Positions 1 to 52,737 of a DNA stretch of 52,737 nucleotides are shown in pieces; within the stretch, counting starts at the first letter, position 1; each line of letters begins with the position of its first letter. Made by a program: the position numbers and the translations under genes. The notes under the pieces were generated by a model. It made no database searches. It was not told the origin of the DNA and was given only the letters and a program-made list of their open reading frames with translations. The DNA is from Octopus sinensis (Eukaryota): positions 1-52,737 of the forward strand of contig NW_021833979.1 of assembly GCF_006345805.1 (NCBI RefSeq). The letters run 5' to 3'.

Positions 1-189
1 CCTCTGCCTGCAAAGGGAGATCTCCTTATGTTTATATATATATATACATGCATGTATTACTATATATGTATATATATATATATGTAAATATCAAAAACAC
101 ACTACATATGTATTAATATATTTATTTCAGTAGTTTCAGCTCATAGTTGCGGCCATGCTGGAGCACTGACGTTTTGCCACACTGTTATT

Positions 190-500
190 ACTGAGAGCCT
201 CCTCCAATATGTGGCACTTGGTAAAGAATGGAGTTTGATGTAGCCCCCCTTATTCACACTCTTTGACGTGAGGGAGGTTCATCTGAGACTCTCGACAGGA
301 AGAGGTCCAGTTTTGATTTAAAAACCCCTACATCTACTTTGTGCAAGTTCTTCAGGCTCTTTGGGAGAATATTAAAAAGCTGTGGGCCCCTGAAACCCAG
401 GCTGTTGCAGTAACTGGTCCTGAAGCGCTATGCTGTTGCTGGTATCTTTGGCAATATGCAGTGTCCTCCCGTTTTGGGCAAGGGGTCGCAAGTGCAGAAG
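190..500 (-). mobile_element. CR1/L2-clade LINE ORF2 C-terminal/3' fragment (also 5095-5400 and 10335-10600)
   Basis: The minus strand translates to FRGPQLFNILPKSLKNLHKVDVGVFKSKLDLFLSRVSDEP, a typical C-terminus of invertebrate CR1/L2-like ORF2. It is frameshifted. Confidence 0.75.
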
Positions 501-671
501 CATTGGGAACTGCTGATATACATACATACATGCTAACATAAATATATATTATATATATATAATATATATTATACTATATATGTATATATATGTATATATA
601 TATATATATATTATATCTATATATATATATATATATATATAATATCTATATATAATGTATTATATGTATGT

Positions 672-706
<35 letters not shown>

Positions 707-707
707 C

Positions 708-738
<31 letters not shown>

Positions 739-825
739 GTATATGTTATATATACGAGCTGGTAGAAGCGTTTTGCATGCTGGCCAAACTGTTTAATGTA
801 TTTCATGTATCTTTTCATTTTATAG

Positions 826-1215
826 GCACAGGAGTGGCTGTGTGGTAGTTGGTGCTTACCGACCACATAGTTCTGTGTTCAGTCCCACTGAGTGGCACCT
901 TGGGCAAGTGTCTTCTACTATAACCTCGGGCTGCCTTGTTGAGTCATTTGGTAGACAGAAACTGAAAGAAACCCGTCGTATATATGTATATATTATAAGT
1001 GTGTGTATATATATATATATGTACATGTATGTATATTGTGTGTGTGTGTCATGATTGTGGTCTGTGTCCCCCCCATCATCGTTTGACATCGATGCTGTGT
1101 GTTTACATCGCCGTACTTAGCGGTTCGGCAAAAGAGACCTATAGAATAAGTACTAGTCTTACTAAAGGCAGTGCTCCAGCATGGCAGCAGACAAATGACT
1201 AAAACAAATTAAAAA
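826..1215 (+). mobile_element. tRNA-derived bipartite SINE (Octopus-type) with internal (TA)/(TG) tract
   Basis: The head is gtggctgtgtggt...gttcagtcccact...ggcaccttgggcaagtgtcttctacta and the tail is ccagcatggc...aaatgactgaaac. Other copies: 5925-6325, 11490-11875, 12405-12850, 35415-35605, 37405-37560 (+); 12235-12365, 14895-15280 (-). Confidence 0.8.
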
Positions 1216-1257
1216 ATAAAAGATATATTTATATATATATCATGTATGTATGTATAA

Positions 1258-1300
<43 letters not shown>

Positions 1301-1533
1301 ATATATATATAGATATATTTTTTATATTTGAAAACAAAATCTTAGTGGAGAATGGCGATTTGACGTCTATATTATCATGTTGACTGTCCCCCTTTTCGTG
1401 CACAGTCCCTAATTGGTATATATAAATTTTAATCTTCGGATTCTTTTTATGTGCTAGCTAGACCACTGGTTTTAATTGACTATATCAATTTTTACCCTTA
1501 ATTTTAAATTTATATATATATATATATATATAT

Positions 1534-1575
<42 letters not shown>

Positions 1576-1584
1576 TATATGTAT

Positions 1585-1615
<31 letters not shown>

Positions 1616-1867
1616 TTGATATGTGTGTGCATGTGCAGGCATCTGTGTGGGTGTATATAAATGGGTGTATGAATGAATATGTTTAGAAATCCCAAAACTC
1701 AAATAGGTTTGACGAATGCAAAGTAAAAAATTATTAATTGTTGTTAATTACACTTGGATAAGCATTCTCATAAAACACTTTCTTAGAAAGCTTTTGTTGG
1801 ATTCTCAACCAAATAACGTGGGAAAATTTTAACTTGAAAAGTATTACTGTGCATGTATATATATATA

Positions 1868-2091
1868 TCATCATCATCATCGTTTAACGTCCGTTTTCCG
1901 CGCTAGCACGGGTTGGACGGTTTCGACCGGGGTCTGGGGAGCTCGGGACTGCCCCAGGCTCCAGTCTAGTCTGGCAGTGTTTCTACAGCTGGATGCCCTT
2001 CCTAACGCCAACCACTCCGCGAGTGTAGTGGGTGTTTTTTACGTGCCACCTGCACAGGTGCCAGAGGGGTCTGGCATCGGCCACGTTCGGA
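1868..2091 (-). mobile_element. SINE / RTE-type 3' end with (GAT)n tail
   Basis: Reads (cat)n cgtttaacgtccgttttcc...ctggatgcccttcctaacgccaaccactcc on the + strand. Other copies: 4031-4290, 7665-7915, 8891-9152, 28667-28990, 38590-38852 (-); 14462-14840, 39345-39508 (+). Confidence 0.8.
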
Positions 2092-3302
2092 TGGGGGGGT
2101 GCAGAAATATAGGGGAGCACCAGTGGGAGGGGTGGTTCAGAGGACAGGTACTAGGCAAGTAGAACGTAGGATATCGAGAGAGGGGTAATGCATGGTGAAA
2201 TAGCGTATTGAAGAGGGGGGTTCAAAGAGTAGACACCTATAATGTGGTGGGGGGTGCAGAAATATAGGGGAGCACCAGTGGGAGGGGTGGTTCAGAGGAC
2301 AGGTTCTAGGCAAGTAGAACGTAGGATATCAGAGAAGGGGTAAATGCATGGTGAATAGCGTATTGAAGAGGGGCGTTCAAGAGTAGACACCTATAATGGT
2401 GGTGGGGGGGGTGCAGAAATATAGGGGAGCACCATGAGAGGGGTGGTTCAGAGGACAGGTTCTAGGCAAGTAGAACGTAGGATATCGAGAGAGGGGTAAT
2501 GCATGGTGAAATAGCGTATTGAAGAGGGGCGTTCAAAGAGTAGACACCTATAATGGTGGTGGGGGGGGGTGCAGAAATATAGGGGAGCACCAGTGGGAGG
2601 GGTGGTTCAGAGGACAGGTTCTAGGCAAGTAGAACGTAGGATATCGAGAGAGGGGTAATGCATGGTGAAATAGCGTATTGAAGAGGGGCGTTCAAAGAGT
2701 AGACACCTATAATGGTGGTGGGGGGGTGCAGAAATATAGGGGAGCACCAGTGGGAGGGGTGCATCAGAGGACAGGTTCTAGGCAAGTAGAACGTAGGATA
2801 TCGAGAGAGGGGTAATGCATGGTGAAAATATCGTATTGAAGAGGGCGTTCAAAGAGTAGACACCTATAATGGTGGTGGGGGGGGGGGGGGGGGGGGGGGG
2901 TGCAGAAATATAGGGGAGCACCAGTGGGAGGGGTGGTTCAGAGGACAGGTTCTAGGCAAGTAGAACGTAGGATATCGAGAGAGGGGTAATGCATGGTGAA
3001 ATAGCGTATTGAAGAGGGGGGTTCAAAGAGTAGACACCTATAATGGTGGTGGGGGGGGTGCAGAAATATAGGGGAGCACCAGTGGAGGGGTGGTTCAGAG
3101 GACAGGTTCTAGGCAAGTAGAACGTAGGATATCAAGAGAGGGGTAATGCATGGTGAAATAGCGTATTGAAGAGGGGGGTTCAAAGAGTAGACACCTATAA
3201 TGGTGGTGGGGGGGTGCAGAAATATAGGGGAGCACCAGTGGGAGGGGTGGTTCAGAGGACAGGTTCTAGGCAAGTAGAACGTAGGATATCAAGAGAGGGG
3301 TA

Positions 3303-3304
<2 letters not shown>
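2092..3304. repeat. ~157-bp G-rich minisatellite, ~7.5 units
   Basis: The anchor gcagaaatataggggagcacc recurs at 2101, 2256, 2413, 2571, 2728, 2902, 3060 and 3216. The poly-G tract varies in length. Confidence 0.95.
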
Positions 3305-3341
<37 letters not shown>

Positions 3342-3514
3342 TATGTATGTATATGCATCTATATATTTACTGTAACTGTGTGTGTATGTATTTATGTGTA
3401 TATATATATGTTTAATTATATATGTATATATAAGGGTGTATACTTGTGTATATTTATACCCCTGTACATGTGTGTTTGTGTCTGTGTGTCTGTGCGAGTG
3501 TGTGGATGAACATT

Positions 3515-3720
3515 TTTAGTGTGTTGCACTCATGATACTAAGATTAAGGTTTCAATTCCTGGGTTGGGTGATAGATTGTTTTCTTGAGCAACGCTCTTCA
3601 TTCCACTTCCCCCAATTTATTCGGCTAGTAAAAACAAGGAATCCAACGATGGCCTACCTTCCTCTTCATTGGGGGAAATATATACATGACAGAATAAGGG
3701 AAACTGGCCTTATGAGTCGA
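3515..3720 (+). mobile_element. Second tRNA-derived SINE family (also 8360-8580, 13525-13710; reverse 17005-17122)
   Basis: Has a tRNA-like head (gtgttgcactcatgat...gtttcaattcctgg) followed by ttcttgagcaa...gggaaatatatac...gggaaactggccttatgag. A reverse copy at 17005-17122 shares the head. Confidence 0.6.
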
Positions 3721-4569
3721 TAATTTGTGCTGTGTGAGTCAATGACTCAGGAAAGTTTTGATACGGTTTCATAATACACATACGCACAGATATATTATTC
3801 TTTTACACGTTTCTTTACACATGTAGCTGTGGTCATGCTGGAGCACCACCATTGTCTTGCAGCTTTTCTCGATCGTTTGCCCCAGCTGTAATCTTGCAAT
3901 GTCATCTTTGATTTTTTTTATTGCCTCTGATAATTTTGTATCGTTAGCATAGCTGGTAACTATGGCTGTCTGAGGGGCCACTGGCATGTCTAAGAGGGCT
4001 ACAAATACATACATACAGACATATATGTATCATCATCATCGTCATCGTCATCGTCTTTAACGTCTGCTTCCATGCTGGCATGAATTGGACGGTTTGATGA
4101 GGGCTGGCAAACCAAAGGCTGCACAGGCCCCAATTTCATCTGGCAAAGTTTCTGCAGTTGGATACCATTCCTAATGCCAACCCACTCCGAGAGTGAAGTC
4201 AGTGCTTTTTATGTGCCACAGCATCAGGGCCACTGAGGCAGTGCTGGCATCAAGCATGCTTGAATGATGCATTTTACGTGCCACCGTCGCATACGTATGT
4301 AGTATACATTAATGTATGTTTTTTGTATGTGTATATATATAATATATATATATTATATATATATATATATATTATATATATATATATAATATATATATAT
4401 AATATATAACTGTAAATGTAATATGTGACAATTATTTGGTATATATTCAATATATATATGTATGTATGCACTATATATATATAACCTGTGGTAGCACGGA
4501 AAACGGACGTTAAACGATGATGATGTTGATATATATATATATATACACATATATATATATATATATATG

Positions 4570-4761
4570 ACATAAGGGGCATCAGCCATCTGAATGTGGC
4601 TAGGGACAGGGCAGGGTGGTGGGAGTGTTACTGATGCATTTAGCCCCAGGCGATCATCGACGTCACCAGGAGGGCTGACACCATCTCGGTGTCCTCATCA
4701 GTAACACCCCACCACCCTGCCCTGTCCCTGGCCACATTCAGATGGCCGATGCCCCTTATGT
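4570..4761. repeat. Foldback inverted repeat (66-bp arms, 59-nt spacer)
   Basis: 4571-4636 is the reverse complement of 4696-4760, with 2 mismatches and 1 indel. Confidence 0.95.
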
Positions 4762-4814
4762 TATAGAGCAGTTACTGTTTATATCTCGTTTAGAGATTTA
4801 TTATTGCTATATAT

Positions 4815-4846
<32 letters not shown>

Positions 4847-4933
4847 CTATATATATATATACATTATATATATATACATATATATATAATATATATATAT
4901 ATTTATATATATTATATACTATATATAGATATC

Positions 4934-4980
<47 letters not shown>

Positions 4981-4983
<3 letters not shown>

Positions 4984-5485
4984 AATATCAAAACACACAC
5001 ATATGTATTATATATATTTTATTTCAGTAGTTTCAGCTCATAGTTGCGGCCATGCTGGAGCACTGACGTTTTGCCACACTGTTATTACTGAGAGCCTCCT
5101 CCAATATGTGGCACTTGGTAAAGAATGGAGTTTGATGTAGCCCCCCTTATTCACACTCTTTGACGTGAGGGAGGTTCATCTGAGACTCTCGACAGGAAGA
5201 GGTCCAGTTTTGATTTAAAAACCCCTACATCTACTTTGTGCAAGTTCTTCAGGCTCTTTGGAGAATATTAAAAGCTGTGGGCCCTGAAACCCAGGGTGTT
5301 GCAGTAACTGTCCCTGAAGCGCTATGCTGTGCTGGTATCTTTGGCAATATGCAGTGTCCTCCCGTTTTGGGCAAGGGGTCGCCGTGCAGAAGCATTGGGA
5401 ACTGCTGATATACATACATACATGCATACATTATATATATATATAATCTATATATATATATATATAATATATATATATATGTATG

Positions 5486-5518
<33 letters not shown>

Positions 5519-5540
5519 TATATAATAACTATATATACAT

Positions 5541-5571
<31 letters not shown>

Positions 5572-6627
5572 ATAATTAATGTATATATTGTATATATATA
5601 TATATAGATATATATATGTATATATATGTATGTATGTATATATATTATATATATATATATATATAATGTTATATATATGTTGTATATATATATATATATA
5701 TATAATATATATATATATGTATATATATGTATATATATATATATATATATTATATAAGTGTAATATGTATGTATGTAATATATATATATCTATTATATTT
5801 TATATATATATATATATATATGTATATGTAATATATGTATATGTATATATATACGAGCTGGTAGAAGCGTTTGCATGCTGGCCAAAATGTTTAATGGTAT
5901 TTCATGTATCTTTTCATTTTATAGGCACAGGAGTGGCTGTGTGGTAAGTTGCGTGCTTACCGACCACATAGTTCTGTGTTCAGTCCCACTGAGTGGCACC
6001 TTGGGCAAGTGTCTTCTACTATAACCTCGGGCTGCCTTGTGAGTCAATTTGGTAGACAGAAACTGAAAGAAACCCGTCGTATATATGTATATATATTAGT
6101 GTTTGTGTATATATATATATATGTACATGTATGTATATGTGTGTGTGTGTGTGCATGTTTGTGTGTCTGTGTCCCCACCATCATCGTTTGACATTCGATG
6201 CTGGTGTGTTTACATCGCCGTAACTTAGCGGTTCGGTAAAAGAGACCTATAGAATAAGTACTAGTCTTACTAAAGGCAGTGCTCCAGCATGGCAGCAGAC
6301 AAATGACTAAAACAAATTAAAAAATAAAAGATATATTTAATATATATGTATGTATGTATGATGTATATATATATATGTAATATAATAATATTATATATAT
6401 ATATATATATAATTTTTATTTGAGAACAAAATATTAGTGGAGAATGGCGATTGACTTCTATATCTAGCATGTTGACTGTCCACCTTTCGTGTTCAGTCCT
6501 TAATTGGTATATATAAATATTTTAATCTTCGGATTCTTTTTATGTGCTAGACCACTGGTTTTAATTGACTAATATCAATTTTTACCCTTATTTTTTAATA
6601 TATATATAGTATATATATAATATATAT

Positions 6628-6667
<40 letters not shown>

Positions 6668-6680
6668 AATATATATATGG

Positions 6681-6732
<52 letters not shown>

Positions 6733-7387
6733 ATATATATGTATTATATATATGATATATAGTATATGTATATATAATATGATGGTTATATATGTGATAT
6801 ATAATAAAATATAAATGTATAATATCTATGTATATATATGTATATGAATATATTATATATGTATTATATATATATATATATGTTAATATATATATCTGTA
6901 TGTATGTATGTATATATATATATATATATGTGTGTATATATATCTACATATATGTGTGTATATGTGTATATATATAGATATATATATATAATATATATAC
7001 ATATATTATACATATATATACATATATATATATACATATATATACATATATCTATATAAGATATATATACATATGTGTATATATATATATATATATACAT
7101 ATTATCTATATATATATATAGATATATATCTAATAATATAATAATATATATATATATATCTATATATATATATATATATATTATATATATCTATATGTGA
7201 GGGGTTTTTTCAATTTTCTTCTAACAAAAGATCACAATTTCCTGATCAGCCAAAGGTCATAGAATCAATAATGTATTGATGTGTGTGTGTGTGCATATGT
7301 GTATGTGTATGTGTGTATATTATGCTAACCGTCCATTCCATGCCAGCATGGAAGCGGAAGCTAAATGATGATGATTATGATGATGAA

Positions 7388-7427
<40 letters not shown>

Positions 7428-9358
7428 ATATGTGTGTCATGTGCAGGCATCTGTGTGGTGTAATAAATGGGTGTATGAGTGTCTATGTTTAGAAATCCCA
7501 ACTCAAATAGGTATGACGAATGCGAAGTAAAAAAAATTTTTAATTGTTTCACTTGGATAAGCATTCTCATAAAACACTTTCTTAGAAAGCTTTGTGGGGG
7601 GTTCTCAACAAATAACGTGGGAAATTGTAACTTGAAAAGTATTACTGTGCATGTATATATAATATCATCATCATCATCATCATCATCGTTTAACGTCCGT
7701 TTTCCGCGCTAGCACGGGTTGGACGGTTTCGACCGGGGTCTGGGGAGCTCGGGACTTAGCCCAGGCTGCCAGTCTAGTCTGGCAGTGTTTCTACAGCTGG
7801 ATGCCCTTCCTAACGCCAACCACTCCGCGAGTGTAGTGGGGTGGGTTTTTACGTGCCACCTGCACAGTGCCATAGGGGTCGGCATCGGCCACGTTCGGAT
7901 GGTGCTTTTTTTATGGGCGGGGTGCAGAAATATAGGGGAGCCCAGTGGGAGGGGTGGTTCAGAGGACAGTACTAGGCAGTAGAACGTAGGATATCGAGAG
8001 AGGGGTAATGCATGGTGAATAGCGTATTGAAGAGGGGGTTCAACAACGAGTAGAACACCTATAATGGTGGTGGGGGGGTGCAGAATATAGGGGAGCACCA
8101 GTGGGAGGGGTGGTTCCAGGGACAGGTTCTAGGCAAGTAGAACGTAGGATATCAAGAGAGGGGTAATGTGTGTGTGTGTGTTGTTTTGTGTTATATATTG
8201 TATGTATGTATATGCATATATATATTTACTGTAACTGTGTGTGTATGTATTTATGTGTATATATATATGTTTATATATATGTATATATACGGGTGTATAC
8301 TTGTGTATATTTATACCGCTGTACATGTGTGTTTGTGTATGTGTGTCTGTGCGAGTGTGTGGATGAACATTTTAGTGTGTTCTGCACTCATGATACAAAG
8401 ATTAAGTTTCAATTCCTGGATTGGGTGATAGATGTTTTCTTGAGCAACAACTCTTCATTCCACTTCCCCCATTTATTCCGCAAGTAAAAACAAGGAATCC
8501 AAACGATGGCCCACCTTCCTCTTCATTGGGGGAAATATATACATGACAGAATAAGGGAAACCGGCCTTATGAGTCGATAATTTGTGCTGTGTGAATCAAT
8601 GACTCAGGAAAGTTTTGATACGGTTTCATAATACACACACGCACAGATATATTATTCTTTTACACGTTTCTTTACACATGTAGCTGTGGTCATGCTGGAG
8701 CACCACCATGGTCTTGCAGCTTTTCTCAGTCGGTTGCCCCAGCTGTAATCTTGCAATGTCATCTTTGATTTTTTTTATTGCCTCTGATAATTTTGTATCG
8801 TCGGCATAGCTGGTAACTATGGCTGTCTGAGGGGCCACTGGCATGTCTAAGAGGGCTACAAATACATACATACATAGAGACATATATGTATCATCATCAT
8901 CGTCATCGTCATCGTCTTTAACGTCTGCTTCCATGCTGGCATGAATTGGACGGTTTGACTGAGGGCTGGCAAACCAGAAGGCTGCACCAGGCCCCAATTT
9001 CATCTGGCAAAGTTTCTGCAGTTGGATACCATTCCTAATGCCAACCACTCCGAGAGTGAAGTCAGTGCTTTTTATGTGCCACAGGCATCAGGGCCACTGA
9101 AGCAGTGCTGGCATCAAGCATGCTTGAATGATGCATTTTACGTGCCACCGTCACATACGTATGTAGTATACATTAATGTATGTTTTTTGTATGTGTATAT
9201 ATATATATATATGTGTGTGTGTATATATAAATCTGTAAATGTAATATGTGACGACAATTATTTGGTATATATTCAATATATATATGTATGTATGTACTAT
9301 ACATATATAACCCGTGGTAGCACGGAAAACGGACGTTAAACGATGATGATATTGATAT

Positions 9359-9360
<2 letters not shown>
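4981..9360. repeat. Tandem segmental block, copy B
   Basis: Near-identical to 85-4560 outside the microsatellites. Many differences are 1-nt indels in homopolymers. The VNTR has about 1.5 units instead of about 7.5. Confidence 0.92.
7918..8167. repeat. 157-bp minisatellite, ~1.5 units (copy B allele)
   Basis: Unit anchors at 7924 and 8080, with the same flanks as the 2092-3304 array. Confidence 0.9.
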
Positions 9361-9409
<49 letters not shown>

Positions 9410-9492
9410 GAGGATAATATCGATATTTAAGTATCCATATTATCAAGTGGCCAGCATGGGAAAAATACCTTACAAAGGTAATAATTTCTAAC

Positions 9493-10133
9493 AATTAAAA
9501 ATGAGGGTGTCTAAGAGACACCAACATGCTGAAATAGCAGTCGAAACTCTGACTATAAAAACCACGTTAAAGTGTTCGTATCGCACCATGAGATAAGACA
9601 GAGGGACAAAATATACAAGCAAAAATTATTGAATAATTCAAGATCCAGGATTTCTGGTTTTGCTTTAAATAAGCTTTACCGTCATCGGTTGAATATATCA
9701 AGAGTACATAAATACAGATATATATATGCAGAACAAACGATATACTTACATACACGAACGCCCATACATAAATACATATGCACGTATGCACGCGGCCAGT
9801 ATCGTACTTATGGGATGATTCGGCGGGTAATTTAACTGGCCGCGTGCATACGTGCATATGTATTTATGTATGGGCGTTCGTGTATGTAAGTATATCGTTT
9901 GTTCTGCATATATATATCTGTATTTATGTACTCTTGATATATTCAACCGATGACGGTAAAGCTTATTTAAAGCAAAACCAGAAATCCTGGATCTTGAATT
10001 ATTCAATAATTTTTGCTTGTATATTTTGTCCCTCTGTCTTATCTCATGGTGCGATATGAACACTTAACGTGGTTTTTATAGTCAGAGTTTCGACTGCTAT
10101 TTCGGCATGTTGGTGTCTCTTAGACACCCTCAT

Positions 10134-10141
<8 letters not shown>
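9493..10141. repeat. Long foldback palindrome (~308-bp arms, 34-nt spacer)
   Basis: 9493-9800 is the reverse complement of 9835-10141. I found only 2 mismatches. The ORF track shows mirrored peptides on the two strands. Confidence 0.97.
9941..9999 (+). ncRNA. Variant type I hammerhead-like motif (mirror copy 9636-9694 on -)
   Basis: ATTCAA-CCGATGA-c-GGT..GCTT[attta]AAGC..ACC-a-GAAA-TCC-t-GGA-TC|-TTGAAT. Stem I has 6 perfect bp, stem III is palindrome-like, and the cleavage triplet is AUC. The core has U4>C and stem II has a C.A mismatch at its base. Confidence 0.55.
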
Positions 10142-10182
<41 letters not shown>

Positions 10183-10187
10183 TGTAA

Positions 10188-10231
<44 letters not shown>

Positions 10232-10873
10232 AATATCAAAACACACACATATGTATTATATATATTTTATTTCTGTAGTTTCAGCTCAGAGCTGTGGCCA
10301 TGCTGGAGCGACTGCCGTTCTGCTACACTGTTATTACTGAGTGCCTCCTTCAATATGTGGCACTTGGTAAAGAATGGAGTTTGATGTAGCCACCCTTATT
10401 TACACCTCTTGACGTGAGGGAGGTTCATCTGAGACTCTCGACAGGAAGAGGTCCAGCTTTGATTTAAAATCTCCTACATTTACTTTGTGCAAGTTCTTCA
10501 GGTTCTTTAGGAGAATATTAAAAAGCTGTGGGCCCCTGAATCCCGAAGTGCGATAGCATTGCTGGGATCTTTGGCACTATGCAGTGTCGTCCCGTTCTGG
10601 CATTGGTGTAGCTTTCAATGCCAAAATTTATATATATGTATATATATATGTGTGTGTGTGTATTATTTATTTATATATATATATATATATAAATACACAC
10701 ACACACACACGTATTATGTATATTTATACATATATATTTATATGTATTATTTATTTATATATATATACACACACACATATGTATGTATGTATATATATGT
10801 GTGTATATATATATTTCGTTTTTGGATTTGGTTTGCAAGATTCTTTATGTGAGTTCTTGTGTTGAAGCATATT

Positions 10874-11116
10874 CTGTTGTGTCTGGGGAGAGTCATTCAC
10901 TTTTAGTGCCTTATTATTTAACACACTCACAGGTAAAATTTCCACTTATTCTTATTTTTATTTTCCAAAATTTTCGTTGCGTCAAGACTATTGAAAAGGT
11001 TGCAAGACGCAACGAAAATTTTAGAAAATAAAAATAAGAAATAAGTGGAAATTTTACCAGTGAGTGTGTTAAATAATAAGGCACTAAAAGTGAATGACTT
11101 TCCCCAGACACAACAG
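10874..11116. repeat. Foldback palindrome (~110-bp arms, 22-nt spacer)
   Basis: 10874-10983 is the reverse complement of 11006-11116, with 3 mismatches and 1 indel. It abuts (TA)n on the right. Confidence 0.95.
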
Positions 11117-11278
11117 TATATATATATGTATATATATATATGTATACGTATATATATATATGTATATGTATATATATATATGTATATGTATATACATGTA
11201 TATGTATATGTATGTATATGTATATATATGTATACGTATATGTATGTATATGTATATGTATGTATATGTATATATATG

Positions 11279-11318
<40 letters not shown>

Positions 11319-12185
11319 TGTATTTGATGAGTAGAGTGAGTGAAAGTATAGCATGAACATTTCATCACTGTAAAGGAATTGTTTCTGCAGACCTTTGGGC
11401 AAAAGATGGATGCTCGTATGTTGTTTTCAATTGGAGTGTCTATCACACATACATATGCATATATACACACACACATATATATATATGTAGAAGTGGCTGT
11501 TTGGTCAGTAGATTGCTTACCAACCACATGGTTCTGTGTTCAGTCCCACTGCATGGCACCTTGGGCAAGTGTCTTCTACTATAGCCTCGGGATGACCAAA
11601 GCCTTGTGAGTGAATTTGGTAGACGGAAACTGGAAGAAGCCCGTCGTATATATGTATATATATGTATGTGTGTATATGTTTGTCCCCCCACCATTGCTTG
11701 ACAACCAATGCTGGTGTGTTTATGTCCCCGTAACTTAGCGGTTCAGCAAAAGAGACTGATAGAATAAGTACTAGGCTTACAAAGAATAAGTCCTGGGGTC
11801 GATTTACTCTACTTGAAGGCGGTGCTCCAGCATGGCCGCAGTCAAAAGACTGAAACAAGTAAACGAGAGAAAAAGGGAGAAAAGATATATATATATACAC
11901 ATATATTAACATATGTGTGAACATAACCATGTAAATATATTTACTTGTATGTGTATGTTGATCTTTTACTGGATCCTGCAGTCATTAAACTACGGCCAAG
12001 CTGAGGCACCACCTTGGGGTATTCTTTGCCATTCAAATGGACTGACTCTGCACATATTTCATTTCTTTGTCTGGAACTTATTCTATTGGTACCTTTTGCT
12101 GAACTGCTTAGGTACAAGGACAGAGACACACCAAAACACACACAGACGTGAAGACACACACACACACACACACACATACATACAT

Positions 12186-12233
<48 letters not shown>

Positions 12234-13081
12234 GTCTTCTATCAGTTTCCATCTACCAAATCTAATCACAAAGCCTTGGTTGGCCTGAGGTTAGAGTAGC
12301 AGTCACTTGCCCAAGGTGCCATGTAGTGGGACTGAACCCTGAACCATGTGCTTGGGAAGTAAACTTATTATGGAAATAAAAGCTATGTGTGTGTGTGTGT
12401 ACAGGCATGTCTGTGTAGTAAGAAATGTGCTTCGCAACCACGTGGTTCTGGGTTCAGTCCCATTGTGTGGCACCTTCAGCAAGTGTCTTCCACGATAGTG
12501 ACAGAGTGATTAAACACTTGTTTGGATTTGGTAAAGGGAAACTAAAAGAAGCCCACCTTATATATGTGTACATATATACAAAACCATATGTGTACGTGTG
12601 TGCATCTGAGCGTGTATCTGTGTGCATCTGCCTGTGAGTGTGTATCTGTGTCTATGTCTGTTCCCCCTCTCACTGCTTGGCAACCGGTGAGTGTGTGTTT
12701 ATGTCCCCATCAGTTAACGGTTTGGCAAAAGAGACCCTTAGAATAAGCCCCAAGTTTTAAAATATTAAGTTCTCAGGTTGATAAATTTAGCAAAATCTTC
12801 TTGAAAGCAGTGCCCCAGCATGGCCACAGTCTTAAACAAGTAAAGAATAAAAGATATAGACAATTGAAGTTGTTTGTTGTTATAAGAATGAATGTATGTA
12901 TGTGGGTGTGTATAAATGGGTGGATGAGGGTATATGTTTGGAAATCCCAAATTGCAAAGAGATACATTCAATGAATCGATTTTGTGTCTGAATGCAAAGT
13001 CAAAATTGCTAATTGGTGTTATTTACACTTGGATAAGCATTCACATGATACACTTTCTTAGAAAGCTTTTGTTTGGCTTAA

Positions 13082-13301
13082 CCCTTTAGCGTTCAGATTA
13101 ATTTGTCAAAAGTAATCCTTATTTATTCACATTTAAAAAAAATTATCTGATATTATTTTGTACCTTCAAGATAGGAAAGATGTAATTGCTTATTTTTGGA
13201 GTGACATTGCAGGGTAGGTGTGAGATGCATGTTCTGGCCAGTTTGAGCAATAAATGTGTAGAATATTTGGGCCGGATACAGCCGGTTTAAACACTAATGG
13301 G
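13082..13301. mobile_element. piggyBac-type MITE (220 bp)
   Basis: TTAA TSDs at 13078-13081 and 13302-13305. TIRs are ccctttagcgtt / aacactaatggg (10/12 match). Absent at the equivalent site of copies A and B. Confidence 0.85.
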
Positions 13302-13743
13302 TTAAACAGAGTCAACAAGTGGCCTGGGAAAATTTCAATTGAAAAACATTTTCTCAGTACAATTATGCATATATATATATAACTGTGGGTGTGAACATGT
13401 ATGTATTTATGTGTATGAATATATAAAGGTGTATATTTGTGTGTGAGTGTGTGTGTGTATATATATATAGATATATATATTTATATATATATATATGTAT
13501 ACATGTGTAGGTGTGCCTGCATGTGAGTCTTTCTTAAGATCGAAGTTTCTCTTCCTGGATTGGGTGAGAGATTACTTTCTTGAGCAAAACCCTTCACTCC
13601 ACTTACCCCAAACTAATTAGCTGATAAAAATGAGCAATCCAGCGATGGCCCACCTTCCTATTCTGCGGGGAAATATATACGCTACAGAATCCGGGAAACC
13701 ATCTTTTTAAGTTAATGCCTTGAGAAAGCTTTAATCTCATATC

Positions 13744-13776
<33 letters not shown>

Positions 13777-14097
13777 ATATATGTATATATATATATATAT
13801 ATAATAACATTAGGGAATATGATTCCTAACTTACAGGGAGAAATTCAATTTAGTAATACTAAATCAAATTTCACAATATATGATGCATGTATGTAAATCA
13901 GAGAAGAACCACCATGTAGCAATTCAGCAATGATATACTTAAATCATACCATGTAGGAAAAAATTAAAGATACGATAAAACATTTATGTAGAACTAAATA
14001 AAGTACAAAATAATAAATAAATAGTACATAATTTAGTTCTAGGTAAATGTTACATGGTACTTCTTCTCTAACTTATATACATGTAGTATATATATAT

Positions 14098-14144
<47 letters not shown>

Positions 14145-14172
14145 TATATATATGTATATATATATGTATATA

Positions 14173-14280
<108 letters not shown>

Positions 14281-15295
14281 GAGATAGGGGTTGAAAATTC
14301 AACCCACCATGGGATAACATATATCCAATATACTGCTAGAGAGGTACCCAACAAGACTAATACATAAATGTTAAAAATTGCCATGCAATTATATATATAT
14401 TTATATATATATACATACATACATAACCATGGCCTATGCCAATGCTGCATAACCAGCCTATTTAAGAGTACCCTTCAATTATTGGGCAATGGTCTCTGTT
14501 GAGGCATATGATATTGTTATTATGGCCAATGACAGTACCGCCTGACTGGAACCCATGCCAGTAGAACGTTAAAAGCACCATTTGAGCATGATTGATGCCA
14601 GTGCCACCTAACCGACTCTGGTGCCGGTGGAATGTAAAAAGCACCATTCAAGCATGGCCGTTGCCAGCATTGCTTGACTAGCTCCTGTGCAGGTGGCATG
14701 TAAAAAGCACCATTTGAGCGTGGTCAATGTCAGTACTGCCTGACTGGCCCTCGTTCCAGTGACACGTAAAAGCACCCGCTATACTCTCGGAATGGTTGGT
14801 GTTAGGAAGGGCATCCAGCTTTAGAAACTCTGCCAGATCATATTAGCATGTACTTATGTATGTATTTATGTATATGTGTGTATATTTCAATATTTTACTT
14901 GATTCAGTCATTAGATTGTGGCCATGCTGGGGCACTGCCTTGGGGTATTCTTTGCTTGTCAAATCGATTCACCCTACACTTATTTTCTTTGTCAGTGCAG
15001 TACTTATTCTATTGGTCCCTTTTGACAAACCACTAAGTTACGGGGATATGAACACACTGCCATGGATTGTCAAGCAGTGGCAAGGCACAAATACAAAAAT
15101 TAGGTTTAGGGTTGGTCTTCTTTCAGTTCAGTCTACCAAATCCACTCACACATATTTAATTAGCCCAATGCTTTGGTAGAAAACACTTGCCCGAGGTACC
15201 AAGCAATGGGACTGAACCTACAATAATGTGGTTGAGAAGCAACCACATTCAAGTTTCTTACTACAGAGCCACTTCTGCATATATATATATATAAA

Positions 15296-16803
15296 CCGTA
15301 AATCCTCGAGTATAATCCGCTTTTTTTTCCCAAAACATAAAGGTCAAAATCCCTAGTGCGTACTATATACGAGGTTAAAATTGAAAACTATTTTCCAAGC
15401 AATGTCCGAGTCTCTATTTGCTGTCTGGCAATGTTTATTCAGACGCATTTTGTGATGTCGGGCATGAAAATGCCTTAACCCTTTCGTTACCAAACCGCCC
15501 GAAAAAAATTTTGGTTAATGTGACCAAGCCGCCCCAAACCGCCCGAATTTACCTATTCATATTTAAATGAGAATATCAGAGCAAATCTCTTTAGTACATT
15601 CGTGAAAACACGTATTATACTTCGTAAAGAGTTCAACTACAGTTTTGAACAATAATCGAAGTGTAATTTTAATTCCGTGAATTATGGGAGATTTTTTTCC
15701 GAAATTTCTTCCTATTGTGTTTTCAAAATTTGTAATTCTGACAAAAAATGGATACGAATTTCATTATATCAAGCAGCGAGTCAGAATTCGAAGGATTTTC
15801 TACTGAAGACCTTCATAAATCTAATTCTATGACTGAAAAAAAAAGCATGTGGTATTTGATAATGAATCTGTTTCATTTTCCGAAAGTGAAAACAGTGAAT
15901 TTGAGAGCTCCGACAGCGATAAAGAAAATGAATTGGCACCTGAATGGAGTGAAAATTTAAAAACTGTTTCTTTCGGTGATTTTTCTGAAGAAACTGGACC
16001 AAGCCACAGACTTTCCCAGAAGAGTAAAGCCTTAAACTATTTCTTTTTACTTTTTCGAATGAGCCTATTTGAAATCATTACGGCGGAAACGAACCGTTAC
16101 GCTAAACGTAAACAAAGCGAAAGAAAGGATAGTTTGTTATTTCCCACAACCTAAAATGAAATTAAGGCCTATTTTGCCATAAATATTATTATGGGTATCA
16201 GAAAGTTACCAAGAATAACAAATTCTATCGTAAAATTTTGTTGTATACCCAATTGAATATTAGCTAAAAACCCATTTTCTATAGCGATGTTTGAACAAAA
16301 TTTTAATAATTTTATATATTGTTGAATTTACCTGTATTTACCTGCAATTAGAGTCACTTTGTGACAAAAATTATAGTATAGAATTGGTTGAGAACATTTC
16401 ATTAAATTATCTTCCAAAATTCATGTTAATATATTGATAAATAAAAAAGTTATAGTTGTTTGATGAAACCAGACTAAATTTATGATTACGTTAGAAATTA
16501 ATTGAAACACATAAGGGGTGTATTTTGGTCAGAAATATAGTAACGAAAGGGTTAAGCTAAGCCTGAAAGCAATGAAGAATCATCTATAACTTGCAATAAG
16601 CAACATTTATTAAAATAAAAGTATTCAGAACACAGAATAATCCATAACAAAAACAATTTGCAAACATATTTACATTCCATATAACAGTTAAGAACATCAC
16701 CATTATTGTATTACGCATGCGCGGAAGTGTTTGTTTGACTAGGTGCTGCTGGCTTAATTATGCACGACTCAATTTAGAAAAGGGGTGTGTATTATACACA
16801 AGG
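15296..16803. mobile_element. Tc1/pogo-type non-autonomous element hosting the piggyBac insertion
   Basis: Left end is ccgtaaatcctcgagtataatccgc next to (TA)n. The right end gtgtattatacacaagg is a degenerate, truncated complement. Interrupted at a TTAA site. Confidence 0.55.
15479..16551 (+). mobile_element. Internally deleted piggyBac element with transposase N-terminal remnant
   Basis: TTAA TSDs at 15475-15478 and 16552-16555, with a perfect 12-bp TIR CCCTTTCGTTAC. The acidic N-terminus followed by FFLLFRMSLFEIITAETNRYA...EIKAYFAINIIMGIRKLP matches piggyBac/PGBD transposases. Contains a stop and a frameshift. Confidence 0.92.
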
Positions 16804-16804
16804 G

Positions 16805-16895
16805 GACCCTGTCAAAGGCTTTCTCCATGTCAACGAAAGCCAATTTACAGGGGCTTATCTTTGGCTGGGCATTTCTCCTGCAGCTGTCTCGCCAG
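16805..16895 (-). mobile_element. RTE LINE reverse transcriptase fragment
   Basis: The minus strand gives RQLQEK...KDKP and LAFVDMEKAFDRVP. Confidence 0.75.
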
Positions 16896-17137
16896 AAATT
16901 CTGAAAACTTTTGGGTGAGAATTTTACATGAGCAGAAGCTTTTTCTAACAAATTTTATCCTAAAAATCACCTGCGTAAATTACATGGGTTTTTATGGTAA
17001 TTCATTTTTGAGTGAAATGAAGTGTTTTGGTCAAGAACACAAAGCATCACCTGGTACAAGAATCGAAACAGCAGTCTTACGATCATGAGTCCAACACCCT
17101 AACCACTAAGCCATGCACCTCCACCTGTATGTATATA

Positions 17138-18414
17138 CAGTAGAACTCCTCTAATTCGAATGTGTGCTATGTTCAAATTATGGGAAGAAAATGCATAAGG
17201 GTGTGAAAATATTTCCTCTTACATTTCCGGGTACCCCCTCTAGTATTTAATGTATATATTAAGATGAGCACATTATATATTTTAAAGAATTGTTAAATAT
17301 CATTGCTTGGGGGGAAAAAATTTGAAAATAAATCAATATTAAATAATGTTAATTTACTTTCAAATTTTTTATCTAATTAAATAAATGTTAATTGTTAGGT
17401 ATTTATTACATAAATTATCTGCATTTAACAACCAATCACCAATGTAGAATACTTTTATGCATTCATTGAATGAGCTTCTTCACTTTTGCTTCTGTCTTCA
17501 TTTATCAAACTGACGGGGTCTGCCATTGCATTCCTCAAGCGATCACCAAACTCCACTATTTCCTCGTGCTGTAGTCTCTTTATGATCATATCCTTTCAAA
17601 GTGACATTGCTTGCCAAAAATAGTTGTCACTAAAGTAAGGATTTCTTTCTAGAAATTTTATCACTATCTCCATAGACTTTTCTGTCATCTTATCCCATGA
17701 TATTTCCTCATTAGAGTGTTCTTGGCCATTTACATAAGATTCACTCGAATGGGAGCCATTGCTGTCACTAATTTCATGACCAATATTGTCTTCAGGACAT
17801 TGTTCAGTGTTTTCTTCATCTTGTCAAACCCACATTTCAATTCCATTTGCATCAAGTGATTGAAGAACGGTGTGTTTGGTTGGAAATCCTCTACTTTCAA
17901 GAATATTTTGTACTCCAGATACATTTTCTGCTTCTTTCACTTTAGGAGCACAAGACACTGGGTATAATTTCCCCCACGCTTCTGTTAATGTGCCTGCTCA
18001 AACCTGATTCCATGCACTTGCAAGGGAAAAAATGGCATCTTTGATGGTAAAATTGCACTGGAAATTGCCTATACTAACATTGCTATTTATCATATTCATC
18101 TTGAAATCATTTCTGTAGAAACGTTTTAAGCTCCAAATAATCCCTTGCTCCAGAGGTTGAATGAGAGATGTCACATTCGGTGGTAAGTAGCACGTAAAAA
18201 CATTCCCACACGATGACACTAGTTTTGTGTCGTGAGGATGTGCTCTGCAATTGTCTAATAGCTGCAGGCACTTTGAATCAGGTTTACCACATTTGTGAGA
18301 GCGCTTTTGTTCAGCTGGCACAAATTCTTGGATGAACCATTCTGTGAACAAGTGTTCATTCATCCACCTGTTTTTTGAAGAGTAATATAATACTGGTAAA
18401 GGTGAAACTCCTTT
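17138..18414 (-). mobile_element. pogo/Tigger (jerky-like) DNA transposon, 3' part
   Basis: ORF 17998-18363 carries DDE_1 motifs ([38 protein letters not shown]). The terminus TA-cagtagaactcc is at 17136. The 5' part is lost at (TA)n. Confidence 0.88.
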
Positions 18415-18438
18415 ATGTATATATATATTATATATATA

Positions 18439-18469
<31 letters not shown>

Positions 18470-18495
18470 CATACACACACATATATATATATATG

Positions 18496-18535
<40 letters not shown>

Positions 18536-18591
18536 TGTGTATATATATATATATATGTATATATACATACATATATATATACGTATATATA

Positions 18592-18668
<77 letters not shown>

Positions 18669-18682
18669 TATATATACACACA

Positions 18683-18732
<50 letters not shown>

Positions 18733-18810
18733 ATATATATATAAATACATATATGTGTATATATATATATACATATATATGTATATATATATGTGTGTAT
18801 ATATATATAT

Positions 18811-18843
<33 letters not shown>

Positions 18844-18862
18844 CATATATATATATATATAT
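18415..18862. repeat. Long (TA)n microsatellite (representative)
   Basis: Similar tracts at about 540-750, 1510-1620, 4810-4985, 5420-5850, 6600-7200, 10140-10230, 11120-11320, 14085-14280, 19595-19850, 27805-28010 and 50400-50450. Confidence 0.98.
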
Positions 18863-19290
18863 TGGCAGCTGACTTGGCAGACACCCATAAAAATATCAAC
18901 CATTGTACAAACAATAACTCTGAGCACCTTTTCAAACTCCACCCATCTAACACCCGTGGACATATTTACAAAGTAAGAAAACAGCACAGCTCCCATGACT
19001 TCAGGAAACATTTTTTCACGCTGAGAGTTGCTGAAGCGTGGAACAAACTGCCGGCATCAGTTGTTAGTTGTCGGAGCACTGCATCCTTCAAAACTTCCAT
19101 GCTTCCTGAGATTCGCCAACACTACACTTGATTTTCTCCCCTCCATACACACACAAGCATGTATCTGACTCATACATTGTTCGCTTTCCAGACATTTCTA
19201 CATTACTGCATATACTTTATATGCACTTTCTGACAAGTTGTGGTGCACTTGAGCATTGTATACAATTAATTTCATTATTATTATTATTAT
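18863..19290 (+). mobile_element. CR1-like LINE, short 3' fragment with (ATT)n tail
   Basis: Near-identical to 21280-21708 and to the 3' end of the 51044-52687 copy. Confidence 0.92.
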
Positions 19291-19594
19291 ATATATACAA
19301 TATATATATATATTATATATATATATTATATATATATATATATATATCTATATATATATATATACACACATATATATATATATATGTATATATATATACA
19401 TATATGTATATATATAATATATATATATATATATAATATATATATATATATATTTAGTGTAGGAAGAAATGGAGCTGAACGAAGATTTAACAAAATTCCT
19501 TTTTATTATTTTCTACATATGTTTCAAAGGCTACCCAGGTATCGGTTATCATTTGAATTATCCGTAATAAGATAATTCACTTATCTACTTCAAC

Positions 19595-19631
<37 letters not shown>

Positions 19632-19638
19632 TATATAC

Positions 19639-19670
<32 letters not shown>

Positions 19671-19683
19671 ATATATATATACG

Positions 19684-19800
<117 letters not shown>

Positions 19801-19984
19801 TATGTATGTATATATATATATGTATATATATAGTGTATACATATATATAAATTTTATATTTTATATATTTTGTATATCATATTAATAATTTTAATTATGT
19901 CTTGGTTTATGTTTTACACTGTTTGATTTGCCTAATAGTGCTTTTATCCCTAATTTAATTATATATATATATATATATATGTAA

Positions 19985-21684
19985 TTCCATCTTCATCACC
20001 ACTGACATCGGACTCTATATCTACTATGCAATTTACACCAGCAATGCTGCAACGCCACCTTAAGAATAAACGCAATTATGCCTCTCCTGGTCTCGATGGT
20101 GTTACATACCTACTTCTCAAACGCGGTGGGTACTTTCTTCTAAGCCAACTTTTTCTATTCTTCCAATTCTGTCTCGACAATGGTGTTACTCCAGAACAGT
20201 GGAAAACTGCCAGTGTCATCCCTCTGTTAAAAAAAGGCGACCGCACATCGCCTGTCAACTATTGCCCCATCAGTCTTACTAGCTGCATCGCCAAACTGAT
20301 GGAATCCTGTATCAGAGAAACCCTCTGGAACTTCTGGAAGTCTCACAGCCTCATCCAGCCGTCACAATTCGGATTTATTCCTAACTCCAGCTGCTGTAAT
20401 CAACTCATCGAGTTTCTTGAGGACGTTACCCAAATCACTGATCGTGGATCCTGGGTGGATGTTGTTTACCTGGACTTCGCTAAGGCTTTTAACTCTGTGC
20501 CACACAAAAGACTTATGGTGAAGCTTTCTGCGTTGGGTGTAAGAGACGAACTCTATAACTGGTTGAAGTCCTTTATTTTCAGCCGAAAAGAGGTTGTCAC
20601 AGTTCTAGGACAGCACTCTTCGCCCTATGAGATGACATCTGGTGTACCACAGGGATCTGTTCTTGGCCCCCTTTTATTTGTTGCATATGTTAATGACATA
20701 GATGCCTACTTAAAGAATGCCACAGTGCTGAAATATGCAGATGACATCAAGCTGTACCTCGAAATAAAGAGGTCAAATCCTGTAAACTATAGATCTCTAT
20801 TGCAAGCAGACCTGGACACAATGCAGCAGTGGATCATGGACTGGCAACTCAAGCTGGCTGTGGACAAATGTACCACCATGCATTTTGGGAGTAGAAACCC
20901 AGCGTCCACCTACTCCCTCCACAACACTAGTCTCAAAAAGTCTTCATGTGAACGTGACCTGGGTGTTATTGTCGACAGTGATTTGCGTTGGACAAAACAC
21001 ATCGCTGAAATTGTCAAGAAGGCTGAGGGTGTCTTGGCATCACTCACCAAATCCTTTGTGAGCCGCTCTCCGGCTATCTATCTGCGGCTTTATATAGCTA
21101 TGGTAAGACCTCACCTGGAATTTGCATCACCGGTCTAGAACCCCTATCTTGCCCAGGATATCAATCGTCTGAAAGCTGTTCAGCGACGTGCAACCAAAAG
21201 AATACCCTCCATCAGGCATTTGCCATATCCTGAACGCCTTACTTCCCTGGGCATAGACACATTGAAACTCCGACGTCTGGAAGCTGACTTGGCAGACATC
21301 CATAAAATTATCAACCATCGTACAAACAATAACTCTGAGCACCTTTTCAAACTCCACCCATCGAACACCCGTGGACATATTTACAAAGTAAGAAAACAGC
21401 ACAGCTCCCATGACTTCAGGAAACATTTTTTCACGCTGAGAGTTGCTGAAGCATGGAATAAACTGCCGGCATCAGTTGTTAGTTGTCGGAGCACTGCATC
21501 TTCAAAACTTCCATGCTTCCTGAGATTCGCCAACACTACACTTGATTTTCTCCCCTCCATACACACACAAGCATGTATCTGACTCATACATTGTTCACTT
21601 TCCAGACATTTTTACATTACTGCATATACTTTATATGCACTTTCTGACAAGTTGTGGTGCACTTGAGCACTGTATACAATAATT

Positions 21685-21708
<24 letters not shown>
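19985..21708 (+). mobile_element. CR1-like LINE, 5'-truncated (RT domain + C-terminus + 3' UTR + (ATT)n tail)
   Basis: ORF 20026-21138 has VVYLDFAKAFNSVPH, GVPQGSVLGPLLF and KYADD. A TAG at 21136 corresponds to TGG in the other copy. There is a -1 deletion near 21500. Confidence 0.95.
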
Positions 21709-21723
<15 letters not shown>

Positions 21724-21754
21724 TATATATATATATTTCATATGATATATGATG

Positions 21755-21785
<31 letters not shown>

Positions 21786-21918
21786 GTGTGTTATAATATT
21801 TGTATGTATGTATGTATATGTATTGTCTGTGTCATATATGTATGCATATATACTATTGTTTTATTGTTTTCTTTTACTCATTTCCGTCATGCAGCTGTGG
21901 TCATGCTGCAGCACCACC

Positions 21919-21949
<31 letters not shown>

Positions 21950-22749
21950 GACAGACAGAGTTTCTTACTTAAAAGCAATTTCCAAAGTCTTCTCCTTTCT
22001 TCGGTGGGGTGGGGGGTGGAGGGTATCAGATTTCTTTTCATGCAGTCTTCATGTCTGCCCAGGTCTTGATGGGTGTGGCACATCCCTACGCACACACATT
22101 AGCATGCAGGTGGTTGCACACACGCATACATATATGCACACACATACACATGAATAGAAATTGCAAGAGGTCAAAATAATAAGCAAAAAAAAAAAAAATA
22201 AGTGAAAAAGGAAAAAAAACCGGTTGTTGTGCATTATTGAATGAAAGGATTTAATACCTGCTGAATAGAAGAATCAGGTGAGTTTTATTTGAAAAGATGA
22301 GATTTAGGCCAGCTACAATGTCACCTGTGTTTATGTCTAAGTAAAAACATACATAAGAGTGAGTGTGTGTGTGGGCAGATGTGCTTGGGTGCACATTTAC
22401 TTATACATAAATACAGATATATTTATGACCTTACCCGAAAACAATTGTTTGAAATAAAACTCACCTGATGTTTCTCTATTCAAAAAGATTTAGTCATTTC
22501 AGTCAATAAAGCACAACCTATTTTTTAGGTTTATGAGTTTGTTTTCGCAAGATTATCCATGTTTCTGGCCCAGTCAACTGAAAACAGGTAGACACCCTAC
22601 CACCACCTCAATGGCCAAGAATACCCTTATGGACAGGTGGATCAGAGGCATAAGGACCCCTGAAAACTATGACCAGGTGACAAAAATGTCACCTGATAGC
22701 TGCGTGTACCAAAGTTAATTTAAAGGGTCAAATGTTTAAGTTCAATAAA

Positions 22750-23645
22750 AAATGTCAATGAATGCCAAGTATGGAGACTTATCTTTGACTAGGTATTTCT
22801 CCTGCAGTTGCTTTACCAGAAATATAGCATCAATAGTGCTTCTCCCTGGCACAAACCCAAACTGCATCTCATCTAAACTAACTCACTCCCTATTTAGTTG
22901 GGCTATGTCCCTCTCCGTGGCTTTCATCACCTGGTCCAACAATTTCATACCTCTGTAATTAGTTTTGTCTAATGCATCACCTTTACCTTTGTAGCAATTG
23001 ATTATGGTGCTGCAACACCAGTCATTGGGTATGACCCCTTTGCACATCACCTGCTTGACTATACATGTGACTAGACTACAGCCTACACCACCAGATATTT
23101 TAAGCATCACAGCAGTGATTCCTAATGAGGCAGGAGCTTTCCCTGCTTCCATACCCTTAATTGCTTTATCTACCAAGGTACTGTCAATTTGAATAGCTGA
23201 TCCCTCTGTTAGGTCAACATTTGGCACACTTTCTCCCATTCAGGAACCATTTATAGTGGCATCTCCAAGTCTCTCTCTTTGCAGCATCATTAAATGCAAG
23301 TGACCCATCATCCATGCAGACACATTTCTCTCTTTTGACATCACAATTCTCTCTCACACACTGTCTTGCAATATGAAACACTTTGAGTTTCTGGTCCACA
23401 CAAGAAAGAACATTGGCAAATTTTTTTTCTTACCTGCTTCCCTTCTGGCTAGTAAACCTGTCTCCTAGCTTCCTCTGGGCGATCTGATACAGTTCCCTGC
23501 TTCCACCACACTTCCAGTCCTTCCATGCCTGTTTCTTTTCCCTAATGACCTTGTCAACTACATTGTTCCACCACCATGCCACCTTAGTCAAGTGGGCCTT
23601 TGCATCAGCCACAGATCTGGTCAGTAGCCCGCAACATGTTGTCCC
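22750..23645 (-). mobile_element. RTE LINE ORF fragment, degenerate
   Basis: The minus strand gives AWWWNNVVDKVIREKKQAWKDWK, DWCCSTIINCYKGKGDALDKTNYRGMKLLDQVMK and MQFGFVPGRSTIDAIF, with stops and frameshifts. Confidence 0.88.
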
Positions 23646-23659
23646 ATAGGAACCTTCAA

Positions 23660-24832
23660 TTGTCCTCCAGAAGTGGTGTCACACTTCTCCTGTCTCTTTT
23701 ATGCAGTTGTGTATCCCTCATCTGTAGAAGTTGGTAGGCTGCATCTAGAGTCAAGGCTTTACCTCAGAAATAAGTTTGTCATCTGAAAATTTCTTCCCCT
23801 TCAAAAAAGATTTCATGGTCGGAAAGAGGTGGAAGTCAGATGGTGCGAGGTCAGGAGAGTAAGGATTTCATAGCCACAGGAGTGTGCTTCCATCTGGGCA
23901 ACATGTGTTTTGTGAACTGAGTTGTTGTCTTTGAGGAAGCAGACTCCTTTGGTCAGCATGCCATGCTTCTCTGCTTTGATGGCATCCTGCAATTTCTGCG
24001 GCAGAGAAGCATGATGTGCCCCATTAATTGTGGAGCCCTTTGCCAGAAAATCCATCATCACTAATCTGTGCTGGTCCAAAAAGATTGAGCATCACCTTGC
24101 CTGGTCAGGGCTGGACACGACCCTTCTTTGGAGGTGATGAGTTATCATACTTCCATTGTTTTGACTGGACTTTAGTCTCAGGACCATTGTGATGGACCCA
24201 TGCTTCATCCTGTGGATAAGTCTGCCAAAAAAAAACCTCCTCATTTTCTTGACACATTGCCAAAAGGGCCTTGGAACAATTGACCCATTCCTGCTTTTGA
24301 AAAGATGTGAGCATCTGGGGAATCCATTGTGCTGATAACATGTACAAATGGTTGTAAATGAGTTTTTTTCCACAGATCCTAAGCTTATCTTCACTTTTTG
24401 GGTTAGTTGCCATAAAGTTCTGTGGTGATCCTCCAAAATGCAGCTTCCACTTTATGGATGGCATCATCATCAATGGCAGAATGTGGTTGTCCAACAGTTT
24501 CCACCAATGTCCAGCCCCATTTGAACAGGTGATGCCAGTGCTTGACTATGTTGTATGATGGTGCATCGTCACCATAAGTGCTTCTTTCATCTCATCATTT
24601 GGTGTACGACCTTCCAAGTATAAGAACCTGATCCCTGATCTGCATTCAACTGCCTCCATTATAACAGCTTAGTCCACTTCAGCAGCCGCAAAAGACAAAC
24701 GAATCCGAGTGGAAAGCTGCAATTTACAATGTGACATGGAGAGACAGGTATGACTATACCTGTACAAGTTCCGTTTCCTGCAATAACTGGAAGTGGGTGG
24801 GTGAGGGAACATCTTTAATGAACACCCCTCAT
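23660..24832 (-). mobile_element. mariner DNA transposon, degenerate
   Basis: The minus strand gives AQWIPQMLT, DEAWVHH...PETKVQSKQWK and, after frameshift, DLAPSDFHLFPTMK. A 5' TIR-like tatgaggggtgttcattaaag lies at about 24812-24832. Confidence 0.88.
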
Positions 24833-24959
24833 ATTTTTGTTAAGCCTTGTATTTATTCCAGCGATCCCTCCTTCTTTCTCACTCAATCATTATATGTCCT
24901 CCCTCCTCTCTCACTGTTTTCTCTCTCATTCTGCTCTCTCTTCATCTCCTATGTTTAAT

Positions 24960-26810
24960 TTCAGAGGGAGATTTGGATGTTATTTCTAACAAGCCGAGTC
25001 ACAATGCTAATATTTCAGTATAATGTGTGATTTAAAGGGATTTGACTGCTATTTCTACAAGAGAAAATATCAATACAACTATAACACAGATATACAAAAA
25101 GCGACTCCCTGCCCTCAGAAAGAATAGATTTTTTTTTCCTGATTTATGGAGAATGCTAGAAATTTTAAGGGGAGGGGTTGAATCAACATTGATCTAGCTA
25201 CCAGATAGAGATCCTGTATGACCTCATATATACATGCATTAGAAATTACACTGTAATTAGAGCTTTAATTGGCTGGTAATTCCAACGAGCCTTCCTACAA
25301 TGCAGTTAATTTCCTCAGACATAACACAGCATGATGTGTGATTTTAGGAGATTTGACTGCTATTTCTAGAAGCATATATGTATTAATATAACTATATATG
25401 ATATATATTATTGTAGTTATAGTATGTGTGTGTGTGTGTGTGTGTGTGTTCATAAGGCAGCGTGTTGGCAGAATCCCTCACATGCCAGAGGAAATGCTTC
25501 ACGCCGTTTCGTAGTTTCACATTGTGAGTTCAAATTCTGGTGAGGGTTGCTTTGCATCCAATCGTTCCAGGGTCATGAATTGAGCACAAATCAAGTAATA
25601 GGGTCAATGTAATCGATTAGGTGCCCACAATAATTGCAGTCCTTGTGCTAAATGTAAAATGAGAATTATTACATAATTAATAGATGAATAGAAAGATAGA
25701 GAAGGAGAGAGTGACAGAGAGAGAGAGAGAGACGTTACAGTATGTGTATGTGTATAAGCCGGTGAGGTGGAAGAATCGTTCACACGCAGGGTCGATGGAG
25801 TCAATTAGCTGCCTCTACTAGAATTCCAGGCCTTGTGCCAACAGACAAAGAATAATCATATATGTGTATGGTAGAAAATGGTGCCCTGGGACTGAATGTC
25901 TAACGGAGAGGGTTGCAAGGAAGGTATCTGATCCTAAAATGCTGTGAAGAAGAGCTGATAATAGATAGACAGACACACAGAGAGACAGGTCTGTGATTTA
26001 GGGAGACTTGGCTGCTATTTCTTGCAGCAGGTCTAGTGTCCATTAAGCATTGATACATGAGATATTTAAATATTTTTCTTTCTGTTTCTTTCTATATTTT
26101 GTCCATGTCGGAATTCTGATTGAAGCATCCCATATAATCACTCATAACAGTTTTGTTTTTTTTCAATTTCCAGGAAATTCTGTTTTAATATTTTGAAATT
26201 AAAAAAATGGACAGTCTGGACTTTGTGCTTAAATCCCATCAAAAGACCATTAAATGAATTTATTGAAAGATAATGAAAACATCAATATGTAAGAGTGAGA
26301 AACAAACAGGAGGGTATCAAGTGGTCATGCGATATGCTAAAAATAACAGCTAAATAGCCATTAAAAAACACAAAAACTATCTTTTCTTTTCACTTTTGCA
26401 TAACTGTATCAATTCCTGTGTTTAGAACAAATTTACAAAACTCTTCTAAAAATTCACAAAAAGGAAAAAGTTTTGAGGGGTTGTTTGGGGTGATTACATC
26501 AAAATTGCCCCTTCTCTTTCTCTGTCTTCATATACATGTTTGCTAAAATCTTGCTGTTGTTTCTAGCATATGAAGTGCTGCAGTTAAATGGACCTGTTGT
26601 TCATTTGTTGAAAGACAGCCATAGAATTTATAAGCTGCAGTTAATTTCAGTAGGTTGGAGGGGCATTTGGCTGCTATTTCTAACAGCTCTAGCCCTCATG
26701 TACAATTCAACTGTCACTGGTCACATACATAAATATGTATGAAGTTATGTTAAGACAAAATGGTGTTGTTAGAAGGGGATTTGGCTGCTATTTCTAACAG
26801 CTCTAACATT
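24960..26810. repeat. Cluster of ~35-40 bp dispersed motif (grgatttggctgctatttctarca)
   Basis: Copies at about 24964, 25025, 25336, 25993, 26658 and 26771 (+), and 26336-26360 (-). Further copies at 29538 (+) and 50864-50900 (-). Confidence 0.75.
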
Positions 26811-26859
26811 CTTAACTTTTATACATCATGAATTTATTTCTTTCTTTGGTCTTGATGGT

Positions 26860-27100
26860 TGTGGTGGTGTGGTGGTGTTGTGGTGTGGTGGTGGTGGTGG
26901 TGGTGGTGGTGGTGGTTTGGTGGTGGTGGTGTGTGGTTGTGTGTGTGTTGGTGTGTGTTGTTGTGTTGTTGTTGGTTTTGTGGTGGTGGTTGTTGTGGTG
27001 GTGGTGGTGTGGTGGTGTGGTGTGGTGTGGTGTGGTGGTGTGGTGTGGTGTGGTGTGGTGGTGGTGGTGGTGTGATATTGTTGGTGTTGTTGTTGCTGTC
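26860..27100. repeat. (GGT/GT/GTT)n compound microsatellite
   Basis: Directly visible. It explains the V/W/G/H-rich pseudo-ORFs. Confidence 0.95.
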
Positions 27101-27803
27101 ATGTCATTTCCCCCAAGCTTGTTGATCAAGTCAGTGAATGCCAGCTACAAATTTATTGTTCCACATGTGATTTGGGTGAGGTTTACCTACTTTCTCTAAT
27201 AGTCCATGCTAGTGGTGGTGGTCATGGTGCCTGTCGGAGGGAGAGGATCGTATTAGTGTAGTTATAGCAGTTTAGCCCCAACTCAACCCTGATCCATCAA
27301 ATCTAGAAGCCAAGACATTCCAGCCATGACATACTATTTGGACTAACTTTACACAGCATCTCGCCAGACAGTGAAAAACATTAATACCAGTAATACGTTG
27401 TTACCATTCTGCTCACGTAATTATTAGGTTTTGGGGCACTGAGTAAGTTATGGGGACTGCGTTACATTCTCTCACTAATTAATTAGCTTGCATTATGTGC
27501 ATAATGTACATATACATACAAAAATCATATATAGGTAAATATATATATACAAAATAAGAAAATGGAGAATACATCCAAATCAAATATTAATTTCCAGATA
27601 ATACCCAATCACATACTTTATTAAACCACCACATAAGAAACTTTAAGGTCAAACATAATAATATAGAACAAAACAGTGTACATAAAGGAGTAATGTGATA
27701 CAATAAGTATAATATGTATAAGAGAATATAAATATAAGTAAATAGCAGTATATTGGATATGGTTATCCCATGGAGGGTTGCATTTACAACCCCTATCTCA
27801 ATT

Positions 27804-27856
<53 letters not shown>

Positions 27857-27969
27857 TATATATATATATATACACACATATATATGTACATATATATATA
27901 TATACACATATGTATATATACATGCAAACAATCATATATAGGTAAATATATATATATAATATAATATAT

Positions 27970-28002
<33 letters not shown>

Positions 28003-29374
28003 TTATGTAAATAATATGAAATAAACTTTCCATTCTCGAGCTTTTAACTAAAACATGTGTTCCTTGTTCCTACACCTGTCTTTTGTTTCCTGTAAATTTG
28101 AACCATATACCTGTTTGTGTGATTGGATGCATGGACAGACGGACGGACGCAGAGACAGACAGTTGGACAGTCTCTCTACAGAAAGAGAGCGTTACTTTTC
28201 ACTCCCCTCCTCTCTTATTAAATAGGATCATATTCGGAATAGGCAGAGTGAATGCACAAAGAAGTAGGAGCACCTGCATAATGAAGGGGTTCAGAAGACT
28301 GGACAGGGTGTGTGGATAGAGAGAAGAGAGAGGGGTGATCCCTAAGAGGGTGAGAGATACAGGAGTGTCTAAGGGGACAATGGTACGTCTGTGAGGGCAT
28401 TGAGAGTGAATGTGTGTGAGGAGGCATATGAGGGAGAGTGGAGGGGCATGAAGTAGGAGGAAAGGAAAGTGTTGTTGAGAAGGGGTGGAGGACCAGATTG
28501 TATTGGGGGAAGGCATGAGTGTAAAGTGTGTGACTGTATGTATGTGTGTGTATGTGTATATATATTATATATATATATATATATACATCATATATATATA
28601 GATATACACACACATATATACATATACACACACACATATATATATACACAACCACAAATCATCATCATCATCATCATCGTTTAACGTCCATTTTCCATGC
28701 TAGCATGGGTTGGACAGTTTGACCAGGGTCTGGGAAGCCAGAAGACTTCACCAAGCTCCAGTCTGATCTGGCAGCGTTTCTACGGCTGGATGCCCTTCCT
28801 AACGCCAACCACTCTGTGAGTGTAGTGGGTGCTTTTTACGTGCCACCGGCACAGGGGCAAGAGGGGAGGCTGGCAAACGGCCACGATTGGTTGGTGCTTT
28901 TACGTGTCACCGACACGAACGACAGTCAGGCCACGCTGGCATCTGCCACGTTCGGACGGTACTTTTAACATGTCACCGGCACAGGTATCTTAACAACAAT
29001 TTCCATTTGGGCAAATTAATTTATTTGCACAGTAATAGAGAAACTTGAGTTCCCTTTGAAATTACTCTTGTGGTTTGGGCTTTAACTGCCCTCTCTAGCA
29101 CGTAAGGTGTCCTGTTAAAGGTCACCTCTTTTGTGTATAAATATGTGCACAATTATATTTATATCTATAAATATTGGATTCAAATTTTGGCACAAGGCCA
29201 GCAGGTTCGTGGAATGCTCCAGTTTTGATTGCATCAGTCCCAGTGGCCATCGTCCCTGAATGTGAGTCTCCATGGAATTAGAACTCAGAACATAAAGTCA
29301 GATGAAAACACTGCTAAGCATTTTGCCTGGTGTACTAACGATTCTGCCAGCTCAGCAGATATACATACATATAT

Positions 29375-29405
<31 letters not shown>

Positions 29406-30368
29406 CATATATATTTATATTTTTTTTCTAGTTTCAGCTCAGAGCTGCGGCCATGCTGATGCACCGAGCCATACAGAGCTCTCGGTCATTGGCTCAATAC
29501 ATACATATATACATTCCTATAACAATAGAATCTGACTAGAAGGAGATTTGGCTGTTATTTCTAGCAGGGTTAGCTACTCTAAAGCATTCTCCTTCCTTGC
29601 TTCGTTCAATGTCCGACACATTAACGATGAAGTCATTCACTGCATAAATAATAGTCCTTTCTTCTAAAGGCACAAGCCTGACATTTTGTAGGGAAGCGGA
29701 CGGTCGACTACATCGGCCTCACTACTCAAATGATACTTGTTTTATTGACCCTGGGAAGATGAAACAATAGTCGACCTCGGTGGAATTTGAACTTGGAACG
29801 TAGCGACAAGTGAAATACCACTAAGCATTTCGCCCAGCATGCTAACGATTCTTATTAATTATAATAATAATAATAACTATAATGGGCTTATTGTATACAA
29901 TGTTAGGGTCACTACAACTCATTGGAAAGGTATGCCTGTATGTGTGTATGTATATGGGTGTGTTTGTAGGTACATGTTTATATGTATATATATGTATATG
30001 TGTGTGTGTGTGTGTGTGTGTAGCTATATAAGCATGTATACAAATTTAAATGTTGAGGATGGGATTTTTCCATATAAAGAAAGAAGGCAAAATAAGTGAA
30101 TATGATTGGTTCAGAAACATGAAACACTTGAATGGAAATGCATGGGAGGTGGTGGTGGTGGCCATGTTGGAGAGGATGTAAAGAGAGAAAGAAAGAATAT
30201 AGAATTGGATGGGAGGTGGGGAGAGGGTGTCATTCATACAGTCTGTGGTAATCTGAGATAGGCGTGTCGATGCAATCTGGCTAACATATACTACAACACA
30301 CCAACATATACACACACATACCTATACACTACAACAGACATACTTTTAAACCAAGATACATACCCACG

Positions 30369-30677
30369 ACAAGGTAACACCCACCAGGTGTCCAGAAACT
30401 TCTTCCTGGTAGATTATAAATATAGCTGTAAGTGCAGCACACTAGCCAAACCATTGCCACTTTTGCATGATATTTCTGAGAGAGACGGTCTTCAGGCTAG
30501 AATAAACACCTCAGCACAAGTAATCCAGGTAATTATTTTATTTAATACGCAATTTACCAATACACTTCGTTAAAGCTTCATTAGAACTATTTCAAACATA
30601 AACTTTTATATTGGAATTTGTTTTATTTTCAGGCAGTATTTTAAAGTCTAGAAACTTTTCAAAGATTTTACACTGTT
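30369..30677 (-). mobile_element. Duplicated 5'-end fragment of the Chapaev3-like element
   Basis: 30369-30626 is near-identical to 32217-32487. It ends in ttacactgtt, resembling the complement of the cacagtgtaa terminus at 31440. Confidence 0.6.
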
Positions 30678-31439
30678 ACATTACAAGTAAAAATTTTCAT
30701 TTCCAGAATATAAATAAAGTATAGTTTGGTTATGACTATGTCAAAACTATTTAATGGAAATTAGAGGAATGGATATGTTCATCTAAGGATACACAATTTT
30801 AGGTAGTTTACAGTGGATTTCTAATTCTCAAGTGAAATTTAAAATTTGTAAATTAATTTTATGGCTTTTAAATTATTAGTTTTTTGTAAACTTAATTTTT
30901 TAAAGCTTAGCAAGGAAGAAGGGCCCTGCCGATGGTCCTTTATATTTCCAGGGTCTTCAAAAGTGGTAAATGGAAGATAGACATTCTCAAACAAGAGACC
31001 TAACATACAACAGAAATCCTCTCCTAAAAAGCATCTCAAGGGCCAGGTGATGGTGTCAAAAAAGGTGATAGATTAAGTCTGCAACCCAGGGAGGCAACAA
31101 AAGGATTTGATCTCAGATCACAAAGAACCACATTAAATACTACAAGGCATCTTGTCAAATATATAAATCCATCAGACCACCACCTCAGACTGGCATTTTA
31201 ATTATCGACCCTTGCATAATAAAAAATCAAAATTAATCTCGGCAGGATTTGAACTCAGCAGACAAAGAGTTTGTATAAATACCACAAGGTAGTGTGTGTG
31301 TGTAGCTATATATGTATACAAATTTCTATATTGAGGATCGGATTTTTCCATAAAAAGAAAGAAAGCAAAATAAGTAAAAAACAAATTTATAGCCTGATTA
31401 AGTTTGTGTCTAAGTCCAACGTTCTAATGACTCTATTAA

Positions 31440-32487
31440 CACAGTGTAACACATGCTTTGTTTATTTGTATTTTTTAATGTTCATATAAGCATTTTTTGC
31501 CACTAAATTCAAAAATCACATTCATTTTTACCTAACATCGATAGTTATTTATTTATTCCTAATTTCATATTTGCTCTTTATATTTGTAACTTTTCTCTAC
31601 AGCACTTTGTTGGTTCAATCTATTTTAGTATTGTAAGGATAATTACACAACATTTAGTAATTTTTCATTGATTGAAAAGTATTTAGGAAGTATAATATTA
31701 GTTACAACAAAAAGAAACAATAAAACTCTGCACTGTAAATGCCTTGATAACTCTTTCTTAAGATGAGAAGTGCTTTGACGATCGAGATTTTCTAGAGTGT
31801 ATACCTTCATCTCTTCTGACTAGAGACCATATATAATCTCCCATCATAGCAGTATCCCATCGTCCTTGGTATCTTCTTTCCATAGTTGCAACGTCCTGAT
31901 GAAATCTCTCACCATGATCCCCACTTCATGGCATTTCCAGTTCACAGATGTCTTGCAGTCTTCCCCCAGTAGATTCCATTCCTTCAACCTTGATGAAACA
32001 AGTTCAACTCCTGACTTAGTAAGACCCAGATCCCTGATTAAATCATCTAGCTCACTCTGATTTGGAAAGTGAGGCTCTGAAGTCGTTCATGGTACGAAAG
32101 CTTCTGCCATTTCTTGGCTTCTGCTACTTGTTGACTCTTCAGATGAAATATTTTCTGGTGGTAGTGGTACTCGTAAACTGTCAGGTGCTCTAGATGATCA
32201 GCTTCGACATGGTTTGACAAGGTAACACCCACCAAGTGTCTAGAAACTTCTTCCTGGTAGATTATAAATATAGCTTTAAGTGCAGCACACTAGCCAAACC
32301 ATTGCCACTCTTGCAAAATATTTCTGAGAGAGAGAAAGTCTTCAGGCTAGAATAAACATCTCAACACAAGTAATCCAGGTAATTATTTTATTTAATACGC
32401 AATTTACCAATACACTTCGTTAAAGCTTCATTAGAACTATTTGAAGCATAAACTTTTATATTGGAATTTGTTTTATTTTCAGGCAGT
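31440..32487 (-). mobile_element. Internally deleted CMC/Chapaev3-like DNA transposon
   Basis: The minus strand gives PHFPNQSELDDLIRDLGLTKSGVELVSSRLKEWNLL joined out of frame to DHGERFHQDVATMERRYQGRWDTAMMGDYIWSLVR, motifs I recognise from Chapaev3-type transposases. A CAC-type terminus cacagtgtaac follows TAA at 31440. Confidence 0.72.
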
Positions 32488-32986
32488 TTTGATATATTTT
32501 TATAAATTACATTTAAATATTGTATTTGAAGGAATAATCTATGTTATAATTTGGTAAATTTAGAAATATTCTTGGAGATTTCTGTGGAATTATCAGCTTG
32601 GTTGAGAAATAGAATAGTGATGGGTGTTTTTTTTAAAGTGTAGATTTGTGGATGAGAAAGACATGAATAATAATTGAAGAGAGGGTGTGTCATTTATAGA
32701 GATAGGTTAACAGACTAAATGGTGGTGGTCGTGGTGGTAGAAAGATTTCCAGTTATGTATGTAATGTGAGGCTGATGTGTTTTACTCCTTTAGTTATTGA
32801 ACCACGGCCATGCTGGAGCATTGCCTTGATGTATTTAACTGATTGTATTAGCATCGGTATTTCTTTTTAAGTCCGGTAAATATTTTAACCGAATCTATTT
32901 GTGGATCAGCTAAATTAGGAAATGGAGTTAATATTTTAATTAAACAGCAAGTACTAATGATTAAATGATGGAAAGAATATATATAT

Positions 32987-34026
32987 ACTAGCAGTATCGC
33001 CCGGCGTTGCTCGGGTTGTAAGGGAAATAACTATATAAGCATTTTTAGAGAGTTATAGCCAAAAAATAGCAAAAAAATGCATTAAAAATTGAAAAAAAAT
33101 TAAGGTAAATTTTTCTTTAAATCGTTGACACATCGTAGATATTTTTAGAGAGTTACTTCCCTTATATAAAAGCGAAAAAAATGCATTAAAATGGAAAAAT
33201 ATGATGGTAATTTTTTTTTAAATCGTAGACTCATCGTAGACGCGCGCTAATACCCAGAAGGGCTCGTTTGTTATTCTGGGTAACTTTCTGTAAAATTATT
33301 AAAATTTTGTTCAAACATCGCTATAGAAAATGGGTTATTAGCTAATATTCAATTGGGTATACAACAAAATTTTACGATAGAATTTGTTATTCTGGGTAAC
33401 TTTCTGATACCCATAATAATATTTATGGCAAAATAGGCCTTAATTTCATTTAAGGTTGTGGGAAATAACAAACTATCCTTTCTTTCGTTTTGTTTACGTT
33501 TAGCGTAACAGTTCGTTTCTGCCGTAATGATTTCAAATAGGCTCATTCGAAAAAGTAAATAGAAATAGTGTAAGGCTTTACTCTTCTGGGAAAGTCTGTG
33601 GCTTGGTGCAGTTTCTTCAGAAAACTCACCGAAAGAAACAGTTTTTAAATTTTCACTCCATTCAGGTACCAATTCGTTTTCTTTATCGCTGTCGGATTCA
33701 CTGTTTTCACTTTAATAGCTGCCAACTTGCAAAGACAAAGGAGGAGAAGGGTGATAGCGTGAGTGAAACAATTCGCTCCCTTTGTGTGTGTGTGCGTTTG
33801 CGTGTGGTGTAAACCAGACTAAGAAAAGCATTTGACACACACACCAGAATGTGAGTTTTCTGTAAATTTTGCTTAATTGGAGTTTAAATTTTAAAAACTG
33901 GACCTGGCATGACGCGATGCATTGTACTCTTAAAACTGCTAGGTAAATTGTAATTGAAGAAATCCTATATTGTAGATTTGTATAACTCCCAAACGGAGGC
34001 AGATAAAATCTGCCTTTTATAATAAG
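32987..34026 (+). mobile_element. Non-autonomous Helitron/Helentron-like (HINE/DINE-1-type) element, unit 1
   Basis: 5' end is actagcagtatcgcccggcgttgctcggg, with internal ~95-bp subrepeats. A 3' hairpin GGCAGA-TAAAA-TCTGCC (33998-34014) is followed by ttttataataaga. Inserted at (TA)n with no TSD or TIR. Confidence 0.75.
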
Positions 34027-35063
34027 ACTAGCAGTATCGCCCGGCGTTGCTCGGGTTTGTAAGGGAAATAACTATATAAGCATTTTTAGAGTTATAGCCA
34101 AAAAATAGCAAAAAAATGCATTAAAAATTGAAAAAAAATTAAGGTAAACTTTTCTTTAAATCGTTGACACATCGTAGATATTTTTAGAGAGTTACTTCCC
34201 TTATATAAAAGCGAAAAAAATGCATTAAAATGGAAAAATATGATCGTAATTTTTTTTTAAATCGTAGACTCATCGTAGACGCGCGCTAATACCCAGAAGG
34301 GCTCGTTTGTTATTCTGGGTAACTTTCTGTAAAATTATTAAAATTTTGTTCAGACATCGCTATAGAAAATGGGTTATTAGCTAATATTCAATTGGGTATA
34401 CAACAAAATTTTACGATAGAATTTGTTATTCTGGGTAACTTTCTGATACCCATAATAATATTTATGGCAAAATAGGCCTTAATTTCATTTAAGGTTGTGG
34501 GAAATAACAAACTATCGTTTCTTTCGTTTTGTTTACGTTTAGCGTAACAGTTCGTTTCTGCCGTAATGATTTCAAATAGGCTCATTCGAAAAAGTAAATA
34601 GAAATAGTGTAAGGCTTTACTCTTCTGGGAAAGTCTGTGGCTTGGTGCAGTTTCTTCAGAAAAATCACCGAAAGAAACAGTTTTTAAATTTTCACTCCAT
34701 TCAGGTGCTAATTCGTGTTCTTAATCGCTGTCGGATTCACTGTTTTCACTTTAATAGCTGCCAACTTGCAAAGACAAAGGAGGAGAAGGGTGATAGCGTC
34801 AGTGAAACAATTCGCTCCCTTTGTGTGTGTGTGCGTTTGCGTGTGGTGTAAACCAAACTAAGAAAAGCATTTGACACACACACCAGAATGTGAGTTTTCT
34901 GTAAATTTTGCTTAATTGGAGTTTAAATTTTAAAAACTGGACCTGGCATGACGCGATGCATTGTACTCTTAAAACTGCTAGGTAAATTGTAATTGAAGAA
35001 ATCCTATATTGTAGATTTGTATAACTCCCAAAGGGAGGCAGATAAAATCTGCCTTTTATAATA

Positions 35064-35066
<3 letters not shown>
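34027..35066 (+). mobile_element. Non-autonomous Helitron/Helentron-like element, unit 2 (head-to-tail)
   Basis: A near-identical 1040-bp repeat starting immediately at the end of unit 1. Hairpin at 35037-35053. Confidence 0.8.
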
Positions 35067-35098
<32 letters not shown>

Positions 35099-35730
35099 GA
35101 GAGAGAGAGAGATACACACTTGTATACATACATATATACACACACTCTTCACGTTTGTGCTAATTTCCTCCTACCATTTTATAAACTATAAAAAATGTGT
35201 CCAGGATTTCAAATACTTTTACAAGAAGAGAAAGTTTATATTTTTTTGAACAATTTCAAAAATATTTGATGAATTCTAAAGAAAGAAAATGTAAATTATA
35301 TTTAATGACAAAAGGTTTTAGATTTTATTTTGCATGGAAAATTCAAAGTTTGTAAATCAATTTTACAGAAATATAAGCTAAGAAATGAAATAGGTACGTA
35401 ATTGTGTCTTTATTTTTGTCCCACTAACATTGCTTGACAACCGATTTTGGTGTGTTTACATCCCTGTATCTTAAAAGTTCAGCAAAAGACACCAATAAAA
35501 TAAGTACTAGGCTTACAAAGAATAGGTCCCAGGGTCAATTTGTTTGACTAAAGGCAGTGCTCCAGCATGGCCACAGTGAAATGACTGAAACAAGTACAAG
35601 AATAAAAGAATATATATATATACATATATACACGTACACTATATAAATACACACACACACATAATATATACATGTTTATGTAAAAGGGAAATAAAATGTT
35701 GAAGTTGATATTGAAAAGGAGAGAGGGAAT

Positions 35731-35764
<34 letters not shown>

Positions 35765-35877
35765 AGAAAGTAAAAGAAGAGAAGGACATATGAAGGATAT
35801 AAAATAGGAAAGGAAGGGTTGTTATCATTATTATTAATTACTATTATGATTATTATTATTATTACTATTACTATTAT

Positions 35878-36084
35878 TGGGTGGTGACCTGGCAGAATCG
35901 TTAGCATGCTGGGCAAAATGCTCGGCAGCTATTTGTTTGCCTTTACGTTCTGAGTTCAAATTTTGTCGGCATCAACCTTTATCCTTTCGGGGTCAATAAA
36001 ATAAGTACCTTTTGACTTCTGGGGTAGATGTAATCAATTTACCTGCTCTCCAGAACAAGCTGGCCTTCTGTTAAAATTTGAAGC

Positions 36085-36120
<36 letters not shown>

Positions 36121-36305
36121 GACTCATCTGCTACTACATTCTGAGTTCAAATTCCACCAAGGTCAACTTTGCCTTTCATCCTTTTGGGGTCGATTCAATA
36201 AGTTCCAGCTATGCACTGGAGGTGATGTAATTTACTAGTCCCCTGACTGCAAATTTCAGGCCTTGTGCCTATAGTAAGAAAGTATTCTTCTTCTTCTTCT
36301 TCTTC

Positions 36306-36346
<41 letters not shown>

Positions 36347-36710
36347 ATTACTGTGACGAGCTGGCAGAATTGTGAGGATGCAAAGCAAAATGTTGAGCGG
36401 CATTTTGTCCATCTTTACATTCTGAGTTCAAATTCCACCAAGGTTGACTTAGCCTCTCATCCTTTTGGGATCGATGAATTAAGTACTAGTTGAGTACTGG
36501 GGTCAGTGTAATAGACTGGACCCTTCCTTGAACTTGCTGGCCTTGTGCCAAAACTTGAAATCATTTTTATTATATAAAAAAAAAATAAAAGAAATCATTG
36601 CTGTTGTTGTTGTTGTTTTTGCTGCTGCTGCTAATATTATTATTATTGATGTTGTTATTGTTATAGTTATTGATATTCTTCTCTTCTTCTTCTTCTTCTT
36701 CTTATTATTA

Positions 36711-36750
<40 letters not shown>

Positions 36751-37082
36751 ATTACTGTGACGAGCTGGCAGAATTGTGAGGATGCAAAGCAAAATGTTGA
36801 GCGGCATTTTGTCCATCTTTACATTCTGAGTTCAAATTCCACCAAGGTTGACTTAGCCTCTCATCCTTTTGGGATCGATGAATTAAGTACTAGTTGAGTA
36901 CTGGGGTCAGTGTAATAGACTGGACCCTTCCTTGAACTTGCTGGCCTTGTGCCAAAACTTGAAATCATTTTTATTATATTAAAAAAAAAATAAAAGAAAT
37001 CATTGCTGTTGTTGTTGTTGTTTTTGCTGCTGCTGCTAATATTATTATTATTGATGTTGTTATTGTTATAGTTATTGATATT

Positions 37083-37113
<31 letters not shown>

Positions 37114-37380
37114 TTATTATTATTATTATTATTATTAATATTATTATTATTATTAATGTGATGAACAAGCAGAATTGTTACAAAATGCCAGACAAAATAC
37201 TTTGCATCATTTCTTCCAAGTTTACATTTTGAGTTCAAATTCCACCAAGGTTGATTTTGCCCCTCGTCCTTTTGGGATTGATAAAATAAGAACCAGTTAG
37301 GGGCTGGGGGGTGACATAATCAGTTAACCCCCCACACCCAAAATTTCAGGCCTTATGCCTATAGTAGAAAGGATTATTAT
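35878..37380 (+). mobile_element. Head-to-tail array of five tRNA-derived SINEs separated by (ATT)/(CTT)n
   Basis: Copies at about 35878-36085, 36125-36285, 36351-36560, 36755-36965 and 37150-37380 share ctggcagaat...ttctgagttcaaattccaccaagg...ggccttgtgcc. Reverse copies at 29180-29355 and 29655-29860. Confidence 0.8.
36347..37130. repeat. 404-bp tandem duplication
   Basis: attactgtgacgagctgg starts at both 36347 and 36751. The SINE body and the following microsatellites are duplicated almost exactly. Confidence 0.92.
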
Positions 37381-37627
37381 TATCTTCAAAATATTACCAA
37401 AAAAATTTGGGGGCATGGCTGTATGGTTAAGAAATTCACTTCAGAACCTTGTGGTCTCAGGTTCAGTCCCACTTTGCAGCACCTTAAAGAATTAACTTCT
37501 TCTAATGTTCCAGGTCGACTCAAGCCTTGTGAATGGGTTTCATACATGGAACTGATAAAGCCTATGGTATATACATGTGTGTGTATATTCATGTATGCAT
37601 ATCTACATTTGTACATGTATGTGTATG

Positions 37628-37670
<43 letters not shown>

Positions 37671-40600
37671 ATATGTCTGCTCATGTCTCCTTGTTTTGAC
37701 ATCTGCTGCGAATTATAAACAAATGTCACGTCACACAAACAGAGTCGTTTGTTTGCAGTGTTCCACCAGAAAACATATCCAACCATTGTGCTGTTCATGT
37801 TGGAAGAACTTGGGGAAATATTCTCTTGCTTGAAACCAGCTGAAGATTGGTGACCCTCATCGAGTATAGTCATAGACTTGACTGAGTGGCACTCACAAGA
37901 ACCTGGCAAGAAACAAAACAAAATTATTAGAAGGAAAATACAGAAAAGAAAATACACCACCTGATGTATTATAAAGGTTTTGACATCCATTTTCCCTAAC
38001 TGGCATGGGTAGGACAGTTGACGAGGAAGCAGTGAACCAGAGGACATTGCTGAGCTCCAATGAAAGATTTGGCAAGATTTCTACAGCTGGATGATCTTCT
38101 TAACACCAGATGCACACATACACGTGTGTGTGTGTGTTTATGCATGCATAAGAGTATATGAATGAATAAACATGGGTTTACTTATGTTTGATTGCACATC
38201 TGACTTTGTATGCTAGCATGGGTTAGATGAATATATTATTGTAGCCTTGTTTTACAGACAGACAGCCTTCCTATTGCTCACCCAAAACCATTTTGCAAGA
38301 ACAAAAGTTCTTATTTCCCATGTCTTCCAAGGTGGGGGTGATTGGTTGACAGATGTTTCTGCCTGGAGCAACTTAAAAGAGATTGCAAACATAAACAAAT
38401 GCACAGACACCTACGCGCACACACACTCAGCTCGAGTTCACTGGTTCCTGTAGCAGAAACAGCTGGAAGCTAATGAAGGTGTCTACGTAACTCTTGTTCT
38501 TTTGTCATTCATTGATTCATAGCTATAAACATACATGGACACAAATATTTATACATGGGTATGTGAAGGTATATATATGTATATATATATCATCATCATC
38601 ATTTAGCGTCCGCTTTCCATGCTAGCATGGGTTGGACAGTTCAACTGGGGTCTGGGAAGCCAGAAGGCTGCACCAGGCCCAGTCTGATCTGGCAAAGTTT
38701 CTACGGCTGGATGCCCTTCCTAACGCCAACCACTCCGTGAGTGTAGTGGGTGCTTTTTACATGCCACCGACACAGGTGCCAGACGAGGCTGCCAAACGGC
38801 CACGATCAGATGGTGCTTTTTATGTGCCACCGGCACTGGTATCACAGCTACAATTTCCATTGATGTTGATCGACTTGGATTTTGATTTTGATTTATATAT
38901 ATATATATATATATATAAATATTTAGCAGAAGTAACAAACTGACCCAAGATCCGAAATTTTCGTTTATTAGCATTTATCAAACTGGTTCTTTGGAGGTGT
39001 ATTCCCAGACCTCCAAAACCCAGTTTGATGAGTGTCAACTCTCGGACCTTGAGTCCCTACTGCCATGCCCCTATCACCCCCACCTCTATCTTTCATCTCT
39101 CAATCACTCTCTCTTCTTCTTTTTACTCTATCTTACTGCTGTGACAAAGATTTGCAGTAAATCTCTTCTCTTCACCATTCTTCCAATGAAACTGGGGATG
39201 TTACTGGACCTACCTGAGTCTCTCCCCAACACTCAGCCACTCCTTTTCATATATTTATTACCCTAGATCTCTCACCCATCCCAAGGTATATGTCACACCC
39301 AGAGATTGAGGGGACCCTTTAGTTTTGTCAAGGACATGGTGATCGTCTCTAGTGATGGTGCCATAAGATGCACCCAGTGCACATTGTGCAGTGGTTGGTG
39401 TCAGGAAGAGCATCCAGCTGTGGAAAGATAACCAGAAAATGTAACTTCAGGCAAGATATTCTTTGAACCATCCAACATGGAAAGTGGGGGTAAAATGATG
39501 ATCATCATACATACATACAGACGTATGGATGTATAAATATACATATGTGCATCCTTGTGTATATATTATACACATTCATTCATATATATGTATGCATGTG
39601 TATATAAATACATCTACGATTAGATTAAAGTCTAATTATTATGAGGGGTTTTGTAGGTTTTTCTTCCCCAAAATAAACCAAGTAGAATGGCACAAATGAA
39701 ACATAAACATTAATTCCAATTTAATTTTACAATAGAAATATTGGCAATTATCTGCTTTTCTCTTTATAAACTTTGTTGTCAACAACAGCAATAACAACAA
39801 CATAGCCTTATCCAGCTTTTCTCCAAAATATGTTGTTGTTTAGTCCATGTTTATTCAAAGAGCTGACATCCTGAAGAAGGTCTCTTTTACTTTTCATTCC
39901 CCCTGGGGTCAACAGATTAACAGTCATTATTTCATAGACCAAGGAGGCGGTGGAGGATCATTCTGATGATGATGGGTCACCAGAATATCATTAAACATCC
40001 CCACCAATATTTCCTAATCCACCTCATAAAACCCCCAATACTTCATAATAAACTACACCAAGTTATAACTCCTCACCTGACACAAAACAAAACACACTTC
40101 ACCTGTCAAACCCCTTTTTCATACAAACACATCTTTCTCATTGCTACCCAACATTGTCCCTTATATAAAGATAATTAAGATGAACCTACCTTTCATTAAT
40201 TGGGCTTATTCATTAACCAATCTTTATGATCTCAATCAGCAACAAATAATAACGATCCTCTCAACATGCTGTCTATCAGTGTGATTATATGAAAGCCTAT
40301 CTTTGGATAAGCTTTCCCAGTTTAATCAATGTTGTGTATGATAATTGTGTGGATTATATTGAAATGTTGAGAGATTTACAGCATTTGTCAGGTTAAGAAC
40401 AGTTTCATCTCCAGCTTTATTCGTATCTGTTAATCCAGGTAAATATGATGGAAACCAAGCCAACGATGACTGTCCCATCATTAGTAATACTTGTATCTGA
40501 CAAATGTCTATGAAACCTAATAAAGTCTATCTTTTGCTAATTGTTCCATGTTAACGAAGTTTGAACATGATTGCTGTGTGTTGGGACATAATATAGCATG

Positions 40601-40962
40601 TACACCAATTAAAGTTAATTTTCTCTACAGCTTAGAGTGTCTCGTTATTGAGTGCTTTTGGAGCAGGGGAATCTCTTTGACTAACTATCGTTTAATAAAT
40701 CTAAGCCACACATGACTATTTCTTTGTGATGTTGAGAGCAAATATCATTTCCAGTGAAAATAATTATTTCTAATATTTAGACTCCATGTAATTAATAAAA
40801 CTTATTAATACATCTTAGAATAGATTGTAATTAGTTGTTTAAATATTAATTAGACAAGATTAATTCACTGACAGAAATACATAAATGTTTTGTTTGTGTT
40901 TTTCAAATGATGAAGCAAACATCATCTCCCTGAAACTTTAATATTTTCACAAAGCTAAATGT

Positions 40963-40983
40963 TTTCCTTATATTTCTTTACAG
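40963..40983 (+). promoter_or_regulatory. Putative 3' splice acceptor preceding the large coding exon
   Basis: A polypyrimidine tract ttttccttatatttcttta plus CAG ends at 40983, 7 nt before an ATG in strong Kozak context (actATGg, 40991). Confidence 0.6.
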
Positions 40984-41115
40984 ATTCACTATGGAAGACC
41001 AGACTGAAAATACTCAGAAAAGAGCTTTAAGGGGCTCGACACCAAAATGGGATGAAGAAGGAGGTGACAATAAAGGAGACCCTAAAAACTGGGAATAATT
41101 AGAAAACAAGATGTT

Positions 41116-44100
41116 TTGGACAAACACATATCTTATACAAGATTCAATGCCTATGAGGACAAAATTAATTTGTTGATAAATTCTCAGGAAGAAGAATGTA
41201 CTTTTTTTAAAAATATAGGAATGGATACAATTACTTTACAAAAAGAAAATGTTTACAATCAAGAATTAATAATTTCTGGAAAACTAGAATTGTTCCTGGA
41301 ACACTATTTACAGAGAAATAATTTACAAGACAAACACAAAACCATTGAGCCATCAAAATTACCCACAAAATTCCGGCCTCTTTGCCCGGTTGTGACAAGA
41401 GAAGCAAAGATCGAGGAATCTGGAGAAGAATTGGAGAAAAGCATAATATCCAATGTCATTGTCATACGTGAGGGAATGGTAACATATTCCCACCATTTTA
41501 TGACAATATGTTGTTTGTCAAGAAATGGTGACAGAATTGATGTCCATTGTCCATCTTCTGTCACCAATTTCACCAGAATCAGTGAAGACATGGTTCTGGC
41601 AACCCTCCCCTTCCAAGAAATGATTCTTATTATCAGCCCCAAAACCTTTAAGATCAAAAGGATAAAGTTGGGGTTATATATGGTGAGTTACTTGGAAGAT
41701 TCTACACTAATAGGTGTAGAAATGTTTGGTAAAACAGTTTACCAATTTGATTGGGAGGATAACACTATTAACTATCAATTTATTACCAAAGAAACCCCTA
41801 CAGATATTGCTGTAGGGGTCCAGAATATTCTTTTAATATCATTTCCCAGTATTAAAAGAGTAATCTGTTTTAAACTGGATGGCCAACAGTTATGGGAGGT
41901 AGAGACCCATTCTCTGCATCTCCCTAGTAAAATCTCTCTGTACCAAAATTATTTCTATGTCCTCCAGGGACAAATAATTTATAGGATTTCAGCTAAAGGT
42001 GGTGTAACAAGGAGGGACATTGGCAAGAAATGCCGCTCTATTTCTGTTGGTAAAGATACCATTTTGGTAACAGATTATTGCGGCAGACCACATGGTATTC
42101 AAATGAATAAAGACTTTTGGCCCAAACTGTCATACAACCACCAGCTACATACCCCCAGTTTAAAAGACTATATTGATATTGAGGATTGCTACAACATTAC
42201 AAATATTCTACCTATGTCTACATCTTCTATATTAATAATTTACAAAAACAAGAAAGCTAAATTATTCACTGATAATGGGGAAATAATTAACCAAAATAAT
42301 TCAGTTTTCCTTGAGCTTCCTTCTTTCTGTTGTAGAATAAACGCAAACAGATTCCTGGTATTTTATCGTGAAATGAAAGGATTTCAGTATATCACCTGTC
42401 CTGAACTAAGAAAAGGCCCTTTAATGAAAGTCCATACTGATTACATTACACTATGTCATGTTGTATCAAATAAGTGTTTAGCTCTAACCACAAGTGGAAA
42501 CAAAAGCGAGGTCCATATCCTCTTGATCCACGAAGATAAAGTTGACATTGCAGAAAGAATTTCTCTGGGACATCATAATGTCAGCATTGCTGCAACTCCA
42601 ATTAATTTTGTAGTCATAGATGGAAACGAAAATAAAATGGTATTTTATTCCACATGTGGTGAAGAACTTTTTCAAAAATACCTTCCATTCTATGGCCACC
42701 CTCATCACATCTACTCTGATAATGTTTATTTCTATGTCCTCTTCAGAAGACACTGTATTCTCAGATGTTACGATCTATATGGACAAATGAAATGGCAGTG
42801 GGAACTGCCTTTCCCTGTTCACCCTCACATTGCTGTTTTCCAAGGAACTCTTTATGTCCCGGACACTCAACTCAACAGGGTTCTTCTTTACAAGTATCAA
42901 GACCGGTCGTCTGGCTGCCTTTTACCCATTAAAAATCCTTATATCAGAAATCTAAATCTACGACTCAAAGAAAAGGAGAATGACCAAAAACTTGTCATTG
43001 GCGAAATATGTAATCTGTCCAATGGACAGTTGGTGGTGTTCGACATCAACCATGATTGCTTGTTGTACATTTCTGAGGAAGGAGACATTGTGTCCAGATT
43101 ATCTCTGCCGTCTACAGCCACAGATATATGTCGATGGGGTTCTGATCATATAGGGGTCACATTACCCCTACAGAAACAATTAAGGGTCATCGGAAACCTA
43201 TCAAATACAGTGAGAAGTGTATTATTAAGGCAGCCTTATGTACGGGTGTGTAAGATGGGTGAACGTGAAATTGTTTGTTATTGTGATAAACCATCACATT
43301 TAGACATTTTAACTATTAATTATTATAATCAAGTCGAAGTAATTAAGACAATTAATATCCCTGTGTTTGTGAAATCATTATCAATAGACAAGGAAACACT
43401 AAAGCTATTGATTGTTACTAGGGGAAAAGCTTTTCAGTACAACACTAGAATAGGTGGTGGTGGTCATAGAGGTCATAATTTGTTGGTTAATGATCTTGTT
43501 ACTAATAATCATCTTAATTATTATATCGACCTGGTGGATGTATTTTCCAGACACATTTCTCTCAGCGAAATGTTGTCTTCCACTTTATATCTACAGGACC
43601 TGAAAGTTTCTGATAAAGCCAGACATATTCCTCTCCCTAAACATTTGGGAGACAAAGAACCAGTGTGGATTGAACGTTTGGTTATTACAGAAAATAATCT
43701 GATTGCAGGATGTGACAGGAAGAATGGAAACATTAAGATATTCACACTGGATGGTCACCTATTGGATTTAATCAAAGTGAATGTTTATGACAATACTAAA
43801 ATGTGTCGATGGCAGTCAAACACACTGGTCATTACGAATGGGGATTATAAAGATCCTAATAAACACCAACTGTTGACATTAAAAGTGGAATATCCATTGT
43901 CGTTGCTAATTTACCAAACGAGAAATAATTATGATTGTATAGCTTCTTTATCAAATAATCAACTGGTTTTGAGTGAATGGAGAGATGTAAGACATTTGTA
44001 TTTTGTTGAAATTGATGAAATACGTTCGAGTGTGAAGGAAACAAACAAAATAGACATACCTGAACCATTAATAGAGAGAAACGAAGATGGAAAGTATTAT

Positions 44101-46140
44101 GATAGAATCCAGGATATTAAAGTTACTGATGAAGATGTCATCATTGTCTTAAACAAGAAATTCATCATTTTCTTCAACAGTGGTGGTCAATATTTACATT
44201 CAGTCAGACACTACATGAAGTATTTTGGTGATGATGACAGGATGACAATTGATGACAGTTTTTTGTACATTTATGGTCGGTGGGAGAAATGTTTTCGTTT
44301 ATCTGGATATAAAAAAATTTTGTGTTTGACCCAGAATGGGGAATACGAGAGAATATTTTTAAACAAAAGAATTTTTAAACATAAATTAGATTTCTCCAGT
44401 ATAGACTGTAAAGGACCAAGGTTTGTTGGAAGCCATAGGAGGGGATGGAGGAATGAATTGTATGTTGAAGGGTTGTTTATGGTGAATCGAGACAGCTTCC
44501 CGGTTGTTCGTTTACAAACAGACGAATGTCCTGTTCAAGTAAAAGATTTTGATGTCTCTGAGGAAGGAAAGACAGTTGTGTGTGAAAAAGCCAATAATGG
44601 AAATGTTAAAATATTCGATGAAGACGGCCAGTTGCTACGTCACAGAAAAGTTGCAAGTTTAGTTGGTGGTGTGTGTTTTACACATGAATCACACATAATG
44701 GCCACGGTTCCTAAAAGGAAAGAAATATTTCAACTGAATGGAGAAGATTTGCAGACATCTCAAGTTTGGTCGAGTCTCATCCCTTATGGTGTAATATGGA
44801 GAAAAGTGGGAAATATTTACTTGTGTGTACATAATGAATTGATTGAATGTCATTGCATAAAGATTGATGGGGACCAAGTGAACATTCTGGATTCTGTGTC
44901 GTTATCAAATCTTGATTCTGGTCTTCGTTTCCCTTCCATTACATCTGAAACGAACAAGGAAATATTCAGTAATGAATTAATTAATAAATTGAAATACAGA
45001 AGAGGAGATGGAGATGGAGGAGGAAGAAGAAGAGGTAAATCAGGTGAAATAATTGGTAAAGGTAGATTAAAGGTGAGATGTGGTAATTACATAGCGGAGA
45101 TTAATAATTCAGGAATTGATGAAATATCAGTGAGGAGACTTCCATATAGGACAGCAATGGTCCCTTTTTCCATTCCTGCATTCGAGGAACCTGTTGATTA
45201 TGATTTGAGGGACATTAGGGACCGGAACAGTAAACTAATTAAGTTAGATGAGAATGTGAGTGTGTTGATGTTTCGAGAAAGTGTCACATTAATCAGAACA
45301 ACAACAACAACAGTGGACATACTTCAACATGAACAACAACAACGACCACCACTGGACATATGTCGGTGGACAGAGGAATGTTTCATTGTCGCCTTTGGGA
45401 GAGAAATGAGGGTCTTCAACAGGGATCTCCGTCGTTTAAAAACCATCAGAACTGAGAAATACTACAACAGGATTTATAAATACAACGACAATCAACTCGT
45501 GTGTGGTGGTCATTATATTAGAGACATAACACAAGAAGAGAGAGACAAGAAATACGGAAGAATATGGGAGAACAACAAGGATTACTATTATTGCAAAGAC
45601 CCCGACATCTTTGACTCTTATTATGTGGATGTGGTTGATATCAGCGATGGGAAATGTAAAGATGAAGTGTGTCGTGGGAAGATGGGGAGATCGGGAAGGT
45701 TGGAGGGAGAGGAAGGGGTGGTAGATGTGGGAGTCACATCTTTTGGTGATGTTGTTGTTTTGGGGAGGGAGATGAAGGAGAAGGTGTCTGGATGGAAGGA
45801 AGTTTTTTGTTTTGTGGAATCGTTCAGTGAAAAGTCTTTGGTGAGGAGGATAAGAATAAAAGAAGAAATAATTTTTGGTCGGGAATATTATATTCCAAGA
45901 CCTCATCTGACAATAATTGGTGAATGTGTTTATATAACAGATAGAAGAAACAATATTTACGAAATACCTCGACATATTGAAGAGGAAACATCTGAAGATA
46001 ATCGAAAATATTTACTCCTCAGTGAGGATGATAATGAAGTCTTTGAAGTTCTTGGTTTGGATGTTTCAGAAAATTCTTTTATGGTTTTTGGAATTATTCC
46101 TGGACGTCAATCTTTTGCTTTCTTTTATTTTGACAAATAA
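41116..46140 (+). CDS. Large single-exon cytosolic protein of ~6 tandem NHL/TolB-like beta-propeller modules; true start probably ATG 40991 (1716 aa)
   Basis: A 5025-nt stop-free, high-complexity ORF in otherwise repeat-saturated DNA. Recurrent blade motifs include GNIKIFTLDGHLL / GNVKIFDEDGQLL / AKLFTDNGEII and TDICRWGSDHIGVTLP / TKMCRWQSNTLVIT / LDICRWTEECFIVAF. These resemble the C-terminal propeller of molluscan TRIM-like proteins. The fold assignment is an inference. Confidence 0.88.
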   Translation: MDKHISYTRFNAYEDKINLLINSQEEECTFFKNIGMDTITLQKENVYNQELIISGKLELFLEHYLQRNNLQDKHKTIEPSKLPTKFRPLCPVVTREAKIEESGEELEKSIISNVIVIREGMVTYSHHFMTICCLSRNGDRIDVHCPSSVTNFTRISEDMVLATLPFQEMILIISPKTFKIKRIKLGLYMVSYLEDSTLIGVEMFGKTVYQFDWEDNTINYQFITKETPTDIAVGVQNILLISFPSIKRVICFKLDGQQLWEVETHSLHLPSKISLYQNYFYVLQGQIIYRISAKGGVTRRDIGKKCRSISVGKDTILVTDYCGRPHGIQMNKDFWPKLSYNHQLHTPSLKDYIDIEDCYNITNILPMSTSSILIIYKNKKAKLFTDNGEIINQNNSVFLELPSFCCRINANRFLVFYREMKGFQYITCPELRKGPLMKVHTDYITLCHVVSNKCLALTTSGNKSEVHILLIHEDKVDIAERISLGHHNVSIAATPINFVVIDGNENKMVFYSTCGEELFQKYLPFYGHPHHIYSDNVYFYVLFRRHCILRCYDLYGQMKWQWELPFPVHPHIAVFQGTLYVPDTQLNRVLLYKYQDRSSGCLLPIKNPYIRNLNLRLKEKENDQKLVIGEICNLSNGQLVVFDINHDCLLYISEEGDIVSRLSLPSTATDICRWGSDHIGVTLPLQKQLRVIGNLSNTVRSVLLRQPYVRVCKMGEREIVCYCDKPSHLDILTINYYNQVEVIKTINIPVFVKSLSIDKETLKLLIVTRGKAFQYNTRIGGGGHRGHNLLVNDLVTNNHLNYYIDLVDVFSRHISLSEMLSSTLYLQDLKVSDKARHIPLPKHLGDKEPVWIERLVITENNLIAGCDRKNGNIKIFTLDGHLLDLIKVNVYDNTKMCRWQSNTLVITNGDYKDPNKHQLLTLKVEYPLSLLIYQTRNNYDCIASLSNNQLVLSEWRDVRHLYFVEIDEIRSSVKETNKIDIPEPLIERNEDGKYYDRIQDIKVTDEDVIIVLNKKFIIFFNSGGQYLHSVRHYMKYFGDDDRMTIDDSFLYIYGRWEKCFRLSGYKKILCLTQNGEYERIFLNKRIFKHKLDFSSIDCKGPRFVGSHRRGWRNELYVEGLFMVNRDSFPVVRLQTDECPVQVKDFDVSEEGKTVVCEKANNGNVKIFDEDGQLLRHRKVASLVGGVCFTHESHIMATVPKRKEIFQLNGEDLQTSQVWSSLIPYGVIWRKVGNIYLCVHNELIECHCIKIDGDQVNILDSVSLSNLDSGLRFPSITSETNKEIFSNELINKLKYRRGDGDGGGRRRGKSGEIIGKGRLKVRCGNYIAEINNSGIDEISVRRLPYRTAMVPFSIPAFEEPVDYDLRDIRDRNSKLIKLDENVSVLMFRESVTLIRTTTTTVDILQHEQQQRPPLDICRWTEECFIVAFGREMRVFNRDLRRLKTIRTEKYYNRIYKYNDNQLVCGGHYIRDITQEERDKKYGRIWENNKDYYYCKDPDIFDSYYVDVVDISDGKCKDEVCRGKMGRSGRLEGEEGVVDVGVTSFGDVVVLGREMKEKVSGWKEVFCFVESFSEKSLVRRIRIKEEIIFGREYYIPRPHLTIIGECVYITDRRNNIYEIPRHIEEETSEDNRKYLLLSEDDNEVFEVLGLDVSENSFMVFGIIPGRQSFAFFYFDK

Positions 46141-46141
46141 A
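46136..46141 (+). terminator. AATAAA polyadenylation signal overlapping the stop codon (ATTAAA also at 46155-46160)
   Basis: Sequence is gacaAATAAAtat. AT-rich DNA makes a chance match plausible. Confidence 0.35.
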
Positions 46142-46387
46142 TATTTCCAGAAATATTAAACTTCAATCTTCTTCTTATTATTATTGTAAATGGCTTCGCC
46201 CGGGAATCGAACCTGCATCGCATACATTGCATTCTACACACTAACACTTATCGTTGTAACATTCTTCAACACTCTCTCTTTGTGCGTGTGTATATATTTA
46301 TATACAGTATATATAAATGTGTTTATATATATATACACACATATTTAGGAATGTATGTATAGACATAAGGCTATAAGTATGTATGTT

Positions 46388-46428
<41 letters not shown>

Positions 46429-46456
46429 GAAAAAAAGCAACAAGAATGGATTAAAA

Positions 46457-46544
46457 TCTCGGTACGATCGTTTCGTACGAGGACATCTTTAATAAGCTAC
46501 AAAAAATGCAGTGAATACAGATGGCTCGTACTCGTCAGCCGAAA
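46457..46544 (-). ncRNA. Type I hammerhead ribozyme (complete core) in the PLE 3' region
   Basis: Minus strand: UUUCGG-CUGACGA-GUACGAG...CUCGUAC-GAAA-CGAUC-GUA|CCGAGA. Stem II has 7 perfect bp extended by CAUCU/AGAUG, stem III is the palindrome ACGAUCGU, and stem I has 6 bp (one G-U). Predicted cleavage is between 46463 and 46462. Confidence 0.9.
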
Positions 46545-47739
46545 AAACATCAGAGAATTCCCAAACATCAAAAGGGGTAGATACAAAAGAGGTTGTAGGA
46601 TTAACTGCATTGAAGAAAGTTCGATTCATGGAGATCCGATGAAAGGTTTTAAACCTATAGAATTTATGCATGTCTACATATAGCTCATATTGGATATTTG
46701 ATCAAGTTGTATGAAGAAATTTTCGGGTACAGTCATGCAAAATTTCTGAAAATCCGAGTAAGAGGCAAAATGACTGCCACATCATGTAGAGGAAAGTCTG
46801 AGTAAAAACATAGTGACTGTCATATCGTGTAGAGGAACAGATTGTTATTGAAATTTACAAGAATCGCAGATAAGTTCGATTTTTTGGAGATCCGATGAAA
46901 AAGTCTCGAACTTACAAAATTTGTGTATGTCCTTATAGTTCGTAATCCAGTTTTGTGGAGAGATTTAGGGTACAATCATGCGAAAATATCAGGGAGTCCG
47001 AATGAGAAGCAAAAATGGCAGTCTTATATTGTAGTGGTTCAGGTTGTTAATGAAATTTTCAAGAATCACAGAAAGAGGAGGAAGGGGGTAGGAATTTAAT
47101 CAGTTACTGCTATTTAAGCTGTCAAAGAGAAAGGAAAGGGGAAGCTAAGGGGATGGGCACAATTTGATACTAACAAAAGAGTCTAAGTTTGTTTGGAACA
47201 AATTCGAACTGAGGTCAACAATTTATTTCTTTATTTATAAATGTTACTATTAATAGATTGTCAGGTTACAAAGAGGTCATTAGAAAGGAAAGAAAAATGG
47301 GGTTGTTTTTAAATGAAATTAAACTTTTATATTATTATTACACTAAACTATAATACATACATAATGTTTTTAAATGAAATTAAACAATTATATTATTATT
47401 ATACTAAACTATAATACACTACACTATATTATATTATATTATTTTGATATATTATATCACATCACAATACACTACGATAGGTCTGGTATTAGCAGAATTA
47501 ATTTAAAAAAAAATTTTTTTTTTAAATAAAAAAAAAGAAATTAAGAGAATTAACTAACTAATATTTGTAATGGGATAAAAAATAGACTAAGAAATGGAGA
47601 TAAAAATAGAGCAAAATTTAATTATTAATAATATGGTCCAATAGAAATAAATCAAATAATTTAAGTCAATAAGTATTAAATAGTACCATCAGAGAGAGAA
47701 AAAATTATAATCATAGCTAGTTAGAACTTATCTTTCCAG

Positions 47740-48963
47740 TTAAATATATAATATACTATGTAGGAGTGATATGTAAGTCAAAATGAATTTTATGTAAAAT
47801 GATTCCAGTATACAGTTATCAATTGAGATATAATTTAAAATATCATTTAAAATATTTAAGAGTCTTAACCGAGCATGTATACAAGAATTTCCAAGTTCAA
47901 TTCTGCTGTTTAATTGAATTTCTCCATTATTTTTATACATTAGTATTTCAAATGCTTCCATGGAGCAAAGTTGGCAGCCTACTCTGCTATTTTTATAGGG
48001 TTTTGCTCTTCTGACTAATTCCCAATTAAGGTTATATTTGATGTTATTGTTTTTTAGTTCCCAAATTTTACTAGAAAGAGTAGTGCTATCAGCCTTATGA
48101 CGTAATTTAAAAGATGAGAGATGGTTATTCAATCTCTGTTTAAAATTTACAGTGCATCCAACATAAGAGAACTTATTATTATCTGTGGTAACGGAGCACT
48201 TATAGATTATGTTAATTAACCCGCATAAATCAGGGGCCGGGCATTTTGATTTAATTCTGCAGTTACATCTAGGGGCATTATAATTAGAGGTGGAATACCT
48301 TGAGGATAGAAGTCTTATAATACTGTTGCTCGAAGCAGAGCGGGTAAATTTATCATGATTTTGATTATTGTTATTATCTAAAAAAACTCTATCATTATTG
48401 TAGTTAATATTATTATCTAAAACAGTATTATCATTTATAGGTATTCCTACATTTTCATTTGGTTCTAAAGCCCTACTTTCATTATTATTATTATTATTGG
48501 TGCTGCTATCTAAAATAATGTTATCATTATTGCAGTTGATGTTATCTTCTAAAGTAGTATTATCATTTGTCGGTATTCCTACACTATCGTTTGGTTCTAT
48601 AACTCTACTATTATTGCCGATATTGTTGATGCTATTAGTATTGTTGTCGATATTGTTATCCAGATGTGTAGTGTTGTTGCTGATAATGTTGTTACTCTCA
48701 TTCACTGTACTTACATTCATGGTATTATTCCTATTACTAACATAATCATTTCTATTTATGTTATTATTGTTATTAACAATTCCATGGCTTTTGGTTATAT
48801 TTATTTTATGACATTCATTATTGTTATTATTATTATTATTGTTGCAATTATTACTTTTCGTACTGTTATTACAATTTTCCGTTGTATTTTTATTTTTATT
48901 TATTAAATTATTTCTGGCTAGTTTTATGTTATTAATATTGATCTTAGCTATTAAAGTGGACAT
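47740..48963 (-). CDS. PLE ORF C-terminal part: Asn-rich linker + GIY-YIG endonuclease
   Basis: 407-aa ORF. A Cys motif and the YKC..YVG (GIY-YIG-like) motif follow about 230 low-complexity residues. Confidence 0.85.
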   Translation of the reverse strand: MSTLIAKININNIKLARNNLINKNKNTTENCNNSTKSNNCNNNNNNNNNECHKINITKSHGIVNNNNNINRNDYVSNRNNTMNVSTVNESNNIISNNTTHLDNNIDNNTNSINNIGNNSRVIEPNDSVGIPTNDNTTLEDNINCNNDNIILDSSTNNNNNNESRALEPNENVGIPINDNTVLDNNINYNNDRVFLDNNNNQNHDKFTRSASSNSIIRLLSSRYSTSNYNAPRCNCRIKSKCPAPDLCGLINIIYKCSVTTDNNKFSYVGCTVNFKQRLNNHLSSFKLRHKADSTTLSSKIWELKNNNIKYNLNWELVRRAKPYKNSRVGCQLCSMEAFEILMYKNNGEIQLNSRIELGNSCIHARLRLLNILNDILNYISIDNCILESFYIKFILTYISLLHSILYI

Positions 48964-49114
48964 ATTTGGGAGAGTTGAATAAGAAATTCTGACTGTTTTT
49001 TTAGAAATATTTTATGATATCTATGAGAGGATGGGAAATTATTTTCTAGAATTGTTTTGAATCTACCCTGAATATCTGATGAAACCGCACAGTTAAAAGG
49101 GATGTTTAGCCATA

Positions 49115-50092
49115 TTATGTCTTTCTTATTAAATTTCTTAGAATTAGAGTTAGGGCTGCTAGAATTTTTCCCACTAGAGTTAGGGTTATTAGAATTAATC
49201 GTCCCATCATCAGATTCTTGTATTTATTAATGTTCCTGTTAGCATGTTTGCTAGTTTTATCCAAGTTTATTTTACCCTTATTATAAGTATTCTCTGTTAT
49301 GTTTTTATTAATATTCTTAATATCATTAGGGTACTTTGCCGTTGTAAATCTATTTCTACTAACCTTTCTGGTATGGTCATTGTTGTTGTCTATGTTACTA
49401 ATAGTGTGTTTCTTAATTTTAATTTTATTTAAGGTTGCCTTATCAGGGCTATCTGTGTTATGGTCTATGTATTTATCCTTATACTTATCATTACGATTAG
49501 ATGTTGTATTAGATCCACATCTATGTATCTTTTCGACTTGATCATTTTTGTTATTTATGTGGTTATTGCTGTTTAATTTACTTAAAATATTATGATGAGT
49601 TCCTAGTTTTTCCGTATCTTCAAAAGTAATTTTCTGGTTAAATCCTGCTCTAGATAACGCCTCATTGTAATGTCCTGAGTGAGAGTTAAATATATTAAAA
49701 TTGGATGATAATTTGGATATTCTTATGGAAATATTTCTAACTAAGGAATTTATTATATTTGGGGGATGATTAGATAATTTATTTACGTAACTAGTGATTT
49801 CCCCTTCCTTTCTAAATGGATAATGTAGTTTGGAGTTAAGGTCTAAAGTAATATCTAGAAAATTAGCTATTTTAATGTTTGGTTCATAGGTTATGCTAAG
49901 GTTGAAATCTTTAAAGAACCTATTAATCTTCTTTTTAATTCTTTCTATGTGTGATTTATTATTGGTATTTACAACAAACAAAGCATCATCTCTATATAGA
50001 CCACCTTGCAATTCAGGGATCTCTTTATTAATGCATTTCAGTAGATATGCTCCTACTAAATTGGTTACCTCAGCCGAATCACTTGAGCCCAT
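49115..50092 (-). CDS. PLE ORF middle part: RT motifs (YRDD), thumb and linker
   Basis: 325-aa ORF. It joins the flanking ORF segments by -1 frameshifts. Confidence 0.88.
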   Translation of the reverse strand: MGSSDSAEVTNLVGAYLLKCINKEIPELQGGLYRDDALFVVNTNNKSHIERIKKKINRFFKDFNLSITYEPNIKIANFLDITLDLNSKLHYPFRKEGEITSYVNKLSNHPPNIINSLVRNISIRISKLSSNFNIFNSHSGHYNEALSRAGFNQKITFEDTEKLGTHHNILSKLNSNNHINNKNDQVEKIHRCGSNTTSNRNDKYKDKYIDHNTDSPDKATLNKIKIKKHTISNIDNNNDHTRKVSRNRFTTAKYPNDIKNINKNITENTYNKGKINLDKTSKHANRNINKYKNLMMGRLILITLTLVGKILAALTLILRNLIRKT

Positions 50093-50398
50093 AGGAATAT
50101 CGAAAAAGTTAGGGGTATCAGCTCTGGTCCATAATTTTCCCTCAAATTCATAAATGCTTTCCTAGCTAAAAGTATAATGTCTATTTCTTCTCTAGATATG
50201 AGGGAGCGATTCATCGCGAATATAAGCGATTTATTTAGTAGGATAGGGGAAATGCTAGAGTAGTAGTTTTTATATCGAATTGAATGAAGGCTAAATTATT
50301 CGTATTAGTTAGGGAATTAAACCATTTAAGGACCTCATCGGTATTTATCCACAGGCTTAAGGGAAGAAGTGGGGTTATTTGGGGTAAGATATTATCTA

Positions 50399-50453
<55 letters not shown>

Positions 50454-50644
50454 TGCATGTATTATAGGAATGTCTGGTCCGAAACCAGAGACTTTCATAA
50501 TCATTGATTCTCCATTAAAAGGCAGACGACCAACAACAACAACGACAGACGACGACCACCACCACCGCCGCCTCCATCATCATCGTCATCGTCATCATCA
50601 TCACCACCGACGCCTCCATCATCGTCATCATCATCATCATAGCT

Positions 50645-50960
50645 GGTCATTTTTCATGCTAGAAATAGAAACCACTTTATTTTTCATATAAAATTTGAAG
50701 GACAGATAAGAAGCATTCATAAATAAAATTGATCTGTATATGGTCTCATTTCATGCTAGAAAGAGCCACAAAAACCTTCACATTTTTGTTTCATCACAAA
50801 TAAAAATCGAAGGACAACTTACAAAGCATCCATGTCAAATATTGTCCAATAGATGGCCTAACATCATGTTAGAAATAACAGCCAAATACTCTGAAATTTG
50901 TATCGTTTTTCTTAAAAAAAGTGAAGGACACTTTAAGAAGCAACTCTGAAAATATTGTCC
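50645..50960. repeat. Degenerate ~110-bp tandem repeat, 3 units
   Basis: tcatg(c/t)tagaaa occurs at 50654, 50751 and 50864; gaaggac occurs at 50697, 50809 and 50923. Confidence 0.55.
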
Positions 50961-51043
50961 TGCGGCGGTTTAAGTGTAAAATATTATAAAAGTATGCATC
51001 TATGAGTTTTATGTGTTTAAAAAACATAGCAAAACATGTGTGT

Positions 51044-51074
<31 letters not shown>

Positions 51075-52687
51075 AATTATTGTATACAGTGCTCAGGTGC
51101 ACCACAACTTGTCAGAAAGTGCATATAAAGTACATGCAGTAGTGTAGAAATGTCTGGGTGTATGGAGGGGGGAAAATCAAGTGTAGTGTTGGCGAATCTC
51201 AGGAAGCATGGAAGTCTTGAAGGAAGCAGTGCTCCGACAACTAACAACCGATGTCGGCAGTTTATTCCACGCTTCAGCAACTCTCAGCGTGAAAAAATGT
51301 TTCCTGAAGTCATGGGAGCTGTGCTGTTTTCTTACTTTGTAAATATGTCCACGGGTGTTAGATGGGTGGAGTTTGAAGAGGTGCTCAGAGTTATTGTTTG
51401 TACGATGGTTGATAATTTTATGGGTGTCTGCCAAGTCAGCTGCCAGACGTCGGAGTTTCAATGTGTCCATGCCCAGGGAGGTAAGGCGTTCAGGATATGG
51501 CAAATGCCTGATGGAGGGTATTCTTTTGGTTGCACGTCGCTGAACAGCTTCCAGACGATTGATGTCCTGGGCAAGATAGGGGCTCCAGACCGGCGATGCA
51601 AACTCCAGGTGAGGTCTTACCATAGCTATATAAAGCCGCAGATAGATAGCCGGAGAGCAGCTCACAAAGGATTTAGTGAGTGATGCCAAGACACCCTCAG
51701 CCTTCTTGACAATTTTAGCGATGTGTTTTGTCCAACGCAAATCACTGTCGACAATAACACCCAGGTCACGTTCACATGAAGACTTTTTGAGACTAGTGTT
51801 GTGGAGGGAGCAGGTGGACGCTGGGTTTCTCCTCCCAAAATGCATGGTGGTACATTTGTCCACAGCCAGCTTGAGTTGCCAGTCCATGATCCACTGCTGC
51901 ATTGTGTCCAGGTCTGCTTGTAATAGAGATCCATAGTGTATAGGATTTGACCTCTTTATTTCGAGGTACAGCTTGATGTCATCTGCATATTTCAGCACTG
52001 TGGCATTCTTTAAGTTGGCATCTATGTCATTAACATATGCAACAAATAAAAGGGGGCCAAGAACAGATCCCTGCGGCACACCAGATGTCATCTCAGAGGG
52101 CGAAGAGTGCTGTCCTAGAACTGTGACAACCTCTTTTCGGCCGAAAATAAAGGACTTTAACCAGTTATAGAGTTCGTCTCTTACACCCAACGCAGAAAGC
52201 TTCACCATAAGTCTTTTGTGTGGCACAGAGTTAAAAGCCTTAGCAAAGTCCAGGTAAACAACATCCACCCAGGATCCACGATCAGTGATTTGGGTAACGT
52301 CCTCAAGAAACTCGATGAGTTGATTACAGCAGTTGGAGTTAGGAATAAATCCGAATTGTGACGGCTGGATGAGGCTGTGAGACTTCCAGAAGTTCCAGAG
52401 GGTTTCTCTGATACAGGATTCCATCAGTTTGGCGATGCAGCTGGTAAGACTGACGGGGCGATAGTTGACAGGCGATGTGCGGTCGCCTTTTTTGAACAGA
52501 GGGATGACACTGGCAGTTTTCCACTGTTCTGGAGTAACACCATTGTCAAGACAGAATTGGAAGAATAGAGAAAGTTGGCTTAGAAGAAAGTACCCACCGC
52601 GCTTTAGAAGTAGGTACGTAACACCATCGAGACCAGGAGAGGCATAATTGCGTTTATTCTTTAGGTGGCGTTGCAGCATTGCTGGTT
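51044..52687 (-). mobile_element. CR1-like LINE, 5'-truncated, with uninterrupted 504-aa RT/C-terminal ORF
   Basis: ORF 51177-52691 is open to the natural stop and contains YADD. The tail is seen as (taa)n at 51044-51072. It is an inverted, near-identical partner of 19985-21708. Confidence 0.95.
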
Positions 52688-52737
52688 GCATATGGAGGTA
52701 TATGTAGGTATATACATGTGTATAAAGGTATTTTTGT

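What the first reader, a model, noticed from the sequence alone, without database searches (positions are those of the whole stretch)
40991..46140. Orphan giant single-exon protein made of ~6 tandem beta-propeller modules
Seen: this is the only high-complexity long ORF in 52 kb, with 1674 stop-free codons in one exon. Repeat modules of about 225-300 aa start near aa 110, 360, 626, 850, 1140 and 1375 (nt about 41443, 42193, 42991, 43663, 44533, 45238). They share blade signatures: (I/V)xxIxxxxxGxLVV.D..N..(I/V)KIF..DG; xDIC.W....(I/L)xV(T/A); and Y..I..L.NNQLV (NYDCIASLSNNQLV, YNRIYKYNDNQLV, DYITLCHVVSNKCL). Established: molluscan TRIM/B-box-like families typically end in a single NHL-like propeller. 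Inference: here that module is multiplied about six times with no RING, B-box, signal peptide or TM segment. That would make a cytosolic multi-propeller scaffold or multi-ligand sensor, possibly an undescribed cephalopod lineage-specific family. Strong inter-module divergence without stops implies long-term selection.
Basis: partly seen in the sequence, partly recalled or inferred. Interest (0 to 1): 0.8.

Follow-up and report, generated by a model that had tools for sequence, protein, structure and literature searches.

The report
Octopus six-propeller protein, large gene family
The long open frame is real and encodes six NHL-type beta-propellers in a row, but it is a slightly damaged member of an undescribed octopus family of about 100 copies, in which one face of two propellers changes fast, as in recognition proteins.

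Summary
Window 41116-46140 (+) is a 1674-codon open frame.

The fold is supported in three ways:
- AlphaFold2 gives all-beta domains.
- Foldseek returns only propeller proteins.
- Profile comparison links every module to the NHL propeller of RING/B-box/NHL proteins (88-99%; reversed controls 3% or less).

There is no RING, B-box, signal peptide or membrane segment.

"Orphan" is wrong:
- The genome (Octopus sinensis, by a 99-100% protein match) has about 125 matching places. 56 lie on one 15-Mb chromosome (C30).
- Relatives occur in O. vulgaris, O. bimaculoides and Argonauta hians. None was found outside octopods.
- The window is a redundant copy of C30:8.01-8.03 Mb.
- Its gene lacks a conserved block of propeller 3, and the start codon at 40991 is out of frame by one base.

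Main new result, from 17 copies:
- Propellers 1-3 are conserved (omega 0.3-0.6).
- Propellers 4 and 6 have omega about 1.7.
- In propeller 4 every second loop, meaning one face, is hypervariable (omega 3.1). The other face is conserved (0.22).

The best reading is an intracellular repertoire of recognition proteins. The ligand, the downstream output and expression are all unknown.

The parts
40991..41093 (+). Start codon and first ~35 codons (MEDQTENT...KNWE) of the gene. They are out of frame with the long ORF in this scaffold.
   Evidence: The ATG at 40991 matches the N-terminus of intact relatives. The duplicate locus on C30 has one more A at 41093, which restores the frame.
41116..41427 (+). 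N-terminal non-propeller region (ORF aa 1-104). It looks helical by eye (not modelled or predicted here) and has no known relatives. This copy lacks 14 aa that all other copies have.
   Evidence: Alignments A1 and A5. No Pfam or PDB match to a profile of this region. No match to the NHL profile.
41428..42150 (+). Propeller 1 (aa 105-345), NHL-like, conserved among paralogues.
   Evidence: AF2 gives 23 strands with pLDDT about 80-89. hhalign against the NHL profile gives 95.1% over 209 columns. Omega is 0.30.
42151..42945 (+). Propeller 2 (aa 346-610), NHL-like, conserved.
   Evidence: AF2 gives 24 strands. hhalign gives 95.2%. Omega is 0.58.
42946..43620 (+). Propeller 3 (aa 611-835), NHL-like. 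It is truncated in this copy: after aa 785 (nt 43470/43471) a conserved block (QMVPSVLMSQVKRP...FAINDQ; 53 alignment columns) that all other copies have is missing. The break lies next to a Gly/Ser/His-rich insert of variable length.
   Evidence: AF2 models only 15 strands, then a low-confidence stretch. hhalign gives 97.4%. Omega is 0.40.
43621..44481 (+). Propeller 4 (aa 836-1122), the best NHL match. One face is hypervariable among paralogues. Variable loops: aa 840-851, 868-871, 888-894, 911-912, 935-938, 955-959, 981-999, 1013-1015, 1032-1042, 1057-1065, 1083-1092, 1110-1111.
   Evidence: AF2 gives 24 strands with pLDDT about 80-93. hhalign gives 99.4%, E 1e-21, over 219 columns. The profile search hits RING/B-box/NHL proteins here. 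Omega is 1.73 for the module and 3.10 for the variable-face loops.
44482..45150 (+). Module 5 (aa 1123-1345). It is the most conserved at the DNA level. It is NHL-like over its first ~100 aa, and the fold is poorly predicted.
   Evidence: hhalign gives 88.5% over 97 columns. AF2 pLDDT is below 50. pN is 0.024 and pS 0.035. Omega of 0.78 is not different from 1.
45151..46140 (+). Propeller 6 (aa 1346-1674) and the stop codon. Alternate loops in aa 1494-1644 are hypervariable.
   Evidence: AF2 gives 25 strands. hhalign gives 98.2% over 195 columns. Omega is 1.68, 2dlnL 15.8.

Best explanation
Shown: what the gene is.
- The ORF is one member of an octopod-restricted, intron-less gene family.
- Each protein is about 1,800 aa. 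It has a ~200-aa N-terminal region (a basic stretch that looks disordered by eye, then a ~100-aa domain that looks helical; neither was modelled or predicted here) with no known relatives, followed by six tandem NHL-type propellers of about six blades each.
- Nothing marks the protein for secretion or the membrane, so it is most likely intracellular.
- The family sits in arrays made by segmental duplication, mostly on one small chromosome, and copies are often broken.

Shown: how it evolves.
- Propellers 1-3 are under purifying selection.
- One face of propeller 4 and part of one face of propeller 6 are hypervariable and under positive selection.
- Synonymous divergence changes many-fold along the gene. 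This points to exchange of segments between copies.

Inferred: how it works.
- The variable faces of propellers 4 and 6 bind diverse, fast-changing ligands. These could be proteins or RNAs of pathogens or selfish elements. This is by analogy with NHL domains of TRIM-NHL proteins, which bind RNA or protein (from my own knowledge).
- The conserved propellers and the N-terminal domain would connect to a common partner or assembly.
- The family would then be a germline-encoded repertoire of recognition proteins.

The window's own copy is a probably impaired member. It has lost part of propeller 3 and, in this scaffold, its start codon is out of frame.
For: Fold:
- AF2 gives all-beta domains with 23, 24, 15, 24 and 25 strands.
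- All 500 listed Foldseek PDB hits at E 0.001 or better, and all 50 shown, are propeller proteins.
- One module matches an NHL-repeat protein of a giant virus at target-normalised TM 0.69.

Homology to NHL:
- Six modules score 88.5-99.4% against an NHL profile. Reversed-profile controls score 3% or less.
- The exhaustive profile search finds RING/B-box/NHL proteins at E 7e-9 to 6e-4.

Family size and range:
- 142 matches, about 125 places, 56 of them on C30.
- 55 annotated relatives in three Octopus species, and Argonauta hians.
- 16 of 16 fetched C30 copies are intact at 1793-1934 aa.
- Flank homology between copies is variable in length.

Selection:
- Omega by module is M1 0.30, M2 0.58, M3 0.40, M4 1.73 (2dlnL 28.2), M5 0.78 and M6 1.68 (2dlnL 15.8).
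- In M4, 12 loops on one face have pN 0.13-0.61 and 11 loops on the other face have 0-0.064, with no overlap (Mann-Whitney p 5e-5).
- Omega is 3.10 (2dlnL 47.5) for the variable-face loops and 0.22 for the other face.
- Under neutral drift at half the distance to the nearest copy, about 9 stop codons would be expected in this ORF.

Other:
- pS ranges from 0.31 (M1) to 0.035 (M5).
- No membrane segment or signal peptide by a crude hydropathy scan, and no Pfam domain.
Against: - There is no evidence here of transcription or protein. All relatives come from genome annotation.
- No effector or signalling domain is recognisable, so the output of any recognition event is unknown.
- The selection tests used only intact copies from one genome, one omega per partition and a fixed tree. 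Exchange between copies violates the single-tree assumption.
- Loop positions come from a predicted model with a shallow alignment (24 rows, all octopus).
- I could not tell whether the variable face is the one that binds ligand in known NHL proteins.
- Many copies are broken, and the whole-gene omega of young pairs is near 1. Part of the family is therefore decaying.
- Module 5 is not confidently a propeller.
Confidence: 0.55

Rival explanations
1. This locus is a pseudogene. The window's copy no longer makes a working protein, although the family as a whole does.
For: - The ATG at 40991 is out of frame by 1 nt.
- This copy alone lacks a block of propeller 3 that is conserved in 27 other sequences, and 14 aa of the N-terminal domain.
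- The duplicate assembly of the locus on C30 carries two other single-base indels at 44158 and 45803.
- Most family places in the genome have shortened frames or stops.
Against: - The three differences between the two assemblies of the locus are all single bases in homopolymer runs. This is typical of long-read errors, so the frameshifts may not be real.
- 1674 codons are open where neutral drift since the nearest sampled paralogue would give about 9 stops.
- Both deletions are in frame.
Confidence: 0.35
2. The family is amplified by genetic conflict inside the genome rather than by pathogens. It could be a germline-expressed ampliconic family involved in meiotic drive, or in gamete or self/non-self recognition. 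Fast evolution would then come from conflict with other octopus genes.
For: - The copies are concentrated on one small chromosome in dense arrays.
- Positive selection acts on a binding face.
- Copies are born and broken often.
- No immune signalling domain is present.
Against: There is no expression data at all. The chromosome is not known to me as a sex or drive chromosome. Divergent single-copy members elsewhere are stably conserved between species (98.6% nt identity, both intact).
Confidence: 0.15
3. It is an ordinary structural or scaffold protein family. The high rate of amino-acid change would only reflect relaxed constraint in redundant copies.
For: Whole-gene omega is 0.5-1.1. Many copies are broken. 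Multi-propeller proteins are usually scaffolds (Foldseek hits include DDB1, IFT-A and Utp21).
Against: - Relaxed constraint cannot push omega above 1. M4 and M6 are significantly above 1, and the M4 variable loops reach 3.1.
- The strict alternation of variable and conserved loops shows that the fold is kept while one surface changes.
Confidence: 0.1
4. The ORF is a gene carried by a transposon or virus, and that is why it is multi-copy and intron-less.
For: The family has many copies, a single exon, and transposon genes nearby (GIY-YIG and reverse transcriptase frames at 47740-52691).
Against: - No transposase, integrase, reverse transcriptase or capsid domain lies in or beside the conserved unit.
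- 56 of about 125 places are on one chromosome rather than dispersed.
- Homology between copies ends at variable distances, not at fixed termini.
- The neighbouring element at about 46431-50398 is absent from a related O. vulgaris locus with the same flanks, so it is a separate insertion.
- The viral fold library gives only generic propeller matches.
Confidence: 0.04

Closest known systems
TRIM-NHL / RING-B-box-NHL proteins (TRIM2, TRIM3, TRIM32, TRIM71/LIN-41, Brat; the nearest found here is a 656-aa protein of the cuttlefish Acanthosepion pharaonis, P0077)
   Same: The propeller is homologous. The family profile hits these proteins' NHL domains (E 7e-9 to 6e-4), and all six modules match a profile built from them. 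Like them it is probably cytosolic and carries a binding propeller.
   Different: There is no RING, B-box or recognisable coiled coil. There are six propellers in tandem instead of one. The N-terminal domain is unrelated. The family has about 100 copies in arrays with a hypervariable face.
Multi-propeller scaffolds: DDB1/CPSF160/SF3B3 (three WD40-like propellers), LRP4/5/6 (four YWTD propellers), Utp21, IFT-A subunits
   Same: Several propellers lie in one chain. These proteins are the top Foldseek matches.
   Different: There is no sequence relation. Blade type and number differ. Those are single-copy, conserved housekeeping or receptor proteins, and in LRPs the propellers are separated by EGF domains.
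Fungal NWD/HET-E type STAND proteins with hypervariable WD40 propellers (from my own knowledge; not tested here)
   Same: A paralogue family in which positions on one face of a beta-propeller are under diversifying selection and repeats are exchanged between copies. These are interpreted as a non-self recognition repertoire.
   Different: Those have a NACHT NTPase and an effector domain. The octopus family has neither. The propeller type differs (WD40 against NHL), and so does the kingdom.
Expanded TRIM families with variable B30.2/SPRY domains (primate TRIM5, fish finTRIM; from my own knowledge)
   Same: Clustered, fast-duplicating intracellular proteins whose ligand-binding domain has positively selected surface loops.
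   Different: The variable domain is a different fold, and those proteins keep the RING E3 ligase as output.

Membership tests
NHL-repeat beta-propeller superfamily (Pfam PF01436 NHL) | Significant match to the Pfam NHL repeat model | tested here: not met
   hmmscan of the window protein at E up to 10 gives no NHL hit. A divergent family member, P0060, gives only a sub-threshold hit (18.5 bits against a cut-off of 20).
NHL-repeat beta-propeller superfamily (Pfam PF01436 NHL) | Homology to bona fide NHL propellers by a more sensitive comparison | tested here: met
   The family HMM hits proteins that carry Pfam NHL, B-box and RING. hhalign of modules M1-M6 against a profile of those NHL domains gives 95.1, 95.2, 97.4, 99.4, 88.5 and 98.2%. 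Controls give 3% or less.
NHL-repeat beta-propeller superfamily (Pfam PF01436 NHL) | Six-bladed propeller fold of about 250-280 aa | tested here: met
   AF2 gives 23-25 strands, about 6 blades of 4, in M1, M2, M4 and M6. One module matches a 262-aa NHL-repeat protein at target-normalised TM 0.69. M3 is truncated in this copy. M5 is inconclusive.
TRIM / tripartite-motif family | N-terminal RING finger | tested here: not met
   No RING family in Pfam scans of the window protein or of N-terminal regions of 11 members.
TRIM / tripartite-motif family | B-box zinc finger and coiled coil after the RING | tested here: not met
   There is no B-box hit. The N-terminal profile has no PDB relative. Coiled-coil propensity was not computed.
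Transposable element or virus gene | Mobility enzyme or capsid domain, fixed termini, dispersed insertion sites | tested here: not met
   No such domain. Ends of homology between copies are variable. 56 of about 125 places are on one chromosome.
Diversified recognition-receptor repertoire (functional class, not a homology family) | Many paralogues with positive selection confined to a surface of the binding domain | tested here: met
   About 125 places. Omega is 1.73 for M4 and 1.68 for M6. Omega is 3.10 for one face of M4 and 0.22 for the other.
Diversified recognition-receptor repertoire (functional class, not a homology family) | Expression, ligand binding and a signalling or effector output | not testable with these tools
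   No expression data could be reached. No effector domain was recognised.

The most novel reading that the evidence does not exclude
Octopods have evolved their own class of intracellular, germline-encoded variable recognition proteins. Each is a chain of six NHL propellers in which propellers 4 and 6 present hypervariable, positively selected binding faces. Diversity comes from about 100 arrayed paralogues and from exchange of segments between them. The system would work in defence against viruses, parasites or selfish elements, through an N-terminal domain of a new kind.
Probability: 0.3. Interest if true: 0.85.

Novelty: new variant of a known kind. Interest (0 to 1): 0.68.

Why it matters
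Cephalopod immunity is poorly understood. The gene-family expansions discussed in the cephalopod genome papers I could search are protocadherins, GPCRs and C2H2 zinc fingers. I found no paper that mentions this family.

This is a family of about 100 large genes that occupies much of the smallest chromosome, and a whole propeller face is under positive selection. That makes it a concrete candidate for a lineage-specific recognition system and opens it to direct test by expression after infection, binding partners of propellers 4 and 6, and structure.

It also shows how a common binding domain (NHL) can be multiplied into a new architecture.

For the window itself the result is more modest. It holds one probably impaired copy on a redundant scaffold.

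Tried and rejected
- Self-BLASTP for internal repeats found nothing. Profile methods were needed.
- Pfam and PDB sequence searches of the whole protein found nothing. The same was true for the N-terminal domain profile.
- The genome search with the full 1674-aa query failed twice. A 299-aa piece worked.
- I first took the O. vulgaris copy L005(-), which shares flanks with the window at about 90% identity and is split by three frameshifts, for a disrupted orthologue. I rejected this. True orthologous loci of the two species are 98.6% identical, so L005(-) is a paralogue.
- I considered processed retrocopies or a mobile element because the genes have one exon. I rejected this on variable flank homology and chromosomal clustering.
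- P0027 could not be located by exact look-up.
- Cluster look-ups gave only genome-annotation sources, so they give no evidence of transcription.
- Five literature searches found no description of the family.
Full report
**1. The observation**

The window has an open frame at 41116..46140 on the + strand: 1674 codons plus a stop. Counted stop-to-stop it is 1684 codons. It is the only frame longer than 520 aa in the window. The other frames of 200 aa or more are transposon genes: reverse transcriptase at 20026-21138 and 51177-52691, and a GIY-YIG frame at 47740-48963. With the window's base composition, the chance of 1674 open codons is about 7e-56.

The peptide it opens (MEDQTENT...) matches the N-terminus of intact relatives. 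In this scaffold that ATG is one base out of frame with the long ORF.

**2. Where the window comes from**

One annotated protein matches the ORF at 1013 of 1014 aligned residues (the one difference is the tool's reading of the TTG start as M): 'LOC118768538 isoform X2' of Octopus sinensis. The window is the whole of a 52.7-kb unplaced scaffold (C10450) of a 2.72-Gb assembly.

Window 31799-51824 is 99.7% identical to C30:8012000-8031999 on the other strand. C30 is a 15.1-Mb chromosome-scale contig. The window is therefore a redundant scaffold or haplotig of that locus.

Inside the gene the two assemblies differ at only three places, each a single base in a homopolymer run:
- 41093: the window lacks an A, which causes the 5' frameshift.
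- 44158: C30 lacks an A, which explains the truncated 1075-aa annotated isoform.
- 45803: C30 lacks a T.

Whether these are assembly errors or real alleles cannot be told without reads.

**3. Not an orphan**

The indexed protein search gave 55 relatives at 40-100% identity, all from O. vulgaris, O. sinensis or O. bimaculoides. Typical full length is 1780-1800 aa, and none carries a Pfam domain apart from a few models that look fused with neighbouring genes.

An exhaustive HMM search of 1.84 billion representative proteins, using a six-sequence family profile, found 36 hits:
- Full-length relatives came only from octopods. They include two proteins of Argonauta hians (1913 and 1925 aa, about 38% identity) and a divergent group conserved in all three Octopus species (about 29% identity).
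- The remaining weak hits (E 7e-9 to 6e-4) are single-propeller proteins from a cuttlefish, a freshwater mussel and unnamed assemblies.

In the window's own genome, a 299-aa piece of module 4 gives 142 matches. By my count this is about 125 distinct places, and the tool states it is a lower bound. 56 of them lie on C30, densest at 4.3-5.5 Mb and 7.97-9.0 Mb. Most others are on small unplaced scaffolds, some of which must be redundant like the window. A few lie on C1, C10, C25, C27, C28 and C29. About 34 places have open frames of 1600 aa or more. The rest are shortened or carry stops.

All the relatives whose loci I fetched are single-exon genes.

**4. Internal structure**

Self-BLASTP sees no repeat. 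Profile-profile comparison of 120-aa pieces of the family alignment links 621-724, 845-952, 1128-1238 and 1371-1466 at 76-94% probability, and 241-283 with 541-582 at 75%.

I set the module boundaries in ORF residues as follows:

| Part | Residues |
|---|---|
| N-terminal region | 1-104 |
| M1 | 105-345 |
| M2 | 346-610 |
| M3 | 611-835 |
| M4 | 836-1122 |
| M5 | 1123-1345 |
| M6 | 1346-1674 |

With these boundaries the modules align with one another in register over most of their length. They also match a profile of NHL propellers built from the RING/B-box/NHL hits:

| Module | Probability vs NHL profile |
|---|---|
| M1 | 95.1% |
| M2 | 95.2% |
| M3 | 97.4% |
| M4 | 99.4% (E 1e-21, 219 columns) |
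| M5 | 88.5% (97 columns only) |
| M6 | 98.2% |

The same comparisons against reversed profiles give at most 3%. The N-terminal 104 aa match nothing.

**5. Fold**

AlphaFold2 was run on two pieces with 24-row family alignments.
- aa 100-870 (mean pLDDT 71.9): three all-beta domains of 23, 24 and 15 strands.
- aa 830-1674 (mean pLDDT 66.9): a 24-strand domain (M4) and a 25-strand domain (M6) at good confidence. M5 is below pLDDT 50.

Foldseek against the PDB returns 500 matches at E 0.001 or better for each model, and all 50 listed are propeller proteins such as IFT-A, Utp21, DDB1 and LRP4. In the viral structure library, one module superposes on a 262-aa NHL-repeat protein with target-normalised TM 0.69.

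A hydropathy scan finds no membrane-like segment (maximum 1.31 over 19 residues), and the N-termini are hydrophilic. This is a crude test.

**6. State of the window's copy**

Compared with 11 relatives from other species and 16 intact copies from its own genome, this copy alone lacks two stretches:
- A conserved block of propeller 3 (QMVPSVLMSQVKRP...FAINDQ; 53 alignment columns), missing after aa 785 at nt 43470/43471.
- 14 aa of the N-terminal domain.

The first deletion abuts a Gly/Ser/His-rich insert whose length varies widely between copies. Slippage or unequal exchange is a likely cause. AF2 models only about four blades for this propeller, followed by a low-confidence stretch.

The frame is nevertheless open. 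Under neutral drift at half the synonymous distance to the nearest sampled paralogue (d = 0.045), about 9 stop codons would be expected. None of 2000 simulations stayed open.

**7. How the copies arose**

Homology between C30 copies runs beyond the ORF for variable lengths: often about 1 kb upstream and 0.3-2 kb downstream. This fits segmental duplication. It does not fit a mobile element with fixed ends or processed retrocopies.

The element at about 46431-50398 next to the gene is absent from a related O. vulgaris locus with the same flanks, so it is a separate insertion.

That O. vulgaris copy, L005(-), is split by three frameshifts. It is a paralogue, not the orthologue. True orthologous loci of the two species are 98.6% identical, whereas this pair is about 90% identical.

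**8. Selection**

Across six members from three species, whole-gene dN/dS is 0.36-0.60. Among 17 copies of O. sinensis it has a median of 0.67, and it is near 1 for the youngest pairs, where dS is about 0.05.

The average hides strong differences between modules. Figures are from the Nei-Gojobori method with bootstrap over codons and from maximum likelihood under GY+F3X4 on gap-filtered codons, tested against omega = 1:

| Module | pN/pS | ML omega | 2dlnL vs omega = 1 |
|---|---|---|---|
| M1 | 0.37 | 0.30 | 117.2 |
| M2 | 0.49 | 0.58 | 19.2 |
| M3 | 0.37 | 0.40 | 37.9 |
| M4 | 1.32 | 1.73 | 28.2 |
| M5 | 0.69 | 0.78 | 1.5 (not significant) |
| M6 | 1.44 | 1.68 | 15.8 |

For M4 and M6, less than 1% of bootstrap samples fall at or below 1.

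I laid the AF2 strand list over propeller 4 and measured non-synonymous diversity loop by loop:
- The 12 loops after odd-numbered strands have pN 0.13-0.61.
- The 11 loops after even-numbered strands have pN 0-0.064.
- The two sets do not overlap (Mann-Whitney p 5e-5).

In a four-stranded blade, successive loops lie on opposite faces, so one whole face of propeller 4 is hypervariable. Partitioned omega values are as follows:

| M4 partition | Omega | 2dlnL |
|---|---|---|
| Variable-face loops (84 codons) | 3.10 | 47.5 |
| Other-face loops | 0.22 | 23.3 |
| Strands | 1.84 | 17.3 |

Propeller 6 shows the same alternation in its last three blades, aa 1494-1644 (p 0.002).

Synonymous diversity also changes along the gene, from 0.31 in M1 to 0.035 in M5. 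One pair has dS 0.81 in M1 and 0.05 in M5. This indicates that copies exchange segments. At least two types of N-terminal region are combined with similar bodies.

Caveats:
- Only intact copies of one genome were used.
- One omega was fitted per partition on a fixed tree, although there is exchange between copies.
- Loop positions come from a predicted structure.
- In older comparisons between species, M4 and M6 still have the highest dN, but omega is below 1.

**9. What it most likely is and does**

Shown:
- A multi-copy, octopod-restricted family of large proteins that are probably intracellular.
- Each has a new N-terminal domain and six NHL-type propellers, of which five are confident.
- There is a conserved part (M1-M3, perhaps M5) and two diversifying propeller faces (M4, M6).

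Inferred:
- The variable faces bind diverse and changing ligands.
- The conserved part links to a common partner.
- The family therefore acts as a repertoire of recognition proteins.

Whether the ligands come from pathogens, transposons or the octopus's own genes is open. So is the output, since no effector domain is recognisable. I found no expression evidence and no publication on the family.

**10. Comparison with known systems**

- Nearest by descent: the NHL domain of RING/B-box/NHL (TRIM-NHL-like) proteins. The family fails the TRIM definition because it has no RING and no B-box.
- Nearest by architecture: multi-propeller scaffolds such as DDB1 or the LRPs, which are unrelated in sequence.
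- Nearest by evolutionary behaviour (from my own knowledge): fungal NWD/HET-E proteins with hypervariable WD40 faces, and expanded TRIM families with variable B30.2 domains.

I rate it a new variant of a known kind: a known domain in a new architecture and a new expanded family.

**11. Verdict**

The window's copy is an atypical and possibly non-functional member on a redundant scaffold. The family it reveals is of real interest.

Noticed in passing
window 31799-51824 (and probably the whole scaffold): The window is a complete unplaced scaffold (C10450) that duplicates C30:8012000-8031999 at 99.7% identity. Most differences are single-base indels in homopolymers or microsatellites. It looks like a haplotig or redundant scaffold, so copy counts for this genome are inflated by an unknown amount.
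   Followed up: yes
window 46431-50398, ORFs 47740-48963 (-) and 49115-50092 (-): A block with a GIY-YIG frame rich in Asn runs and a second 325-aa frame. It may be a Penelope-like retroelement. It is absent from a related O. vulgaris locus that shares both flanks (L005), so it is a separate insertion next to the gene. I did not test the second frame beyond Pfam, which gave no hit.
   Followed up: partly
window 51177-52691 (-) and 20026-21138 (+): Two reverse-transcriptase frames (Pfam RVT_1, E 1e-36 and 3e-34), 504 and 370 aa. They are probably LINE-type elements.
   Followed up: no
window 2093-3305: A G-rich tandem array with period 157 (also 488), 7.6 copies, 93% matches. It accounts for the jump in GC content (0.47) and GC skew (0.44) in that 2-kb bin.
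   Followed up: no
window 36285-37298 and 35402-35630: A 404-bp unit is repeated 2.5 times. A ~230-bp element recurs many times in the flanks of family members in all three Octopus species (75-83% identity) and is probably a SINE.
   Followed up: no
L018-L033 (C30 copies), alignment region matching window aa 780-786: Inside propeller 3 some copies carry a low-complexity insert of up to about 150 aa (SDGSISSS and GGGHHRPLR repeats). Its length differs between copies. The window's deletion starts exactly there.
   Followed up: partly
P0055, P0071, P0116 (O. vulgaris, 12.0-Mb contig); P0002, P0008: Some annotated relatives are joined to ankyrin repeats or named 'MIB2-like' E3 ligase. Others are joined to C2H2 zinc fingers or DUF4371. 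These may be annotation fusions with neighbours. A real ankyrin or E3 fusion would be informative about output.
   Followed up: no
L001 (O. vulgaris) and L034 (G000:C10:36162000-36171999): A divergent family member (P0051, 44% identity to the window's protein) lies alone on a large chromosome. It is conserved between O. vulgaris and O. sinensis at 98.6% nucleotide identity with an intact frame. Single-copy members outside the array therefore behave like ordinary genes.
   Followed up: partly
L005 3608-10955 (-) (O. vulgaris OX597841.1): A copy that shares flanks with the window's gene at about 90% identity is split into four reading-frame pieces by three frameshifts. It lies 17 kb from an intact 1784-aa copy on the other strand. 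This is an example of broken and intact copies side by side in the array.
   Followed up: yes
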